A stretch of DNA of 64,000 bases from Dehalococcoidia bacterium (GCA_963662615.2 CAXXSR010000001.1:320001-384000), one strand, 5' to 3'. Numbered from the stretch's first letter, positions 1-64,000 are shown. A program made the numbers and translations. The notes: generated by a model not told the origin, from the letters alone.

Positions 1-472
1 AGGGGCAGCCGTGGCTATGGAGCCGGAATCCCGCCGCCGTGCGCTCCCAACCGTCCAAGATCCCCTCGCCGCGAAGCGCGGCCACGGTGCTGGCCACGCG
101 CTCCTCCAGGGGGGCGTCGTTGGGGACATCGTCGCGGTGCTCGGCCGCCATCTGCGTCGCCAGCCCCTCGGCGACCCGCTGCGGCCCTTCGCTGCTCCGC
201 TCGACCTGCTCGATCAGCCGCGCAGCCAAGCCGGCGGAGTGGTCGCGCTGACTGCGCACTCCGGCGTCGGTGGCCTTGTAGAGGCGGAAGGGGCGGCCGC
301 GGCGCTGGCGCACGGTGTCCGCCGTGACGAGCCCGTGCGCCTCCAGCCTGTCCAGATGGCGCCGGACCGTCGCGTCGGCCAGTTGGAGCGCGCCCGCCAA
401 GGCCGCGACGGTGGCGCCTCCGTGCGTCACAATGTGGGCCAGCACCTCTGTGCGCGTGTCTGGCACAGGCAT
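1..472 (-). CDS. SufR-like winged-HTH transcriptional regulator (3' truncated by window edge)
   Basis: Not in ORF track. Manual translation from ATG 472: MPVPDTRTEVLAHIVTHGGATVAALAGALQLADATVRRHLDRLEAHGLV..RGRPFRLY...LHSHGCP. The HTH, GRP and CP motifs are typical of SufR/COG2345. Confidence 0.75.
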   Translation of the reverse strand, partial: MPVPDTRTEVLAHIVTHGGATVAALAGALQLADATVRRHLDRLEAHGLVTADTVRQRRGRPFRLYKATDAGVRSQRDHSAGLAARLIEQVERSSEGPQRVAEGLATQMAAEHRDDVPNDAPLEERVASTVAALRGEGILDGWERTAAGFRLHSHGCP

Positions 473-515
473 CGTCGCTCTTGTTCTCAGAAGGGTTCGC
501 CCTCTCTTCTCACCC

Positions 516-544
516 ATCGTCGTGTTTCTCAGTATTTTTGTCAA
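516..544 (-). promoter_or_regulatory. sigma70-type promoter for the SufR-like gene
   Basis: Minus strand TTGACA-17nt-GACGAT in an AT-rich patch. Confidence 0.5.
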
Positions 545-619
545 TAAATCGTTATAAACCCATCGCGCGGCGGCCCGGGGGAGGGCGGCGGCGGCCATAG
601 TCGAGGCGCCGCGAGGGCG

Positions 620-1399
620 TTAGCGAGCAGCGTGCGCAAGCAGGTCCAGGCGGAGCCCGTCCCTGGCCAGGGCCAGCGGACCCCCGTAGTGTCGGCGGCC
701 GGCGCTCTCGACCTTGGCGAGGTCCGTTCCATACCAGAAATGGGTGAGCAGCAGGCGACGGGCCGCGGCCGCGGCCGCCATGGCCGCCGCCTCCTCTGGT
801 GTGCAGTGGCCTTTGACGTCCCCGCGCTCCGACTCGGCCAGCGTCGCCTCGCACAGGAACAGGTCGCAATCACGGGCGAGTTCCGTGACCGTCTCGCAGG
901 GGGCCGTGTCGCCCGAGTAGGTCAGGCAGGCGCTGCCGTCGATCCGAATCGCCCAGGCGGGAATGTAGTGCGCCGTGGGCGCGAAGCGGACGCGCAGGGG
1001 CCCCAACTCCAGGGTTGCGGCCGGATCGTATTCGCGGATGCGAAAGGTGTTGCTGCAGAAGTCGCCGGGGAAGGTCACAGCCTCCAGGATCACCTTGAGC
1101 GTGGCGACGCCCCCGGGCGGCAGATGCAGGGTGGTGCGGGGCTCCCCCTGCGCGAGGCCGGCCATGTCGCGCGTGACGCGGAAGCGCAGCGGCAGCACGT
1201 CAATGAAGTGATCGGCGTGCATGTGGCTGATGATGATGTGGTCCAGGCCAAAGGCGGGGCGGGCCTTGAGGAGCGCCGAGGCGACCCCTTGGCCGCAGTC
1301 CAAGAGGATGGATTGGCCCCCGTCGGTGAGCAAGTATCCGGAGCTGTTCTGGCCTCCGGGGGGACAGGCGGCGCCCGAGCCGAGAACTGTCAGTCGCAT
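620..1399 (-). CDS. MBL-fold metallo-hydrolase (RNase Z/BN-like)
   Basis: MRLTVLGSG start; SHMHADH motif, YSGDT, LLLTHF. Confidence 0.85.
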   Translation of the reverse strand: MRLTVLGSGAACPPGGQNSSGYLLTDGGQSILLDCGQGVASALLKARPAFGLDHIIISHMHADHFIDVLPLRFRVTRDMAGLAQGEPRTTLHLPPGGVATLKVILEAVTFPGDFCSNTFRIREYDPAATLELGPLRVRFAPTAHYIPAWAIRIDGSACLTYSGDTAPCETVTELARDCDLFLCEATLAESERGDVKGHCTPEEAAAMAAAAAARRLLLTHFWYGTDLAKVESAGRRHYGGPLALARDGLRLDLLAHAAR

Positions 1400-1648
1400 G
1401 CTGTACGCATGGATCGACCGCCCGTCTGCGGCCGCCGCGCGGCGACCGCCGAAGCGCCCCGCCCGGCAGCCCGTCGCGGGAGCCGCGCGGAGGATGATCG
1501 CGCCGTAGCGGCGGCGCCGGCCACAACCGGGCGCGAGCGTACGGGCCCGCGGCGGGACCGTCAATCAAGCCTGCGACGCAGGCCCGATTCCGCGGCCGAC
1601 TGTCCAGACCGGGCGCCCGCTGCGCCGCGCGTGGGAGAATGCGCGGCA

Positions 1649-1960
1649 ATGAGCCTCACCCGCGCCGCCGCCAGTGCCGAGGTCGCGCCGCTGTCGCGGC
1701 CTGGGAGCGAGATCGAGGCGGTCACGCTGCCGCCCTACGCGGTCATGCTCCACAACGATGACGTCAATTCCATGAACCACGTGGTGGCGTCGCTGGTGGC
1801 TTGTGTGCCGGAGCTGGCGCCGGAGGAGGCAGTCGCGGTGATGCTGGAGGCGCACAACAACGACGTGGCGCGCGTGCTGGTCTGCCCGCTGGAGCGGGCG
1901 GAGTTGTATCGCGATCGTCTGGTGGGACGGGGCCTGACGGCCACGGTGGAGCGGGCGTGA
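1649..1960 (+). CDS. clpS: ATP-dependent Clp protease adaptor ClpS
   Basis: PPYAVMLHNDDVNSMNHVV...MLEAHN...GLTATVE; start reassigned to ATG 1649. Confidence 0.85.
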   Translation: MSLTRAAASAEVAPLSRPGSEIEAVTLPPYAVMLHNDDVNSMNHVVASLVACVPELAPEEAVAVMLEAHNNDVARVLVCPLERAELYRDRLVGRGLTATVERA

Positions 1961-2057
1961 AGCCGCGCCCGCTCTGGGCCGGCGAGCCTGCGCAGGAACG
2001 GGAAGCAGGGCCGGGGCCGGCCCCGCTCTTGGCGCCGTGGGGAGAGCCGGTTCCCTG

Positions 2058-2399
2058 CTAGAGGACCGCCTCGCCCCGTTCGCCGGTGCGGACGCGGACG
2101 GCCTCTTCCACCGGGCTCACGAAGATCTTGCCGTCACCGATGTTGCCGGTCTTGGCGGCGTCCACGATCAGTTCGACGATTCGTTCCCGATCCGCGTCTT
2201 TGACCACGATGGTCAGTTTGACCTTGGGCAGCATGTCGATGACGTACGACTCGCCCCCGCGCCCGCTGTGAATGACCCCGCGCTGGGCGCCTCGGCCTGT
2301 GACGTTCGCCACGTGGAGCCCCGCGAAGCCCGCTTGGGTGAGTGCGGATTTGGCCTGCTCCAAGCGCTCCGGCCTGATGATCGCTTCGATCTTCTTCAT
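2058..2399 (-). CDS. glnK: P-II nitrogen regulatory protein
   Basis: MKKIEAIIRP, TGNIGDGKIFV, RVRTGERG; directly downstream of amtB. Confidence 0.93.
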   Translation of the reverse strand: MKKIEAIIRPERLEQAKSALTQAGFAGLHVANVTGRGAQRGVIHSGRGGESYVIDMLPKVKLTIVVKDADRERIVELIVDAAKTGNIGDGKIFVSPVEEAVRVRTGERGEAVL

Positions 2400-2404
2400 T
2401 GCGG

Positions 2405-3769
2405 CTAGGCCCCTTCCGGCGGATTCGTCGCGGGCGGCTCCGGCGCCGGTCGTGGTACCGCGGGCGCCGGGCCCTCTATCACGGTAGAGACACCACCGGA
2501 GTAGAACGGGTGTCCGCCCGGCTCATCGTACTGGTAGGCGGGCTCGCCGTGCTGAGTGCGGTCGAGGCCGGTCAGCTCCTCTTCTTCGCTCACGCGCAGG
2601 CCCATGACCCGCTTGAGGACGAGGAGGATGCCCGCGGTCATGACGAAAGACCAGCCGATGGTGGCGCCCATGGCCGCGAGCTGGCGCCAGAGCTGGTCCG
2701 CTTCGCCCGCAATGAGGCCGTCAGTGCCGCCAATGACGGCGACGGTGAAGATGCCGGTGGCGAAGGCGCCCCAGAGGCCGCAGACGCCGTGCACGGCAAA
2801 GACGTCGAGGGTGTCATCCAACTGTCGCACTCGCGAAAGCAGGCGCACGGCGTAGAAGCCCAAGACGCTGGCCATGGCTCCAATGATCAGAGCCGGGAAG
2901 GCGTTGGCGTAGCCGTCGCTGGCGGGCCATGCCCCGACGAAGCCGGCGGCCGGGGTGATCGCCACCAGGCCGGCGACCACGCCCGTGGCCACGCCCACCA
3001 CGGACGGCTTGCCGGTGTGCAGCCAGGACAGCGCCAGCCAGGCGAGGCCGCCCATGGCCGCGGCGGTGTTGGTGGTGACGAAGGCGTTGGCGGCGGAGCC
3101 GTCGGCGACGAGGGCCGAGCCGGCGTTGAAGCCGAACCAGCCGAACCAGAGGAAGGCGGCGCCCAGAACCACCATGGGGACGTCGTGGGGAACGGTCTCG
3201 CGGCGGATGCCGCCACGGCGGCCAATGATGATCGCCGCGGCCAGCGCCGCCACGCCGGCGTTGATGTGGACCACGGTGCCACCGGCGTAGTCCAGGGCCT
3301 CCAGCTCGGTGCCAATCCAGCCACCGCCCCAGACCCAGTGGGCCACGGGCGAGTAGACCAAGGTGACCCAGAGCGTTGTGAAAACCAGGAAGGTGCTGAA
3401 CTTGAACCGCTCTGCGAAGGCGCCCGTGATCAGCGCCGGCGTGATGATGGCGAACATCATCTGGAACGCCATGTAGACCAAGTGCGGGATCGTGTCGGAA
3501 TACGGCCCCGCCTCCATCCCTACGTTACGCAGGCCGAACCATTCCAGGTTGCCAATGAAGCCGCCTTGGTCCGGTCCGAAGGCGAGGCTGTAGGCCCACA
3601 GCACCCAGACCACGCTGACCAGCGCCACGATCACGAAGCTGTGCATGACGGTGCCGGCGGCGTTCTTGCCCCGGACCAGCCCGCCGTAGAAGAACGCAAG
3701 CCCCGGCGTCATCAGCAACACCAAGGCCGAGGCGACGAGGATCCACGCGGTATCGCCGGAATCAATCAT
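2405..3769 (-). CDS. amtB: ammonium transporter
   Basis: GDTAW, PGLAFFYGG, DYAGGTVVH, WFGFNAGS, DDTLDVFAVHG. Confidence 0.96.
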   Translation of the reverse strand: MIDSGDTAWILVASALVLLMTPGLAFFYGGLVRGKNAAGTVMHSFVIVALVSVVWVLWAYSLAFGPDQGGFIGNLEWFGLRNVGMEAGPYSDTIPHLVYMAFQMMFAIITPALITGAFAERFKFSTFLVFTTLWVTLVYSPVAHWVWGGGWIGTELEALDYAGGTVVHINAGVAALAAAIIIGRRGGIRRETVPHDVPMVVLGAAFLWFGWFGFNAGSALVADGSAANAFVTTNTAAAMGGLAWLALSWLHTGKPSVVGVATGVVAGLVAITPAAGFVGAWPASDGYANAFPALIIGAMASVLGFYAVRLLSRVRQLDDTLDVFAVHGVCGLWGAFATGIFTVAVIGGTDGLIAGEADQLWRQLAAMGATIGWSFVMTAGILLVLKRVMGLRVSEEEELTGLDRTQHGEPAYQYDEPGGHPFYSGGVSTVIEGPAPAVPRPAPEPPATNPPEGA

Positions 3770-3883
3770 GGCGCCTTCTCCCCTTGCTCCATCCCTCCAG
3801 CCGGGGGCCGCGCCGTGTGGCGCAGGTCCGCTCTGGGGAGGAGCATGTCTGCTGGCATTGAAAGGGATCCGCTGGGAAACGCG

Positions 3884-3921
3884 GTTACGGGCAGGTTAGG
3901 AGCGCGTTACATCCACGTTAA
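3884..3921 (-). promoter_or_regulatory. GlnR-box-like operator (four pentamers at 11-bp period) upstream of amtB
   Basis: Plus strand GTTAC-n6-GTTAG-n6-GTTAC-n6-GTTAA. Confidence 0.6.
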
Positions 3922-4067
3922 CGGGTAAAACGCCAGGTCCAGCGCCACGAACCGGATTGCCCCGATCAGCGCGCCCGCCGATTCCCTGAGACCGGCCGTG
4001 ACGCGCTTGAGCGCGCGGCGCTGCTCCCCGGGGCCGGCGGCAGAGGCCGTGATAGAATCGCGCCACG

Positions 4068-4751
4068 ATGGCGCTGACCCCGACGGCCGAGGATTACCTT
4101 CAGGCGATCGATTCGCTGGAGAGCGAGGGCGGTGAGGTCATTGGGGCGCGCCTGTCCGAGCGGCTGCGCGTGTCGCCGGCGTCGGTCTCGCAGACCATTG
4201 AGCGGATGGTGCGCCAGAGCCTGGTGGAGGTGGGCGCGGACCATCGTATCGTCTTGACGGAGCCGGGGCGCGCGGCCGCGAACACCATCATTCGCCGGCA
4301 CCGTCTCACCGAGCGCTTCCTGACGGACGTGCTGCACATGGACTGGGTGCGGGCGCACGAGGAGGCGCACCGCCTGGAGCACGCCATCAGCGACGAGGTG
4401 GAGGCGCGGCTCTCGGAGCTGCTGCAGCATCCCGAAACCTGTCCCCACGGCGCGCCGATCCCGGGCAATTTCCCCGAAGGCGGCGACGAGCATTGGGTGC
4501 TCCTGGCGTCTCTGGCGCCGGGACAGACGGCGACGATCGTGCGGGTTTCCGAGCTGGTGGAAGATGACCCCGAACTCCTGCGTTATTGCGCGGCCAAGAA
4601 TCTGCGACCGGGAGTCGCCATCTCCATTCAAGAGCGAGGGCCGGACGGCCTCTCGCTGCTGGAGGTGGAGGGGCGGCAGGTGGCGGTGACCAGCCGGCTC
4701 AGCGCGCACATCTTCTGCCGCCAGGACGTGGGCGCGACCGTTTCCGCGTAG
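4068..4751 (+). CDS. DtxR/IdeR/MntR family metal-dependent regulator with FeoA domain
   Basis: EDYL, RRHRLTERFL, EAHRLEH, CPHGAPIPG; TGaTAGAAT extended -10 at 4050-4058. Confidence 0.92.
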   Translation: MALTPTAEDYLQAIDSLESEGGEVIGARLSERLRVSPASVSQTIERMVRQSLVEVGADHRIVLTEPGRAAANTIIRRHRLTERFLTDVLHMDWVRAHEEAHRLEHAISDEVEARLSELLQHPETCPHGAPIPGNFPEGGDEHWVLLASLAPGQTATIVRVSELVEDDPELLRYCAAKNLRPGVAISIQERGPDGLSLLEVEGRQVAVTSRLSAHIFCRQDVGATVSA

Positions 4752-4866
4752 CCGAGTCGCCGCGCTTTCCCCGTCGACGGCCAGCATGGGCGCGCGCTAC
4801 CGTTGGGCGGCTGCGGGGCCGGGGGTGCGCGCGGCTTCGGCGGAGCGGGGAAGGGACGCGCCCTCC

Positions 4867-5643
4867 ATGGTTGATAACCGCGCGGCCGAGGCGCCAGGAA
4901 ACCTGGGCGGTCACGTCGCGCTGGTGACGGGGGCGTCGCGCGGGATCGGCCGGGCCATTGCCGTGGAGCTGGCCCGCTGCGGAGCCGACGTCGCGATCAA
5001 TTATCGCGCCGACGCCGAAGGGGCGGCCGAGACGGAGCGGCTCGCTCGGGCGCAGCAGGCGCGCACACACATCGTCCAGGGCGACGTGGCCGACGAGGAC
5101 GCGGTGCGAGCGATGGTGGACTCCGTCACGAAGGCGCTGGGCCCCCCGGACATCCTGGTGAACAACGCCGGCATCACCCGTGACGGCCTGGTCATGCGCA
5201 TGGAAGTGGAGGCCTGGACGGCGGTGCTGAGCACGGACCTGACCGGGGCCTTTCTGGTCACGCGCGCGTGCCTGCGCGGCATGCTCCGCGCCCGCTGGGG
5301 CCGGATCATCAACATTGGCTCGGTGGTGGGCAGCACGGGCAACGCGGGCCAGGCCAACTACGCGGCGGCCAAGGCGGGCCTGGCCGGGCTGGCGAAGGCG
5401 ATCGCCAAGGAGGTGGGCAGCCGCAACATCACCGTCAATCTGGTGGCGCCGGGCTTTATCCGCACCGACATCACCGCCGACCTGCCGGAGGCCACGGTGG
5501 AGGCGGTGCGGGCCCAGATCCCGTTGGGCCGCTTGGGTGATCCCGACGACGTGGCTCCCTTGGTGGCGTTTCTTGCGGGCGACGGCGGTCGCTACATTAC
5601 CGGCCAGGTGATCCACGTTGACGGCGGCATGGTGACGGGCTGA
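4867..5643 (+). CDS. fabG: 3-oxoacyl-ACP reductase
   Basis: TGASRGIG, NNAGITRD, YAAAK, YITGQVIHVDGG; located in the fab cluster. Confidence 0.93.
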   Translation: MVDNRAAEAPGNLGGHVALVTGASRGIGRAIAVELARCGADVAINYRADAEGAAETERLARAQQARTHIVQGDVADEDAVRAMVDSVTKALGPPDILVNNAGITRDGLVMRMEVEAWTAVLSTDLTGAFLVTRACLRGMLRARWGRIINIGSVVGSTGNAGQANYAAAKAGLAGLAKAIAKEVGSRNITVNLVAPGFIRTDITADLPEATVEAVRAQIPLGRLGDPDDVAPLVAFLAGDGGRYITGQVIHVDGGMVTG

Positions 5644-5776
5644 GCGGCGCCGCCGCTCCCAGCGATTCAGGGCGCTATGCTAGAGCGGTTGGTCCATAGT
5701 GCGCCGGAGGGTCGCGTGGTATCGTCCGGCGAGAGGCGGTGCGGGTGTCGCCCGCACCTTCCGAGGCGGTGAACCG

Positions 5777-6793
5777 GTGAGCGTTCCAGCAACGCCGCAG
5801 CCCCCGTCTTCCCCCCAGGAGGAGGGCGGTGTGGCGGTGCTCTTTCCCGGGCAGGGGTCGCAGTCGCTGGGGATGGCGAGTCGGGTCTTGCGCGTCTATG
5901 CGCAGGCGCACGGGCGCTTCCAGACCGCCTCCGATCTGCTGGGCTATGACCTGCTCAAGCTGATGGAGCGGGGCCCGCTGGAGAACCTGGACGACACGGA
6001 GTATTCGCAACCGGCGATCTACACGGCCAGCGTGGCCTGGTACGACGCCCTCCGCGCCAAGTGGGGCGAGGCCGGGCGGCCGCTGCGGCCGGTGGCGATG
6101 GCCGGGCAGAGCATGGGTCAGATCACGGCGTTCGTGGCGGGGGAGGCGCTGGATTTTGAGCATGGCCTGCGACTGGTGCAGGCGCGGGGCGAGGTCATGC
6201 GCGAGGCCGCGGGCCGGCGGCCCGGCGGGATGGCCTCCATCATTGGCCTGCGCGACCGGGTGCTGCGGGTCATTGTGGGCGAGGCGGCCGGCGGGGGCAC
6301 GCTGGTGGTCGCCAACGACAACGGCCCCGGACATTCGGTGGTCTCCGGGGATGAGAGCGCGCTGCAGCGGGTGATGCGCCTGGCGGAGGCGCGGGGCGCG
6401 CGCCGGGTGGTGCGGCTTCCCATCTCCATTGCCTCCCATTCGCCCTTGATGAACGAAGCGCAACAGCAGTTTCGCGAGGTGGTCAAGGCGATGCCTTGGC
6501 GCGACCCCGAGGTGCCCATCATCAGCAACATCAGCGCCGGCTTTATCCTCACCAAGGGCGCCATTGTTGAAGAGTTGAATGATGCGCTCTGCCGGCCCGT
6601 GCGCTGGTCCGACTCCGTGCGGGCCATGGCCGGGCAGGGCGCCAACGTCTTCGTGGAGGCGGGCCCCGGCGACGCGCTCTCGAAGATCGTCCGCCGCGTC
6701 GTCCGCAGCGCCTGGACGTTCCCGTTATCCGACGACGAAGCGGGCTTGGCCCGTCGCGGCTACCCCGACATGTCGAGCGGCATCCCCAAGTAA
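5777..6793 (+). CDS. fabD: malonyl-CoA:ACP transacylase
   Basis: FPGQGSQ, QPAI, GQSMG nucleophile motif, ASHSPLM, PVRW; GTG start chosen. Confidence 0.88.
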   Translation: MSVPATPQPPSSPQEEGGVAVLFPGQGSQSLGMASRVLRVYAQAHGRFQTASDLLGYDLLKLMERGPLENLDDTEYSQPAIYTASVAWYDALRAKWGEAGRPLRPVAMAGQSMGQITAFVAGEALDFEHGLRLVQARGEVMREAAGRRPGGMASIIGLRDRVLRVIVGEAAGGGTLVVANDNGPGHSVVSGDESALQRVMRLAEARGARRVVRLPISIASHSPLMNEAQQQFREVVKAMPWRDPEVPIISNISAGFILTKGAIVEELNDALCRPVRWSDSVRAMAGQGANVFVEAGPGDALSKIVRRVVRSAWTFPLSDDEAGLARRGYPDMSSGIPK

Positions 6794-6820
6794 GCGCGCT
6801 GGGGGGGATGGAGCCAGCAG

Positions 6821-8062
6821 ATGGGTCGCCGGGTAGTCGTCACGGGTCTGGGAGCCGTGTCTCCAGTGGGCAACGACCTGCCCGCGAACTGGGCGAACTT
6901 GCTGGCGGGCAAGTCCGGGGTGGACTACACCAGCCGCTATGACGCGTCCGACTACAAGGTGAACGTGGCGGCGGAGGTGAAGGGCTTTGAGCCGGAGCGC
7001 CGCATTGACGCCCGGCCGCTGAAGCACATGGATCGCAATGTGCAGTACGCCGTGGTCGCGGCGCAGGAGGCGCTGTGTGACTCCGGCCTCACGATCACGG
7101 ATGACAATCGCGACGGCGTGGGGGTGGTCTTCGGCAGCGGCGGCGGCGGCATGGAGACGGTGCTGCGCTGGCAGAAGGTGCTGGAGGCCAAGGGTCCGCG
7201 GCGCATCTCGCCGTTCGCGATGCCCAACCTGATCGCCGACGCGGCGGCGGGGCACATTGCCATTCAGACGGGAGCGGCGGGGCCCAACTATTCCCCCACC
7301 AGCGCCTGCGCCAGCGGCGCGAACGCGGTGGGAGATGGCGCGCTCCACATCAAAGCCGGCAAGGCGGAGGCGATGATCGTGGGCGGGTCGGAGGCGGTGC
7401 TGATGCCCATCTTCCAGGCCTGCTTTGAGGCGATGCGTGTGCTCGCCCCCGCCGGGGAGCCGCCCGCCACCACGGCCAAGCCGTTTGACCTGCATCGCGC
7501 CGGCTTCGTTCCGGGGGAGGGCGCGGCGGCGCTGGTGCTGGAGGAGCTTGAGCGGGCGCGGGCGCGCGGCGCCGACATTTACGCCGAGGTCGTAGGCAGC
7601 GGCAGCGCCAGCGACGGATTCGACATGGCGGCGCCGGATCCAACCGGCCGCGGCCTCCTGAATGCCATGCGCCAGGCGCTGGCCGAGGCCTGCCTGCCGC
7701 CGGGCGACGTGGGCTACGTGAACACGCACGGGACGGCGACCCAGCTCGGCGACAAGGTGGAGGTGGTGGCCATCAAAGAGGTGTTCGGAGAGCACGCGTC
7801 GCGCATGCTGATCTCCTCCGTCAAGGCCGCCACCGGCCACATGATGGGCGCCAGCGCGGCCCTGGAGGTGGTGGTGACGGCTCTGGCGCTGAAGCGGGGG
7901 CTGATCCCGCCCACCCTCAACTACGAGACGCCGGACGAGGAGTGCGACCTGGATTGCGTGCCCAACGAGGCGCGCGAAGTGGATCTTCGTGCGGCCATGT
8001 CCATCTCCGCGGGGCTGGGCGGGCACAACGCCGCCATCCTCCTGAAACGCTGGGAAGGGTGA
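6821..8062 (+). CDS. fabF: beta-ketoacyl-ACP synthase II (copy 1)
   Basis: RRVVVTGLG, SACASG, HGTAT, GHMMGA. Confidence 0.9.
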   Translation: MGRRVVVTGLGAVSPVGNDLPANWANLLAGKSGVDYTSRYDASDYKVNVAAEVKGFEPERRIDARPLKHMDRNVQYAVVAAQEALCDSGLTITDDNRDGVGVVFGSGGGGMETVLRWQKVLEAKGPRRISPFAMPNLIADAAAGHIAIQTGAAGPNYSPTSACASGANAVGDGALHIKAGKAEAMIVGGSEAVLMPIFQACFEAMRVLAPAGEPPATTAKPFDLHRAGFVPGEGAAALVLEELERARARGADIYAEVVGSGSASDGFDMAAPDPTGRGLLNAMRQALAEACLPPGDVGYVNTHGTATQLGDKVEVVAIKEVFGEHASRMLISSVKAATGHMMGASAALEVVVTALALKRGLIPPTLNYETPDEECDLDCVPNEAREVDLRAAMSISAGLGGHNAAILLKRWEG

Positions 8063-9318
8063 GCGCGCCGAACGGCCGGGAGCCGCGCATCGGCATCACC
8101 GGCATCGGTCCCGTCACGCCCATCGGCGTTGGCGTGGAGCCGTTCTGGGAGAGCCTGCGCGAGGGCCGCTCCGGCGTGCGCCCCATCACCGCCTTCGATC
8201 CCTCTGCCATGAAGGTGCGCATTGCGGCCGAGGTGCCGCAGTTCGAGCCCGAGCGCTACATGCCCCCCAAGGCGGCCAAGCGCATGGCGCGCTTCTCGCA
8301 GATGGCGGTGGCGGCGGCGCGGCTGGCGCTGGAAGACGCGGCGTTGGACTTGGACCGCTGCGAGCGGGAGCGGATTGGCACCGTGATCAACACGGGCGGC
8401 GGCGGCGTCACCACGATCAGCGACGAGGCGGACGTCCTGGCCCGGCGCGGTCCGGGGCGGGTGGGCGCGCTGTTCGTGCCCACCATGGCGCCCAACATGG
8501 CCTCCTGTCAGGTTTCCATTCAGTTTGGGCTGGAAGGGCCCGCCGTGACGTCCGCGGCCGCCTGCGCCAGCTCCGTGTACGCCTTCCTTGAGGCCCTGCA
8601 GATGCTGCGATCCGGGGAGGCGGTGGTGGTGCTGGCCGGCGGGACGGAGTCCAACATCTCGCCGCTGGGCATCGCCGGGCTGGCCAACATGCACGCCCTC
8701 TCGCGCCGCAACGACGATCCGACCCGCGCCTCGCGCCCCTTCGACCGGGACCGCGACGGCTTTGTCATTGGCGAGGGCGCCGTGGTCTGCGTGCTGGAGC
8801 CGGTGGCGGCGGCGCGGGCGCGGGGGGCGCGGGTCTACGCGGAGCTGTTGGGGGGTGGCCGCTCGTCGGACGCCTATCACATCACCGCGCCGCGCCCGGA
8901 CGGGCGCGGCGCCGCCCGCGCCATGCGCGCGGGGCTCACGTCCGCCGCGCTGGAGCCGGAGGAGGTTGACTATATCTCCGCGCATGGCACGGGGACGCCA
9001 CTCAACGACGTGGCGGAGACGCGGGCCATCAAGGAGGTTTTCGGCGCGCACGCCCGCAATCTCACCATCAGCTCACCGAAGAGCATGACGGGGCACCTGA
9101 TGGGCGCGGCCGGGGGCGTGTCTGTCGCGGCGACGGCGCTGGCCATCTACCACGGCCTCATCCCGCCCACGATCAACCTGGACACGCCCGACCCCGAATG
9201 CGATCTCGACTACGTGCCCCATGTGAGCCGGCCGGCCGCGATTGGCGCGGCCTTGGTGAACGGGTTCGGGTTCGGCGGACAGAATGGGGTAGTCGCGCTG
9301 GGGCGCAACCAGGGATAA
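8059..9318 (+). CDS. fabF: beta-ketoacyl-ACP synthase II (copy 2)
   Basis: GTGA overlap with copy 1; AACASS, HGTGT, GHLMGA, GFGFGGQN. Confidence 0.9.
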   Translation: MSAPNGREPRIGITGIGPVTPIGVGVEPFWESLREGRSGVRPITAFDPSAMKVRIAAEVPQFEPERYMPPKAAKRMARFSQMAVAAARLALEDAALDLDRCERERIGTVINTGGGGVTTISDEADVLARRGPGRVGALFVPTMAPNMASCQVSIQFGLEGPAVTSAAACASSVYAFLEALQMLRSGEAVVVLAGGTESNISPLGIAGLANMHALSRRNDDPTRASRPFDRDRDGFVIGEGAVVCVLEPVAAARARGARVYAELLGGGRSSDAYHITAPRPDGRGAARAMRAGLTSAALEPEEVDYISAHGTGTPLNDVAETRAIKEVFGAHARNLTISSPKSMTGHLMGAAGGVSVAATALAIYHGLIPPTINLDTPDPECDLDYVPHVSRPAAIGAALVNGFGFGGQNGVVALGRNQG

Positions 9319-9367
9319 TGGCGGCGCTGAGGTCGCCCCCCTGACGGGCGCGCAAGAGGACAGAGCC

Positions 9368-9622
9368 GTGAGCAGCCTGGACGAGCGCGTCATTGCCATA
9401 ATCGCGGAGCAGTTGCGGGTGCCGGTGGAGGACGTGAAGCCGACGTCCCATCTGGTCGACGACCTCAAAGCCGATTCTCTGGACATCGTGGACCTGTCGA
9501 TCGCGCTGGAGGAAGAGTTCAGCTCGGACGGGACCGAGCTGGAGATCTCGGAGGAGGATGCGGCGGGGATGCAGACGGTGCAAGATATCGTGGGCTATCT
9601 GACCGCTCGGGGCGTCCAATAG
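9368..9622 (+). CDS. acpP: acyl carrier protein
   Basis: DLKADSLDIV phosphopantetheine site; small acidic protein. Confidence 0.92.
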   Translation: MSSLDERVIAIIAEQLRVPVEDVKPTSHLVDDLKADSLDIVDLSIALEEEFSSDGTELEISEEDAAGMQTVQDIVGYLTARGVQ

Positions 9623-9668
9623 CCCACCCGCGTGGCGGCCCCATCCCGTCCTTCCTGGGAGTGCAACG

Positions 9669-9965
9669 GTGCCGCTGCAACGGATCCTCGCCAGCAGCGT
9701 GGGCGAGCCGGAGACGGCGACGAGCCGGCTGGGCGCGGAGGCGCTGCACCTCAGCGAGGGCCGCATCATGCTGAACCGGCGCGTGGACAACGCGGCCGCC
9801 CTGGTTGTGGTGCGGGGGGCGCTGACGATCGGCGTGAGCGACGATGATGCTGCCTTGACCGCCGGGCAGGGCGTCCTGCTGCGGGCCGGCACGATCTACT
9901 CGCTGGAGGCAGAGGAGGAGTCCGTCGCTATCGTGTTCGCGCTGCGCGAGGATGCGCAGCGCTAG
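9669..9965 (+). CDS. small cupin-like hypothetical protein
   Basis: Beta-rich 98 aa with a VVRG..L..G..VLLRAG.IYSL cupin-like pattern; RBS GGGAG. Confidence 0.5.
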   Translation: MPLQRILASSVGEPETATSRLGAEALHLSEGRIMLNRRVDNAAALVVVRGALTIGVSDDDAALTAGQGVLLRAGTIYSLEAEEESVAIVFALREDAQR

Positions 9966-10040
9966 GCCGTTTTCGCGCTGCGCGAGGATCGCCAGCGCTA
10001 GGGCGTTTTCGCGCTGCGCGAGGATCCCTAGCGCTGGGGT
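9936..10040 (+). repeat. 3 x 36-bp tandem duplication of the cupin gene 3' end
   Basis: TTCGCGCTGCGCGAGGAT at 9936, 9972 and 10008. Confidence 0.85.
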
Positions 10041-10082
10041 GTTCTGCGTCGGGCGAGGAGGGACAGGGCGCGGGCGCCGGCC

Positions 10083-10991
10083 TCAGTCGCCGGGACTGAG
10101 CACTTTGAGCGGCCGCCAGCGCTCGGGCCAGGCGTCCTCGCGGCCCAGCACCGCTACCGGCACGCCGTTGGGGTCCACGGCGATCATGCGCTGCGCCTGC
10201 GGCTGCTTGGCCGTGGCTTGCACGGGTTGGCCGCGGAGGATCAGGCGGCGTTGGACGTCGTTGAGCAAGAGGCGCGGCCAGTGCGCCAGGAACAAGGCGG
10301 GCGACTCGGCCAAGTCCCAGCCGCGGCCGGCGGCGAAGGCGTGCTCCAGCGCCTCCAAGGGATGCGCGGATTCCGCGCCGGCCGGGCCGATGGCCGTGCG
10401 TCGCATCTCGATCACATGGGCGCCGCAGCCCAGCGCGCGGCCGAGGTCGCGCGCGACGGCGCGCACGTACGTGCCGGTGCTCACGGTCATGGCGATGCGC
10501 AGGTCCGGCGCCGTCCAACGCTCCACGGTGAGGGCGTAGACGGTGACCGGGCGCGGCGCGAGCGCGGCCGGAGCCCCGCCGCGAGCGGCCCGATAGGCCG
10601 ACACGCCGGCGACCTTGACGGCGCTGTAGTCGGGCGGCACCTGTTCGATCCGGCCTCGGAACAGCTCCAGCGCGGCGTCCACCTCCGCGAGGTGCAGGGC
10701 CGGCACCGCGGCGTGCCGGAGGACCGTGCCGTCGGCGTCGTCGGTGTCGGTGCTGATGCCGAGGCGCAGGGTGGCGGTATAGCTCTTGCGATGCTCGGCC
10801 AAGTACTCCGCCAGCCGCGTGGCCCTGCCCACGAACACGGGCAGCAGGCCCGTGGCCAAGGGGTCGAGCGTGCCGCCGTGACCGACTCGGCGCACGCCGG
10901 TCCAGCGCCGGACCATTTGCACCACGTCGTGCGAGGTGGGGCCGGTGGGCTTGTCAATGAGGAACAGGGCCAAGCGCTGGGGCGCGGTCAC
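10083..10991 (-). CDS. truB: tRNA pseudouridine(55) synthase
   Basis: DKPTGPTSHDVV, GHGGTLDPLATG, GTYVRAVARDLG. Confidence 0.95.
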   Translation of the reverse strand: MTAPQRLALFLIDKPTGPTSHDVVQMVRRWTGVRRVGHGGTLDPLATGLLPVFVGRATRLAEYLAEHRKSYTATLRLGISTDTDDADGTVLRHAAVPALHLAEVDAALELFRGRIEQVPPDYSAVKVAGVSAYRAARGGAPAALAPRPVTVYALTVERWTAPDLRIAMTVSTGTYVRAVARDLGRALGCGAHVIEMRRTAIGPAGAESAHPLEALEHAFAAGRGWDLAESPALFLAHWPRLLLNDVQRRLILRGQPVQATAKQPQAQRMIAVDPNGVPVAVLGREDAWPERWRPLKVLSPGD

Positions 10992-11362
10992 GGCTCACCA
11001 TCCGGGGGGGCCGCCTCGTCCGTGTGCAGGTCGTCGAGGAGATCCTGGAGGCGACGGCCCTGTTCAATGCGGTCATCAGAGGTGAAGCGGAGCTGCGGTA
11101 CCGTGCGCAGGTCTAGGCGCGATCGGAGCAGGCGGCGGATGTAGCCGTCGGCGCGGGTGAGCGCGGTGATGGCGTCGCGTCGCTGCTGGTCGGTGCCCAG
11201 GACGGAGACGTGGACGCGAGCGCTGCGCAGGTCCGGCGAGACCTGGACTTCGGTGACGGAGAGGAGGGTCAGGTCCAGCCGCGGGTCCTTCAGATCCCGC
11301 TGGAGGATCTCCGCCAGCACCTCACGCAGGAGGTCGTTGACCCGGGCTTGCCGCCGTGTCAC
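10988..11362 (-). CDS. rbfA: 30S ribosome-binding factor A
   Basis: KDPRL, VSPDLRSARV, LRTVPQLRF. Confidence 0.95.
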   Translation of the reverse strand: MTRRQARVNDLLREVLAEILQRDLKDPRLDLTLLSVTEVQVSPDLRSARVHVSVLGTDQQRRDAITALTRADGYIRRLLRSRLDLRTVPQLRFTSDDRIEQGRRLQDLLDDLHTDEAAPPDGEP

Positions 11363-11365
11363 GGG

Positions 11366-13187
<1,822 letters not shown>

Positions 13188-13198
<11 letters not shown>

Positions 13199-13502
13199 GG
13201 GCCGTCCCTCCGGGATGGTTGCTGGGCTCAGCGGCGAAGGCGCGGAGGCGGGCCCGGTCGCCGTCGCTGAAGACGGTGCGGAGGGCGCGGGCGAGCTGCG
13301 GGCCGGCGAGCGCTTCGTCCCAGCAGCCGCGATCGGGACAGAGATAGGCGCCGCGGCCCGGGGCGCGTCCCCGGCGGTCCACCGCCACTGCTCCCGCAGG
13401 CGAGCGCACGAGCCGGATCAGTACATGCTGTTGCCGCTTGCGGCGACAGGCCACGCACGTTCGCTGGGGCAGGCGCCGCGGCGGGGCGGCGGCCAAAGTC
13501 AT
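13188..13502 (-). CDS. ylxR: YlxR/RnpM (DUF448) RNA-binding protein
   Basis: PQRTCVACR, GRGAYLC; lies between nusA and infB. Confidence 0.9.
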
Positions 13503-13606
13503 GAGGCTACGCCTTTCCTGCGATTGCCAGCGCCGAGGACCTTTCCTGCGATCAGCGGCGCCGCGGGCGGTCTCGCGGGCAGGCCGCGGGCGCGCCGCCG
13601 CCGCGG

Positions 13607-15109
13607 TTAGCTTTCTTCTTCGTTTTGGAATTCGGCGTACTGATCTTCGTCCAGGCCCTCGTCGGTCTCCACATAGCGCGGGCGCCGGCGCTTTTTGCTG
13701 GGCGTCGCCTGCTCGGGAGGACGGCGGATCAGCTCTTCCGCGAAGCGGATCTTGCCGGCCTCGGCCTGTCTGGGCTGCACCTCGATGGCCTCCAGCGCGG
13801 GCGCCACTTCCTCCGGTTCGTCCGGCACCTCCCCGGCTGTGGCCGGAGCCGCCCGCCGGGCCGTCTCCGGTGCCGCTTCGCCCGGGGCCGGCGCGACGGG
13901 CGCATCGGCCGACGCGTCGGGGTCGGGCACGGTCGCCACGACCGCCTCCGGCTCTTCCACGGCCAGCGGCGCCAGCTCCGGCTGGGGAGCATAGGGGCCG
14001 AGCCCGTGCTCCAGCAGCTTTTCCGCAGCGGATTGCGGTTTGATGTCAATGCGATAGCGCGTGAGCCCCGCAGCCAGGCGGGCGTTCTGCCCTTCCTTGC
14101 CGATGGCCAGCGAGAGTTGCTGGTCCGGCACCGCCACCTCCGCGGTGTTGGTGGCGGGGACAATGCGCGCGGCCAGCACTTGCGCGGGACTGAGCGCATG
14201 AGCCACGTACTTGCGCGGGTCCGGGTCCCACTGGATCACGTCCACGCGTTCGCCTTGGAGCCCGTTGACGATGTTCTGAATACGGATCCCGCGCATGCCC
14301 ACGCAGGCGCCCACGGGGTCCAAGCCCTCTTGATGGCTATGCACGGCGATCTTGGTGCGGTGCCCGGCCTCCCGGGCGATGCCCTTGATCTCCACCAAGC
14401 CCTTGTTCACCTCCGGCACTTCCAGCTCCACGATGCGGCGAATGAGGCTCTTGTGCGTGCGCGAGACCACGACCTGCGGCCCCTTGTTGCTGCGCAGGAC
14501 CTCCAGCACGTAGACCAGCAGCCGTTGGCCCGAGCGGTAGTGCTCCATGCGCACCTGCTCCGACGCCGGCAAGAGGGCCTCGGTGCGGCCGAGATCCAGG
14601 ATGACCTGGCGCGGCTCCACCCGCTCGATCAGGCCGGAGACCGTTTCGCCCTCTTGGCCGGTGTATTCGTCGAAGACGGCTTCACGCTCCGCCTCCCGTA
14701 GCCGCTGCAAGACGACCTGCTTCGCCGTCTGCGCCGCGATCCTTCCGGACGGCGTCGCCACTTCCTGGTCGATGCGCAGAGTGCCGCCGATCTGGACGGT
14801 GGCTTGGAGGAGACGGGCGGCCTCCAAGTCGATCTGGAGGTCCTCGTCGGCGATGTCCTCCTCGACCTCTACAACTTCGCGCTCAGACCAGATCTGCAAG
14901 TCGCCGGTGACGCGGTCAATGCGGACCTGCACCTGCCCCACGACGCCGTGTTCCCGCTTATAGGCCGCGCCCAGGGCGGATTCCACCGCCTCAAAGACGA
15001 CGTCTTCCGGCAGGTTCTTCTCCGCCGTGAGCTGCGTAATGGCGAGCAGGAAGTCTGGCTTGACTGCTGTGTCTTCCTGCCCTGGTGCCGCCGCGGCCCG
15101 TCTCACCAT
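13607..15109 (-). CDS. nusA: transcription termination factor NusA
   Basis: GRIAAQTAKQV, REAGHRTKIAV, GACVG, LSLAIGKEGQNARLA. Confidence 0.96.
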   Translation of the reverse strand: MVRRAAAAPGQEDTAVKPDFLLAITQLTAEKNLPEDVVFEAVESALGAAYKREHGVVGQVQVRIDRVTGDLQIWSEREVVEVEEDIADEDLQIDLEAARLLQATVQIGGTLRIDQEVATPSGRIAAQTAKQVVLQRLREAEREAVFDEYTGQEGETVSGLIERVEPRQVILDLGRTEALLPASEQVRMEHYRSGQRLLVYVLEVLRSNKGPQVVVSRTHKSLIRRIVELEVPEVNKGLVEIKGIAREAGHRTKIAVHSHQEGLDPVGACVGMRGIRIQNIVNGLQGERVDVIQWDPDPRKYVAHALSPAQVLAARIVPATNTAEVAVPDQQLSLAIGKEGQNARLAAGLTRYRIDIKPQSAAEKLLEHGLGPYAPQPELAPLAVEEPEAVVATVPDPDASADAPVAPAPGEAAPETARRAAPATAGEVPDEPEEVAPALEAIEVQPRQAEAGKIRFAEELIRRPPEQATPSKKRRRPRYVETDEGLDEDQYAEFQNEEES

Positions 15110-15123
15110 GCAGAGCGCCTCTC

Positions 15124-15152
15124 AACAAAGAAGGTGGGCAGAGCCCACCTTC
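15124..15152 (-). terminator. leader hairpin/attenuator upstream of nusA (rimP-leader-like)
   Basis: GAAGGTGGGC-TCT-GCCCACCTTC followed by TTTGTT on the minus strand; TGcTATACT promoter at 15180-15188. Confidence 0.65.
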
Positions 15153-15240
15153 AGCAGTTACGCCAATACAGTTTGGATCAGTATAGCAAATCCGCAAACG
15201 GCTCGCCACGGCCGCGTGCGGGGGGAGGCGGGGGCGCCGG

Positions 15241-16989
15241 TCAGACCCCGGCGGCGCCCGACGGGTCGCTCGCGAGCGCCTTGCGCACGGCCGGCGTCAG
15301 CTCCGAGGCCGGCATGGTCACCGCGGTGTCCTCGTCGCGCCGCTTCAGCTCCACGACCGACGCCTTGAGGTTGCGCGGGCTGATGGTGAGCCGCAGCGGC
15401 ATGCCCAGCAGGTCGGCGTCATTGAACTTGACCCCGGGGCGTTCGTCCCGATCGTCGGTGAGGACGTCGAGGCCGGCGGCCCCCAGGTCGCGTTCGGCCG
15501 CTTCCGCGGCGGCGCGCACCTCGGCGTTGTCCCAGTTGATGCCGACGATGTGTACGTGGTAGGGGGCGAGGCTCGCGGGCCAGCGAATGCCCCGTTCGTC
15601 ATGGTTGGCCTCGATCGCGGCGGCGAGCAGCCGCTCCACGCCGATGCCGTAGCAGCCCATGACGGGCCGGCGACTTTCGCCCTGGGCATCCAGGAACGAC
15701 GCATCCATTTTGTCCGTGTAGATGGTTCCCAAGCTGAAGAGGTGGCCCAGCTCCATGCCCCGCGCCAGCGTCAGCGGCGTCTGACAGCGGGGACAGGGAT
15801 CGCCTGCCCGGACCAAGCCGATGTCCGCCACACTGTCCGCCTGCCAGTCGCGGCCGTAGTTCACGTTGCGGAGGTGCGTGTCCGCTTTGTTCGCGCCGGC
15901 CACGAGATTCGAGGCGGACTCCACGGACAGGTCCGCCACCACCCGCACCCCCTTCAGCCCCAGTGGCGAGGCGAAGCCGGCCGTCCAGCCGGCTTCCTCC
16001 ACCTCGGCGTCGGTCATGGGCCGCACGTCCAAGGCGTTGAGGACGTTGCTGAGCTTGCGTTCGTTCACGTCCAGATCTCCGCGCAGGGCCGCGATGACGG
16101 GCCGCTCGTCCGCCATGTAGAAGACGACCTTGAGCGTCTGGCGCGTGGAGAGGCGGAGGAAGGCCGCCAGGTCCCGGATCGTGGTGATGCCGGGCGTGGC
16201 GATCTCGGCCAGCGGCAGGGGCTCCTCCACGTCAGGCTCGCCGCGGTGGAATTCAGCCCGCTCGGAGTTGGCGGCGTAGTGGCAGCCAGGGCAGCGGACC
16301 ACGGTGTCCTCGCCCACGTCGGTGAGGAAGACGAACTCCTCCGAGATCTTGCCGCCAATGGCGCCGGAGTCCGCCGCGACGGGCACGCTGGGGACGCCAC
16401 AGCGGGCGAAGATGTTGGTGTAGGCCTGGTGCATGGCCTGGTAGGAGCGTTGGAAGCCTTCGTCATCGAGGTCGAACGAGTAGGCGTCCTTCATGGTGAA
16501 CTGGCGCACGCGCACGAGCCCGCCGCGCGGGCGGGGCTCGTCGCGGAACTTGGTCTGGATCTGGTAGAGGCGCCGGGGCAGGTCGCGGTAGGACTGGACG
16601 GAGCGGCGGACGAGGTCGGTGACGGCCTCTTCGTGGGTGGGGGCAAGGACGTACTGGCGCTCGCGCCGGTCCTGGAGGCGGAAGAGCACGGGACCGTAGG
16701 CCTCGGCGCGACCGGTCTCCTGCCACAGCTCGAGCGGCTGCAGGACAGGCATCATCAGCTCCTGCCCGCCGGCCTTGTCCATCTCGTCGCGGATGATCGC
16801 TTCGATCTTCCGCAGCGCGCGCCAGGCGAGGGGCAGGTACGAATACACCCCAGCCGAGAGCTGCATGATCAGCCCGGCCCGCAGGAGCAGCTTGTGGTTG
16901 TCGCTGTCGGCTTCCGCCGGCGCGGTCCGCAGGGTGCGGCCGAACAGCTCGCTCATGCGCTGGGCCCGGCGGGGGGGTGTGCTGATCAC
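15241..16989 (-). CDS. proS: proline--tRNA ligase
   Basis: LAPTHEE, FRDEPRPRGGL, MGCYGIG, GVKFNDADLLG. Confidence 0.97.
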   Translation of the reverse strand: MISTPPRRAQRMSELFGRTLRTAPAEADSDNHKLLLRAGLIMQLSAGVYSYLPLAWRALRKIEAIIRDEMDKAGGQELMMPVLQPLELWQETGRAEAYGPVLFRLQDRRERQYVLAPTHEEAVTDLVRRSVQSYRDLPRRLYQIQTKFRDEPRPRGGLVRVRQFTMKDAYSFDLDDEGFQRSYQAMHQAYTNIFARCGVPSVPVAADSGAIGGKISEEFVFLTDVGEDTVVRCPGCHYAANSERAEFHRGEPDVEEPLPLAEIATPGITTIRDLAAFLRLSTRQTLKVVFYMADERPVIAALRGDLDVNERKLSNVLNALDVRPMTDAEVEEAGWTAGFASPLGLKGVRVVADLSVESASNLVAGANKADTHLRNVNYGRDWQADSVADIGLVRAGDPCPRCQTPLTLARGMELGHLFSLGTIYTDKMDASFLDAQGESRRPVMGCYGIGVERLLAAAIEANHDERGIRWPASLAPYHVHIVGINWDNAEVRAAAEAAERDLGAAGLDVLTDDRDERPGVKFNDADLLGMPLRLTISPRNLKASVVELKRRDEDTAVTMPASELTPAVRKALASDPSGAAGV

Positions 16990-17552
16990 GGCGGCGCGGA
17001 AGTCCCTTCGTCACTGTCCATCGGTGCGGTGTCCACCGGCGCAGTGTTCACCGGCGCAGTGTCCACCGGCGCAGTGTCCACAGGCGCAGTGGGGGTTCCG
17101 TTTGAATCTAGCGAAGCGTTGGCTTCGCGGCCAGCGTTGGGTTCGCGGCGAGGGTTGGCGTCGACGGTTGATGCGGGCTTGGGCGGGCGGAAGTCGCCGG
17201 CGATCAGCATGATGGCGCGGACATCGGGCGGCTGCGTCTCTGGCGGAGGGGCGACGCGTAAGCGCCCAAAGCGGTCTCCGAGGGCGTAGGCGTCCCAGAC
17301 CCAGTAGGCGGCGGCGGTGAGGAGGGCCCCGCCGGCCGGCGCCGTGACCATGCTGACGCCGATGCCGGTCCCCGTGTCCAGGCCAAGGACGGGGACGAGC
17401 ACGCCGCCGGCGCCGCCGCCCAGCAGCGCGAAGGGGAGCGCCCAGATGGCCCCGTCCGCGCGCCGGCGCACGCTCCAGGCCAACCAGGGCAGGCCGCCCA
17501 GCACAACCCAAGCGAGGAAGAAGAGCGCGAGGAAGATCGCGTCGAAGAGCAC
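16986..17552 (-). CDS. hypothetical membrane protein with TAPVD-repeat tail
   Basis: Three hydrophobic segments; GTGA overlap with proS; five 15-bp repeats at 17015-17091. Confidence 0.6.
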   Translation of the reverse strand: MLFDAIFLALFFLAWVVLGGLPWLAWSVRRRADGAIWALPFALLGGGAGGVLVPVLGLDTGTGIGVSMVTAPAGGALLTAAAYWVWDAYALGDRFGRLRVAPPPETQPPDVRAIMLIAGDFRPPKPASTVDANPRREPNAGREANASLDSNGTPTAPVDTAPVDTAPVNTAPVDTAPMDSDEGTSAPP

Positions 17553-17665
17553 GGGGCGTAGGGTAGGGGTTCTGCCGCCGGTGGGCGGAACGGGCGCCGA
17601 CCGTCGTAGCCGTCGCGCTCCCCCCCGTGCGATGATGGCGCCGTGCTTGGCGGAGGCAGCAGCGG

Positions 17666-18796
17666 ATGAAACGGAACCCCACGCGGGCAGTGCGTGTGGG
17701 AGCGGTCACGATCGGCGGGGGGGCGCCGATCGCGGTGCAGTCGATGGCGGCCACCCGCACCCAGGACATCGACGCCACCGTGCGGCAGGTGCAGCTGATG
17801 CGTGAGGCCGGCGCCGATCTGGTCCGCATCGCCGTGGACTCGAAGAAGGACGTGGAAGCGCTGGCAGTGGTGCGGGAGCGCACCAGCGGGCCGCTGTCCG
17901 TTGATCTGCAGGAGAACTACCGCCTGGCGTCGCTGGTGGCGCCGTTCGTGGACAAGCTGCGCTACAACCCCGGCCATCTCCATCACCATGAAAAAGAGAA
18001 GTCCATCCAGGAGAAGGTGGCCTTCATTGCCGAGACGGCCGTGGAGCATGACTGCGCTCTGCGCGTGGGCGTCAACTGCGGGTCGGTGGACCCGCGCATG
18101 CAAGAGCGCTACGGCGACGACCACGTGCAGGCGATCGTGGCGAGCGCGCTGGAACACTGCGCCCTGCTGGACGGACTGGGCTTCGATCGCTATGTGGTCT
18201 CGCTGAAGGATTCCGACTGGCGCAAGGTGGTGGAGGCGAACCGCCGCTTCGCGGCGGAGCGGCCGGAGGTGCCCCTGCACCTGGGCGTGACGGAGGCGGG
18301 GATGCCGCCGGACGGGATCATCAAGACGCGGGTCGCGTTCGAGCAGCTCGTCACGGAGGGGATCGGCGATACGGTGCGGGTGTCGCTGACGGTGCCGTTC
18401 GAGGAGAAGGGGCTGGAGATCGAGGCGGCGCGCGCGATTCTGGCGGACATCGCGGCGGGGCGCTTCCGCTCCGTGCCGGCGTCGCTGGATGAGGGGCTGA
18501 ACATCATCGCCTGCCCGTCCTGCTCGCGCGTGGAGAACGAGGCGTTCGTGGAGCTGGCGCAGGACGTCAAGACGATGACGGCGTACGCCCAGGAGCACGA
18601 CATCACGATTGCGGTGATGGGCTGCCGCGTGAACGGCCCCGGCGAAACGGACGACGCCGATCTGGGGCTGTGGTGCGGGCCGGTCGCGGTGAACCTCAAG
18701 CACGGATCCGAGTCGCTGGGGCAGTTCCCGTATGACGAGATTCTTGACCGGCTGCGGGTGGAGCTGGACCGGCTGATCGTCGCGCGGACGGGGTAG
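17666..18796 (+). CDS. ispG: HMBPP synthase (MEP pathway)
   Basis: [57 protein letters not shown]. Confidence 0.95.
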
Positions 18797-20630
18797 AGCC
18801 CCGGTAGGCAGCGCCGCTCGTCGTTCGACTTTTTCGCCCGCGCTCGCGGTTGGTCCGTACCAGGGCAGCGTTCGTGACCGCTCGCGCCAGGGCTTGACGA
18901 TCAGGACGATGTCGGAGCCGCTTAACGCAAGGCGCTCTCGCGCTGATGGCGCGGACGATGTCGAAATAGGCCACGACGACGCCCACGATGAGCAGCAGCG
19001 CGAAGCCGGTGAGGTGGACCAGCCCCTCTCGCTCCGGTGAGATGCGCTTGCCGCGACGGGCGATCTCGATCAAGACGAAGACGATGCGGCCGCCGTCGAG
19101 CATGGGCAGCGGCAGGATGTTGAGGATCGCCAGGCTGAGGCTGAGCCACGCCGCCAGCTCGATCAGGCGGAGCCAGCCCGCTTGCTCCACCACCTCGCCC
19201 GTGGCCTGCGCCAGTCCGATAGGGCCCTGGACGCGCAGCCCCTCCCCGCCCGCGATCCAGGAGCGGATGCGGTTGCGAACCACCGTGAGGGTGTTCACCG
19301 TGCGATTCCAGCCGGTCTCCACGGCGGCGAAGAAGCCCTCCCCATGCTTCGTTGTGGCGCCGCTGCGGTTGGCAATGGAGATGCCCGTGGGGCCCTGACG
19401 AATGCTGATCTCCGTGCCGGGCGGGAGGTTCACAAGGTCGATGCCGGCGGCTTGCAGGACGGTCTGGGTTGGGAAGCCGAGGTCCCGCCCCACGCTGACC
19501 GCCGTGTCTCCCGGCTGGATGAGGTAGGATTCGCCGCCGGGCAGGGCGAGGGTCACGCCCGCGGGCAGCGCCACGCCACGGCCCAGGCCGACGGCGCTGA
19601 GCACCTGGCTGGCGGTGAGCCCGAGCGCGTCCGCTACGTCATGGACCGTCTCGCCGGGCTGGACCACGTGCTCCAGGCGCTCCGGCGCCAGCCGCGCGCG
19701 GACCGTGGTGACGAAGGTCTCCGTGACGGTCGTGCGACGCTGCGAGGCGCCTTCCTGCGCCACGTCGCGCTCCACGACGACATCGAGGTCCTCGCCCAGG
19801 TTGAGGTTGATCTGGAGGACAACATCGGGGCCGTTGCGGATCTCCTTCCCGTTGATGCTGACGAAGCGGTCGCCGGGTTGCAGCCCGCTCTGCGACGCGG
19901 GACCGCCCTGGATCACAGAGGTGATCACGGCCGGACCCGCGGAGATGGTCTGCGGGATCAGGGCGGCGATGGCGAAGAGGATGATGGGCAGGATCGCGTT
20001 GACGCCGGCGCCTGCGGCCAAGACGAGAATGCGGATCCGGCGCGGCTTGGCGGCCAGCGAGCGCGGGTCGGGCGTTACCTGGAGGCCGGCGATGCGGCCC
20101 ACGGTCGCAGCGGCGCTCTCGTCTCGCTCCGCGGGAGCGGGCGGCGACGGCGGTGCGTCGGCGTTGGGTTCGCCGACTGCAAGCAGCACGTCCTGTTCAA
20201 CGAGCTGGCTGCCGCTGGGCGCGTCCTCTGGGCGCTCAAGGGTCAGCGCAATGGTCCCCGCGGAGGCGGCGCGTCTCAGCTCCGCGGCGAGCTTCTCCTG
20301 CGAATGGACCGCTTTGTCGTTGACCTTGGTGATCACGTCGCCGGTGGCGATGCCGGCGCGGCCGGCAGCGCCCTGGGCGTTGACCTGACCCACGTACACG
20401 CGCGCGCTCTCTTCGCCGGTGAGGCGCACGAAGCCGCCCAGCGGCAGCCAGTTGATCGAATAGAGGGTCTCGCCGAAACGCTTGCCCCAGATGCGCGGGG
20501 GGAACCCCACGCCGAACTCCTCCACGCGCACGCCCGACAGTTTGGCGACGACGTAGTGGCCCAGCTCGTGCAGGACGACGAGGCCGACCAGGATGCCGAT
20601 GAAGGGAAGGACGGCTTGCAGCACGACCAT
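18696..20630 (-). CDS. rseP: RIP/M50 metalloprotease RseP with PDZ and LysM-like domains (true stop probably at 18922)
   Basis: [25 protein letters not shown]; TGATG overlap with dxr. Confidence 0.9.
18828..18905 (+). repeat. diverged copy of the 82-bp repeat
   Basis: TTTTTCGCCCGCGCTCGCGG...CCGCTCGCGCCAGGGCTTGACG. Confidence 0.55.
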
Positions 20631-21793
20631 CAGACGCGCACCAAGCAGTCGGCGGCGTAGCGCCGCGCCCAGGCGTCGGCGGCGTCGATGGTCTCCAGGT
20701 CGGGGTCGTCCACGGCCTCGTGGGCGTTCAGCGTCGCCGCAATCATGTCCGCGATCTCCGTGAAGGTGATGCGGCGGTCCAGGTACGCGGACACAGCGAC
20801 TTCGTCGGCCGCCGCCATCACGGCGGGAGCGGTGCCACCCTGGCGCCCGGCCTGCATTGCCAGCTGCAGACAAGGGTAGCGATCGAGGTCAGGGGCTTGG
20901 AAGGTCAGGGTCCCCAGCGCCGCCAGGTCCAGCGGCTCCACCGTGGGCTGGAGCCGGTCAGGGTAGGTGAGGGCGCACTGAATGGGCAGACGCATATCCG
21001 GCTTGCCCAGTTGCGCCTTGACGGAGCCATCCGACATCTCCACCAGGGAATGCACGATGGATTCGGCGTGTTGCAGGACCTCCACGCGCTCGTAGGGCAC
21101 GTCGAAGAGCCAGCGGGCCTCAATGGTTTCCATGCCCTTGTTGAGGAGGGTGGCGCAGTCGATGGTGATCTTCTTCCCCATGTTCCAGGTGGGGTGCTGG
21201 AGCGCGCGCTCCGGGGCCACGTCTGGCAGCGCCTCGAGGGGCAGGTCGCGCAGGGCGCCACCCGAGGCTGTTAAGATGATTCGACGGATCTCGTTCCGTT
21301 CCTCACCCCAAAGGCACTGCCAAATGGCGCTGTGTTCGGAATCGACGGGGCGCAGCTCGCCACCGCCGCGGTCGGCGGCGGCCCGCACCAGATGGCCCGC
21401 CATCACCACGACCTCCTTGTTGGCGAGCGCGACGGCGGTGCCGCGGTCGAGGGCGGTGAGGGTGGGTTCCAGGCCCGCCCGCCCGGCGGTCCCCACCATG
21501 AGCACATCCAGATCGTCGTCGGAGGCCATCTCCTCCATGGTCGCGATGCCGGCGCCGACTTCGGTGGCGATGGCGTGGAGGGTATCGAGGCCGTCGCCGT
21601 GGCGGCCGTCGTTGGCCCAGATGTAGCGGGGCCGGAACTCACGCGCCTGCTGGGCCAGCAGCTCCAGGTTGCGGCCAGCGGCGAGCCCCTGCACCTGGAA
21701 GTGGCCGCGCAGGGTGCGGATCACGTCCAGCGTCTGGGTCCCGATGCTGCCGGTGCTGCCTAGGAGGGTGACGCGGATCAGAGGACGAACCAT
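20630..21793 (-). CDS. dxr: 1-deoxy-D-xylulose-5-phosphate reductoisomerase
   Basis: LGSTGSIG, LANKE, PVDSEHSAI, HPTWNMGKKITID. Confidence 0.96.
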   Translation of the reverse strand: MVRPLIRVTLLGSTGSIGTQTLDVIRTLRGHFQVQGLAAGRNLELLAQQAREFRPRYIWANDGRHGDGLDTLHAIATEVGAGIATMEEMASDDDLDVLMVGTAGRAGLEPTLTALDRGTAVALANKEVVVMAGHLVRAAADRGGGELRPVDSEHSAIWQCLWGEERNEIRRIILTASGGALRDLPLEALPDVAPERALQHPTWNMGKKITIDCATLLNKGMETIEARWLFDVPYERVEVLQHAESIVHSLVEMSDGSVKAQLGKPDMRLPIQCALTYPDRLQPTVEPLDLAALGTLTFQAPDLDRYPCLQLAMQAGRQGGTAPAVMAAADEVAVSAYLDRRITFTEIADMIAATLNAHEAVDDPDLETIDAADAWARRYAADCLVRV

Positions 21794-22695
21794 TGCACAA
21801 AGAAGTATACCGTTGGCACCCCGAGCAGAAGGCTGTCAAGCCGGTCCAGCACGCCCCCGTGCCCGGGAACGAGGTGCGAGAAGTCCTTCACCTGCAAGGC
21901 GCGCTTGACCACCGACCCCGTGAGGTCGCCGATCACCGCGACCGCGGGCAGCACCAGGCCCAGCAGGGCCATCTTCCAGAACGGCTGCTGGAGATCGGGG
22001 AGGAGGAGGTTGATCAGCACGACCGCCGCGAAGCCGAAAGCCAGGCCCCCCGCGGCCCCCTCCAGGGTCTTGCCAGGACTGATGCGCGGCGCCAGCTTGT
22101 GCACGCCGCCGAGGCTCCCGACCGCATAGGCGCCGGTGTCCGCGGCCATGACGGAGAAGGCGGCGAGCAGGAGCCACTCCAGGCCCTGGTCCAACTCCCG
22201 CAGGAGGATGAAATAGCTGCCCAACCAGCCGACGTAGGCCAGCGCCACGATGCCCGAGGCGGTGCGCGTGTAGGCGGTGGCGAGGGGGCGTGCGCCGCCG
22301 CCGCGCCGCGCCGCCCAGCCCTCTTCGACGGCGGGGGTGGCGACGACGGCGATCAGCGCGGCGGTGAAGGGCCAGGCGGTGGGGACGTCGTCGATCAGCG
22401 CCACGGCGACCATTGCGGCGGCGCCGGCGGCGGCGAGCCAGGGGACGGGGTCGCGAAGGCCGAGGCCCATGCCCGCGGCCAGCTCGTAGACCGCCACCGC
22501 CAGCAGCAGCGCCACGAAGGCGGCGAGGTAGGGGCCGCCCTCCCGGATCAAGATGACGACGACGGGGGCGGCCACGGCGCCGGTCAGGAGGCGCCGCGCC
22601 AACTGGGAGGCCACGATCTGCGTCCAGGCGGCCCCGTGCGCGGACCGGCCGACCCTGACGTGTCGGGACAGAGGGGCGGGCAGGGACAGAGGCAC
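21778..22695 (-). CDS. cdsA: phosphatidate cytidylyltransferase
   Basis: DTGAY, ISPGKTLEG, KDFSHLVPGHGGVLDRLDS; start uncertain. Confidence 0.93.
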   Translation of the reverse strand: MPLSLPAPLSRHVRVGRSAHGAAWTQIVASQLARRLLTGAVAAPVVVILIREGGPYLAAFVALLLAVAVYELAAGMGLGLRDPVPWLAAAGAAAMVAVALIDDVPTAWPFTAALIAVVATPAVEEGWAARRGGGARPLATAYTRTASGIVALAYVGWLGSYFILLRELDQGLEWLLLAAFSVMAADTGAYAVGSLGGVHKLAPRISPGKTLEGAAGGLAFGFAAVVLINLLLPDLQQPFWKMALLGLVLPAVAVIGDLTGSVVKRALQVKDFSHLVPGHGGVLDRLDSLLLGVPTVYFFVQWFVL

Positions 22696-22698
22696 GGG

Positions 22699-23472
22699 CT
22701 AGCGCCCGTTTCCGTTGTTGGCGCCGGTGTCGCCACCGGGTTGGTCGGGGCGGGCCGCCGCGAGGCCGCCGAACTTGCGCAGTCGCTGCGCGTAGGAGGT
22801 CAGCGCTGCGTCCACGTCGGCTTCGGCGAAGTCGGGCCAGTAGGTGGGGGTGAAGTAATACTCGGCGTAGGCCGCTTGCCAGATGAGGAAGTTGGAGACG
22901 CGCAGTTCACCGCCGGTGCGGATGATCAGGTCGGGATCCGGCAGCCCCTCGGTATAGAGGTAGCGGCCGATCGTCTGCTCCGTGATCTGGTCGGTGGCGA
23001 TGCCGTCGTCGACGATGCGCCGGACGGCGTCGACGACCTCGGCGCGGCCGCCGTAGTTGAAGGCCACACAGACGGTCATCTTGGTATTGTCCCGGGTCAG
23101 CTCCACGGCCTTCTTGATCTCCCGCCGGAGCGGCGGCTCCAAGCGCTCCAGGCGGCCGATGTAGCGCAGGCGCACGCCGGCCTCATGGAGGGGCTCCACC
23201 TCCCGGCGGATGGTGCGAGAGAGGATGTGCATGAGGCCGCGCACTTCCTGTATGGGCCGGCGCCAGTTCTCCGTGGAGAAGGCAAAGAGGGTGAGGACCT
23301 GCACGCCGCGGTCGGCGAAGGCCTGCACAACCAGGCGGATGTTTTCCGTGCCGGCGCTGTGGCCGTCGGCGCGGGAGAGTCCGCGCGCCGCCGCCCAGCG
23401 GCCGTTGGCGTCCATGATCACGGCTACGTGCCGCGGGACGGCGTCGGAACGAGAGACGGGGGATGCGACCAC
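22699..23472 (-). CDS. uppS: cis-isoprenyl diphosphate synthase
   Basis: HVAVIMDANGRWA, AFSTENW, IRTGGELRVSNFLIWQ. Confidence 0.95.
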   Translation of the reverse strand: MVASPVSRSDAVPRHVAVIMDANGRWAAARGLSRADGHSAGTENIRLVVQAFADRGVQVLTLFAFSTENWRRPIQEVRGLMHILSRTIRREVEPLHEAGVRLRYIGRLERLEPPLRREIKKAVELTRDNTKMTVCVAFNYGGRAEVVDAVRRIVDDGIATDQITEQTIGRYLYTEGLPDPDLIIRTGGELRVSNFLIWQAAYAEYYFTPTYWPDFAEADVDAALTSYAQRLRKFGGLAAARPDQPGGDTGANNGNGR

Positions 23473-23473
23473 C

Positions 23474-24046
23474 CTAGACCTCCAGCAGCTCGCGTTCCTT
23501 GTCGCTGCCCTCGCGGCCAATCCGGGCAACGTGATCCTGGGTTATCTTATCGAGCGCCTCGTGGGCGCGATGCTCCTGGTCCTGGGAGATGTCATTGGCG
23601 CGCTCCAGCTTGCGCAGCTCCTCCAGCACATCGCGGCGGACGTTGCGCACGGCCACGCGGGCGACTTCCGCTTTCTGGCCCACTTGCTTGACGAGTTGGA
23701 GCCGGCGCTCTTCGGTGAGCTCGGGGATGGGCAAGCGGATGAGGACGCCGTCGCTCTGCGGGTTGAGCCCCAGCTCCGAGCGCTGAATGGCCCTGGTGAT
23801 GGGATCGACGGCGTTCTTATCCCAGGGCTGGATCACGATCAGGCGCGCCTCAGGGGCGCTGATGTTGGCCAACTGGTTCAGGGCCATGGAGGTCCCGAAG
23901 TAGTCGATCGGGAGCTGGTCGACTAGGGAGGGGTGGGCCCGCCCCGTGCGGACCGACTGGAGGTCGCGCTGGTAGACCTTGACGGCCGTCTGCATGCGAC
24001 TGCCGGCGTCAGCGAGAGCGAGTTCGGTGAGGTCGTCATCGGCCAT
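23474..24046 (-). CDS. frr: ribosome recycling factor
   Basis: VRTGRA, LGLNP, PELTEERR, VRNVRR. Confidence 0.96.
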   Translation of the reverse strand: MADDDLTELALADAGSRMQTAVKVYQRDLQSVRTGRAHPSLVDQLPIDYFGTSMALNQLANISAPEARLIVIQPWDKNAVDPITRAIQRSELGLNPQSDGVLIRLPIPELTEERRLQLVKQVGQKAEVARVAVRNVRRDVLEELRKLERANDISQDQEHRAHEALDKITQDHVARIGREGSDKERELLEV

Positions 24047-24117
24047 GGGTTGCCCCGGTGGAGCGGTCGGCGTTGGCCGGCTGCGCGAGCGCTGGGGGGC
24101 GCGGGCCGCCGTTGCTG

Positions 24118-24870
24118 CTAGCCGTTCGCGTCCGCCAGGCGCGTATCCACGGCGCCGATCAGGGTACCGCCGGCATCTCCCCGCACCGCCTGCACGATAG
24201 CGTCCGCGGGGGCGATATCAAAGACCAAGATGGGCAGGCCGTTCTCCTCGCACAGCGAGAGCGCCGCCGTGTCCATGATCACGCCCAGGTTCTGGTTGAT
24301 GGCGTCGCGGTAGCTGATGCGCTCGTAGCGTTGGGCGCCGGGGTCGGTGGCCGGGTCGGCGGTGTAGACGCCGTCGACGCCGGTCTTGGCCATCAGCAGG
24401 CGGTCGGCGCGCATCTCCACGCCGCGCAGGGCGGCGGCGGTGTCGGTGGTGACGTAGGGGTTGCCGGTGCCGGCGACGAACAGCACCACGCGCCCTTTTT
24501 CCAGATGCCGGATGGCGCGGCGGCGGATGTACTGCTCGGCCACCTGCGCCACGCCGATGGCGGACATGGTCCGCACTTCCAGCCCCTCGCGCTCCAAGGC
24601 ATCTTGCAGGGCCAGGCCGTTGATGATGGTGGCGAGCATGCCGGCGTAGTCGGCGGTGGCGCGGTCCATGCCGGCCTCCGCCGCGGTGCGCCCGCGAAAG
24701 AGATTGCCGCCGCCGACCACCAGCGCCAGTTGATGGCCTTGCTGGTGGCACTGGGCGATCTGGGCGGCGATGCCCTGCAGCGTGGCCGGGTCCAGCCCAA
24801 ATTGGCGATCGCCCAAGAGCGCTTGCCCGCTGATCTTGAGGAGGGCGCGGCCGCGGTGCTGGGTGGTCAC
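24118..24870 (-). CDS. pyrH: UMP kinase
   Basis: LLKISG, VGGGNLFRG, GTGNPYVTTD. Confidence 0.96.
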   Translation of the reverse strand: MTTQHRGRALLKISGQALLGDRQFGLDPATLQGIAAQIAQCHQQGHQLALVVGGGNLFRGRTAAEAGMDRATADYAGMLATIINGLALQDALEREGLEVRTMSAIGVAQVAEQYIRRRAIRHLEKGRVVLFVAGTGNPYVTTDTAAALRGVEMRADRLLMAKTGVDGVYTADPATDPGAQRYERISYRDAINQNLGVIMDTAALSLCEENGLPILVFDIAPADAIVQAVRGDAGGTLIGAVDTRLADANG

Positions 24871-24895
24871 TGCCGGCGTCTCTGTCCCCCCACGC

Positions 24896-25402
24896 TCAGA
24901 CCGGCTCGGCCAGTTCGAAGCGGATGAAGCGTCGGACCTCGATCTTCTCGCCGGTGCTGGCCACGGTCTCGTTGATGCGGTCCTGCACGGTCTTGTTCGG
25001 GTCCTTGATGAAGAGCTGGGCTAGCAGGGCCAGTTCTTCGGGAGAGTCCTGGTCGTCCGCCGGCAGATCCTCAGGCTTGACAGCGCGGGGACCCATGGAA
25101 GCGACCTGCATGGCGATGTCATGCACCAGCGTCTTGAACTCGTCCGTGCGCGCCACGAAGTCCGTCTCGCAGTTGACTTCCACCAGGGCGCCGATGCGGC
25201 CGAGGTGAATGTAGGCCTCCACCAACCCTTCGCGGGCTTCATGATCCGCCCGCTTCGCCGCGGTGATCCCGCCCACCTGCCGCAGGTGCGCCTTGGCCTT
25301 GTCGAGGTCGCCGTTGGCGTTGGCGAGGGCGTTGCGGCAGTCCATCACGCCGGCCCCGGTCTCGTCCCGCAGCGCCTTAATGTCTTCAATTGAGACGGGC
25401 AT
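24896..25402 (-). CDS. tsf: elongation factor Ts (short form)
   Basis: LRDETGAGVMDC, EVNCETDFVA. Confidence 0.96.
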   Translation of the reverse strand: MPVSIEDIKALRDETGAGVMDCRNALANANGDLDKAKAHLRQVGGITAAKRADHEAREGLVEAYIHLGRIGALVEVNCETDFVARTDEFKTLVHDIAMQVASMGPRAVKPEDLPADDQDSPEELALLAQLFIKDPNKTVQDRINETVASTGEKIEVRRFIRFELAEPV

Positions 25403-25506
25403 GCCGCAGTCTCCTTCCTCTGCTGCCGTGGGGATCTCCTCCGGCGGGCGTTACAGCCCGACGACGCGGCACCGCCGCTCGGCAGCCCGACGAGGCGGCA
25501 GCGCCG

Positions 25507-26268
25507 CTAGCCGACGGGCGCGCCGGCCTCCGCGCCGACCTCCTGGGCGCGCTCGGCTTGCTCGTCGGCGTGGGCGCTCTCGCGGATCATCAGCCCCTCG
25601 GCGGCGCCGTCGGCGATGCGGGCGGTGATGAGGCGAACGGCGCGGATGGCGTCGTCGTTGGACGGGATCGGATAGGCGATGCCGGAGGGGTCGCAGTTCG
25701 TATCGCAGACGGCAATGATGGGGAGCTTGAGGCGGATCGCTTCGGCGACGGCGATGCTCTCCTTGGGCACATCAATGATGTAGAGCGCGCCGGGCAAGCG
25801 GGTCATGTCGCGGAGGCCGCCCACGTACCGGTGCAGGCGGCGGAGCGAGTCGCGGTGACGCAGCGCCTCCTTTTTGGGCAGGAGGTCCCAGTCGCCGGCG
25901 GCTTCGTGTCGCTCCAGCCGCAGCATGTGCTGGATCCGCTGCTGAATGGTCTGCCAGTTCGTCAAGGTGCCGCCGAGCCAGCGGTTGACCACGTAGGGCA
26001 TCTCGCAGCGCTGCGCTTCGGCCTGCACGATGTCCTGCGCCTGCTTCTTGGTCCCCACGAAGAGGATCTCGCGGCCGGAGGCGACGGTCTCCTGGGCGAA
26101 GGCGATGGCTTCCTGGAGGCGGTCCACGGTCTGGGAGAGGTCCATGATGTGGATGCCGTTGCGCGCCCCGAAGATGAACGGCTTCATTTTGGGGTTCCAG
26201 CGGCGGGTCTGATGGCCGAAGTGCACACCGGCTTCCAACAGCTCCTTCATGGTGAGTGCGTCTGGCAT
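25507..26268 (-). CDS. rpsB: 30S ribosomal protein S2
   Basis: [25 protein letters not shown]. Confidence 0.98.
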
Positions 26269-26436
26269 GGCTCCCCCGAAATGCGGCGCGGCGCGAGGCC
26301 ACGGCCGTTGCCGATCAGGCCGGGCCCTTCGCCCATTGACCCTTCGACTGAGCTTCGGGCAGGCAAGCTCAGGACGAGCGGGTACCGGACGGGCCGGTCA
26401 ACAAACTCCCGAGACGCGCCCGCGCAGAAGCACGGC

Positions 26437-26503
26437 ACAAAAATGCGGCCGTCACTGGGCCGCGGTTGCCGCAACGCTCCAGGTGATGGCCTGCTGCATT
26501 ATA
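26437..26503 (-). promoter_or_regulatory. rpsB promoter and leader hairpin
   Basis: TATAAT at 26498-26503; GCGGCC-n7-GGCCGC followed by ATTTTT. Confidence 0.55.
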
Positions 26504-26569
26504 GGCAGTTGCCCGTCTTCGGTGCAGCCACACCGGCAGCGCCTGATCGGTCGCGACGGCGGCCCTCCC

Positions 26570-26960
26570 CCGTTCGGCCCTTCGGCAGGCTGAGGGCGAA
26601 CGGGGGAGGGCCGCGTTCGCCCTTCGACCCTTCGACAAGCTCAGGACAGGCGGGCTCAGGACGAACGGCTTTTTCGACGCGCGCTCGCGGGTCATGCGGG
26701 GTCGCGCCGAGATGGTGGCGGCTCGCGCCGGCGCTTGATGAGCGGGGTGGTGGCCCGTCCGTTCGACTCTTCAGCAAGCTGAGGACGAACAGGGGGCCGC
26801 GTTCGCCCCTTCGACAGGCTCAGGACGAACGGCTTTTTCGACGCGCGCTCGCGGGTCATCCGGGGTCGCGCGGTGTTGGTGGCGGCTCGCGCCGGCGCTT
26901 GATGAGCGGGGTGGTGGTCCTTCCGTTCGACCCTTCGGCCTGTCGGCATCGTCAGGACAG
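26570..26960 (+). repeat. mosaic cluster of REP-like units and two 82-bp units
   Basis: CCCTTCGACA(A/G)GCTCAGG units alternate with TTTTCGACGCGCGCTCGCGGGTCAT..GCTCGCGCCGGCG units. Confidence 0.85.
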
Positions 26961-27068
26961 GCGGGAGATGTCAACGATGGAATGTCGCTGCTCCGGCGGT
27001 CGGTGGTACGGTAGTTCGGCATTTCACAGTCCCGGAATCGGCGGAGCGGCGGACTGCGGAGTTGGAAC

Positions 27069-27434
27069 GTGCCACGTTACGCCTACGAATGTACGAAGTG
27101 CGGTCACAGCTTCGAGTTGCAGGAAGGCTGGGATGCCAAGCCCCGGCGCCGCTGTCCTCAGTGCCGGCGCACGGCGCAGCGCGTTTTTGCCGCCCCGGCC
27201 ATCGTGTTCAAGGGCAAAGGCTTCTACTCGACAGACAACCGGCGCCCATCCGCAGCCGCCAAAGAGGAGAGCGCGGCTGAGAGCGGCTCCGCGGAGGGAT
27301 CGCCCGGCGAGGAGAAGAAGGCCGGGGCGAAGGCGAAATCACCAGCGAAATCAACGGCGAAATCAGACGGTGGGCGCGACGGCTCCTCCAGCAAGCCGTC
27401 CAGCAAGCGGGCTGCCAAGCCGGCCAAGGACTGA
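27069..27434 (+). CDS. FmdB family zinc-ribbon protein
   Basis: MPRYAYECTKCG..CPQC..FKGKGFYSTD with a Lys/Ala/Ser-rich tail. Confidence 0.88.
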   Translation: MPRYAYECTKCGHSFELQEGWDAKPRRRCPQCRRTAQRVFAAPAIVFKGKGFYSTDNRRPSAAAKEESAAESGSAEGSPGEEKKAGAKAKSPAKSTAKSDGGRDGSSSKPSSKRAAKPAKD

Positions 27435-27488
27435 GCGGATCCCTGCGGCCGGGTTGCACTCGCCGGCGCCGGAGATGAGGCGGGCCCG

Positions 27489-27953
27489 GTGCGAGTGGTC
27501 TTGCAGCGGGTGACGCGAGGCGCCGTCAGCGTCGAGGGCGAGCCGATCGGTGCGATTGGCCGGGGCTTGGTGGCGTTGGTGGGCGTCGCGCGGGGAGACA
27601 CGGTCGCGCAGGCCGACGCCACGGCCGCCAAGATCGCCGGGCTGCGGCTCTTCGCCGACGCGGAGGGTCGATTCAGTGCCAGCCTCGCCGACGTTGGCGG
27701 GGCTGTCTTGGTCATCAGCCAGTTCACGCTCCTGGCCGACGTCCTCAAGGGGCGCCGGCCTTCGTTTGCCGAGGCAGCGCCGCCGGAGGAGGCCGAGCCG
27801 CTGGTGGAGCGGCTCGCGCAGGGGTTGGTGGAGGCGGGGATCCCGGTGGCGCGCGGGCGGTTCGGGGCGCAGATGGCGGTAGAGCTGGTTAACGACGGCC
27901 CCGTCACCATCGTGATCGACTCGGCGGACTTGGAGCGGCCTCGGCGCGGTTAG
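27489..27953 (+). CDS. dtd: D-aminoacyl-tRNA deacylase
   Basis: MRVVLQRV, SQFTL, GRRPSF, NDGPVT. Confidence 0.95.
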   Translation: MRVVLQRVTRGAVSVEGEPIGAIGRGLVALVGVARGDTVAQADATAAKIAGLRLFADAEGRFSASLADVGGAVLVISQFTLLADVLKGRRPSFAEAAPPEEAEPLVERLAQGLVEAGIPVARGRFGAQMAVELVNDGPVTIVIDSADLERPRRG

Positions 27954-27972
27954 CGGGGGCGCGATCGTCGCG

Positions 27973-28851
27973 CTAATCCACCAGGAGCTGGAGCGAGAGG
28001 TCCAGGGCCGGCACGGAGTGGGTGATGGCGCCGAGGGAGATGTAGTCAACGCCGCTGTCGGCGACGGCGGCGAGGTTCTCCAGGGTGATGCCGCCGCTGG
28101 CCTCGGTGAGGGCGCCGCGGCTACGGGCGCGTCGGACGGCCGCCGCCAGCGTCTCGGGCGCGAAGTTGTCCAGGAGGATGGCGCGGGCGCCGGCGTCGAG
28201 CGCCTCGTCCAGTTCGGCGAGCGACGTTACTTCGACCTCCACGGCGGTGGCCGGGGCTGCGCTCGCTTGGGCGGCCCGGACGGCGTCGGCCAGGGAGCCG
28301 CCGCGCGCGCGGACGGCGGCGATGTGGTTGTCCTTGATGAGAATGCCGGCGCCGAGGTTGAAGCGGTGGTTGAAGCCGCCGCCGACTTGGACGGCGTAGC
28401 GCTCCGCCGGGCGCAGCCCCGGCGTCGTCTTGCGGGTGTCGAGGATCTTGGCGCCGGTATGCGCTACGGCCTCGACGGCGGCGCCGGTCATCGTGGCGAT
28501 GCCGGAGAGGCGCTGGAGGAAGTTGAGCGCCACGCGCTCGCCGCGGAGGATGGCGTGGAGCGGGCCGGCGACTTCGGCGACGGCGTCGCCCGCCGCGACG
28601 CGGCTACCGTCGGTTGTGGCCGGGAGCCATCGCAGGCGCGGGTCGAGCAGCGCGTACGTCTCCGCGGCGAAGGGGAGGCCGCAGATGATGCCCGCCGACT
28701 TGGCCACGACCGTCCCTCGCCCCTCCTGATCGAGCGGGACGAGGGCGTCAGTGGTGAGATCGTGGCCGGCGCCGTCCTCCTCCAGAGCCATGCGCACGAG
28801 TTCTCGCACGGTGTTGCGGTCGAGGGGCGGCGGCTGGCTGGGAATCGTCAC
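27973..28851 (-). CDS. nadC: nicotinate-nucleotide pyrophosphorylase (carboxylating)
   Basis: ERVALNFLQ, DTRKTTPG, IKDNH, LLDN, EASGG. Confidence 0.96.
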   Translation of the reverse strand: MTIPSQPPPLDRNTVRELVRMALEEDGAGHDLTTDALVPLDQEGRGTVVAKSAGIICGLPFAAETYALLDPRLRWLPATTDGSRVAAGDAVAEVAGPLHAILRGERVALNFLQRLSGIATMTGAAVEAVAHTGAKILDTRKTTPGLRPAERYAVQVGGGFNHRFNLGAGILIKDNHIAAVRARGGSLADAVRAAQASAAPATAVEVEVTSLAELDEALDAGARAILLDNFAPETLAAAVRRARSRGALTEASGGITLENLAAVADSGVDYISLGAITHSVPALDLSLQLLVD

Positions 28852-30356
28852 GCGGCATCCCGGCGCAGGGCGAGATGGCGGCGCCAGGCTGGCGAGGGCG
28901 CGGGGTGGTCGCGACGGTGGTGCGCGCCGCGGCTCTCCTCTCGTCGCAGCGCCGCCTCGACGATGAGGCGGCCAACGAGCGCTAGGTTCGCGAGAGTCGG
29001 GTCGTCCGTGCCATCGCGCTCGGGCCAGGCGTCGATGGTGGCGGCGGCCGCCGCCAGCCCGTCGCCGTCGCGGACGATGCCGGCGCTGCGCCAGAGCAGC
29101 TCTTGGACGGCGGCCTGATCCGGCGCGACGACGTGGGTGCGGAGAGAGAGCGGCTCGACGCCGTCGGGGGAGGCGACGGGGGCGGCGTCCCGCAGTGAGG
29201 CCTGCACCGCCCGCTGCGCGAAGACGACCGTTTCCAGCAGGGAGTTGGAGGCGAGACGGTTGGCGCCGTGGACGCCGGTGTTGGCCACCTCACCGCAGGC
29301 GAGCAGCCCCGGCAACGTCGTGCGGCCCCAGGTGTCGGTGTAAACGCCGCCCATCATGTAGTGCGCGGCCGGGGCGACGGGCACGGGTTGGCGCGTGATG
29401 TCCAGCTCGTAGCGGAGGCAGTGCTGGTAGGCGCCGGGGAAGCGTGCCGCCACGAATTCCGGGTCGCGGTGGCTGATGTCGAGCAGGACGTGGTCGCTGC
29501 CGGCTGCCGCCATCTCCGCGGCGATGGCGCGCGCGACGACGTCGCGGGGGGCGAGTTCGGCGTCGGGGTGGTAGTCGGGGAGGAAGCGGCGGCCCTGGGG
29601 CGTGCGCAGGACGGCGCCCTCGCCGCGCATGGCCTCGGTCAGGAGGAAGGTGGGGGCGCCGGGCAGTCGCAGGGCGGTGGGGTGGAACTGGACGAACTCC
29701 AAGTCCCGGAGGACGGCCCCGGCCCGATAGGCCAGGGCGATGCCGTCACCGGTGGCGACGGGAGGGTTGGTGGTGAGCGTGTAGAGCCGGCCGGCGCCGC
29801 CCGTGGCGAGCACGGTCCAGCGCGCGCTGACGCTGATGGCGTGCCCGTCGGGATCGACGGCGGCGACGCTGCTCACCCGCTCCCCGTCAAGCAAGAGGGC
29901 GGTGGCCGTGTGGCGATCCAGCACATCAACTCCCGCCTCCAGGACGCGCCGCACCATCACCGTCTCAATGGCGTCGCCGGTGCGGTCGCCGCCGGCATGG
30001 AGGATGCGCGGGGCGGAGTGCGCCGCCTCGCGGGCCAGGGCGACCTCGCCGCCCTGCGCGTCGAAGGGGACACCGAGTTCGGCCAGGCGGCGGATGCGGT
30101 CCGGCGCTTCGCGCACGAGCAGCTCCACGGCGTCGCGGTCGCAGAGGCCGGCGCCCGCCTTGAGGGTGTCGCGCAGATGGGCCTGGGGCGTATCGCCGGA
30201 ACCGACGGCGGCGGCGATGCCGCCCTGGGCGTATTTCGTGTTCGATTCCTCAATGGGCCCCTTGGTGAGGACGCCGACGCGGCCGTGTTGCGCCGCCAGC
30301 AAGGCCGCGTAGAGGCCGGCGATGCCGGAGCCGAGGATGAGGTAGTCGTAGTGCAT
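28848..30356 (-). CDS. nadB: L-aspartate oxidase
   Basis: GSGIAGL, YAQGGIAA, QFHPT, HGANRLASNSLLE. Confidence 0.96.
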   Translation of the reverse strand: MHYDYLILGSGIAGLYAALLAAQHGRVGVLTKGPIEESNTKYAQGGIAAAVGSGDTPQAHLRDTLKAGAGLCDRDAVELLVREAPDRIRRLAELGVPFDAQGGEVALAREAAHSAPRILHAGGDRTGDAIETVMVRRVLEAGVDVLDRHTATALLLDGERVSSVAAVDPDGHAISVSARWTVLATGGAGRLYTLTTNPPVATGDGIALAYRAGAVLRDLEFVQFHPTALRLPGAPTFLLTEAMRGEGAVLRTPQGRRFLPDYHPDAELAPRDVVARAIAAEMAAAGSDHVLLDISHRDPEFVAARFPGAYQHCLRYELDITRQPVPVAPAAHYMMGGVYTDTWGRTTLPGLLACGEVANTGVHGANRLASNSLLETVVFAQRAVQASLRDAAPVASPDGVEPLSLRTHVVAPDQAAVQELLWRSAGIVRDGDGLAAAAATIDAWPERDGTDDPTLANLALVGRLIVEAALRREESRGAHHRRDHPAPSPAWRRHLALRRDAA

Positions 30357-30380
30357 GGGGCGTCCGCGGCCGGGCCCGGC

Positions 30381-31607
30381 TCAGTTGATCGCGAGCATGC
30401 GCTCGAGGGCGACGGTGGCCCAGCGGCGGGTGTCGTCGTCGACGTGGATGCGGTTGACGACGCGACCGTCGAGCAGCGATTCCGTGACCCAGGCGAGGTA
30501 GGCGGGGTGAATGCGATACATGGTGGCGCAGGGGCAGACGACCGGGTCCAGGCAGAAGGCGCTCTTGCCTTCCTCCCGGACCTCATTGTTGAGGCGGTGG
30601 ACGAGGCTGATCTCGGTGCCGACGGCGTAGACGCCGGGCGGACCTTGCTTGACGTAGTTGATGATGAACTCGGTGGAGCCGTTAGCGTCGGCAGCGTCGA
30701 CGACGGGCTCCGGGCACTCGGGGTGCACCACGACCTTGCAGCCGGGATAGTCGGCGCGTGCCTTGTCAATCTGTTCCACCTTGAAGCGGACGTGAACCGA
30801 ACAGTGCCCCTGCCAGAGCAACACTTGGCTGCGCTCGATGCGATCGGGCTTGAGGCCGCCCAGCGGTTTGTGGGGGTTCCAGACGGCGGTGCGCTCCTTC
30901 ACGTTGATGCCGAGCTTCTTGGCGGTGTTGCGTCCCAGGTGTTGGTCCGGGAAGAAGAGGACGCGGTCGGCGCGCCGGAAGGCCCACTGCATGACGGCGG
31001 CGGCGTTGGACGAGGTGCAGACGGCGCCGCCGTTCTTGCCCACGAACGCCTTCAGCGAGGCGGTGGAGTTCATGTAGGTGACGGGGATCACGCTCTCCGC
31101 CGCGACGACCTCGGTCAGCTCATCCCAGGAGGCGTAGACGTCGTCGGGATCGGCCATGTCGGCCATGGAGCAGCCGGCGGCGAGGTTAGGGAGGATGACG
31201 ATCTGGTTGGGGCGGGTGAGGATGTCGGCGCTTTCGGCCATGAAGTGGACGCCGCAGAAGAGGATGAAGTCGGCGTCGGCGCGACTGGCGGCTTCGCGGG
31301 CGAGGCTGAAGGAGTCGCCGCGGAAGTCGGCGAAGCGGATCACGTCGTCGCGCTGGTAGTGATGGCCGAGGACGACCAGCCGCTCGCCCAGCAGTCGCTT
31401 GGCCGCGTCGATGCGCTCGATCAGCTCGTCGGCGGCCATGCGCAGGTAGCGCTCGGGAATGTCGGGCTGCCAGCTCTCCAGGTGCGGCTCCTGGGCGAGG
31501 GGGACGGTGGCGATGCCGTCCTCACAGTCGAAGTCGGGGAGGTTGGGTGGGAGATGCTGGGCGACGAAGTCCGTGGGCTGGATGAGCGGTTGCGTGCCGA
31601 CGGCCAT
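30381..31607 (-). CDS. nadA: quinolinate synthase
   Basis: LGHHYQ, CGVHFMAE, AGCSMA, HPEC, CPCATM. Confidence 0.96.
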   Translation of the reverse strand: MAVGTQPLIQPTDFVAQHLPPNLPDFDCEDGIATVPLAQEPHLESWQPDIPERYLRMAADELIERIDAAKRLLGERLVVLGHHYQRDDVIRFADFRGDSFSLAREAASRADADFILFCGVHFMAESADILTRPNQIVILPNLAAGCSMADMADPDDVYASWDELTEVVAAESVIPVTYMNSTASLKAFVGKNGGAVCTSSNAAAVMQWAFRRADRVLFFPDQHLGRNTAKKLGINVKERTAVWNPHKPLGGLKPDRIERSQVLLWQGHCSVHVRFKVEQIDKARADYPGCKVVVHPECPEPVVDAADANGSTEFIINYVKQGPPGVYAVGTEISLVHRLNNEVREEGKSAFCLDPVVCPCATMYRIHPAYLAWVTESLLDGRVVNRIHVDDDTRRWATVALERMLAIN

Positions 31608-31669
31608 CCTGGCCTCCGATCGGGTGCGCGCCTTCGGGTGGGGGGCGCAGTGGCGGGCCCGTCGCCGGT

Positions 31670-31698
31670 TGACTTAGTGTCAAAGATACACTAAGTCA
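31670..31698. promoter_or_regulatory. NrtR operator (palindrome) upstream of nadA
   Basis: TGACTTAGTGT-n7-ACACTAAGTCA, a perfect 11-bp inverted repeat with GT-N7-AC core. Confidence 0.8.
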
Positions 31699-31726
31699 TC
31701 GCTCCCATTGTCTCGGATCGGGGCGG

Positions 31727-31747
31727 TAAGTGTCAATGGGACACGAA
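31727..31747. promoter_or_regulatory. second NrtR-like box overlapping the TTGACA -35 of nadA
   Basis: TAAGTGTCAATGGGACACGAA; minus strand TTGACA at 31731-31736. Confidence 0.6.
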
Positions 31748-31876
31748 GTTGGGGGGGAGGGGACGGGGTCGCGGCGGTCGCGGTTGAGCCGGTTCTTAGT
31801 GACCGTTATGCGTGATCACTCCTGCATTGTCAATAATAGCGTTACTCGTTTATTACACTAACTGGTATAGTAGTGC

Positions 31877-31905
31877 TTCACAAGAGTGCTGATCTCCGCT
31901 ATGGT
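31877..31905 (+). promoter_or_regulatory. sigma70-type promoter of higB
   Basis: TTCACA-17nt-TATGGT. Confidence 0.5.
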
Positions 31906-31919
31906 GGTGCCGGTGGCAA

Positions 31920-32216
31920 ATGGATGTTCAGTTCGCAGACAACGATCTGGAGCGCCTGGAAGTCGATGTCGGATACACGGGCGGCTTTCCGCCAGCGCTG
32001 GTCAAGGTCTTGCGGAGGCGAATGCAGTTCATCCGAGACGCCCATGACGAGCGAGACTTCTACGCGATGAAGTCGTTGTATTTCGAGAGGTTGAAAGGGC
32101 GGCGGCGCGGCGAGTATTCGATGCGTCTCAATGATCAGATGAGGCTGATTGTGCGTTTGGATGCGCGCTCTGAAAGCAAGACGGTGGTGATCGTTGGAGT
32201 TGAGGATTACCACTGA
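31920..32216 (+). CDS. higB: HigB/RelE family toxin (plasmid maintenance killer-like)
   Basis: SLYFERLKGRRRGEYSMRLNDQMRL...EDYH. Confidence 0.88.
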   Translation: MDVQFADNDLERLEVDVGYTGGFPPALVKVLRRRMQFIRDAHDERDFYAMKSLYFERLKGRRRGEYSMRLNDQMRLIVRLDARSESKTVVIVGVEDYH

Positions 32217-32233
32217 AGGTTAGGAGGCGGCCG

Positions 32234-33379
32234 ATGACCGATACGCCAGCAGCCGAAACCTTCGCGCCGGGCGAGTACATTCGCGAGGAGCTGGAGGCTC
32301 GCGGTTGGACGCAGACCGATCTCGCGGAGATTCTGGGTCGCCCCTTCCGTGTCGTGAACGAAATCATCGGCGGCAAGCGGCGCATCACACCCGAAACCGC
32401 CAAAGGGCTCAGCGATGCGTTCGGCACGACCCCGCAGCTTTGGTTGAACCTCGAAGCGACACATCAGCTTGCGCAGATCGATGCGCCGGATCGCGATGTC
32501 GCACGGCGCGCGTTGCTGTACACAATGGCCCCGATCAAGCCGATGGTGAAACGGCGCTGGATCGAGCACTCCGACGACGCGGAGATTCTTGAGCAGCGCC
32601 TGGTCGAGTTCTTCGAAATCAACGACATGAGCGAGACACCCGAGTTCTGGACACACGCTGCGCGGAAATCGACGCAATACGGCGAAGTTACCCCAGAGCA
32701 ACTGGCCTGGTTGTTTAGGGCCAGGCAGCTTGCGTCCGCGATACCGGTGAAGTCGTTCTCGGCATCAAAGCTTGAGAAGGCGACCGGTGAGCTGCGCATC
32801 GCCGCCGAGCACATTGAGGAGATTCGCCGAGTGCCAACCATCTTGGCTGAGGCGGGTGTGCGGCTCCTGATCGTGGAGCCACTGCCGATGTCGCGTATCG
32901 ACGGGGCGTGCTTCTGGCTGACCCGGCGGTCGCCGGTTGTGGTCCTATCGCTGCGCTTCGACCGCCTTGACTACTTCTGGCACACGCTCATGCATGAACT
33001 TGGGCACGTGTACAACCGAGATGGCCTGGACAACGACCATAGGGCTCTTGACCTCAATTTACTCAGTCCGAGCAACGTGGATCCGGACGAACGACCGGAG
33101 TTCGAACAGGCTGCGGATGAGTTCGCGGTAGCGGCGCTGATCTCGCAGGACAGCCTGGACGACTTCATCCTCCGAACGAAACCGCTCTACGCAAAGAAGA
33201 AGATCAGAGCCTTCGCGAAGCTGGCGCAGGTTCATCCGGGGATCATTGTTGGACAACTCCAGCATCGCGGCGAGATCAGCTACGCCCACAGTCGCGAGAT
33301 GCTGGAGAAGGTGCGAAGCGTCATCACGCAGGTCACGCTCACGGATGGCTGGGGCCAGGAGCTGCCCTCAACCGTGTGA
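32234..33379 (+). CDS. higA: HigA family antitoxin fused to ImmA/IrrE-type Zn metallopeptidase
   Basis: PGEYIREELEARGWTQTDLAEILG..KRRITPETA..WLNLE; IDGACFW, HTLMHELGH, EQAADEFA. Confidence 0.88.
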   Translation: MTDTPAAETFAPGEYIREELEARGWTQTDLAEILGRPFRVVNEIIGGKRRITPETAKGLSDAFGTTPQLWLNLEATHQLAQIDAPDRDVARRALLYTMAPIKPMVKRRWIEHSDDAEILEQRLVEFFEINDMSETPEFWTHAARKSTQYGEVTPEQLAWLFRARQLASAIPVKSFSASKLEKATGELRIAAEHIEEIRRVPTILAEAGVRLLIVEPLPMSRIDGACFWLTRRSPVVVLSLRFDRLDYFWHTLMHELGHVYNRDGLDNDHRALDLNLLSPSNVDPDERPEFEQAADEFAVAALISQDSLDDFILRTKPLYAKKKIRAFAKLAQVHPGIIVGQLQHRGEISYAHSREMLEKVRSVITQVTLTDGWGQELPSTV

Positions 33380-33398
33380 GCGGGAAGGGACCGGTCAG

Positions 33399-33878
33399 AT
33401 GCCGAACACCAAGACGAATGCCTGGCATGCCCATCAGCAGATCGTGCACGACTACCAGGACTCTGGACTCCCGTGGCCCGCGACAGCGAGGCAGATCGCA
33501 TCCTTTGCGATCGAAACTGACCGGTGGCGCCCGCAGCACTCACTGCTTGTCGGGCAATGTGCTGAAGAGCTCTCTAGGGCCATGCGGGAGGAGTATTTCA
33601 TTGACCCGCAAGGCCGCTCCGTCAGGGCAAAGCACGCTGTCCGCACCAAGAAGGACGGTCACCAGGTATCCCTCTGGGGTGACTGGCGCACGGCTCCCCG
33701 TGAGTTCATGCAGGCCGCGTTCGCCCAGCGTCGCCAGCAGATCGTCGGGGATTGCCATCGCCTGAAGATCGATGTGGATAGCTATAACGAAAACCGCTCC
33801 CCAGAGCAGCCGATCCAGATGGTCTTCGACTTCAGCGATGACCTAGCGGAGCTCAAGGCCTTTGACGAAGCGAGCTAG
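33399..33878 (+). CDS. hypothetical protein in the higBA operon
   Basis: RBS GGAAGG; co-oriented, 19 nt after higA; lower GC than flanks. Confidence 0.7.
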   Translation: MPNTKTNAWHAHQQIVHDYQDSGLPWPATARQIASFAIETDRWRPQHSLLVGQCAEELSRAMREEYFIDPQGRSVRAKHAVRTKKDGHQVSLWGDWRTAPREFMQAAFAQRRQQIVGDCHRLKIDVDSYNENRSPEQPIQMVFDFSDDLAELKAFDEAS

Positions 33879-34111
33879 GGCGCTTCTCGCTTCGTCCACC
33901 GCGCCCGCGCCGCTCGCTGCGGGAACTTCGACCGCTGCTTCTTGCTCAGCTTCGCCGCCCGCGCTGGCCCGCCCTTCTTGCCGCCCAGCCGGCCGAGCAG
34001 CCGGGCGGCATTCTTCGCCTTGTCCGGCGTGGCCTCCGGCTCCTCGTTGGTCACCTGGCGGATGGCGGGAGCGGGCGGCGGCGGTCGTTGCGGCGGGTCG
34101 GCGGAAGGCAT
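33875..34111 (-). CDS. small basic KGG-motif protein
   Basis: LGRLGGKKGGPARAAKLSKKQRS..AARARW; RBS GAGGT. Confidence 0.65.
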   Translation of the reverse strand: MPSADPPQRPPPPAPAIRQVTNEEPEATPDKAKNAARLLGRLGGKKGGPARAAKLSKKQRSKFPQRAARARWTKREAP

Positions 34112-34164
34112 GCGCTGCTCAACCTCATTTCCGTGCGCGCCGGTTCGGAAGCAGGCCCTGCCAG

Positions 34165-34821
34165 CTACAGCTCCACGGGCGTGCGGCTGGCGAAGCGGTA
34201 GAGGCGCGCTGGCCGGTGTGGGCCCGCTTTGACGGTGCGGTTGGTCGCGACGAGCAGATCGGAGGCGAGCATGCGTCGGCGGAAGTTTCGCTTGTCGAGG
34301 TGGCGGCCGAGGATGCTGGCATAGACGTCTTGCAGCTGCGTGAGGGTGAAGAACTCCGGCAAGAGGCTGTAGGCGGCGTTGGTGTACTCCAGCTTGTTGA
34401 TGAGCCGCCGGCGGGCGGTCTCCAGCACGCGATCGTTGTGCAGGGCCAGGACCGGCAGGTCCGACATGGAGAACCAGGCGGGCCGCCAGGCCGAGCGTTG
34501 GGCCAAGCGGACGCGGTCGTGGCTGACCAGGGCGAAATAGGTCGCCGCCACCGAGCCGCCCGGCGACGTCTCATCGAGGTCGCTGAAGGTGTAGAGCTGC
34601 TCCAAGAACACATCCGTGACGCCGGTCTCCTCGGCCAGCTTGCGGATGGCGGCGCCCTCCAGGGACTCGTCCAGGGCGAGGGCGCCGCCGGGAATGGCCC
34701 AGGTGCCCTCGTCCGGGGGGGCGGAGCGGTGAATGAGGAGGACGCGCAGGTCGCCCTCCACGACGCTGAAGATGACAACGAGGGCGGCGACCGTGGGCCG
34801 GGAGGCGGCTCTGCGGGGCAT
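34165..34821 (-). CDS. nrtR: NrtR family regulator (NUDIX + winged HTH); in frame with upstream miaB as sequenced
   Basis: WAIPGG, LEQLYTF, FTLTQLQDVY, LDKRNFRR, HRPARLY; own ATG at 34821. Confidence 0.88.
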   Translation of the reverse strand: MPRRAASRPTVAALVVIFSVVEGDLRVLLIHRSAPPDEGTWAIPGGALALDESLEGAAIRKLAEETGVTDVFLEQLYTFSDLDETSPGGSVAATYFALVSHDRVRLAQRSAWRPAWFSMSDLPVLALHNDRVLETARRRLINKLEYTNAAYSLLPEFFTLTQLQDVYASILGRHLDKRNFRRRMLASDLLVATNRTVKAGPHRPARLYRFASRTPVEL

Positions 34822-36318
34822 GGCGATCAGCGAGTGACGCCGGCTCCCTCGCCGCGGGGGGAGCGCTCGTCGGGTGCGGGGGCGTCGGGTGCGGAGGCGT
34901 CGGGTGCGGAGGCGTCGGGTGCGGAGGCGTCGGGTGCGGAGGCGTGCGAGTTGCCCTTGCAGCGCCCAGGGACCGGCCTGCGTCACGCGCACGTCCACCA
35001 AGGAGCCGATGGGGACGGCGTCGCGCGGCGCGTCGAAGTGGACCAGCTTGGCGCCGCGGGTGCGTCCGGTCAGCCGCTCCAGGCCGGCGCGATCGCCCGC
35101 CTTGCGCTCCTCCACCAGCACCTCCACGACATGGGCCTGCAGGGCCGAGTTGATCTCGTAGGCGATCCCTCGTTGCAGATCCTCAACGGCGTGGAGCCGC
35201 TGCATCTTGACCTCCTGGGGCACGTCGTCGGGCTGATTGCGCTCGGCGAAGGTGCCGGCGCGAGGGCTGTAGGCGGCGACGTGGACCTTGTCGAAGCGGA
35301 GCCGTGCCAGCAGGTCGTGGCTGCGCCGGAACTGCGCTTCACTCTCGCCGGGAAAGCCGACGATCACGTCGGTGCTGATCCCCGCCGCCGGCATCAGGCG
35401 CCGGACCCGCTGCACCCGCTCGACGAACTGCGAGACGGAGTAGCCCCGGCGCATGGCGGTGAGGATCTCGTCGTCGCCGGACTGGACCGGGAGCGAGAAG
35501 GAGTCGCACACCTTGGGCAGCGAGGCCATGCCCTCCAGGATGCGGTCCGTCATGTCGGGCGGGTAGGAGGTGAGGGCGCGGATGCGGTGGAGGCCGGGCA
35601 GGTCGTGGATGGCGGCCATGAGGTCGAAGAGATCGGCGTGGGCGGTGGCGGCGTCGACGGGGGGCTGGTCCTTGCCGTAGGCCTCCACGGTCTGGCCCAG
35701 CAGGGTGACCTCGCGGGCGCCGCGGGCGACGTGCGCCTCGACCTCGCGCTTGACCTCGTCGATGGGGCGGCTGCGCTCGCGGCCGCGCCGCAGCGGGACG
35801 ATGCAGTAGGTGCAGAACTTGTCGCAGCCTTCGATCACGGGGACGAAGGCGGTGGGTTTGGCGCCGGTGGGCTTGGCGCCGGCGGGCTCTGTTTCTGCTG
35901 ACGGTGTGTCTGCCGACTGTGTTTCTCCAGAAAGCGCCGCGGGCCAGAACTCACCGCCGAGGTCTTGGTCGGGGAGATCGAGGACGGCGATGACGTCGTC
36001 GAAGCGCTGCGGCTGCGCGAAGACGTCGACGTAGGGGAAGCGTTCTTGTAGCTGCTGGGTGCGGGGGCCGACCATGCAGCCCATGACCGCGATCTTGAGG
36101 GCGGGGTTGCGCCGCTTGAGGTAGGCCATGGCGTCCAGCTTGGCGGCGGCACGGTCCTCCGCCTGCTGACGCACGGCGCAGGTGTTGACGACGATGAAGT
36201 CGGCGTCGTCGGGGCGGTCGGTGGCGTCCCAGCCCAAGCGGCGCAGCCCGGCGGCCAGCTTGCCGCTGTCGGCCATGTTGACCTGGCAGCCCACGGTCCA
36301 AATGTGATACGTGCTCAT
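34165..36318 (-). CDS. miaB: tRNA-2-methylthio-N6-dimethylallyladenosine synthase MiaB, reading through into NrtR
   Basis: TVGCQVN, NTCAVR, GCDKFCTYC radical-SAM motif, IVGFPGE, TRAM domain ending ~34960. Confidence 0.9.
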   Translation of the reverse strand: MSTYHIWTVGCQVNMADSGKLAAGLRRLGWDATDRPDDADFIVVNTCAVRQQAEDRAAAKLDAMAYLKRRNPALKIAVMGCMVGPRTQQLQERFPYVDVFAQPQRFDDVIAVLDLPDQDLGGEFWPAALSGETQSADTPSAETEPAGAKPTGAKPTAFVPVIEGCDKFCTYCIVPLRRGRERSRPIDEVKREVEAHVARGAREVTLLGQTVEAYGKDQPPVDAATAHADLFDLMAAIHDLPGLHRIRALTSYPPDMTDRILEGMASLPKVCDSFSLPVQSGDDEILTAMRRGYSVSQFVERVQRVRRLMPAAGISTDVIVGFPGESEAQFRRSHDLLARLRFDKVHVAAYSPRAGTFAERNQPDDVPQEVKMQRLHAVEDLQRGIAYEINSALQAHVVEVLVEERKAGDRAGLERLTGRTRGAKLVHFDAPRDAVPIGSLVDVRVTQAGPWALQGQLARLRTRRLRTRRLRTRRLRTRRPRTRRALPPRRGSRRHSLIAMPRRAASRPTVAALVVIFSVVEGDLRVLLIHRSAPPDEGTWAIPGGALALDESLEGAAIRKLAEETGVTDVFLEQLYTFSDLDETSPGGSVAATYFALVSHDRVRLAQRSAWRPAWFSMSDLPVLALHNDRVLETARRRLINKLEYTNAAYSLLPEFFTLTQLQDVYASILGRHLDKRNFRRRMLASDLLVATNRTVKAGPHRPARLYRFASRTPVEL
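34868..34945. repeat. ~5 x 15-bp tandem repeat in the miaB-nrtR linker
   Basis: (GCGTCGGGTGCGGAG)n. Confidence 0.9.
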
Positions 36319-36354
36319 GGCGTCCTTGTGGAGCCGCCCCGCGGGGCAGGACGG

Positions 36355-36458
36355 GCCCTTCGATAGGCTCCTTCTGCTGCGCGAAGGACAGGTCAGGGTG
36401 AGCGGATGACCTCACCGCCCGACCCCCTCTCCATCGCAGCGCGTTGGAGAGGGGGAGG
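36355..36458 (+). repeat. REP-like unit plus CCCCTCTCC..GGAGAGGGG palindrome
   Basis: Same motifs recur at 41650, 42290, 45633 and 55675. Confidence 0.7.
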
Positions 36459-36515
36459 TGGACATCAACCTTCGGCCCGCCGGCAAGTGCAGGACAGGCG
36501 GAAGCGCGTCGCCGC

Positions 36516-36605
36516 TGGCGGAGGGTGAGGGATTCGAACCCTCGACCGGGTTACCCCGGAACCCGCTTAGCAGGCGGGCGCACTAGGCCACTATGCGAAC
36601 CCTCC
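36516..36605 (-). tRNA. tRNA-Ser (GCT)
   Basis: GGAGGGTT..CCCGC-CTGCTAA-GCGGG anticodon arm, long variable arm, GGTTCGAATCC, encoded CCA. Confidence 0.96.
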
Positions 36606-36736
36606 GCCGCGATCCTACCAGTGCGTGTACCAGCGCGCGGCGCAGGTCGGTCGAACGGCGGCGGCGGCGCCAGCGGTCGCAGAGGGGCCGTGTTGCGGGA
36701 TCAAACGGCAGCTACCATGCGGGGCGGGAGGCGCGT

Positions 36737-37510
36737 GTGGTCCGAAATCCTATCGTGGCGCTCGCGGGTCGCCGCCGACTGGGGGCGGTCGCCATTGTGA
36801 CGCTGGCCGCGATCCTGGTCGGCGCTTGCGGCGGCGATGACGGAGCGGCGCCCTCGCAGGCAGCGCCCGAGCCGGCAGTGCCCGCGCCGGCGGCGGCGGC
36901 CGTTGAGCGCGTGACCCTGCGGACCGACGACGGCGTCACAATCGTGGGTGAGGTGCGACGCGGCGACGCGGTGTGGCTGCTGCTGGGCCATCAGAACGGC
37001 CGCGATCGGCGGGCGTGGGAGCCGCTGGCGCAGCCGCTCCACGCCGACGGCTTCAGCGTCCTGGCCTGGGACTTCCGCGGCTTCGGCGAGTCCGACGACG
37101 GCGAATTGGGCGACATCTGGGTCGATTGGCTGGCGGCGATCGACTTCGCCGTCGCGGAGGGGGCGACGACGGTGGTCGCGGTAGGGGCGAGCATGGGCGG
37201 CACCGCTGTGATGACGGCGGCGGTGCGCGAGGCGGTCACCGGGGTGGTGATGATCTCGGCGCCGAAGGAGTTTCAGGGGCTGGACGCGGTGGCGAGAGCG
37301 GGCCGGGTCAAGGCGCCGCTGCTCTTGATTGCGGGAAACGACGACGGGGACGCGGTGGAGGACGCCGAGGAGATCGAGGCGGCGGCCGCGGGCACGGCGC
37401 AAGTGGAGGTTTTGGACACCGGTTTGCACGGCAACGCTCTGGCGGCGTCGAACGAGTTCCGGGAGCGGATCTTGGAATTGGTTCGCGGCTTCGTGGCGGA
37501 CGTGCGGTGA
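36737..37510 (+). CDS. alpha/beta hydrolase lipoprotein
   Basis: RRR + hydrophobic stretch + LVGAC lipobox; DFRGFG, GASMGG, HG. Confidence 0.8.
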   Translation: MVRNPIVALAGRRRLGAVAIVTLAAILVGACGGDDGAAPSQAAPEPAVPAPAAAAVERVTLRTDDGVTIVGEVRRGDAVWLLLGHQNGRDRRAWEPLAQPLHADGFSVLAWDFRGFGESDDGELGDIWVDWLAAIDFAVAEGATTVVAVGASMGGTAVMTAAVREAVTGVVMISAPKEFQGLDAVARAGRVKAPLLLIAGNDDGDAVEDAEEIEAAAAGTAQVEVLDTGLHGNALAASNEFRERILELVRGFVADVR

Positions 37511-37561
37511 CGGCAGCGCAGTGGGCGGGCGCGGGCGGCGTGACGGGGCCAGAGGAGTGCG

Positions 37562-38044
37562 ATGCAGGTCAGCGCTGAAGTGGTCATCCAGCGACCGGTC
37601 GCGGAGGTGTTCGCGTACGTGGCGGACCTGCAGAACGCGGTGGAATGGGCCCCGGGGGTGCTGGAGGCCGCCCGGACTCGGGGGGAGCCGGGAGAGCGCG
37701 GGACGATCTACGACATGCTGGTGCGGGAAGGGAAGCGGTCCGTCGCATATCGCATGCAGGTGCTGGAGGTTGAAGTGGATCGTCGCTTCAGGTACCGCGC
37801 CAGCAACGAGCAGGCGGGGGCGCGGGGAGGAGATACGATCTACGACTTCGCCGGCGCCGGTCGCGATACGAGAGTGAGGCGGACGACGCTGTGGGAGGCG
37901 CCGCCGCTGGTGCGCGCGTTCGCGCCGCTGATCGAGTGGCGGGCGCGGCGGCCGGTGTGGCGGCACCTGGACGAGCTGAAGCGGCATCTGGAGTCGGGCG
38001 GGGGCGCCGGTGGCGGCAGTGGAACGAGCGAGCGGCAAGACTGA
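37562..38044 (+). CDS. SRPBCC family protein
   Basis: IQRPVAEVFAYVADLQN..W; C-terminal helix LKRHLE. Confidence 0.8.
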   Translation: MQVSAEVVIQRPVAEVFAYVADLQNAVEWAPGVLEAARTRGEPGERGTIYDMLVREGKRSVAYRMQVLEVEVDRRFRYRASNEQAGARGGDTIYDFAGAGRDTRVRRTTLWEAPPLVRAFAPLIEWRARRPVWRHLDELKRHLESGGGAGGGSGTSERQD

Positions 38045-38062
38045 CGAAGTCGAGGTGCGGCG

Positions 38063-39181
38063 ATGACGGTGATCCGGGCGGCGTTGTGGCGGATGGCGGT
38101 GATGGTATTGCTGCCGGCGACGGTGGCGACTGTGACGGTGGCGTCTGGGACGGTGGCGTCTGGGACGGTGGCGCCGGTGGCGGCGCAGGAGGGCGAGGGC
38201 CCGGCCGAGCTGGCGACCGATCTGGTTCCACCCTGGAATTTCGTGACGGCGACGGAGGCTGGGTCGGTCGATGAAGTTTTCACCGGGACCGTATACGTGG
38301 AGGCCGTGTTCCGGTGGGACGCGTCGCGGGAGGCGTTTGACAGCTGGCAGAAGGCGTTGCCGGCGTCGCTGAATTCGTTGCCGTCGGTGGAGCGCGGCGA
38401 CGCGCTGTGGGTACGAGTGGGCCTGGCGGAGACGTGGCGGCAGGCGGATGCGCCGGCAGCGCGCCCTGTCGATTTCGTTCAAGGCTGGAATACCTTCGGC
38501 TGGACGGGGCCGAATAGCGGCGCGAGCGAAGTGGCGTCGCTGCTGGGCGCCGACGTGGTGATCGGCTACGACGCGGCGTCGCAGGCGTTTCTGCGCTACG
38601 CGGTGGAGGGGCCGTCGTTTCTCAACAGCTTGGTGACGGTGCGTCATGGTGACGGGCTGTGGGCGTTCCTGAGCGCGCCCGGCAGCGCGACGATCCCGGC
38701 CTCGGGCGCGCCCAGCGCCAACGGCGACGTGATAGAAGAGGAGCCGGTGCCCATGGAGTTGACCAGCGCGGCCTTCGGTCCCAATGAGACGATCCCGTCG
38801 CAGTACACGTGTGACGGCGCCGATCTGTCGCCGCCGCTGACGCTGTCGGGCATTCCCGCCGACGCGGTGAGCCTGGCCCTGATCATGGACGACCCCGACG
38901 CGCCGGGCGGGACGTGGGTGCACTGGGTGGAGTTCAACATCGCGCCGCGGACGCAGATCCCAACGGGCGCGGGCGTGCTGGGGACGCAGGGGCGCAACAG
39001 CTTCGGCACGACGGGCTACGGCGGCCCGTGCCCGCCGTCGGGGACGCATCGCTATTTCTTCACGGTGTACGCCCTCTCGGCGGAGCTGGAGCTGGCCGGG
39101 GGCGCGACCAAGGCGCAGGTGCTGGCGGCGATGGAGGGGCTGGTGCTGGCGCAGGCGGAGCTGATCGGGCTCTTTCGCTAA
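38063..39181 (+). CDS. secreted YbhB/YbcL (PEBP) protein with extra N-terminal domain
   Basis: Signal peptide; DDPDAPGGTWVHW, GYGGPCPPSGTHRY. Confidence 0.88.
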   Translation: MTVIRAALWRMAVMVLLPATVATVTVASGTVASGTVAPVAAQEGEGPAELATDLVPPWNFVTATEAGSVDEVFTGTVYVEAVFRWDASREAFDSWQKALPASLNSLPSVERGDALWVRVGLAETWRQADAPAARPVDFVQGWNTFGWTGPNSGASEVASLLGADVVIGYDAASQAFLRYAVEGPSFLNSLVTVRHGDGLWAFLSAPGSATIPASGAPSANGDVIEEEPVPMELTSAAFGPNETIPSQYTCDGADLSPPLTLSGIPADAVSLALIMDDPDAPGGTWVHWVEFNIAPRTQIPTGAGVLGTQGRNSFGTTGYGGPCPPSGTHRYFFTVYALSAELELAGGATKAQVLAAMEGLVLAQAELIGLFR

Positions 39182-39686
39182 TTGTTAATGTTGGCCGTCG
39201 CGGCGTCGGGGCGGGGTTCGCGTGGCGCGTAGCGCCGGCGGGGTTCTTTTGTGTCTCCTTCGATCGGTGCGGCTCCAGATGGGGGTGGGCCCTTGTGTGT
39301 GTCGCGGTTGTCGGGAGGGGGACAGAAAGGGACAGGTTGCGGACAGGATCGGGCCGGGGAGGGGACGGGGGCGGGACGCCGAGCGCGTCCAGGAGGGTCC
39401 CAAGTGGAGTGGGCAGTGCGCGGGGCGCGGCGGGGACGGGGAGGGGCCAGGCCCGCTCCAGGAGCCGGCGGGCGTGGAGGAGGTCGCGGGTGGCGGCGTC
39501 GGTCTGGATCCGGGCGAGGCGGTCGAGGTCGCGGGTGATGGTGCGCTCGCTGACGTGGAGGGCGCGGGCGATGGCACATCGGGTCCAGCGGCGGCGTCGG
39601 AGGGCGTGGACGCGCTCGAGTCGGGTGAGGAGGGGGCGGTCGGTGTGCCAGGCGGGGCGGCCGTGGGGGTGGAAGGTTGGCAGCAT
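39060..39686 (-). CDS. HTH-domain hypothetical protein (3' end uncertain)
   Basis: WTRCAIARALHVSERTITRDL HTH; TGcTATACT 5 nt upstream of the ATG; Pro-rich tail overlaps the neighbouring gene. Confidence 0.5.
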   Translation of the reverse strand: MLPTFHPHGRPAWHTDRPLLTRLERVHALRRRRWTRCAIARALHVSERTITRDLDRLARIQTDAATRDLLHARRLLERAWPLPVPAAPRALPTPLGTLLDALGVPPPSPPRPDPVRNLSLSVPLPTTATHTRAHPHLEPHRSKETQKNPAGATRHANPAPTPRRPTLTISERARSAPPAPAPAPPSPPAPAPWSRPRPAPAPPRGRTP

Positions 39687-39828
39687 GGCTTAGTATAGCA
39701 CGCGCATCGCGGGTTGGGGAGGGGGGGGATCCCGAAGCGGCAGCTTGTGTGCGTGGCGCTGGCTAGCATTCGACGGAAGGGCGGCGTGTCCGGGACAAGT
39801 CGGCGTTGCCGGGGAGGCGTGGAGAAAC

Positions 39829-40497
39829 ATGGGGATCTTAGGAAGCCTTTTCGGACGCGGCGACCGCGGAGCTTCGGCCGTCCGAGTTCGGGGGGACGAA
39901 TTCCTGAGTCAGGTGTATGAAGAGGCGTACAGCAGTCTCGATGCAGGTGAAATCGAGGACGTGTACCGCGCGGCGATCTCTGGTAGCACCGTGGTGTCGA
40001 CGGGGTTGCTGGCCAATGATCCCCTTCTTGCTGAACTCTGGGGTGAAGGAAATCTCGTTAAGGCAAGAGCAATCATTGGGGTATGGACCTCGATCATCGC
40101 CCATATCCTTCTGCAGAATGAAGCGAATCAAGATGCGGTGGTCGAGGGCATTGGCAAGGCGACGGCGTCGCTGTTCGGAACGGAAGCTGGTGCAACATTG
40201 CGGGAGCTTCGGGCGTGCAGCATTCAGCACGTCGCAGACCAAGAGACGCGAAAATCACGAGGCGTCCCCAGCTATGAGTACAGCTTGATCTACCTGCGCT
40301 GCCTCAAAGCGCTGGGTAAGCAAGTGCCTGACTTCGGCGATATTCCCGTGCCGATCCCGTCGATGGCGGAGGTTTTTGCAAAGTTTCCGGGGATTTCGGG
40401 CGCAGATCTTGGTTTCGAGAGTGTGATGCTCATGCCGGCGATGATTGGGAGCGGTGCACGGACCGCGCGCGACATTTTCGATTCACTGCGGGCCTGA
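39829..40497 (+). CDS. hypothetical protein (lower GC)
   Basis: RBS GGAG before MGILGSLFG; normal globular composition. Confidence 0.65.
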   Translation: MGILGSLFGRGDRGASAVRVRGDEFLSQVYEEAYSSLDAGEIEDVYRAAISGSTVVSTGLLANDPLLAELWGEGNLVKARAIIGVWTSIIAHILLQNEANQDAVVEGIGKATASLFGTEAGATLRELRACSIQHVADQETRKSRGVPSYEYSLIYLRCLKALGKQVPDFGDIPVPIPSMAEVFAKFPGISGADLGFESVMLMPAMIGSGARTARDIFDSLRA

Positions 40498-40699
40498 CAA
40501 GAGAACGCTAATCGGGATAGCTCAAGTCACGTGAGGTCCTGACGGACGACAGCATTCACCGGACCCAGTGGCGTCGGGGGCGCAGGGAGCCGCAGGAGGC
40601 CTCCAGTGACCGCGTTTACGGTAGCGGACCCGCCGGTGGTCGACCGGCTTCGAGTCCGTGGGAACAGCGCGACCGTCCGGCCCGTTACGGAGACCTGCC

Positions 40700-40987
40700 T
40701 CATTCGCTCATGAGACGTCGGAACGGAGGATTGATGAGCATCATTAATGGCATGACGATGAAGTAGGCAAGCCCGCCAGCAAACGTCGCAAGAACTGGGC
40801 TGAATACGGCGAGCACCACGGTGAGTGGTACCGGGTCTGACACTGCTAGATAGATGAGAATTGCCAACACTCCGAGGCCAGCCGCGGCGTTGATTACCCA
40901 GACGACGATTAGCCCGGCTCCAGCAAAGAAACGGAAGGTGTCCTCGGTCATGCTTCCGCTCTTACCCCTATCCGTCTGGGCAGTCAT
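40700..40987 (-). CDS. small hypothetical membrane protein
   Basis: Two long hydrophobic segments; ATGA overlap with upstream ORF. Confidence 0.6.
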   Translation of the reverse strand: MTAQTDRGKSGSMTEDTFRFFAGAGLIVVWVINAAAGLGVLAILIYLAVSDPVPLTVVLAVFSPVLATFAGGLAYFIVMPLMMLINPPFRRLMSE

Positions 40988-41700
40988 TCGCCTCGCTCGT
41001 TGTAGCGGGCGATGGCCTGGATGAGCTCCGCCCAGGCACGAACTGCTGCGTCTTGGAGGTCGGCCAACCGGTCGATATCTCGCTCTGTTGGTATCGCACC
41101 CGTCAACAACAGCAGGAATAGGTCGCGCGTCTCCACTATCAGCTGTGCATCTGCAATGAAGACGTCGAGTGTGCGGTTATGAACCTCCTCAAGCAGCTCC
41201 GGTGCTGGCAAGGCACTAAGCTCGGCGATTCTTGCATCAATTCGATCGACGAGATCCGAAACCTCCTCTAACTGCTTGCGTGCTGGCATTCGGCCGGCAA
41301 TGAGGTCATCAACTAGGCGCTGGCCCAACAGGGCGATACTCTCGCTATCTGCTTCGTGCGCATCTCGTAGCTGCACTGATTCCACGATGTATGTGCGCTC
41401 CTCGTCAGTTTGTATGGACGAGCACGCAAATGCTGGTAAGGAAAGAAAAAGTATTGCGGCGAGGATTGCTAGAGAGCGGCGCGGAAGCGCAAGGCTACCG
41501 AGGAATTCCACTGGCCACCTCGTGCGGATTCTGACAGGGATGTGACACACGTGAAAAGGCAAGCCTGGTAACTCGCCTCTGGTTTGGTACCCAGTGGTGG
41601 TGATCACGCGGCAACGTGGACGCTCTGCTGAGTGGCGGACCTCACTCTCGGGCCCCCTCTCCATCGGGGATGGAGAGGGGGGGCGTTCGCCCTTCGACAA
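40984..41700 (-). CDS. hypothetical lipoprotein (true start probably ~41510)
   Basis: RRSLAILAAILFLSLPAFAC lipobox, then a helical domain; the ORF's 5' part runs through a REP element. Confidence 0.55.
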   Translation of the reverse strand: MSKGERPPSPSPMERGPESEVRHSAERPRCRVITTTGYQTRGELPGLPFHVCHIPVRIRTRWPVEFLGSLALPRRSLAILAAILFLSLPAFACSSIQTDEERTYIVESVQLRDAHEADSESIALLGQRLVDDLIAGRMPARKQLEEVSDLVDRIDARIAELSALPAPELLEEVHNRTLDVFIADAQLIVETRDLFLLLLTGAIPTERDIDRLADLQDAAVRAWAELIQAIARYNERGE

Positions 41701-41734
41701 GCTCAGGGTGAGCGGGTTGGGGCTCGCGGGCTGG

Positions 41735-41962
41735 TTAGAGGAGGGCGCGCAGTTCCTCCGCAGTCAGGCCGGCTTGGCGGAGGATGCTTCGTAACGTGCC
41801 GGCGGGCAGGTCGCGGTTGCCGTGGACGGGCACAACGACGAGAGCGGCGGCGCCCGGCTTGCGCAGGTAGTGGTGGCTGCCGCGCACGTGTGTGAGCTCG
41901 AACCCGCCGCACTGGAGAGCGCGCACGACACGGCGCCCTCGCAGCCTGGGAAGGCGCGTTAC
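41735..41962 (-). CDS. hicA: HicA family toxin (no canonical start at the expected position)
   Basis: LPRLRGRRVVRALQCGGF..RGSHHYL..VPVHGNRDLPAGTLRSILRQAGL. Confidence 0.8.
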   Translation of the reverse strand, partial: VTRLPRLRGRRVVRALQCGGFELTHVRGSHHYLRKPGAAALVVVPVHGNRDLPAGTLRSILRQAGLTAEELRALL

Positions 41963-42192
41963 GCGATCGCGACTTCGAGGTCGACGAGTTCGGGGCCGCC
42001 GCCGGGCGGGACCGGGATGTCCTCTTTGGCGGCGGCCTCGAGGTAGCCGAGGATCGCCTCGCGCGTCTGCTCGAGCGCCTTCTCGCGGGTATCGCCGTAG
42101 GTGGAAAGATAGTTCAGGGCAGGAACAGTGGTGACCCAGACGTTGTCGTCGGCGTCGTAATCGATGAGTACCTTGAAGCGCCGGCTGGTCAT
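41959..42192 (-). CDS. hicB: HicB family antitoxin
   Basis: VPALNYLSTYGDTREKALEQTREAILGYLE; TACAAT -10 at 42225-42230. Confidence 0.85.
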   Translation of the reverse strand: MTSRRFKVLIDYDADDNVWVTTVPALNYLSTYGDTREKALEQTREAILGYLEAAAKEDIPVPPGGGPELVDLEVAIA

Positions 42193-42274
42193 GGCACACC
42201 TTCCTGGAGCGGGCGGAGTGTTTCCATTGTACGCCGTAGGTGCAGGAGTGACGTCCGTGCGGGCTGGGGCGGGG

Positions 42275-42650
42275 ACCTCACCCCCGGGCCCCCTCTCCAT
42301 CCGGAGATGGAGAGGGGGAGGCGTTCGCCCTTCGACCCTTCGACAAGCTCAGGGTGAGCGGTTTCTTGGACGCGCGCTCGAGGCGCATCCGCGACATCGC
42401 GGCGGTGGTCGTGCCGTTCGCCCCTTCGACAGGCTCAGGACGAACGGGTAGAGAACAGGCTCCTTCGGCTGCGCGAAGGACAGGTCAGGGTGAGCGGGTT
42501 GAGAACAAGCTCAGGGTGAGCGGTTTTTTCCACGCGCGCTCGCAGCTCGTCCGGGGCAGCGCGGGGTTGGGGGTGGCTCGCGCCGGGGGTTGATGAGCGG
42601 GGCGGGGGTCGTGGCGTTCGCCCCTTCGACTGGCTCAGGACGAACGGGTG
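42275..42650 (+). repeat. mosaic REP/82-bp repeat cluster
   Basis: All three repeat motifs present. Confidence 0.8.
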
Positions 42651-42652
42651 GG

Positions 42653-43543
42653 TCAGTCGATGAGGGCGCGCTCTTTGAGGGTGCGCTGCATGGTGGCGCC
42701 GATGCGGGCGGGGCTGCGGCTGATGGTGGCGCCGGCGTCGGCGAGGGCTTTGATCTTGGCGGCGGCGGTGCCGCTGGCGCCTTCGATGATGGCGCCGGCG
42801 TGGCCCATGCGGCGGCCCGGTGGGGCGGTGGCGCCGGCGACGAAGGCGACGACGGGCTTGCGCATGTGGCGCTTGATGTAGGCGGCGGAGGCCTGCTCGG
42901 CGGTGCCGCCGATCTCGCCGATGAGGACGACGGCGTCGGTGGCGCTGTCGTTGTTGAACAGCTCCAGCACCTCGACCGGGGAGGTGCCGATGAGGGGGTC
43001 GCCGCCGACGCCGACGCAGGTGGACTGGCCGATGCCGAGTCGGCTGAGCTGGTCGACGGCCTCGTAGACGAGGGTGCCGGAGCGGGAGACGACGCCGACG
43101 CGGCCGGCGCTGAAGACGTTCGTCGGCATGATGCCAACGCGGCACTTGGCGGCGGGGGTGATCAGGCCGGGGCAGTTGGGGCCGATGAGGCGGCTGCGAC
43201 CGTCGCGCAGCGCCGCCTTCACGCGCAGCATGTCCTGCACGGGCACGCCCTCGGTGATGCAGATGATCAGGGGGACGGCGGTGGCCACGCTCTCCAGGAT
43301 GGCGTCGGCGGCGCCGGGGGCGGGCACGAAGATGATGGAGCAGGTGGGCTTGCGTCGGGCGACGGCCTCCTCGGCGGTGTCGTAGACGGGGAAGCCCTCG
43401 AAGCGGGCGCCGCCGCGGAAGGAGGGGTGGACGCCGGCGACGACGTCGGTGCCGTAGGCGAGGGAGCGGCGGATGTGGTTCTGCCCCTCGGCGCCGAGGC
43501 CCTGGACCATGACGCGCGTACGTCGGCCGACGAGGATGCTCAT
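42653..43543 (-). CDS. sucD: succinyl-CoA synthetase alpha subunit
   Basis: IGPNCPG, SRSGTL, IGEIGG, RMGHAGA. Confidence 0.96.
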
Positions 43544-43639
43544 GTTTTTCCTGTCGGGCTAACCGAGATGATGTGGTCCCTGAACGTCGATGGGTTCGCA
43601 GCCGGGGCGTGCCGCAGTATTGACTTCCTAACGGCCTCC

Positions 43640-44050
43640 GGCTTTTTCGACGCGCGCTCGCGGGTCATCCGGGCTCGCGCGGCGTTGGTGGCGGCTCGCG
43701 CCGGCGGTTGATGAGCGGGGCGGTTTTTTTGACCCGCGCTCGCGGGGCATTCGGGGTCGCGCGGCGTTGGTGGCGGCTCGCGCCGGCGGTTGATGAGCGG
43801 GGCGGTTTTTTTGACCCGCGCTCGCGGGGCATTCGGGGTCGCGCGGCGTTGGTGGCGGCTCGCGCCGGCGGTTGATGAGCGGGGCGGTTTTTTTGACCCG
43901 CGCTCGCGGGGCATTCGGGGTCGCGCGGCGTTGGTGGCGGCTCGCGCCGGCGGTTGATGAGCGGGGCGGTTTTTTTGACCCGCGCTCGCGGGGCATTCGG
44001 GGTCGCGCGGCGTTGGTGGCGGCTCGCGCCGGCGCCTGATGAGCGGGGCG
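43640..44050 (+). repeat. tandem array of 5 x 82-bp units between sucC and sucD
   Basis: GAC(C/G)CGCGCTCGCGG at 43649, 43731, 43813, 43895 and 43977 (period 82). Confidence 0.95.
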
Positions 44051-44068
44051 GGGGTCCTACTGGCGGTG

Positions 44069-45340
<1,272 letters not shown>

Positions 45341-45469
45341 GGCGGCGGAGCTCCCGGGCGCAGCGGCTCGTCTTGGCGGTCGGCGCAAGCAGGCCAGGTG
45401 GACGATAGCTCCGCGCTGGGGGTGCGGCAAGAACGGTGGCGCTGGGGCGGGGATGGCAGTCGCAGGCCA

Positions 45470-46110
45470 CTTTATCGACGCGCGCTCGCGGGTCGCCGGG
45501 GGTCGCGCGGCGTTGATGGCCGCTCGCGCCGAGGGTTGATGATCTGGGCGATATTTGGAGCGTTCGTCCTTCGACCCTTCGGCAAGCTCAGGACAGGCAG
45601 GCTCAGGGCGGACGGACGACATCACCCCCCGGCCCCCTCTCCATCCTTCCGCTGGAAGGATGGAGAGGGGGAGCGATGGATATCGTCATTCGACAGGTTC
45701 CTTCTGCTGCGCGAAGGACAGGTCAGGAGGACCGGCTTTTTCCGACGCGCGCTCGCGGGTCGTCGGGGCTCGCGCGGCGTTGGTGGCCGCTCGCGCCGGC
45801 GCCTGGTGATCGGGGCGGTGGTCGTCTCGTTCGCTCTCTGCGAAGCTCGTCCGGGAAGCGCGCGCCGTATCCTGAGTGAGCAGGTTTTTCGACGCGCGCT
45901 CGAATCTCGTCCGAATGTGCACCGCGTTGGTGGCGGCTCGCGCCGAGAGTTGATGAGCTGGGAGGTGGTCCTTCCGTTCGCCCCTTCGACAAGCTCAGGA
46001 CGAACGGATGGGGCGTCCAGGGGAGGCAGGTTCAGGAGGACCCTTCGACAAGCTCAGGACGAACGGGGGATTGCCGCGTTCGCCCTTCGACAAGCTCAGG
46101 ACGAACGGAT
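45470..46110 (+). repeat. large mosaic REP/82-bp repeat cluster
   Basis: Three 82-bp-type units, at least five REP-like units and one CCCCTCTCC palindrome. Confidence 0.85.
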
Positions 46111-46159
46111 GGGGCGTTCAGGGCGGCGGGTTCAGGAGGAACGGGGTTCTGGATGATTC

Positions 46160-47722
46160 ATGGCTGAACTGTCATCGCGGAGGGGGCACGAGCGTTCGTC
46201 GCTGGGCGGTGGCGTGAGCCGGCGGACGTTCCTGCGTCGGGGGGTGCAGGCGACCGCGGGCGCAGCCGGGCTGGCGCTGGTGGGCTGCGGCGGCAGCGCC
46301 AACAGTGACAGCGCCAACAAAGACGAGGTCGACGCGGTGGCGCCGGTCGCTGAACCCGCGTCGGCAGCTGGGCCGGCGCCGAGGGTTGAGCCCGTGCCGA
46401 ATGTCGAGCCCGTGCCGAATGGCGAGCCGGCGCCGGCAGTCGCGCCTGGCGGTGAGCGACGCCGGCTGCTCCCCGACCGTCGTTGCGATGCCTGCACGAT
46501 TGAGGATCCCGAGTTCGAGCCGCTGCCGGGGGCGCGGGCGCGCTTCGGGATCCACGAGGGCGCGGCGTACCGCATGGAAGCGCCGCAGAATTGGAACGGG
46601 ACGTTGGTGCTGTGGGCGCACGGCTTCCCCGGCCTCAACGACGCGGGGACGGACTACAGCGACGTGCTGCGCTTCGGCGGGCAGATCGAGGGACGCGAGG
46701 AGTTGATCGCGAACGGCGTCGCCTGGGCGGCGAGCACGTATGGGGCGACGGGCTACGTGCCGGCGGTGGGCGTGGACGACCTGCTGGAGGTGAAGGATCT
46801 GTTTGCGGCGGAGTTCGGGGCGCCGGCCCGCAGCGTCTGCGCGGGCGGGTCGATGGGTGGGGCGACGGCGCAACTGATGGCGCAGGAGTTTCCCGAGGAG
46901 ATCGATGGCGCGGTGGCGCTCTGCGGGGCGCTGTCCAACGTGGAGGTGGTGGACTACATCTTCTCCTGGCACGCGCTGGCGTTGTGGTTTTTGGGGGCGC
47001 CGCCGGAGCGTACGGACGCGGCCAGCCTGATCGCGTGGGCGGGGCCGCTGGGGACGGTGGACCAGTCGGGCGAGTTGCGGCTCAGTGCCGCCGGGCGCCG
47101 GTTCGCCGCCGTGGTGCGCAGGCTGACGGGGGGCGAGCGCTGGGGCTTTGAGGCGGGACTGGCGGATCACTGGCGCACCGGCTTCGGGCTGGGCGCCGTC
47201 TACTGGCCCGCGGTCCTGGCGACGGGGCTGGCCGGCACGCCGGGGGCGGTGGTGCGCGTCGATCCGGCCGTGGTGGGGGGCGTGGACACGCGGGGGGCCG
47301 TCTACGGCGCCGAGCCGGGGGTGGGTGTGGATGCGGCGGCGCTCAACGCCGAGGTCCTGCGCTTGACCGTCGATGCGGCGGACCGACGCGATCCGGCCCT
47401 GGGCGTGGCCACGGGGCGGCTGGGTGTGCCTCTGCTGACGCTGAAGAGCACGGGCGACCTTTGGACCCCGATCTCGCTGGAGGCGTCATATCTGGCGCGG
47501 GTGCGCGCCGCCGGCGACGAGGACAATCTGGTGACGCGAGCGGTGCGCCGCGCCGGGCACTGCAACTTTTCACCGCAGGAGGTGCTGCGCGCGATCCTGG
47601 ACTTGCAGCGGTGGGTGGAGAGCGGCGAGCGCCCCGCCGGGGACGATCTCAGCGGCGACCTGCGCGCCGCGGGCGTGGCCTTTACGAACCCGTTTGACCG
47701 GGACGATCCGCTAGCGCGGTAA
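46160..47722 (+). CDS. Tat-exported lipoprotein, alpha/beta hydrolase fold
   Basis: SRRTFL twin-arginine motif, LVGC lipobox, WAHG, GGSMGG, GHC. Confidence 0.82.
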   Translation: MAELSSRRGHERSSLGGGVSRRTFLRRGVQATAGAAGLALVGCGGSANSDSANKDEVDAVAPVAEPASAAGPAPRVEPVPNVEPVPNGEPAPAVAPGGERRRLLPDRRCDACTIEDPEFEPLPGARARFGIHEGAAYRMEAPQNWNGTLVLWAHGFPGLNDAGTDYSDVLRFGGQIEGREELIANGVAWAASTYGATGYVPAVGVDDLLEVKDLFAAEFGAPARSVCAGGSMGGATAQLMAQEFPEEIDGAVALCGALSNVEVVDYIFSWHALALWFLGAPPERTDAASLIAWAGPLGTVDQSGELRLSAAGRRFAAVVRRLTGGERWGFEAGLADHWRTGFGLGAVYWPAVLATGLAGTPGAVVRVDPAVVGGVDTRGAVYGAEPGVGVDAAALNAEVLRLTVDAADRRDPALGVATGRLGVPLLTLKSTGDLWTPISLEASYLARVRAAGDEDNLVTRAVRRAGHCNFSPQEVLRAILDLQRWVESGERPAGDDLSGDLRAAGVAFTNPFDRDDPLAR

Positions 47723-48018
47723 CGCGCTCTTTTCAGGGGGGACCGAAAAGCGGGCGGCGCGGCAGAACAGGGACCGTCCGGCCGCATTCCAGGAGATGGC
47801 GTCACGCGTATGGGGAGGCGAAACGGAGCGGGGGCATTGTTTATTGATGTTGGCGATGTGTGCTTTCAAGGTGTGGTCGGCTTTTTTACGTCGTAGGTCA
47901 TTTGGGTTGCCCTTTGTTTTCTTGCTGCTGTGAACTGCCTGGGTATCAAGCTGGGAATCGGGGCGAAATGTGCGCCTTGTTAGACGGCGCGCCGCCTCTA
48001 TCGATCGCCGCTTCGAAC

Positions 48019-48441
48019 CTATGGGAGGTGCCCCAACGCCCGGAGTATCGCCATGTTGTCCCAGGTCACCCACCACTCCGAGATCTTTCCATTCTCCAGG
48101 CGGAAGACAGCCCCGAAATCAAACCGCGCTGTTATCCCCGAAGGCGGAAACGGCCCCATCGGCCCCTTCTGTGTGCCCTCGTACGTCGCCCATACGGCTA
48201 CGAGATCGTCCTCGGCAACGAGATGCGTGATCGTCTGAGTGGAATCGGGAAAGACTTCCGTGTCCTGCCGTAGAAAATCCTTGACCTGATTAAGACTGCG
48301 GACGTCGAGACCCGGAGTTGCCTGGCAATGCCGGACGACGTCCGTAGCGATGAGGTCGTCGAGCCCATCAAGCTGACGGCTGTTCATGGCTTCCCAGAAC
48401 CGCCGGATCACGGCCTTGTTCTGCTCGCTGGTCGTGGGCAC
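48019..48441 (-). CDS. SnoaL-like ester cyclase
   Basis: EQNKAVIRRF, FPD, VAEDDLV, GPFPPSG, FRLENGKI; RBS AAGGAG. Confidence 0.85.
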   Translation of the reverse strand: MPTTSEQNKAVIRRFWEAMNSRQLDGLDDLIATDVVRHCQATPGLDVRSLNQVKDFLRQDTEVFPDSTQTITHLVAEDDLVAVWATYEGTQKGPMGPFPPSGITARFDFGAVFRLENGKISEWWVTWDNMAILRALGHLP

Positions 48442-48619
48442 CGAGATTCTCCTTCCCTACCTGTCTCGCATCCCTCGCATGTACAGTCGGGCGGTCCGCA
48501 GTGAAGGCCATGATCTTGTAATTCCCAGATCAAAACTGATTGCCCTGCACGTGGGACCCTCTGGCGTGCCGTGAACTATAAAACGGCAGCGCCCCCTTTC
48601 GGTCGCCGGGATCACCGTG

Positions 48620-49162
48620 TTAGTGCTGCCGACGGAACTGCGTTTCGATGTCGTTGATGATCTCGCCGGCGCGCGCTTCGAATTCTCGGGCCAGACCCTC
48701 CCAATCGCGTCGTTGCCGCTGCTCCGCCCTCTTGCGGCGGCGCGGGGAGGGGCTCAGGCGCATGCCGGTGACGAGCGTGATGCTGAGTGCGAAGACCGTC
48801 CAGCCCCAGGCGGTGGCGTCGCCCTGCGAGTTGGCGAAGTCGATGGTCTGAGTGGTGAGGAGGCCGAGGAGGATCGCCAGCGTCGTGGCGATGGGCTCGA
48901 ACCGGGGGACGCGCAGGCGGACGTCGGCGCCGTGGAGTTCCAGGCCCAGGATCTGGGGCCGGCGGCGCGTCTCGTCACCGCGGCCGAAGGGGAGCAGGCC
49001 GCCCCCGAGCAGGGTGTCGCGGGCGACGATGGCGGTGGCCAAGCCGAAGGCGACCCAGGCCACCCAATGGGTGTCGCCGTCGGAGTCGAGGAAGTCGAGG
49101 GTGCCGACGACGAGGAGGCCCAGCAGCACGGTCGTGGCGGCCGGGAGCACGCTCAGCGTCAT
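48620..49162 (-). CDS. hypothetical membrane protein with internal duplication
   Basis: Two LGLL..DF..S.GD..W..W..F.L segments; TACCAT 6 nt before the ATG (leaderless-like). Confidence 0.65.
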   Translation of the reverse strand: MTLSVLPAATTVLLGLLVVGTLDFLDSDGDTHWVAWVAFGLATAIVARDTLLGGGLLPFGRGDETRRRPQILGLELHGADVRLRVPRFEPIATTLAILLGLLTTQTIDFANSQGDATAWGWTVFALSITLVTGMRLSPSPRRRKRAEQRQRRDWEGLAREFEARAGEIINDIETQFRRQH

Positions 49163-49177
49163 GGCGGCATGGTACCG

Positions 49178-49610
49178 GTTTTTTTGACGCGCGCTCGCGG
49201 GTGATTCGGGGTCGCGCGGCGTTGGCGGCGGCTCGCGCCGGCGGTTGGATGAGCGGGGCGGTTTTTTTTGACGCGCGCTCGCGGTTTTTTTCACGCGCGC
49301 TCGCGGGTGATGCGGGGTCGCGCGGCGTTGGTGGCGGCTCGCGCCAGCGCTTGATCAGAGGGCACGGTTTTCTTGACGCGCGCTCGCGGCTTTTTTCACG
49401 CGCGCTCGCGGGTGATTCGGGGTCGCGCGGCGTTGGTGGCGGCTCGCGCCGAGGGTTGACGCTGTGGGCGATGTCGGCGCCACTCGTCCTTCGACCCTTC
49501 GACAGGCTCCTTCCTAGGACGGAAGGACTGGTCAGGACGAACGGATTGGGCGTTCAGGGAAGGCAGGCGGAGGAGGCCCCTTCGTCCTTCCCGAGGGGAA
49601 GGATCAGGGC
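49178..49610 (+). repeat. mosaic REP/82-bp repeat cluster
   Basis: Three full and two partial 82-bp units plus REP-like units. Confidence 0.85.
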
Positions 49611-49661
49611 CGGCTCTTGGGCCCTTCCGTGAGCGCAGGGGGGCCGAGATATTCTGGGAAC

Positions 49662-50303
49662 ATGGGGCCAGCTGACGATCCGCCGGCGCGCGTCTGGAGC
49701 GCACGCGACCTGGCCGAGTTCCGGCCGCACATCCTGCTGGGCATTCTGCCCATTGCGGTGTTCTGGTCGGTGCGGCAGGTGGCGGAGACGCCGGTGGCCA
49801 TTGGCGCCGGTTTCGCGGCGGCGCTGCTGGTGTTCGCCGTCAACCGCCAGCGCGGAACCATTGGCTATCTGGCGCTGGCGGGCATGGTGGTGGTGGGGGG
49901 CGCGTCGCTGGCCGGCATTGTCCTGGACAGCGATAAGGCGTTCCTGGCCAACGATGCTGTTGGCGACTTCGTCGCTATGTTCGCCTTCGCCGGCAGCGTG
50001 CTTATTGGGCGGCCGCTGTTGGGCGTTCTGGTCTGCGAGGTGTTTCCGCGACTGTCGTCCGTTCTGGGTCCGCGGCATCCGGTCTTCGTGCGGCTGTCGC
50101 TGCTGTGGGCCGTGCAGAACCTGTTGACCGGGGTGGTGCGGGTGGTGATGTTGCAGGAGTTCTCGACGGATGAGTACATCCTCTTCAGCCGCGCGGTGTC
50201 GTGGCCGCTGGGGCTGGGCCTGTTCGCCGTTTCGTCTTTCTTGATCGCTCGCGCGGTGCGTGAGCGTGTGCTCGCGGCGCAGACGGGGGACGGGTCGGGC
50301 TGA
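49662..50303 (+). CDS. membrane protein (DUF3159/VC0807-like)
   Basis: Six hydrophobic segments; SVLIGRPL and LSLLW motifs. Confidence 0.6.
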   Translation: MGPADDPPARVWSARDLAEFRPHILLGILPIAVFWSVRQVAETPVAIGAGFAAALLVFAVNRQRGTIGYLALAGMVVVGGASLAGIVLDSDKAFLANDAVGDFVAMFAFAGSVLIGRPLLGVLVCEVFPRLSSVLGPRHPVFVRLSLLWAVQNLLTGVVRVVMLQEFSTDEYILFSRAVSWPLGLGLFAVSSFLIARAVRERVLAAQTGDGSG

Positions 50304-50361
50304 GGGGGCAGGCGAGCGGCGGTCGAGCGCGCCCGCACCATGCGGACGAGGCCGCGCCTGC

Positions 50362-51147
50362 TCAGGTTGTTCCCGGCGGTGGCGCTGCCGCCGCGTCGCC
50401 GTTCATGCGCGTCAACGTCTCTTGCAGGTCCGCGATGCGGTCCTCCAGCCGATGAAGCTGGGTCATCACGTCATCGGTCGGGCTCCGCGGGTTCCGATCA
50501 TTGTTCTCGGACTCCAGGAAAAAGGCGGCAATGTTGGCCGTGAGGATGCCGAAGAAGCCGATGCCGACCAGCATCAGCGCTACGCCCAGGACGCGGCCCT
50601 CGGTGCTGACCGGGACAGTGTCGCCGTAGCCCACCGTGGTCACGGTCGCCGTCGCCCACCAGAGCGCCGTGCCGAAGTCGGCAATGGTGCCCTCCGTATC
50701 CTCCTCCAGGACGGAGACGGCGCCGGCGGTGCCTATCACGAAGATGACGCTGGTGAGAACGGCGTAGTGGAGCGAGTGGCGGCCGAACAGCCGTCCACCC
50801 CGCTTGTGCGCGCGCATCAGAAGCGCCCCGAGTCGCAGGGCTCGTACTACTCGCAACGCCCGCAGCGGTCGCAGGAAGGGCACGATCACGATGACCACGT
50901 CGTACCAGTGGCTGATCAGGTACGAGCGGCGGTCCGGCGCGAGATAGGTCTTGACCCCCAGCTCCACGGCGAAGAGCGCCCAGATCCCGTAGTCGGCGGC
51001 GAGCAGCGCCGTTTCGGCGGCGTCCGGCAGCTCTGCCACGAAGGGGATGACGAGCATGGGAACGATCAGCAGCGAGATGACGGTCATGGGCACATCGGTC
51101 GCGCGTTCGAACCTGGCAAAGGCCCGTTGACGGCGTTCTAGCTCCAC
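50362..51147 (-). CDS. voltage-gated-type potassium channel
   Basis: S4 segment LRPLRALRVVRALR; WWATATVTTVGYGD selectivity filter; RBS GAGGAGG. Confidence 0.92.
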   Translation of the reverse strand: MELERRQRAFARFERATDVPMTVISLLIVPMLVIPFVAELPDAAETALLAADYGIWALFAVELGVKTYLAPDRRSYLISHWYDVVIVIVPFLRPLRALRVVRALRLGALLMRAHKRGGRLFGRHSLHYAVLTSVIFVIGTAGAVSVLEEDTEGTIADFGTALWWATATVTTVGYGDTVPVSTEGRVLGVALMLVGIGFFGILTANIAAFFLESENNDRNPRSPTDDVMTQLHRLEDRIADLQETLTRMNGDAAAAPPPGTT

Positions 51148-51525
51148 GGTGCACCTCCTCAGGCGATGCGGCAGCGGTTGGGGGCATGGTAGGGAGCCGC
51201 GCATCTTCCCCAAGGGGGCGATGATGTGTCGCCGGGGTGCCTCCCCCCGGCCCCGTTTTTCTCTCCCACCCACCCACCCTGGGCGACCGGGGGCTCCAGT
51301 GGTCACTGTCGTTCGCACCTCCGTCCTTCCCGAGGGGAAGGATCAGGACAGGCAGGCTTCCTTCCGCGCCGCGGAAGGACTGATCGCCTTCCATGCGGGG
51401 AAGGACAGGTCGGGACAGGTGAGGACGGGCGGGATCGCCCCGCGGCGCGAAGGAGGGATGAAGGCGAACGAAGGCTGGCGTGTCCGTGATCGGCCGTCCC
51501 CTCTCCTGTACTGGGGGCCGACCCG

Positions 51526-51552
51526 TAAGGACTCGCCGTGGTGTGTCGATGA
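51526..51552 (+). promoter_or_regulatory. sigma28 (FliA/WhiG)-like promoter
   Basis: TAAG-n15-GTCGATGA versus consensus TAAA-n15-GCCGATAA. Confidence 0.55.
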
Positions 51553-51602
51553 TTAGCGCAGAGGAGCCATTCGGTTCACCGCGTGGAGGATGGCGCAGCC
51601 CT

Positions 51603-52322
51603 ATGCAGAGCCAGGCCTACGCCCCGGACAGCGCCCCGGACAGCGCCGCGATTGATTACGTGCGGCGGATTCCGCCCCTCCCGCGCGCCTGCCGGCGAGT
51701 CATCGCGATTAGCAGGGACCCGGGCGCGAGCGGGCGCAAGCTGGCAGCCGCGATTGGTTCCGATCCGCGCATGGCCATGAAGGTGATGGGCTACGCGAAC
51801 AGCGCGGCGCTGGCGCGACGGTCGCCCGCGCAGACGGTGGCGGAGGCGGTGATGCGCATTGGCTTCGAGGAGGCGCGGCGGCTGGCGCTGGGCGCGGCCA
51901 TGCTGTCCACCTTCGGGGCGCGCACCTCCCTCCTCGATCTTGATGACGTGTTCAACCAGGGGGTGGAGGTCTCCCGCGCCTGGGGGGCCGAGGGCGAGGT
52001 GGCCGGCGTGGCCGGGGTGCTCCAGCACGTGGGGCTGCTGGCGATGACGGTGGATTCGCAACGGTTTCGCAATTACGTGCTGCAAGTGGCGCGAACACGG
52101 GACTACGAGGACCTGCACTGCCTGGAGCAGCAGCTGTACGGCGTGACCCGCTGCGATCTCACGGCGCTGGCGGCCGTGGCGTGGCGGCTGCCGCGCCCGA
52201 TCATTGACGTGCTCTCGCAGTGGCACGTGTGCCGGCCAGGGGACCTGACCTTGTACGTCGCCGCGCATGCGTGCGCGGAGGCGTCGCCGTCGCCGCTGCT
52301 GCGGTGGCTGGGAATTCGCTAG
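51603..52322 (+). CDS. HDOD domain protein
   Basis: IPPLP, DPRMAMKVMGYANSA, TVAEAVMRIG, GVLQHVG, WRLP. Confidence 0.82.
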   Translation: MQSQAYAPDSAPDSAAIDYVRRIPPLPRACRRVIAISRDPGASGRKLAAAIGSDPRMAMKVMGYANSAALARRSPAQTVAEAVMRIGFEEARRLALGAAMLSTFGARTSLLDLDDVFNQGVEVSRAWGAEGEVAGVAGVLQHVGLLAMTVDSQRFRNYVLQVARTRDYEDLHCLEQQLYGVTRCDLTALAAVAWRLPRPIIDVLSQWHVCRPGDLTLYVAAHACAEASPSPLLRWLGIR

Positions 52323-52333
52323 CAGCCGGACTT

Positions 52334-52439
52334 AGGGCCGGGGGCAGGGCCGGGGGCAGGGCCGGGGGCAGGGCCGGGGGCAGGGCCGGGGGCAGGGCCG
52401 GGGGCAGGGCCGGGCAGGGCCGGGGGCAGGAGCGGGGGT
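52334..52439 (+). repeat. 12-bp G-rich tandem repeat (~9 units)
   Basis: (AGGGCCGGGGGC)x6, one 10-bp unit, one full unit and one degenerate unit. Confidence 0.95.
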
Positions 52440-52447
52440 AGGAGCGA

Positions 52448-52987
52448 GTGGAGATGGCGGGCGGCGAGGGCGGAATGGCGATGGACCAGGAGCGCTTCGA
52501 CGCGATCTACCGCGAGAACGCGGACTCGGTGTTTCGCTACGCGATGTCGTTGCTGAGCAATCCCACGCGGGCGGACGACGTGAGGGCGGAGGTGTTCCTG
52601 CAGGCGTGGCGCAAGCGCGAAAGCTTCCGCGGAAGCGGCAGCGTGCGCTCGTGGCTGCTGTTGATCACCCACAACTGCGCCATCTCGCTGCTGCGGAAGG
52701 TGGGGCGAGAGGTGGTGGACAGCGAGCAGGTTGACGCGGTGGAGCCGGCGTCGGCGGACGACGACGCGGTGGAGGGCATGAGGGTCGAGGACGGGCGCGT
52801 GCAGTGGGCGCTGCGCCGGCTGACGGCCGAGCAACGGCAGGTGATCCTGCTGCGATTCGTGGCCGGCTGGTCGCACGACTGGATCGGCGAGCGGATGGGG
52901 CGCGACGCCACCGCGGTCCGGTCGATGCAGTACCGGGCGCTGCGGAAGCTGCGCGACCTGATGGGCGAGCAGGAGCGCGCCGCCTAG
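52448..52987 (+). CDS. ECF RNA polymerase sigma-70 factor
   Basis: ADDVRAEVFLQAW, SWLLLITHN, LTAEQRQVILLRF, RALRKLR. Confidence 0.9.
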   Translation: MEMAGGEGGMAMDQERFDAIYRENADSVFRYAMSLLSNPTRADDVRAEVFLQAWRKRESFRGSGSVRSWLLLITHNCAISLLRKVGREVVDSEQVDAVEPASADDDAVEGMRVEDGRVQWALRRLTAEQRQVILLRFVAGWSHDWIGERMGRDATAVRSMQYRALRKLRDLMGEQERAA

Positions 52988-53027
52988 CGCGGCCGGCTCG
53001 GCGCCAGGACTCCGACGCCGTTGGGCG

Positions 53028-53402
53028 CTACTCGCTGAGGGTGGTGGCGCTATCGCCGCCGGTGAGGGCGATGTGCGACATGGGCGAGCCCGTGTCGGCC
53101 GCGCCGTGCCAGTGATCCTCGTGCGCGGGAATGATGATGCAGTCGCCGACGCTGACGACGTGTTGGCCCTCCGGCCCGCCGACTTTGCCGATGCCCGCCA
53201 CGACGTAGAGGATCTGATCGCTGGTGTGGCGGTGCATCTTGGTGCGGGCGCCGGCGCCGAACTGGACGATGCCGAAGCTGAACGCTTCGGCGACGCCCGT
53301 GTCCTTGCCGGTGAGGGGGCGGCGCCAGACTTGGCCCCCGGTCATGATGGGGCGTTCGCTCACTTCCTGCGTGTCGCCGTCGGCGGCTTGAATGATGTGC
53401 AT
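53028..53402 (-). CDS. cupin domain protein
   Basis: GARTKMHRHTSDQILYV..G; IPAHEDHWHGA. Confidence 0.85.
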   Translation of the reverse strand: MHIIQAADGDTQEVSERPIMTGGQVWRRPLTGKDTGVAEAFSFGIVQFGAGARTKMHRHTSDQILYVVAGIGKVGGPEGQHVVSVGDCIIIPAHEDHWHGAADTGSPMSHIALTGGDSATTLSE

Positions 53403-53652
53403 GGGCGTTCCTTTCCGCTGGTGCGCTTTTCTGATCGCGCGCCGATGGGCCCGCCGTTCGGCAGGCTCCGGATGGGTCGGGGTGGGCCGGCTGCGAGTGT
53501 AGTCGGGCGGGGCGGCGTTCGCCCTTCGACCCTTCGGCAAGCTCAGGACAGGCAGGCTCCTTCCCAGGAGGGAAGGACTGGTCAGGGTGAGCGGTTTTTT
53601 GGACGCGCGCTTCCCCTCCGCGCCGGGGTTGTTGTCCCACCCACCCACGCGG

Positions 53653-55359
53653 CTAGCGGCGCGCGGCGGGACCGCGCAGGAGGCGGCCGGGGAGGGCGCC
53701 GGTGTGCTCGCCGTCGCGGAGGAGGACTTGTCCGTTGACGACGGTGGCGGCGATGCCGGTGGCCTTCTGACGCAGGCGGGTAGCGCCGGCGGGCAGGTCG
53801 GTGGTGACCTCCGGCATCAAGGGCGCGATGCGGTCGGGGTCGAAGATCGTGAGGTCGGCGGCCCAGCCTTCGCGGACGAGGCCGCGGTCGTGCAGGCCCC
53901 AGGCGGAGGCGGTATCAAACGTGATCAGGCGGACCGCCTCCTCCAGGGTGAAGGCCTGATTCTCACGCACCCAGTGACTCAGCAAATGGGTCTGCAAGGA
54001 GGAGTCCATGATCTGAGAGACATGGGCGCCGGAGTCGGAGAAGGTCACGACGCAGCGGGGATTCTTCATCACCGCCAGCGCCTCGTCTTGGTCCTCGTTG
54101 GCGACGGACTGGAGGAACATGGCGTCCAAGTCCTTGTCCAGGGCGAGGTCGATCATGACGTCGACGGGGTCCTGGCCGCGCTCGCGGGCGAGCTGGGCGA
54201 TGGAGGGGTGGGGTCCCTCCACGCTGTCGAAGGCGAAGATCCAGTCGTAGTCGGGCGGGCGCGCTTCGCCGCCCAGGGCGCGGCGGCCGCTGTCGCCGTC
54301 GTGGGCGGCCTGGACCAAGCGGCGGCGCGTGTCGGGGTCGCGCAGGGCGGTGCGCTGCTCGTCCAGGGGCCGGGCGCGCAGCTCGCGCCAGACGGGGAAG
54401 TGGTCGAAGGGGAGCTGCGTCTGGAAGGAGAGGACGATGTTGATGGGGCGGGTGTGGGCCTGGCCGAACATGCGCCCGCCGCGCTGCGCGGTCTCCTCCA
54501 GGAGGTCCAGCTGCGGCTGCAAGCCGCTGGGATGAGCGCGGCGGCTGAAGATGCCCCAGCTGATGGGGCGTCCAGTCTCGACGGCGAGGTCGCGGAGGCG
54601 GATGTGGTAGTCGCGCTCGGCTTCGCGATCCTCGTAGTGGCGTTCCGGGGCGATCTCGAAGATGCCGGCGTTCATCTCGCCCATGACGCCGACGAGCTGC
54701 CGCACCTCTTCCCAGTCGGCGGCGCGGCTGGGCACGGGCTGGCTGTCGGGCGTTTCGTGCGAGGGGCTGCGGGAGGTGGTGAAGCCGATGGCGCCGGCGC
54801 GGAGGGCGTCGCGGACCTCGCGGCGCATGGCGGTCAGCTCGTCCTCGGAGGCCTGTTCGGTGAGGGCGCGCTCGCCCATGGCGTAGAGGCGCAGGGCGGT
54901 GTGGCCGACGTAGGCGGCGTAGTTGATGCCCTTGGGCAGCTCTTCGACGCGGTCGAGATACTCGGGGAAGGTTTGCCAGGTCCAGTCGATGCCGGCGGCC
55001 ATGGCGGCGACGGGGATGTCCTCCACGCGCTGGAGGCTGTTCATGTAGAGTTCGCGGTCCTGGGGGTGGCAGGGGGCGAGGGTGAAGCCGCAGTTGCCCA
55101 TGACGACGCTGGTGACGCCTTGCCAGCAGGAGCAGGTGCCGAGGGGGTCCCAGGAGATCTGGGCGTCCATGTGGGTGTGGCCGTCGACGAAGCCGGGGGC
55201 GACGACGAGGCCGTCGGCGTCGATGACCTCGGCGGCGCCGTCGCGGATGCGGCCGATGGAGGCGATGCGGCCGTGCTGGATGGCGACGTCGGCGCGGTAC
55301 CGGGGCGCGCCGGAGCCGTCGATGATGGCGCCGTTGCGGATGAGGAGGTCGTAGGGCAT
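53653..55359 (-). CDS. amidohydrolase (N-acyl-D-amino-acid deacylase-like)
   Basis: YDLLIRNG, PGFVDGHTHMD, GNCGF, SDSGAH, TGALPG. Confidence 0.9.
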   Translation of the reverse strand: MPYDLLIRNGAIIDGSGAPRYRADVAIQHGRIASIGRIRDGAAEVIDADGLVVAPGFVDGHTHMDAQISWDPLGTCSCWQGVTSVVMGNCGFTLAPCHPQDRELYMNSLQRVEDIPVAAMAAGIDWTWQTFPEYLDRVEELPKGINYAAYVGHTALRLYAMGERALTEQASEDELTAMRREVRDALRAGAIGFTTSRSPSHETPDSQPVPSRAADWEEVRQLVGVMGEMNAGIFEIAPERHYEDREAERDYHIRLRDLAVETGRPISWGIFSRRAHPSGLQPQLDLLEETAQRGGRMFGQAHTRPINIVLSFQTQLPFDHFPVWRELRARPLDEQRTALRDPDTRRRLVQAAHDGDSGRRALGGEARPPDYDWIFAFDSVEGPHPSIAQLARERGQDPVDVMIDLALDKDLDAMFLQSVANEDQDEALAVMKNPRCVVTFSDSGAHVSQIMDSSLQTHLLSHWVRENQAFTLEEAVRLITFDTASAWGLHDRGLVREGWAADLTIFDPDRIAPLMPEVTTDLPAGATRLRQKATGIAATVVNGQVLLRDGEHTGALPGRLLRGPAARR

Positions 55360-55454
55360 GGGGGGCTCCTTCGCGGCAGTGGTGGGAGGCTCCGCCGCTT
55401 CCACGCTTGATTGCGGCGATCCTAGTACGGCCGGGTGGGGATGGCCAGGGCGTG

Positions 55455-55710
55455 TTTTTTGACGCGCGCTCGCAGGTCATCCGGGGTCGCGCGGCGTTTG
55501 TAGCTGCTCGCGCCGAGGGTTGCTGCGCTGGGCGATGCGGGTGTCGTTCGTCCTTCGACAAGCTCAGGACGAACGGGGCGGCCCTTCGACAGGCTCCTTC
55601 CTAGGAGAGAAGGACAGGTCAGGGTGAGCGGGAGAGACCTCACCCTCCTTCGACTAGCTCAGGACAGGCTCTGACCCCCTCTCCACCGCGGAGCGCTGGA
55701 GAGGGGGTGG
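55455..55710 (+). repeat. mosaic REP/82-bp repeat cluster
   Basis: All three repeat motifs present. Confidence 0.8.
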
Positions 55711-55820
55711 AGGGAGGAGAAGGCACTGTCACCCGCGAAGGATTGCAGCAGATCGGCAGGCATCCGTAGAACCCCGCAGGCTTCGGGCCGAGTTCGCCTT
55801 GGGGGCAGTTTCGGGTCCGT

Positions 55821-56642
55821 TCAGTCCGGCTTCACGGCCGTGAACACGATCTCCTGCAGCGGGATCTTGAGCGGCGCGGGGCCGAAGGCCCGTTGCAGCT
55901 CGCCGGCGAGGGCCTGGACGATCGTCTCGGCGTCAGCGGTCGCGCGCTCGCGAATCTCCAGGATGCCGGGGTTGCCCTCCACCAGGCCGCGGGCGACGTG
56001 GTGGGCATCGGGACGCTCGATGGTCGCGGCGACCACGTCGATTCCGATTTTTCGGAAACCCGCCTCGTGCAGCAGATCCTTGATGGGGTCGATCGCAGCG
56101 AAGCCGAACGGCACCTGGAGGAATGCCGGTGGTTCGTCGTCGAAGTAGCGCGCGATCGTCTCGTGTGCGATCGCCGCCGCGCGATTGTGATCGAACGAAT
56201 CCCAGACATTGAAGGCCAGAAGCCCGCCGGGCTTCAGGACGCGCGCCATCTCGCCGAGCCCCTTCGCCTTATCGGGGAAGAACATGATGCCGAACTGGCA
56301 GATCAGGCCATCGAACGCGTCGGCGGCGAACGGCAGCGCGAGCGCATCGGCCGTGCGCCAGGAGACGTTCGCGAGCCCGCCGCGTGTTGCCATTGCGAAA
56401 TCGATCATGGATTGGTTGAGGTCGGTCGCGACGATCTCGGCGTGATCGGACAGCTGTGCGCGCAGCTGCTCGGTGGAGATGCCGGTCCCGCAGGCAACCT
56501 CGAGCACGCGGGCACCATGGGGCACGACGGCGCTGACCCGAGCTGCGAGGTCGGCGGCGGTGAACTCGAAGAACAGCGGTCCCAAATGCCTGTCGTAGAT
56601 CGCCGGGATCGAGCCGACGAAGTCGCTGTGCGTGCCGGTCAT
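55821..56642 (-). CDS. class I SAM-dependent methyltransferase
   Basis: VLEVACGTG, DALALPF, CQFGIMFFPD, RVLKPGG. Confidence 0.9.
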   Translation of the reverse strand: MTGTHSDFVGSIPAIYDRHLGPLFFEFTAADLAARVSAVVPHGARVLEVACGTGISTEQLRAQLSDHAEIVATDLNQSMIDFAMATRGGLANVSWRTADALALPFAADAFDGLICQFGIMFFPDKAKGLGEMARVLKPGGLLAFNVWDSFDHNRAAAIAHETIARYFDDEPPAFLQVPFGFAAIDPIKDLLHEAGFRKIGIDVVAATIERPDAHHVARGLVEGNPGILEIRERATADAETIVQALAGELQRAFGPAPLKIPLQEIVFTAVKPD

Positions 56643-56665
56643 GTCGTGCCCGAACTCTCCGCTTT

Positions 56666-56728
56666 CTAACGGGGGAGGCGGGAGCCATCAACGATGGCGC
56701 CGTTGCGGATGAGGAGGTCGTAGGGCAT
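56666..56728 (-). pseudogene. 20-aa remnant duplicating the amidohydrolase N-terminus
   Basis: MPYDLLIRNGAIVDGS, nearly identical to the start of the gene at 55359. Confidence 0.8.
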
Positions 56729-56821
56729 TGGGGGCGCTCGTTGGCGGCAGCGGGGGGAGGCTCCGCCGCTCCGGTGACTGATTCCTCGCGATGCTAGTAC
56801 GGCCGGGTGGGGATGGCCAGG

Positions 56822-57135
56822 CGGCTTTTTCGACGCGCGCTCGCGGGTCATCCGGGGTCGCGCGGCGTTGGGGGCGGCTCGCGCCGAGGGTCGCTGCGCT
56901 GGGCGACTTTTTCGACGCGCGCTCGCGGGTCCCCCGGGGTCGCGCGGCGTTGGTGGCGGCTCGCGCCGGCGGTCGATGAGCGGGGCGGCTTTTTCGACGC
57001 GCGCTCGCGGGTCATCCGGGGTCGCGCGGCGTTGGTGGCGGCTCGCGCCGAGGGTTGCTGCGCCGGGCGATGTCGGCGCCCTTCGTCCTTCGACCTTTCG
57101 GCAAGCTCAGGACAGGCAAGATCAGGACGAACGGA
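56822..57135 (+). repeat. three tandem 82-bp units plus REP-like unit
   Basis: TTTTTCGACGCGCGCTCGCGGG at ~56826, 56908 and 56989. Confidence 0.88.
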
Positions 57136-57231
57136 CGCCCGCCCCCCGCCCTTGCTTTTTAACCCGCCCGCCCGCCCCTAGAAGATCGGGGTGGCGGTGG
57201 TTGTCGCCATTCGTCTGTCGGGCGGTCCAGT

Positions 57232-58326
57232 CTAGGCGCCGTTCTCTCCCAGGTAGACCTTGGCGTTGTCGATCAAGATCTTGCGCTTTTGCTCGTCCGA
57301 GAGGTCGGTCCGCTTGGTGATGCCGGTGACGGAGTCGGGGAAGGGTGCGTCCCAGTGGGGGTAGTCGCTGGCCATGACGAGGCGGTCGTCGCCGATGACG
57401 GAGAGGGTGTAGGGCAGCATCTCCTCATCCGATTCACAGGAGAAGAAGAGGTTGGGGTGTTTGAAGTATTCGCTGGGCTTCATGGTGATGTCCGGCAGCT
57501 CGTCGCGGCGCTTTTCGAAGTGCTCGTCGAGCCGCTCCATCCAGTAGGGGATCCAGCCGGTGCCGGCCTCCAGGACGGCGCAGCGCAGGGTGGGGAAGCG
57601 CTCCAGGAGCCCGTTCATGACGACCACGGCGGCCGACAACATCCCCTCAAAGGTGAAGCCCACGGCGTGGGCGATGACATAGCGGTTGACGAAGCGCTCC
57701 ACGCCGGCGCCGGCGCTGCCGGCGCCGAAGCCGGGGTGGAAGCCGACGGAGATGCCGCTGTCCTGGCAGTAGTGGTAGAGGCGATCGTAGGCGTGATCAT
57801 CGACGTTGCGGAGGTGCACGTTGGTCTGGACCAGGAGCGTGCGGAAGCCGAGCGTCTCGACACAGCGCTTGAGCTCCTCTTCCGCCACGGGCAGATCTTG
57901 GAGGGGGAGGGTGGCGACGCCACGGATGCGGCGCGGGTCCTCGCTGCAGTAGTCGGCGAGCCAGTTGTTCATGGCGCGGCAGAGGGCGGCGGCGAAGGGC
58001 GCGTCGTGCAGGCCGGCAAACGCGAGGCCGAGCGAGGGGTAGAGGACGGAGACGTCGATCCCCTCCAGGTCCATGTCGGGGAGGCGCTGGACGGGGTCGT
58101 ACCCGCCCGGCCGCTTGCAGCCGGCGACGGGGAAGGAGTCCGGATTCCAGGAGCCGCGGCCGCGACTCATGACGTTGCCGTCGATCATCCAGCGCAGCTT
58201 GCCCCAGTGATCCTTGACGAAGATGGGGCGCCGGTCATGGAAGCCCGCTTCCACGTATTGGTCCCACATCTCCTCGGTCTCGTAGACGTGTCCGTCAATG
58301 TCGATGGCGTTGGTGATGGTGGTCAT
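57232..58326 (-). CDS. amidohydrolase_2 family protein
   Basis: IDIDGHV, LEAGTGW, ASDYPH. Confidence 0.88.
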   Translation of the reverse strand: MTTITNAIDIDGHVYETEEMWDQYVEAGFHDRRPIFVKDHWGKLRWMIDGNVMSRGRGSWNPDSFPVAGCKRPGGYDPVQRLPDMDLEGIDVSVLYPSLGLAFAGLHDAPFAAALCRAMNNWLADYCSEDPRRIRGVATLPLQDLPVAEEELKRCVETLGFRTLLVQTNVHLRNVDDHAYDRLYHYCQDSGISVGFHPGFGAGSAGAGVERFVNRYVIAHAVGFTFEGMLSAAVVVMNGLLERFPTLRCAVLEAGTGWIPYWMERLDEHFEKRRDELPDITMKPSEYFKHPNLFFSCESDEEMLPYTLSVIGDDRLVMASDYPHWDAPFPDSVTGITKRTDLSDEQKRKILIDNAKVYLGENGA

Positions 58327-58495
58327 GGGAGGGCGCTCCTTGAGCGGTGAGTTGGCCTGGCTCTAGCGGGCGCTCAGTCTACTCCTGCAGCGAATGCGTG
58401 GGGCCGTGGATCCCGGGGGGCGGAGGCGCCGCTTGTCCTTCGACTCTTCGGCAGGCTCCTTCCCTGGAGGGAAGGACAGGTCCGGACAGGCGGGG

Positions 58496-59134
58496 TCAGG
58501 AGGGCCGGGCGTCGCCGGGGTTGGGCTCTTCTTCCGCCGCCGGGGCGCCGCGCTTGACGACGTCGTAGGCCATGACGAGGAGGTCGCGCTTGACGTCGTC
58601 GCCGCCGATGACGAAGCCGGGGAGCAGGGCGACCGGTTCGAAGCCGAGCCCGGCGAAGACGGCCTGCGCGCCCTTTTGGTCGTGGGTCATCTGAGCGGAG
58701 AGCCGCTCCAAGCCGAGCAGCTCGGCGATGACGAAGATCTCCTCGGCCAGGTAGCGGCCCAAGCCTTCGCCGCGCGCCGCGGGGCTGACGATGACGCGGA
58801 TGTCGCCCCGGTGCCGCGTCCAGTCGGTCTCGTTGTACGTGAGCGAGGCCTCGCCAATGATCTCGTCGTCGCCGTAGGCGAGGACGGTGATGGTGCGGTT
58901 GAGGTGGACGTTCTCCAGCCAACTGTCGATGACCGCCTCGTCGGTGATGTCACGGCGCAGGTAGAGGAGATCGTCGGGCGGCAGCTGGCGCGCGAAGGTG
59001 AGCACGTTGGCGCGGTCGCCGTCCGCCATGAGCTGGGTGGAGATCTCGCGCCCGCTGCGCAGCCGGTCGCGCCGGGGGTAGCGCTTGCGCACGTGCGTCA
59101 TTTTGCCGCTTTGGGATTGCGGGTCGGACGTCAT
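58496..59134 (-). CDS. GNAT family acetyltransferase
   Basis: VSPAARGEGLG acetyl-CoA motif; FAGLGF. Confidence 0.82.
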   Translation of the reverse strand: MTSDPQSQSGKMTHVRKRYPRRDRLRSGREISTQLMADGDRANVLTFARQLPPDDLLYLRRDITDEAVIDSWLENVHLNRTITVLAYGDDEIIGEASLTYNETDWTRHRGDIRVIVSPAARGEGLGRYLAEEIFVIAELLGLERLSAQMTHDQKGAQAVFAGLGFEPVALLPGFVIGGDDVKRDLLVMAYDVVKRGAPAAEEEPNPGDARPS

Positions 59135-59185
59135 CTGATCGCCTTTCGGCCGGCGGACGTGGTAATCCGCGGCAGCCACGATACA

Positions 59186-59610
59186 CGGTTTTTCGCCCGC
59201 GCTCGCGACTGGTGTCGGCCACCGCGGCGTTGGTGGCGGCTCGCGCCGGGGGTCGAGGGTCTAGGCGATGTCGGCGCGGTTCGCCCTTCGACAGGCTCAG
59301 GACGAACGGTTTTTCGCCCGCGCTCGCGGGTCATCCGGGGTCGCGCGGTGTTGGTGGCGGCTCGCGCCGGGGGTTGAGGAGTGGGGCGGTGGTCCTCCGT
59401 TCGCCCTTCGACAGGCTCCTTCGCTGCGCGAAGGACAGGTCAGGACGAACGGTTTTTCGCCCGCGCTCGCGACTGGTGTCGGCCACTGCGGTGTTGGTGG
59501 CGGCTCGCGCCGGGGGTTGAGGGTCTAGGCGATGTCGGCGCGGTTCGCCCTTCGGTCCTTCGACAGGCTCCTTCCGAGGACGGAAGGACTGGTCAGGACA
59601 GGCGGGCTCA
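59186..59610 (+). repeat. alternating 82-bp/REP-like array (3 modules)
   Basis: TTTTCGCCCGCGCTCGCG at ~59189, 59311 and 59454, each followed by CCCTTCGACAGGCTC. Confidence 0.88.
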
Positions 59611-60783
59611 GGCGCCGGCGGCGAGGCAGTCGCGGATCCGCTGCATGGCCTTGCGGATGTTCTCCGTGCTGTTGGCGTAGGAGAAGCGGAGATAGCCTTC
59701 GCCGAGATGGCCGAAGCTGGTCCCGGCAACGGCGGCGACGCCGGCCTCCAGCAGCAGCTTCTCTTGCAGGCTGTGGGCGGTGTGGCCGGTGCCTTCAATG
59801 TTGGGGAAGGCGTAGAAGGCGCCGCCGGGCTCCGCACAGCGGAAGCCGGGGATCTGGTTGAGCTCTTGGACGATGACGCGGCGGCGCTCGTCGAAGGCGG
59901 CGACCATGGCGCCGACGGCGTCCTGGGGGCCCTCCAAGGCGGCGATGCCGGCGTGCTGCGTGGCGGCGTTGGGGCAGGAGTAGCAGTTGACCGCCAGCCG
60001 TTCGGCGTAGTCGAAGAGGCGCGGGGGCCAGACGCCGTAGCCCAGCCGCCAGCCGGTCATGGCGTAGGTCTTGCTCCAGCCGTCAAGCAGGATGACGCGG
60101 TCGCGCAGCTCTTCATATTCGAGGAGGCTGGCGTGCTCGCGCCCGTCGTAGAGGATGCGGCCGTAGATCTCGTCGCTCAGCACCGCGACGTGCGGCTGCT
60201 TGAGCAGCCCTTCGACGAGGCGGTCGATCTCGGCGCGGGGGACGGCGCCGCCGGTGGGGTTGGCGGGGCTGTTGAGGATGAGGAGGCGGGTGGCGGGCGT
60301 GATGCGGGCCAGGACCTCCTGCGCGTCGAAGGAGAAGCCGGTTTCCTCATAGAGCGGGATGGGGACCGGGGTGGCGCCGGTGAAGGCGATGGCCGACTCG
60401 TAGATGGGGAAGCCGGGGTTGGGGTAGAGGATCTCGGCGCCGGGCTCGCCGAAGATGAGGATGGCGAAAAACATGGTGACCTTGCCGCCGGGCACGATGA
60501 GCACGGTGCCGGGGCTCACCTCGGCGCCGACCTGCCGACGGATGTGCGCGGCCACCGCCTCCCGCAGCTCCGGGATGCCGGCCGCCGGGGTGTAGCCGTG
60601 GTGGCCGTCCGCCAGCGCTTGGCGCGCCGCCTCCACGATGTGGTCGGGGGTGCGGAAGTCAGGCTGGCCGATGCCGAGGTTGATGATGTCGCGCCCCTGG
60701 GCCTCCAACGCTTTGGCGCGGGCGAGCACGGCGAAGGCGGTCTCCGTCCCGATCTGCTCAATGCGGGCCGGGACTTGCAGCAT
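59608..60783 (-). CDS. PLP-dependent aminotransferase class I/II (aspartate aminotransferase-like)
   Basis: NSPANPTG, SDEIY, GWSKTYAMTGWRLG. Confidence 0.93.
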   Translation of the reverse strand: MLQVPARIEQIGTETAFAVLARAKALEAQGRDIINLGIGQPDFRTPDHIVEAARQALADGHHGYTPAAGIPELREAVAAHIRRQVGAEVSPGTVLIVPGGKVTMFFAILIFGEPGAEILYPNPGFPIYESAIAFTGATPVPIPLYEETGFSFDAQEVLARITPATRLLILNSPANPTGGAVPRAEIDRLVEGLLKQPHVAVLSDEIYGRILYDGREHASLLEYEELRDRVILLDGWSKTYAMTGWRLGYGVWPPRLFDYAERLAVNCYSCPNAATQHAGIAALEGPQDAVGAMVAAFDERRRVIVQELNQIPGFRCAEPGGAFYAFPNIEGTGHTAHSLQEKLLLEAGVAAVAGTSFGHLGEGYLRFSYANSTENIRKAMQRIRDCLAAGA

Positions 60784-61032
60784 GGCTCTGCCTTTCCGCG
60801 CCACCGCGCGTCGCTGGGCCGGCGCCGTGGGGAGGGGACCGCCGCGCCGGCCAGGGCGATTGGGTGCGCTGGATCGGTACTACCGGGGCGGCCGGAGTGC
60901 GTCAAGCAGGCAGACGCCATTGCGAATCAACTCGTTCGCGAACGGTTTGGGCGCCTCACCCTCCTTCGACTCGCTCAGGACAGGCACGGACGCCCTCACC
61001 ATCTGTCCTGGGAAGGATGGTGGGCGGGCAGA

Positions 61033-61431
61033 TCACGTCGCCTCCTTCAAGCTACTCTGGGCTGCGAGCAACGGTACGGCAAGTGCCAGCTCCGCGTTCT
61101 CAACAGCCTCCTGCTTCGACGCAGCTTCGACGGTTACCTCGATGTCGACCTGGCCGCGGGCCATGGCGCCGATCGACACATCCTCGAGGCCCTGCTGGTC
61201 CAACAGAGCCGCCCTGAGGGCGTCCAGGAAATGCTCAGGTTCCTTTGGCGGGCGGCCCCCCGCGGTGGCCTGGAGGCCGAAAACGATGGTGCATCTCACA
61301 CGTCCTGGTGCTACTTGGGCAAGACTTCTCACACGTCCTGATGTTATTTCCAGCGTTGACGCGAATAGGTCATGTTGGATCTGGGGTTCGGCGATTCGTT
61401 CTTCTTGTATCTGGGGTTCACCCGCTACCAA
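61033..61431 (-). CDS. hypothetical protein
   Basis: Overlaps the upstream co-oriented ORF; RBS GAAGG. Confidence 0.5.
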   Translation of the reverse strand: MVAGEPQIQEERIAEPQIQHDLFASTLEITSGRVRSLAQVAPGRVRCTIVFGLQATAGGRPPKEPEHFLDALRAALLDQQGLEDVSIGAMARGQVDIEVTVEAASKQEAVENAELALAVPLLAAQSSLKEAT

Positions 61432-62093
61432 AAAACGCCTTCGACCGTTCCCTTGGCCAGGAAGCTGGAAAAAAGCGAAGGTGCAGAATACTCCAGACGC
61501 CTTGCTGCTCCTTCAGGAACGGTCACTGCGACCATGGCTCGCCCGCATTTTTCCATGATCAAGTACTTGAAGAAGACTTCGACGGTGTGGCTGCCCGGAC
61601 TGACCGGGAAGGGGTGCGTGCCCCATGCGACGTGGTGCACCGCTTCGTCGATAACCACCCGCGGATGGCAGAACCAGCGAGAGAACGAGAGTGGAGAGAC
61701 ACGGGCCTCTACCAAGATGACCGGGCCCCCGTCTTCGCCACCCGTCTCGACGGTGCCCCTGAGACGGGCCAGGAACCACCGCATTTGCCCGGCTAGGCGG
61801 CGCCGCCACACCAGATGGTCGATGAGGGGGCCGGCGTTGGTCTTGAAATCGGTGGACCCCGCTGCGATGGTCTTGTCGCCTGCGGCGCGCAGGGCCCACC
61901 GCAGGCGGAACGACCTGAAGTGCCCGACGTTGTCCAGCACGAGGGTGTAGCCTTCGCCCTCGACCCACTCCACGACGCGCTGGCTGCCTTCGGCCGCGGC
62001 ACGGTCAGCGAGGTCGCGGCCGAAGGCAGCCAGCACGGCCCAGACCCGCTCTATCGGCGCGTCAATTGTGATCTGTTCGCTGAACTTGGGCAT
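61425..62093 (-). CDS. SRPBCC domain protein with extra C-terminal beta domain
   Basis: ITIDAPIERVWAVL; RBS AAAGGA. Confidence 0.65.
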   Translation of the reverse strand: MPKFSEQITIDAPIERVWAVLAAFGRDLADRAAAEGSQRVVEWVEGEGYTLVLDNVGHFRSFRLRWALRAAGDKTIAAGSTDFKTNAGPLIDHLVWRRRLAGQMRWFLARLRGTVETGGEDGGPVILVEARVSPLSFSRWFCHPRVVIDEAVHHVAWGTHPFPVSPGSHTVEVFFKYLIMEKCGRAMVAVTVPEGAARRLEYSAPSLFSSFLAKGTVEGVFW

Positions 62094-62323
62094 CGTCCTT
62101 TTTCGTCTCCCTCTGGTTGTTGCTGACGGATTCGGTAGGAGCGCGTTGCTGTCGCAATCTCCCGTGGTCCAATTGACCTGCCCTCGATCGTTGGACCGGG
62201 TCGTAGCTTAGAGCTGGCACGGTCGGCACGTCCTTCCAGGCGGCCGGGTGGGTGGGGCAGCTCGACGGCAGTGGGGGCCGGGGGCGACGTCTGTGGCATG
62301 CTGCCGTGCGAGGAGGAGTGGCG

Positions 62324-62695
62324 ATGTCGTTGCCGGAGGCGCTGGCGGGGGAGATGTACGGCTACCTCACGACCGTCGGTCGGGTGACGGGGAAGCCGCA
62401 CGAGATCGAGATCTGGTTCGCCACGCAGGACAACGTGCTCTACTTCCTCTCCGGCGCCGGCGATGGTGCCGACTGGGTGCGGAACCTGCGGAAGAGCCCG
62501 TCGGTGGGGGTGCGAATTGGCCAGAGGGAGCTGTCCGGGAGCGCGCGCGTGGTAGCGCCGGAAAGCGATGAGGAGGCGCTGGCGCGACAGCTGCTCCTGG
62601 CGAAGTACCAGCCCGCCTACGGCGGTGACCTGAGCCAGTGGGGCGCTACGGCGCTGCCGGTGGCCGTGGATCTCGATCGGCCGGAGCGGACCTGA
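62324..62695 (+). CDS. deazaflavin (F420)-dependent nitroreductase family protein
   Basis: YLTTVGRVTGKPHEIEIWF, DWVRNLRKSP; RBS GAGGAGG. Confidence 0.82.
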   Translation: MSLPEALAGEMYGYLTTVGRVTGKPHEIEIWFATQDNVLYFLSGAGDGADWVRNLRKSPSVGVRIGQRELSGSARVVAPESDEEALARQLLLAKYQPAYGGDLSQWGATALPVAVDLDRPERT

Positions 62696-62885
62696 CGGCG
62701 GCGCGCGACGATCGCGCCGCGATCAGGGCGCGATGGTACGGGGGCGGGGCGCCGGCCGCGTGGCCTCCTGGATTTGCCGGCCGTAGGGCCTTTCCCCCGA
62801 CTCTCCTGGGCATTGCCCTAGTGGTGGTGAGGCCGTAGCGATCGTACGGTGATTTCGGACCGGTGCCAGTGGGAGGACAGCGCGG

Positions 62886-64000
62886 ATGACCTCTGCAGCG
62901 AAGGCGGGGCGGGACGGCGATCCGTTGGACAGCGCGTTCGAGATTCAGTTTCGCGGGCGGCGTGTGGAGGTTGCGGTGCGCGCGCCTCAAGACGGCGGCG
63001 ATGCCGCGACCGTGGACGAGGTGATGGCGGCGCTAGAGAGCGCACCGCTGGACACGGTCACGAAGGCGCGCGTGGAGGCGGCCGTCCGCAAGGCGAACGG
63101 TGGGGCGGTATCGGTAGGTGAGGTGGAGGCGCCTCCGGGCCTCCTGCGGCCGTGGTTTATTCAGGTCTCCCCGGACGGGCTGGCTGCTTACGTGGTCCCC
63201 GTGTCGCCTGTGGAAGGGGCCGTGCCGCCTGCGGAAAAGAAAAAGGGGACGGCGCAGCCGTCCGCCGATTCGCACGCCGCGATGGAAGAAGACGAGTGGG
63301 CGGAAGCGGAAGCCGAGGTGGAGGACGACGAGGCGCCGGAGGAGCTTGTCTCGGCGGCGCTGCTCGGCGAGATGCTGGCGGAGGCCGGGGTCACCACGGG
63401 CATTCAAGGGGACGTGTTGCAGAGCTTCGAGTCGCCGCGGGCGCTGACCGAAATCTGCTGCCTGGCTCGTGGCCGCGCAGCCACCCCGGGGCGCGACGCC
63501 GAGATCGATTTCGCCTTCGACACGGAGAGCTCGCGCGCAACTGTCCGGCGGGATGACGGGCGCATTGACTATCACGGGGCCATGACGGAGCTCTACGTGG
63601 AGGCGGGCGAGGTCCTGGCGAAGCGGCGGCCGCCGGTGGAGGGGGAGCCCGGCATGGACGTGCGCGGCCGGGCGGTGCCGCCGCCGTCGGTGCGAGAGCG
63701 GGCGCTGGAGCAGATTGTGGGGCGGGGCGCAGAGGTGCGCGCTGACGACACCCTGGTGGCCGTGGAGGCTGGGCGGCCCGTCTCCAAGGCCGGCCATGTG
63801 GAGGTGGTCCCGGTCTACGAGGTTGAGCGCGACCTGAACTACTCCGTTGGCAGCATAGAGTTCAGCGGCGACGTGGTGGTGCGGGGCGACGTGAAGCCCG
63901 ACTTCTGGATCCGCGCGGGGGGCTCTGTGGTGGTGCACGGGATCACCGAGAGCGCCTCAATCACCGCGGGCGAGGATGTGACGCTGGCCGGCGTGGTGGG
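62886..64000 (+). CDS. FapA/DUF342 flagellar assembly protein A family (3' truncated by window edge)
   Basis: Not in ORF track. Manual translation: VSPDGLAAY, DDGRIDY, GEVLAKRRPPVEGEPGMDVRG, DLNYSVGSIEFSGDVVVRGDV; RBS GGGAGG. Confidence 0.82.
   Translation, partial: MTSAAKAGRDGDPLDSAFEIQFRGRRVEVAVRAPQDGGDAATVDEVMAALESAPLDTVTKARVEAAVRKANGGAVSVGEVEAPPGLLRPWFIQVSPDGLAAYVVPVSPVEGAVPPAEKKKGTAQPSADSHAAMEEDEWAEAEAEVEDDEAPEELVSAALLGEMLAEAGVTTGIQGDVLQSFESPRALTEICCLARGRAATPGRDAEIDFAFDTESSRATVRRDDGRIDYHGAMTELYVEAGEVLAKRRPPVEGEPGMDVRGRAVPPPSVRERALEQIVGRGAEVRADDTLVAVEAGRPVSKAGHVEVVPVYEVERDLNYSVGSIEFSGDVVVRGDVKPDFWIRAGGSVVVHGITESASITAGEDVTLAGVV

Follow-up and report, generated by a model that had tools for sequence, protein, structure and literature searches.

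A five-unit 82-bp array between sucC and sucD of a Dehalococcoidia bacterium is part of an interspersed intergenic repeat family with near-perfect strand polarity

The MIRU-VNTR elements of Mycobacterium, as presented in PMC3184786, are units of 40-100 bp that occur in some 40-50 copies per genome (Supply et al. 1997, per PMC3184786), stand as direct tandem copies in operon spacers, are absent from the homologous site in relatives, and carry open frames that touch the stop and start codons of the neighbouring genes. REPs are described as imperfect palindromes of 21-65 bp, which within BIMEs alternate in orientation (PMC3184786, PMC2718517). Elements of the IS200/IS605 type are, in the account of PMC3971601, oriented with replication and make use of single-stranded DNA on the lagging strand. 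Here, we describe a repeat array between sucC and sucD in a Chloroflexota genome (2,660,996 bases in 2 contigs, 93.6% complete), based on a window of 64,000 nucleotides (contig 1, 320001-384000) and on searches of the whole genome and its relatives.

By analogy with the systems above, the repeat family to which this array belongs appears to work most like a MIRU-type minisatellite: the 82-nt unit, the 77 copies in clusters of 1-5, the direct tandem arrangement in the sucC-sucD spacer, and the absence from the homologous site in relatives all recall MIRU-VNTR elements as characterised in PMC3184786. ATGA overlaps stand at both flanking genes, but involve two different open frames at five units. 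Unlike the MIRUs of that account, the array comes from a different phylum and belongs to a family whose orientation follows strand skew and not the operon; the likeness described here is one of organisation. With REP/BIME elements the family shares an extragenic location, a GC-rich composition, and an occurrence in mosaics and tandem clusters, some of them between operon genes (PMC3184786, PMC2718517), and with the repeats of P. fluorescens SBW25 the existence of large 'repeat deserts' (PMC2718517). It departs from REP/BIME elements, as these two sources define them, in having an 82-nt unit without a stem beyond chance and in being direct throughout, and no RAYT-type Y1 transposase was found. 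Similarly, the near-perfect orientation bias relative to chromosome strand asymmetry resembles that of IS200/IS605 miniatures, but subterminal hairpins are lacking and neither a Y1 nor a TnpB gene was found in the genome (compare PMC3971601). The family is also MITE-like in being small, non-coding, multi-copy, intergenic and lineage-restricted, but has no terminal inverted repeats (compare PMC3184786). We class the family among the interspersed intergenic repeats, as a new variant specific to this lineage.

Within the window, sucD (succinyl-CoA synthetase alpha, 296 aa; 42653..43543, minus strand) was identified as an ORF with Pfam matches to CoA_binding (1.7e-19) and Ligase_CoA (1.8e-22), and represents the single full-length sucD-like match in the genome. 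The translation of sucC (succinyl-CoA synthetase beta, 423 aa; 44069..45340, minus strand) matched ATP-grasp_2 (3.8e-63) and Ligase_CoA (2.2e-21); its start was placed at the first plausible Met, at 45340, as the listed ORF to 45625 extends upstream into repeat DNA. The intervening spacer (43544-44068) measures 525 nt, which is the distance that a sequence-only reading of the window had given, and the near-perfect array of five 82-bp units that this reading placed between the genes was recovered by Tandem Repeats Finder at 43639-44051 (period 82, 5.0 copies, 97% matches, score 770). On the sucD side lies the separate AT-richer stretch that had also been pointed out, a unique part of 95 nt outside the repeat register (43544..43638, minus strand) with a GC content of 0.60-0.61 versus 0.70-0.75 in the array, and on the other side the last unique spacer bases (44059..44068, minus strand) adjoin the sucC stop. 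A Shine-Dalgarno-like AGGA precedes the sucD ATG by 6-9 nt. Separately from the spacer, SucC itself was found to carry an insertion of about 31 residues (residues about 57-87) directly after its AGGRGKG motif, which is common to 9 of 9 aligned relatives of the same family and missing from L030, a member of another family of the class; the Pfam ATP-grasp_2 match in SucC covers 233 residues over 202 model positions.

The two genes are normally adjacent, as had been proposed. A SucD search of 40 relatives yielded 29 loci from other genomes, 25 of which (24 from the same family and 1 from the same class) have sucC-sucD spacers of 13-99 nt, with an approximate start position for L016, and 4 of which show no sucC inside a 1.5-kb flank. 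Most of these spacers finish with a purine-rich motif before the sucD ATG, and none of them aligns with the spacer described here. In distant phyla, among the matches listed, both genes were present at 66 of 80 loci with a median spacer of 14 nt; the raw values are at most 100 nt in 54 of the 66 spacers and above 100 nt in the other 12. Given the 13-99 nt of the relatives, a spacer of 525 nt lies far beyond the range of this bacterial family, and the same range indicates that sucD in the family is independent of codon overlap with sucC.

Comparison of the individual units provides a record of how the array may have formed. Its plus strand carries the G-rich 'plus form' of the repeat family. 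Unit 1 (43639..43720, plus strand; nhmmer E 2.9e-21), the consensus-like and putative founder unit, bears family-consensus letters and differs from units 2-4 at 6 positions. Units 2, 3 and 4 (43721..43966, plus strand; nhmmer at genome 363721, 363803 and 363885) are identical, with 0 differences in the 82-nt register, as the sequence-only reading had remarked, and carry private substitutions that are common to units 2-5. Unit 5 (43967..44058, plus strand) shows 2 differences from units 2-4 and continues into the right-terminal extension of the family, the roughly 10 nt of which resemble the ends of single copies, e.g. 42510-42617. Copies at other loci have 74-95% identity to the query, versus 100% among units 2-4, and related boxes recur about 41 nt apart (period-41 row of Tandem Repeats Finder). 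Given a consensus-like unit 1, private substitutions common to units 2-5 and a right terminus retained in unit 5, the array probably originated from one inserted copy that was then amplified in place; the identity of units 2-4 further suggests that the expansion was recent, in agreement with what had been proposed.

The stretch is present in sequencing runs of 10 studies. In Logan contigs from 4 runs of 4 studies, the sucD flank was found to run into unit 1 (43350-43668; to 43692 in X7) and the sucC flank into unit 5 (44005-44250), with 0 differences in X1, X2 and X9 and 1-2 per contig in X7. In addition, a contig carrying a unit-to-unit junction was found in 4 independent studies, at a depth of about 1.5-2.5x that of the flanks in the 4 runs, a depth that does not translate into copy number. 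Among the contigs of these runs, none joins sucC to sucD without a repeat and none spans the whole array. The concern that the array might be an assembly expansion was consequently resolved in part: with both junctions seen in contigs of 4 studies the insertion is real in nature, but as no short-read contig spans the array the copy number of five is that of the assembly. An exact 24-nt flank pattern, used to look for strain variants, was matched 0 times among the metagenome contigs.

At the level of the genome, the array proved to be one locus among many. An nhmmer profile constructed from 22 copies in the window and run over the whole genome (cut-off E <= 1e-3) identified 77 copies at 54 loci, comprising 76 copies on contig 1, with 23 inside the window, where a repeat search also reported about 20 more copies of the unit. 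Single units occupy 40 of the loci, with clusters of two, three and four units at 8, 4 and 1 loci, respectively, and five units at sucCD only, which makes the sucCD array the largest tandem cluster of an interspersed repeat family. From this range of 1 to 5 units among the 54 loci the family has the look of a minisatellite, and VNTR-like behaviour of the array, as the sequence-only reading had suggested, is plausible. Single copies of the repeat measure about 85-95 nt, compared with 82 nt for the array unit; the sequence is not palindromic, and one of its strands is G-rich.

Further members of the family in the window, all on the plus strand, range from isolated copies to short arrays. Nearest to the sucCD locus are two copies, one of them partial, that lie with hairpin-repeat modules downstream of sucD (42358..42605; nhmmer at genome 362358 and 362520), and, on the upstream side of sucC, three copies within the divergent spacer that leads to a gene at 46160 (45467..45967; nhmmer at 365467, 365737 and 365880). 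Three-unit groups were identified at 49175..49474, with periods of about 105 nt (Tandem Repeats Finder, nhmmer), at 56821..57073, where an 82-nt array separates a methyltransferase from an amidohydrolase gene (Tandem Repeats Finder period 82, 3.1 copies, 87%), and at 59184..59535, where copies spaced 121 and 143 nt apart are interleaved with hairpin modules (repeat search, nhmmer). Next to rpsB, two copies stand 164 nt apart with a hairpin module in front of each (26664..26916; nhmmer), and single copies are located at 18828..18912 (nhmmer, genome 338828) and 55451..55537 (nhmmer, genome 375451). The neighbouring genes in the window are unrelated, and include ispG, an M50 protease, rpsB, hicA and a SnoaL-like gene, as well as amidohydrolases, a methyltransferase, a GNAT gene and an aminotransferase. 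Based on crude ORF/GC3 gene calls, four classes of arrangement relative to flanking genes account for 21, 14, 11 and 8 loci, and copies also occur antisense to genes and between divergent genes. A reading of the array as specific to sucCD, which had been entertained from the sequence, finds no support in a unit that occurs 77 times, beside unrelated genes and in every flanking-gene arrangement; being one locus of a genome-wide family, the array is not to be taken for a regulator of sucCD ahead of transcript data.

Interspersed among the copies of the family are at least three further kinds of short repeat module, including a hairpin module, 'hp', with a 10-bp stem that often stands directly before the T-run of the unit. 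An alignment of 52 copies of the family contains 13 invariant columns, most of which belong to a pair of short blocks rich in GC (GCGCTCG and part of GCTCGCGCC), and many of the columns flanking these blocks are at least 90% conserved. A third repeat family consists of near-perfect palindromes built from a CCCCCTCTCCATC arm and its complement (42259-42330, 45620-45680, 36411-36455 and 55675-55719); located beside the other modules, these palindromes look like REP- or terminator-type hairpins. Also identified were two neighbouring minus-strand genes whose starts and upstream flanks (55298-55366 and 56667-56735) are 87% identical. A family copy comes after each of them, the left flanks of the two copies being similar, which suggests that segmental duplication may have spread some copies along with the start of a gene. 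An ORF at 41735-42199 (minus strand) has a HicA toxin domain within its final 58 residues, whereas the long extension at its N-terminus is probably translated repeat DNA and not protein. An RseP-like M50 protease (18696-20873, minus strand) has two PDZ domains and also gives a LysM match at residues 402-445 (E 1.2e-6, 28.8 bits versus a cut-off of 20.9). Short tandem repeats of 12 nt (x9.2; 52334-52442) and 15 nt (x5.2, x5.1 and x3.7; 34868-34945, 17015-17091 and 38119-38173) were also observed; their periods are multiples of three, and they are possibly coding low-complexity sequence.

The distribution of the unit is narrow. BLAST of two units returned 26 matches in their own genome and, in 64 other genomes of the bacterial family, only matches of 24-44 nt in 5 genomes (E about 1e-4 to 9e-4). 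A gapped pattern of the conserved core had 0 exact matches in a collection of species-representative genomes and 0 in the metagenome contig collection, and a narrow full-text literature search returned no description of intergenic repeats in this lineage. The repeat family therefore appears to be young and lineage-specific, in a comparison in which its genus is represented by a single genome. The hp module, in contrast, was detected in 7 of the 64 other genomes, corresponding to 5 of 10 genera when the present one is counted, and is older than the 82-nt family. It occurs in relatives G078, G079 and G009, with up to 36 matches in G078, where its orientation is uniform in 12 of 13 multi-hit contigs and mixed in C18. 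With hp orientation mostly uniform per contig in another genus, that of G078, the polarity rule described below may predate the 82-nt family.

On contig 1, all 39 copies of the family between 338 and 474 kb are in plus orientation and all 37 between 1007 and 1905 kb in minus orientation. This orientation matches the sign of local GC skew, calculated over the surrounding 20 kb with repeats masked, at 54 of 54 loci, and that of hp does so at 63 of 66 loci; the former agreement argues that the family is not randomly scattered junk. Repeat polarity is independent of gene direction. Since GC skew has the same sign in plus-strand genes, in minus-strand genes and in spacers, it is a property of the strand and not of transcription, from which we infer that it reflects replication. 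Genome-wide the skew is patchy, with blocks of |0.1-0.19| alternating with blocks near 0, and the window falls inside a block of positive skew (320-480 kb). Median |skew| at family copies is 0.136, compared with 0.053 for the genome as a whole. GC is lower in unskewed blocks, as is GC3 (0.79-0.83 versus 0.85-0.87), and these blocks contain 0 of the 77 family copies and few or no hp copies; the strongly skewed blocks at 580-800 kb and 820-900 kb are likewise free of family copies. This patchwork may be the result of recent rearrangements, of DNA acquired from elsewhere or of a mosaic assembly. As an inversion flips skew and repeat together, blocks may agree by inheritance, and only about 5 skew blocks are independent for the 82-nt family. 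Nevertheless, a uniform orientation across some two dozen loci within one block, where genes lie on either strand, still calls for a process that preserves orientation.

Searches for an enzyme that could account for such a process gave no candidate. The Y1 transposase family (PF01797) had 0 matches in this 93.6%-complete genome while control genomes were matched, and neither TnpB nor IS110 transposases were found in the genome; a search for IS91 matched 0 control genomes and carries no weight on the presence or absence of IS91. The only strong DnaA-domain match lies on contig 2 (653 kb), at about 407.7-408.2 kb, and not on the 2.0-Mb contig. Given this location, the two contigs probably belong to a single chromosome; alternatively, the replicon is unusually organised.

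Structural features of the unit were assessed both as RNA and as DNA. Apart from a tRNA, Rfam gave 0 matches in the window at the gathering threshold, and 0 matches in 43500-44100 at E <= 1. RNA folding of the spacer was no better than that of dinucleotide shuffles on either strand (z +1.56 and +1.94), and single units and copies folded as DNA ranged from z -1.58 to +1.17 relative to shuffles, with no hairpin beyond chance. For the 52 aligned copies, neither the percentage of paired positions nor the covariation of proposed stems was above shuffles. These results do not uphold the sequence-only suggestion that the array acts as an mRNA processing or stability element. Two alternative stem registers and a second hairpin, each evaluated as a candidate structured RNA on the 52 copies, were rejected since none exceeded shuffles, and compensatory changes that had been noticed by eye in the units were not upheld by counts. 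RNAalifold returned invariant GC pairs only, and the centroid fold places a small A-loop hairpin at every unit junction. No terminal inverted repeats were detected, with units in 0 of the 20 inverted pairs reported, and the two ends of the unit are dissimilar in the 52-copy alignment, the left being a T-run and the right G-rich. CGG is common to both borders of the element; microhomology or the target alike could explain it. With regard to the sequence-only suggestion that the array might instead uncouple the operon, 0 sigma-70-like promoters and 0 terminator-like sites were found in the region 43300-44300. Elsewhere, a 5-bp stem precedes the T-run of the unit in just 2 copies, and terminator-like sites number 6 in total, below the shuffle mean of 10.6. 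An octamer in the conserved core resembles the enterobacterial/Haemophilus Chi motif. A Chi-like reading was set aside, as the degenerate octamer outside the repeats occurs 780 times on the G-rich strand versus 202 times on the C-rich strand, and this 79% bias matches the expectation for six G when the skew is about 0.11.

The minus strand of the spacer contains two overlapping open frames. One, of 135 codons (43665..44072, minus strand), begins with an ATG that overlaps the sucC stop (ATGA), and the other, of 124 codons (43540..43914, minus strand), ends in a stop that overlaps the sucD ATG (ATGA); the frame of the latter is stop-free across the entire spacer. At five units the two ATGA sites belong to two different open frames, with no single bridging frame. 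Pfam assigned no family to either ORF or to any of the three minus-strand frames, and the 135-codon frame had 0 homologues among 272 candidate proteins of 74-237 aa, the size range to which the protein search was limited. Both frames are probably not genes. With a period of 82, which is not a multiple of 3, no Pfam family and no protein homologue, the array appears to be non-coding.

Based on the observed anatomy of the array, its family membership, its lack of structural and coding signals and its restriction to one lineage, we favour, with a probability of roughly two in three (about 0.68), a reading of the array as non-coding repeat DNA of a lineage-specific family that was amplified in place and is tolerated, and not as a device of sucCD. 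Under this reading, one copy of the repeat would have inserted about 10-17 nt beyond the stop of sucC, within the native spacer between the two genes, and a variant unit would then have been amplified in place to five through replication slippage or unequal recombination between units. We infer the insertion solely from the absence of the repeat in relatives, as neither an enzyme that could mobilise it nor terminal inverted repeats nor a target duplication came to light. The operon would tolerate the array, which is probably carried as a 525-nt untranslated, C-rich and weakly structured part of a presumed sucCD co-transcript. Tolerance had been suggested from the sequence, and is consistent with the position of the array between sucC and the one sucD identified in this genome; it is also in keeping with a sucD that in this bacterial family never overlaps sucC and has its own ribosome-binding motif. 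We take the array to be neutral as an assumption. As for the spread of the family, the strict strand polarity points to an orientation-specific and probably replication-linked process.

This polarity is also what would commend a non-autonomous element of IS200/IS605 character, moved via single-stranded DNA at the replication fork and only later amplified at sucCD. The shared GC-skew sign of 54/54 family loci and 63/66 hp loci, the replication-type asymmetry seen alike in genes of both orientations and in spacers, and the predominance of one orientation per contig for hp in G078 (1 of 13 mixed, C18) would all fit such an element, as would the replication orientation that PMC3971601 reports for IS200-type elements through lagging-strand single-stranded DNA. 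We nevertheless regard this origin as unlikely, given a 93.6%-complete genome without Y1 (PF01797), TnpB or IS110, a unit that forms no hairpin beyond chance as DNA or RNA and shows no covariation for a stem, and inversions that move skew and element together, leaving about 5 independent blocks. A different alternative places the function in the transcript, with the array as an mRNA spacer whose copy number sets the SucD:SucC ratio, either through Rho-dependent polarity on an untranslated, C-rich tract or through hairpins that shield the sucC message upstream, in the manner of REPs in some operons. The mRNA-sense spacer comprises 43% C, 28% G and 7% U, with C exceeding G in 408 of 447 78-nt windows, its folding stability is low, and Rho is encoded by the genome. 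Untranslated, C-rich and weakly structured tracts are of the kind that Rho loads on. Such a tract could impose polarity on the single sucD, a costly effect in the absence of compensation, and the cell would either tolerate such polarity or compensate for it. The small A-loop hairpin recurring at unit junctions and the identity of units, which implies a unit number that can change quickly, would also agree with an mRNA spacer, but the occurrence of the unit in all gene arrangements, including antisense and between divergent genes, and the lack of a structure signal or terminator-like site render this quite improbable.

Conservation of primary sequence in the absence of structure raises a further alternative, in that the invariant blocks across diverged copies could be bound by a protein. 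In this case a DNA-binding protein would recognise the units and act on the chromosome in a direction-dependent manner, for instance in fork pausing, segregation or nucleoid organisation, and tandem arrays would be sites of high occupancy. The 13 invariant columns in 52 copies, the related boxes about 41 nt apart, the strict polarity, and the two opposed orientation groups on contig 1 (338-474 kb and 1007-1905 kb) are compatible with such sites. We consider a role of this kind highly improbable, however, as the 77 copies are restricted to about a third of the genome, which is odd for a chromosome-wide signal, no copies lie in the skewed blocks at 580-800 kb and 820-900 kb, 64 of 64 sister genomes searched lack the family, which speaks against a core function, and the Chi-like core octamer is no more strand-skewed than base composition predicts. 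Least credible to us is that the five units are an assembly expansion, or that the spacer encodes a small protein coupling translation of sucC and sucD, as proposed for mycobacterial MIRUs. While the want of a spanning contig leaves room for the former, and the ATGA overlaps at the sucC stop and sucD start for the latter, both flank junctions and the unit-to-unit junction recur in contigs of 4 independent studies, a genome in 2 contigs may suggest long reads, and at 5 units no single frame links the two overlaps, nor was a Pfam family or, among proteins of 74-237 aa, a homologue found. Finally, the element could be strand-polar, spreading or being retained in one orientation without a hairpin or transposase, with the unit number at sucCD serving as a switch, which we think very unlikely. 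By arithmetic on the stops per frame, 3 or 6 units would give a stop-free frame from the sucC-stop ATGA to the sucD-start ATGA and thereby full translational coupling. Five units would leave an untranslated C-rich tract open to Rho, such that slippage by one unit would reset the SucC:SucD ratio; we mention this as a curiosity.

Taken together, our preferred reading of the array as tolerated, lineage-specific repeat DNA provides an example, from an uncultured lineage, of a MIRU/BIME-like minisatellite inside a central-metabolism gene pair, and the array could be used as a strain-typing marker in metagenomes. The patchwork of skewed, repeat-rich and unskewed, repeat-free blocks could help to reconstruct recent rearrangements or acquisitions in the genome. 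Two unrelated repeat modules following a near-perfect strand rule, with no transposase found, bear on how repeats spread and on replication polarity, and the wider interest of these results lies in this polarity rule rather than in sucCD.
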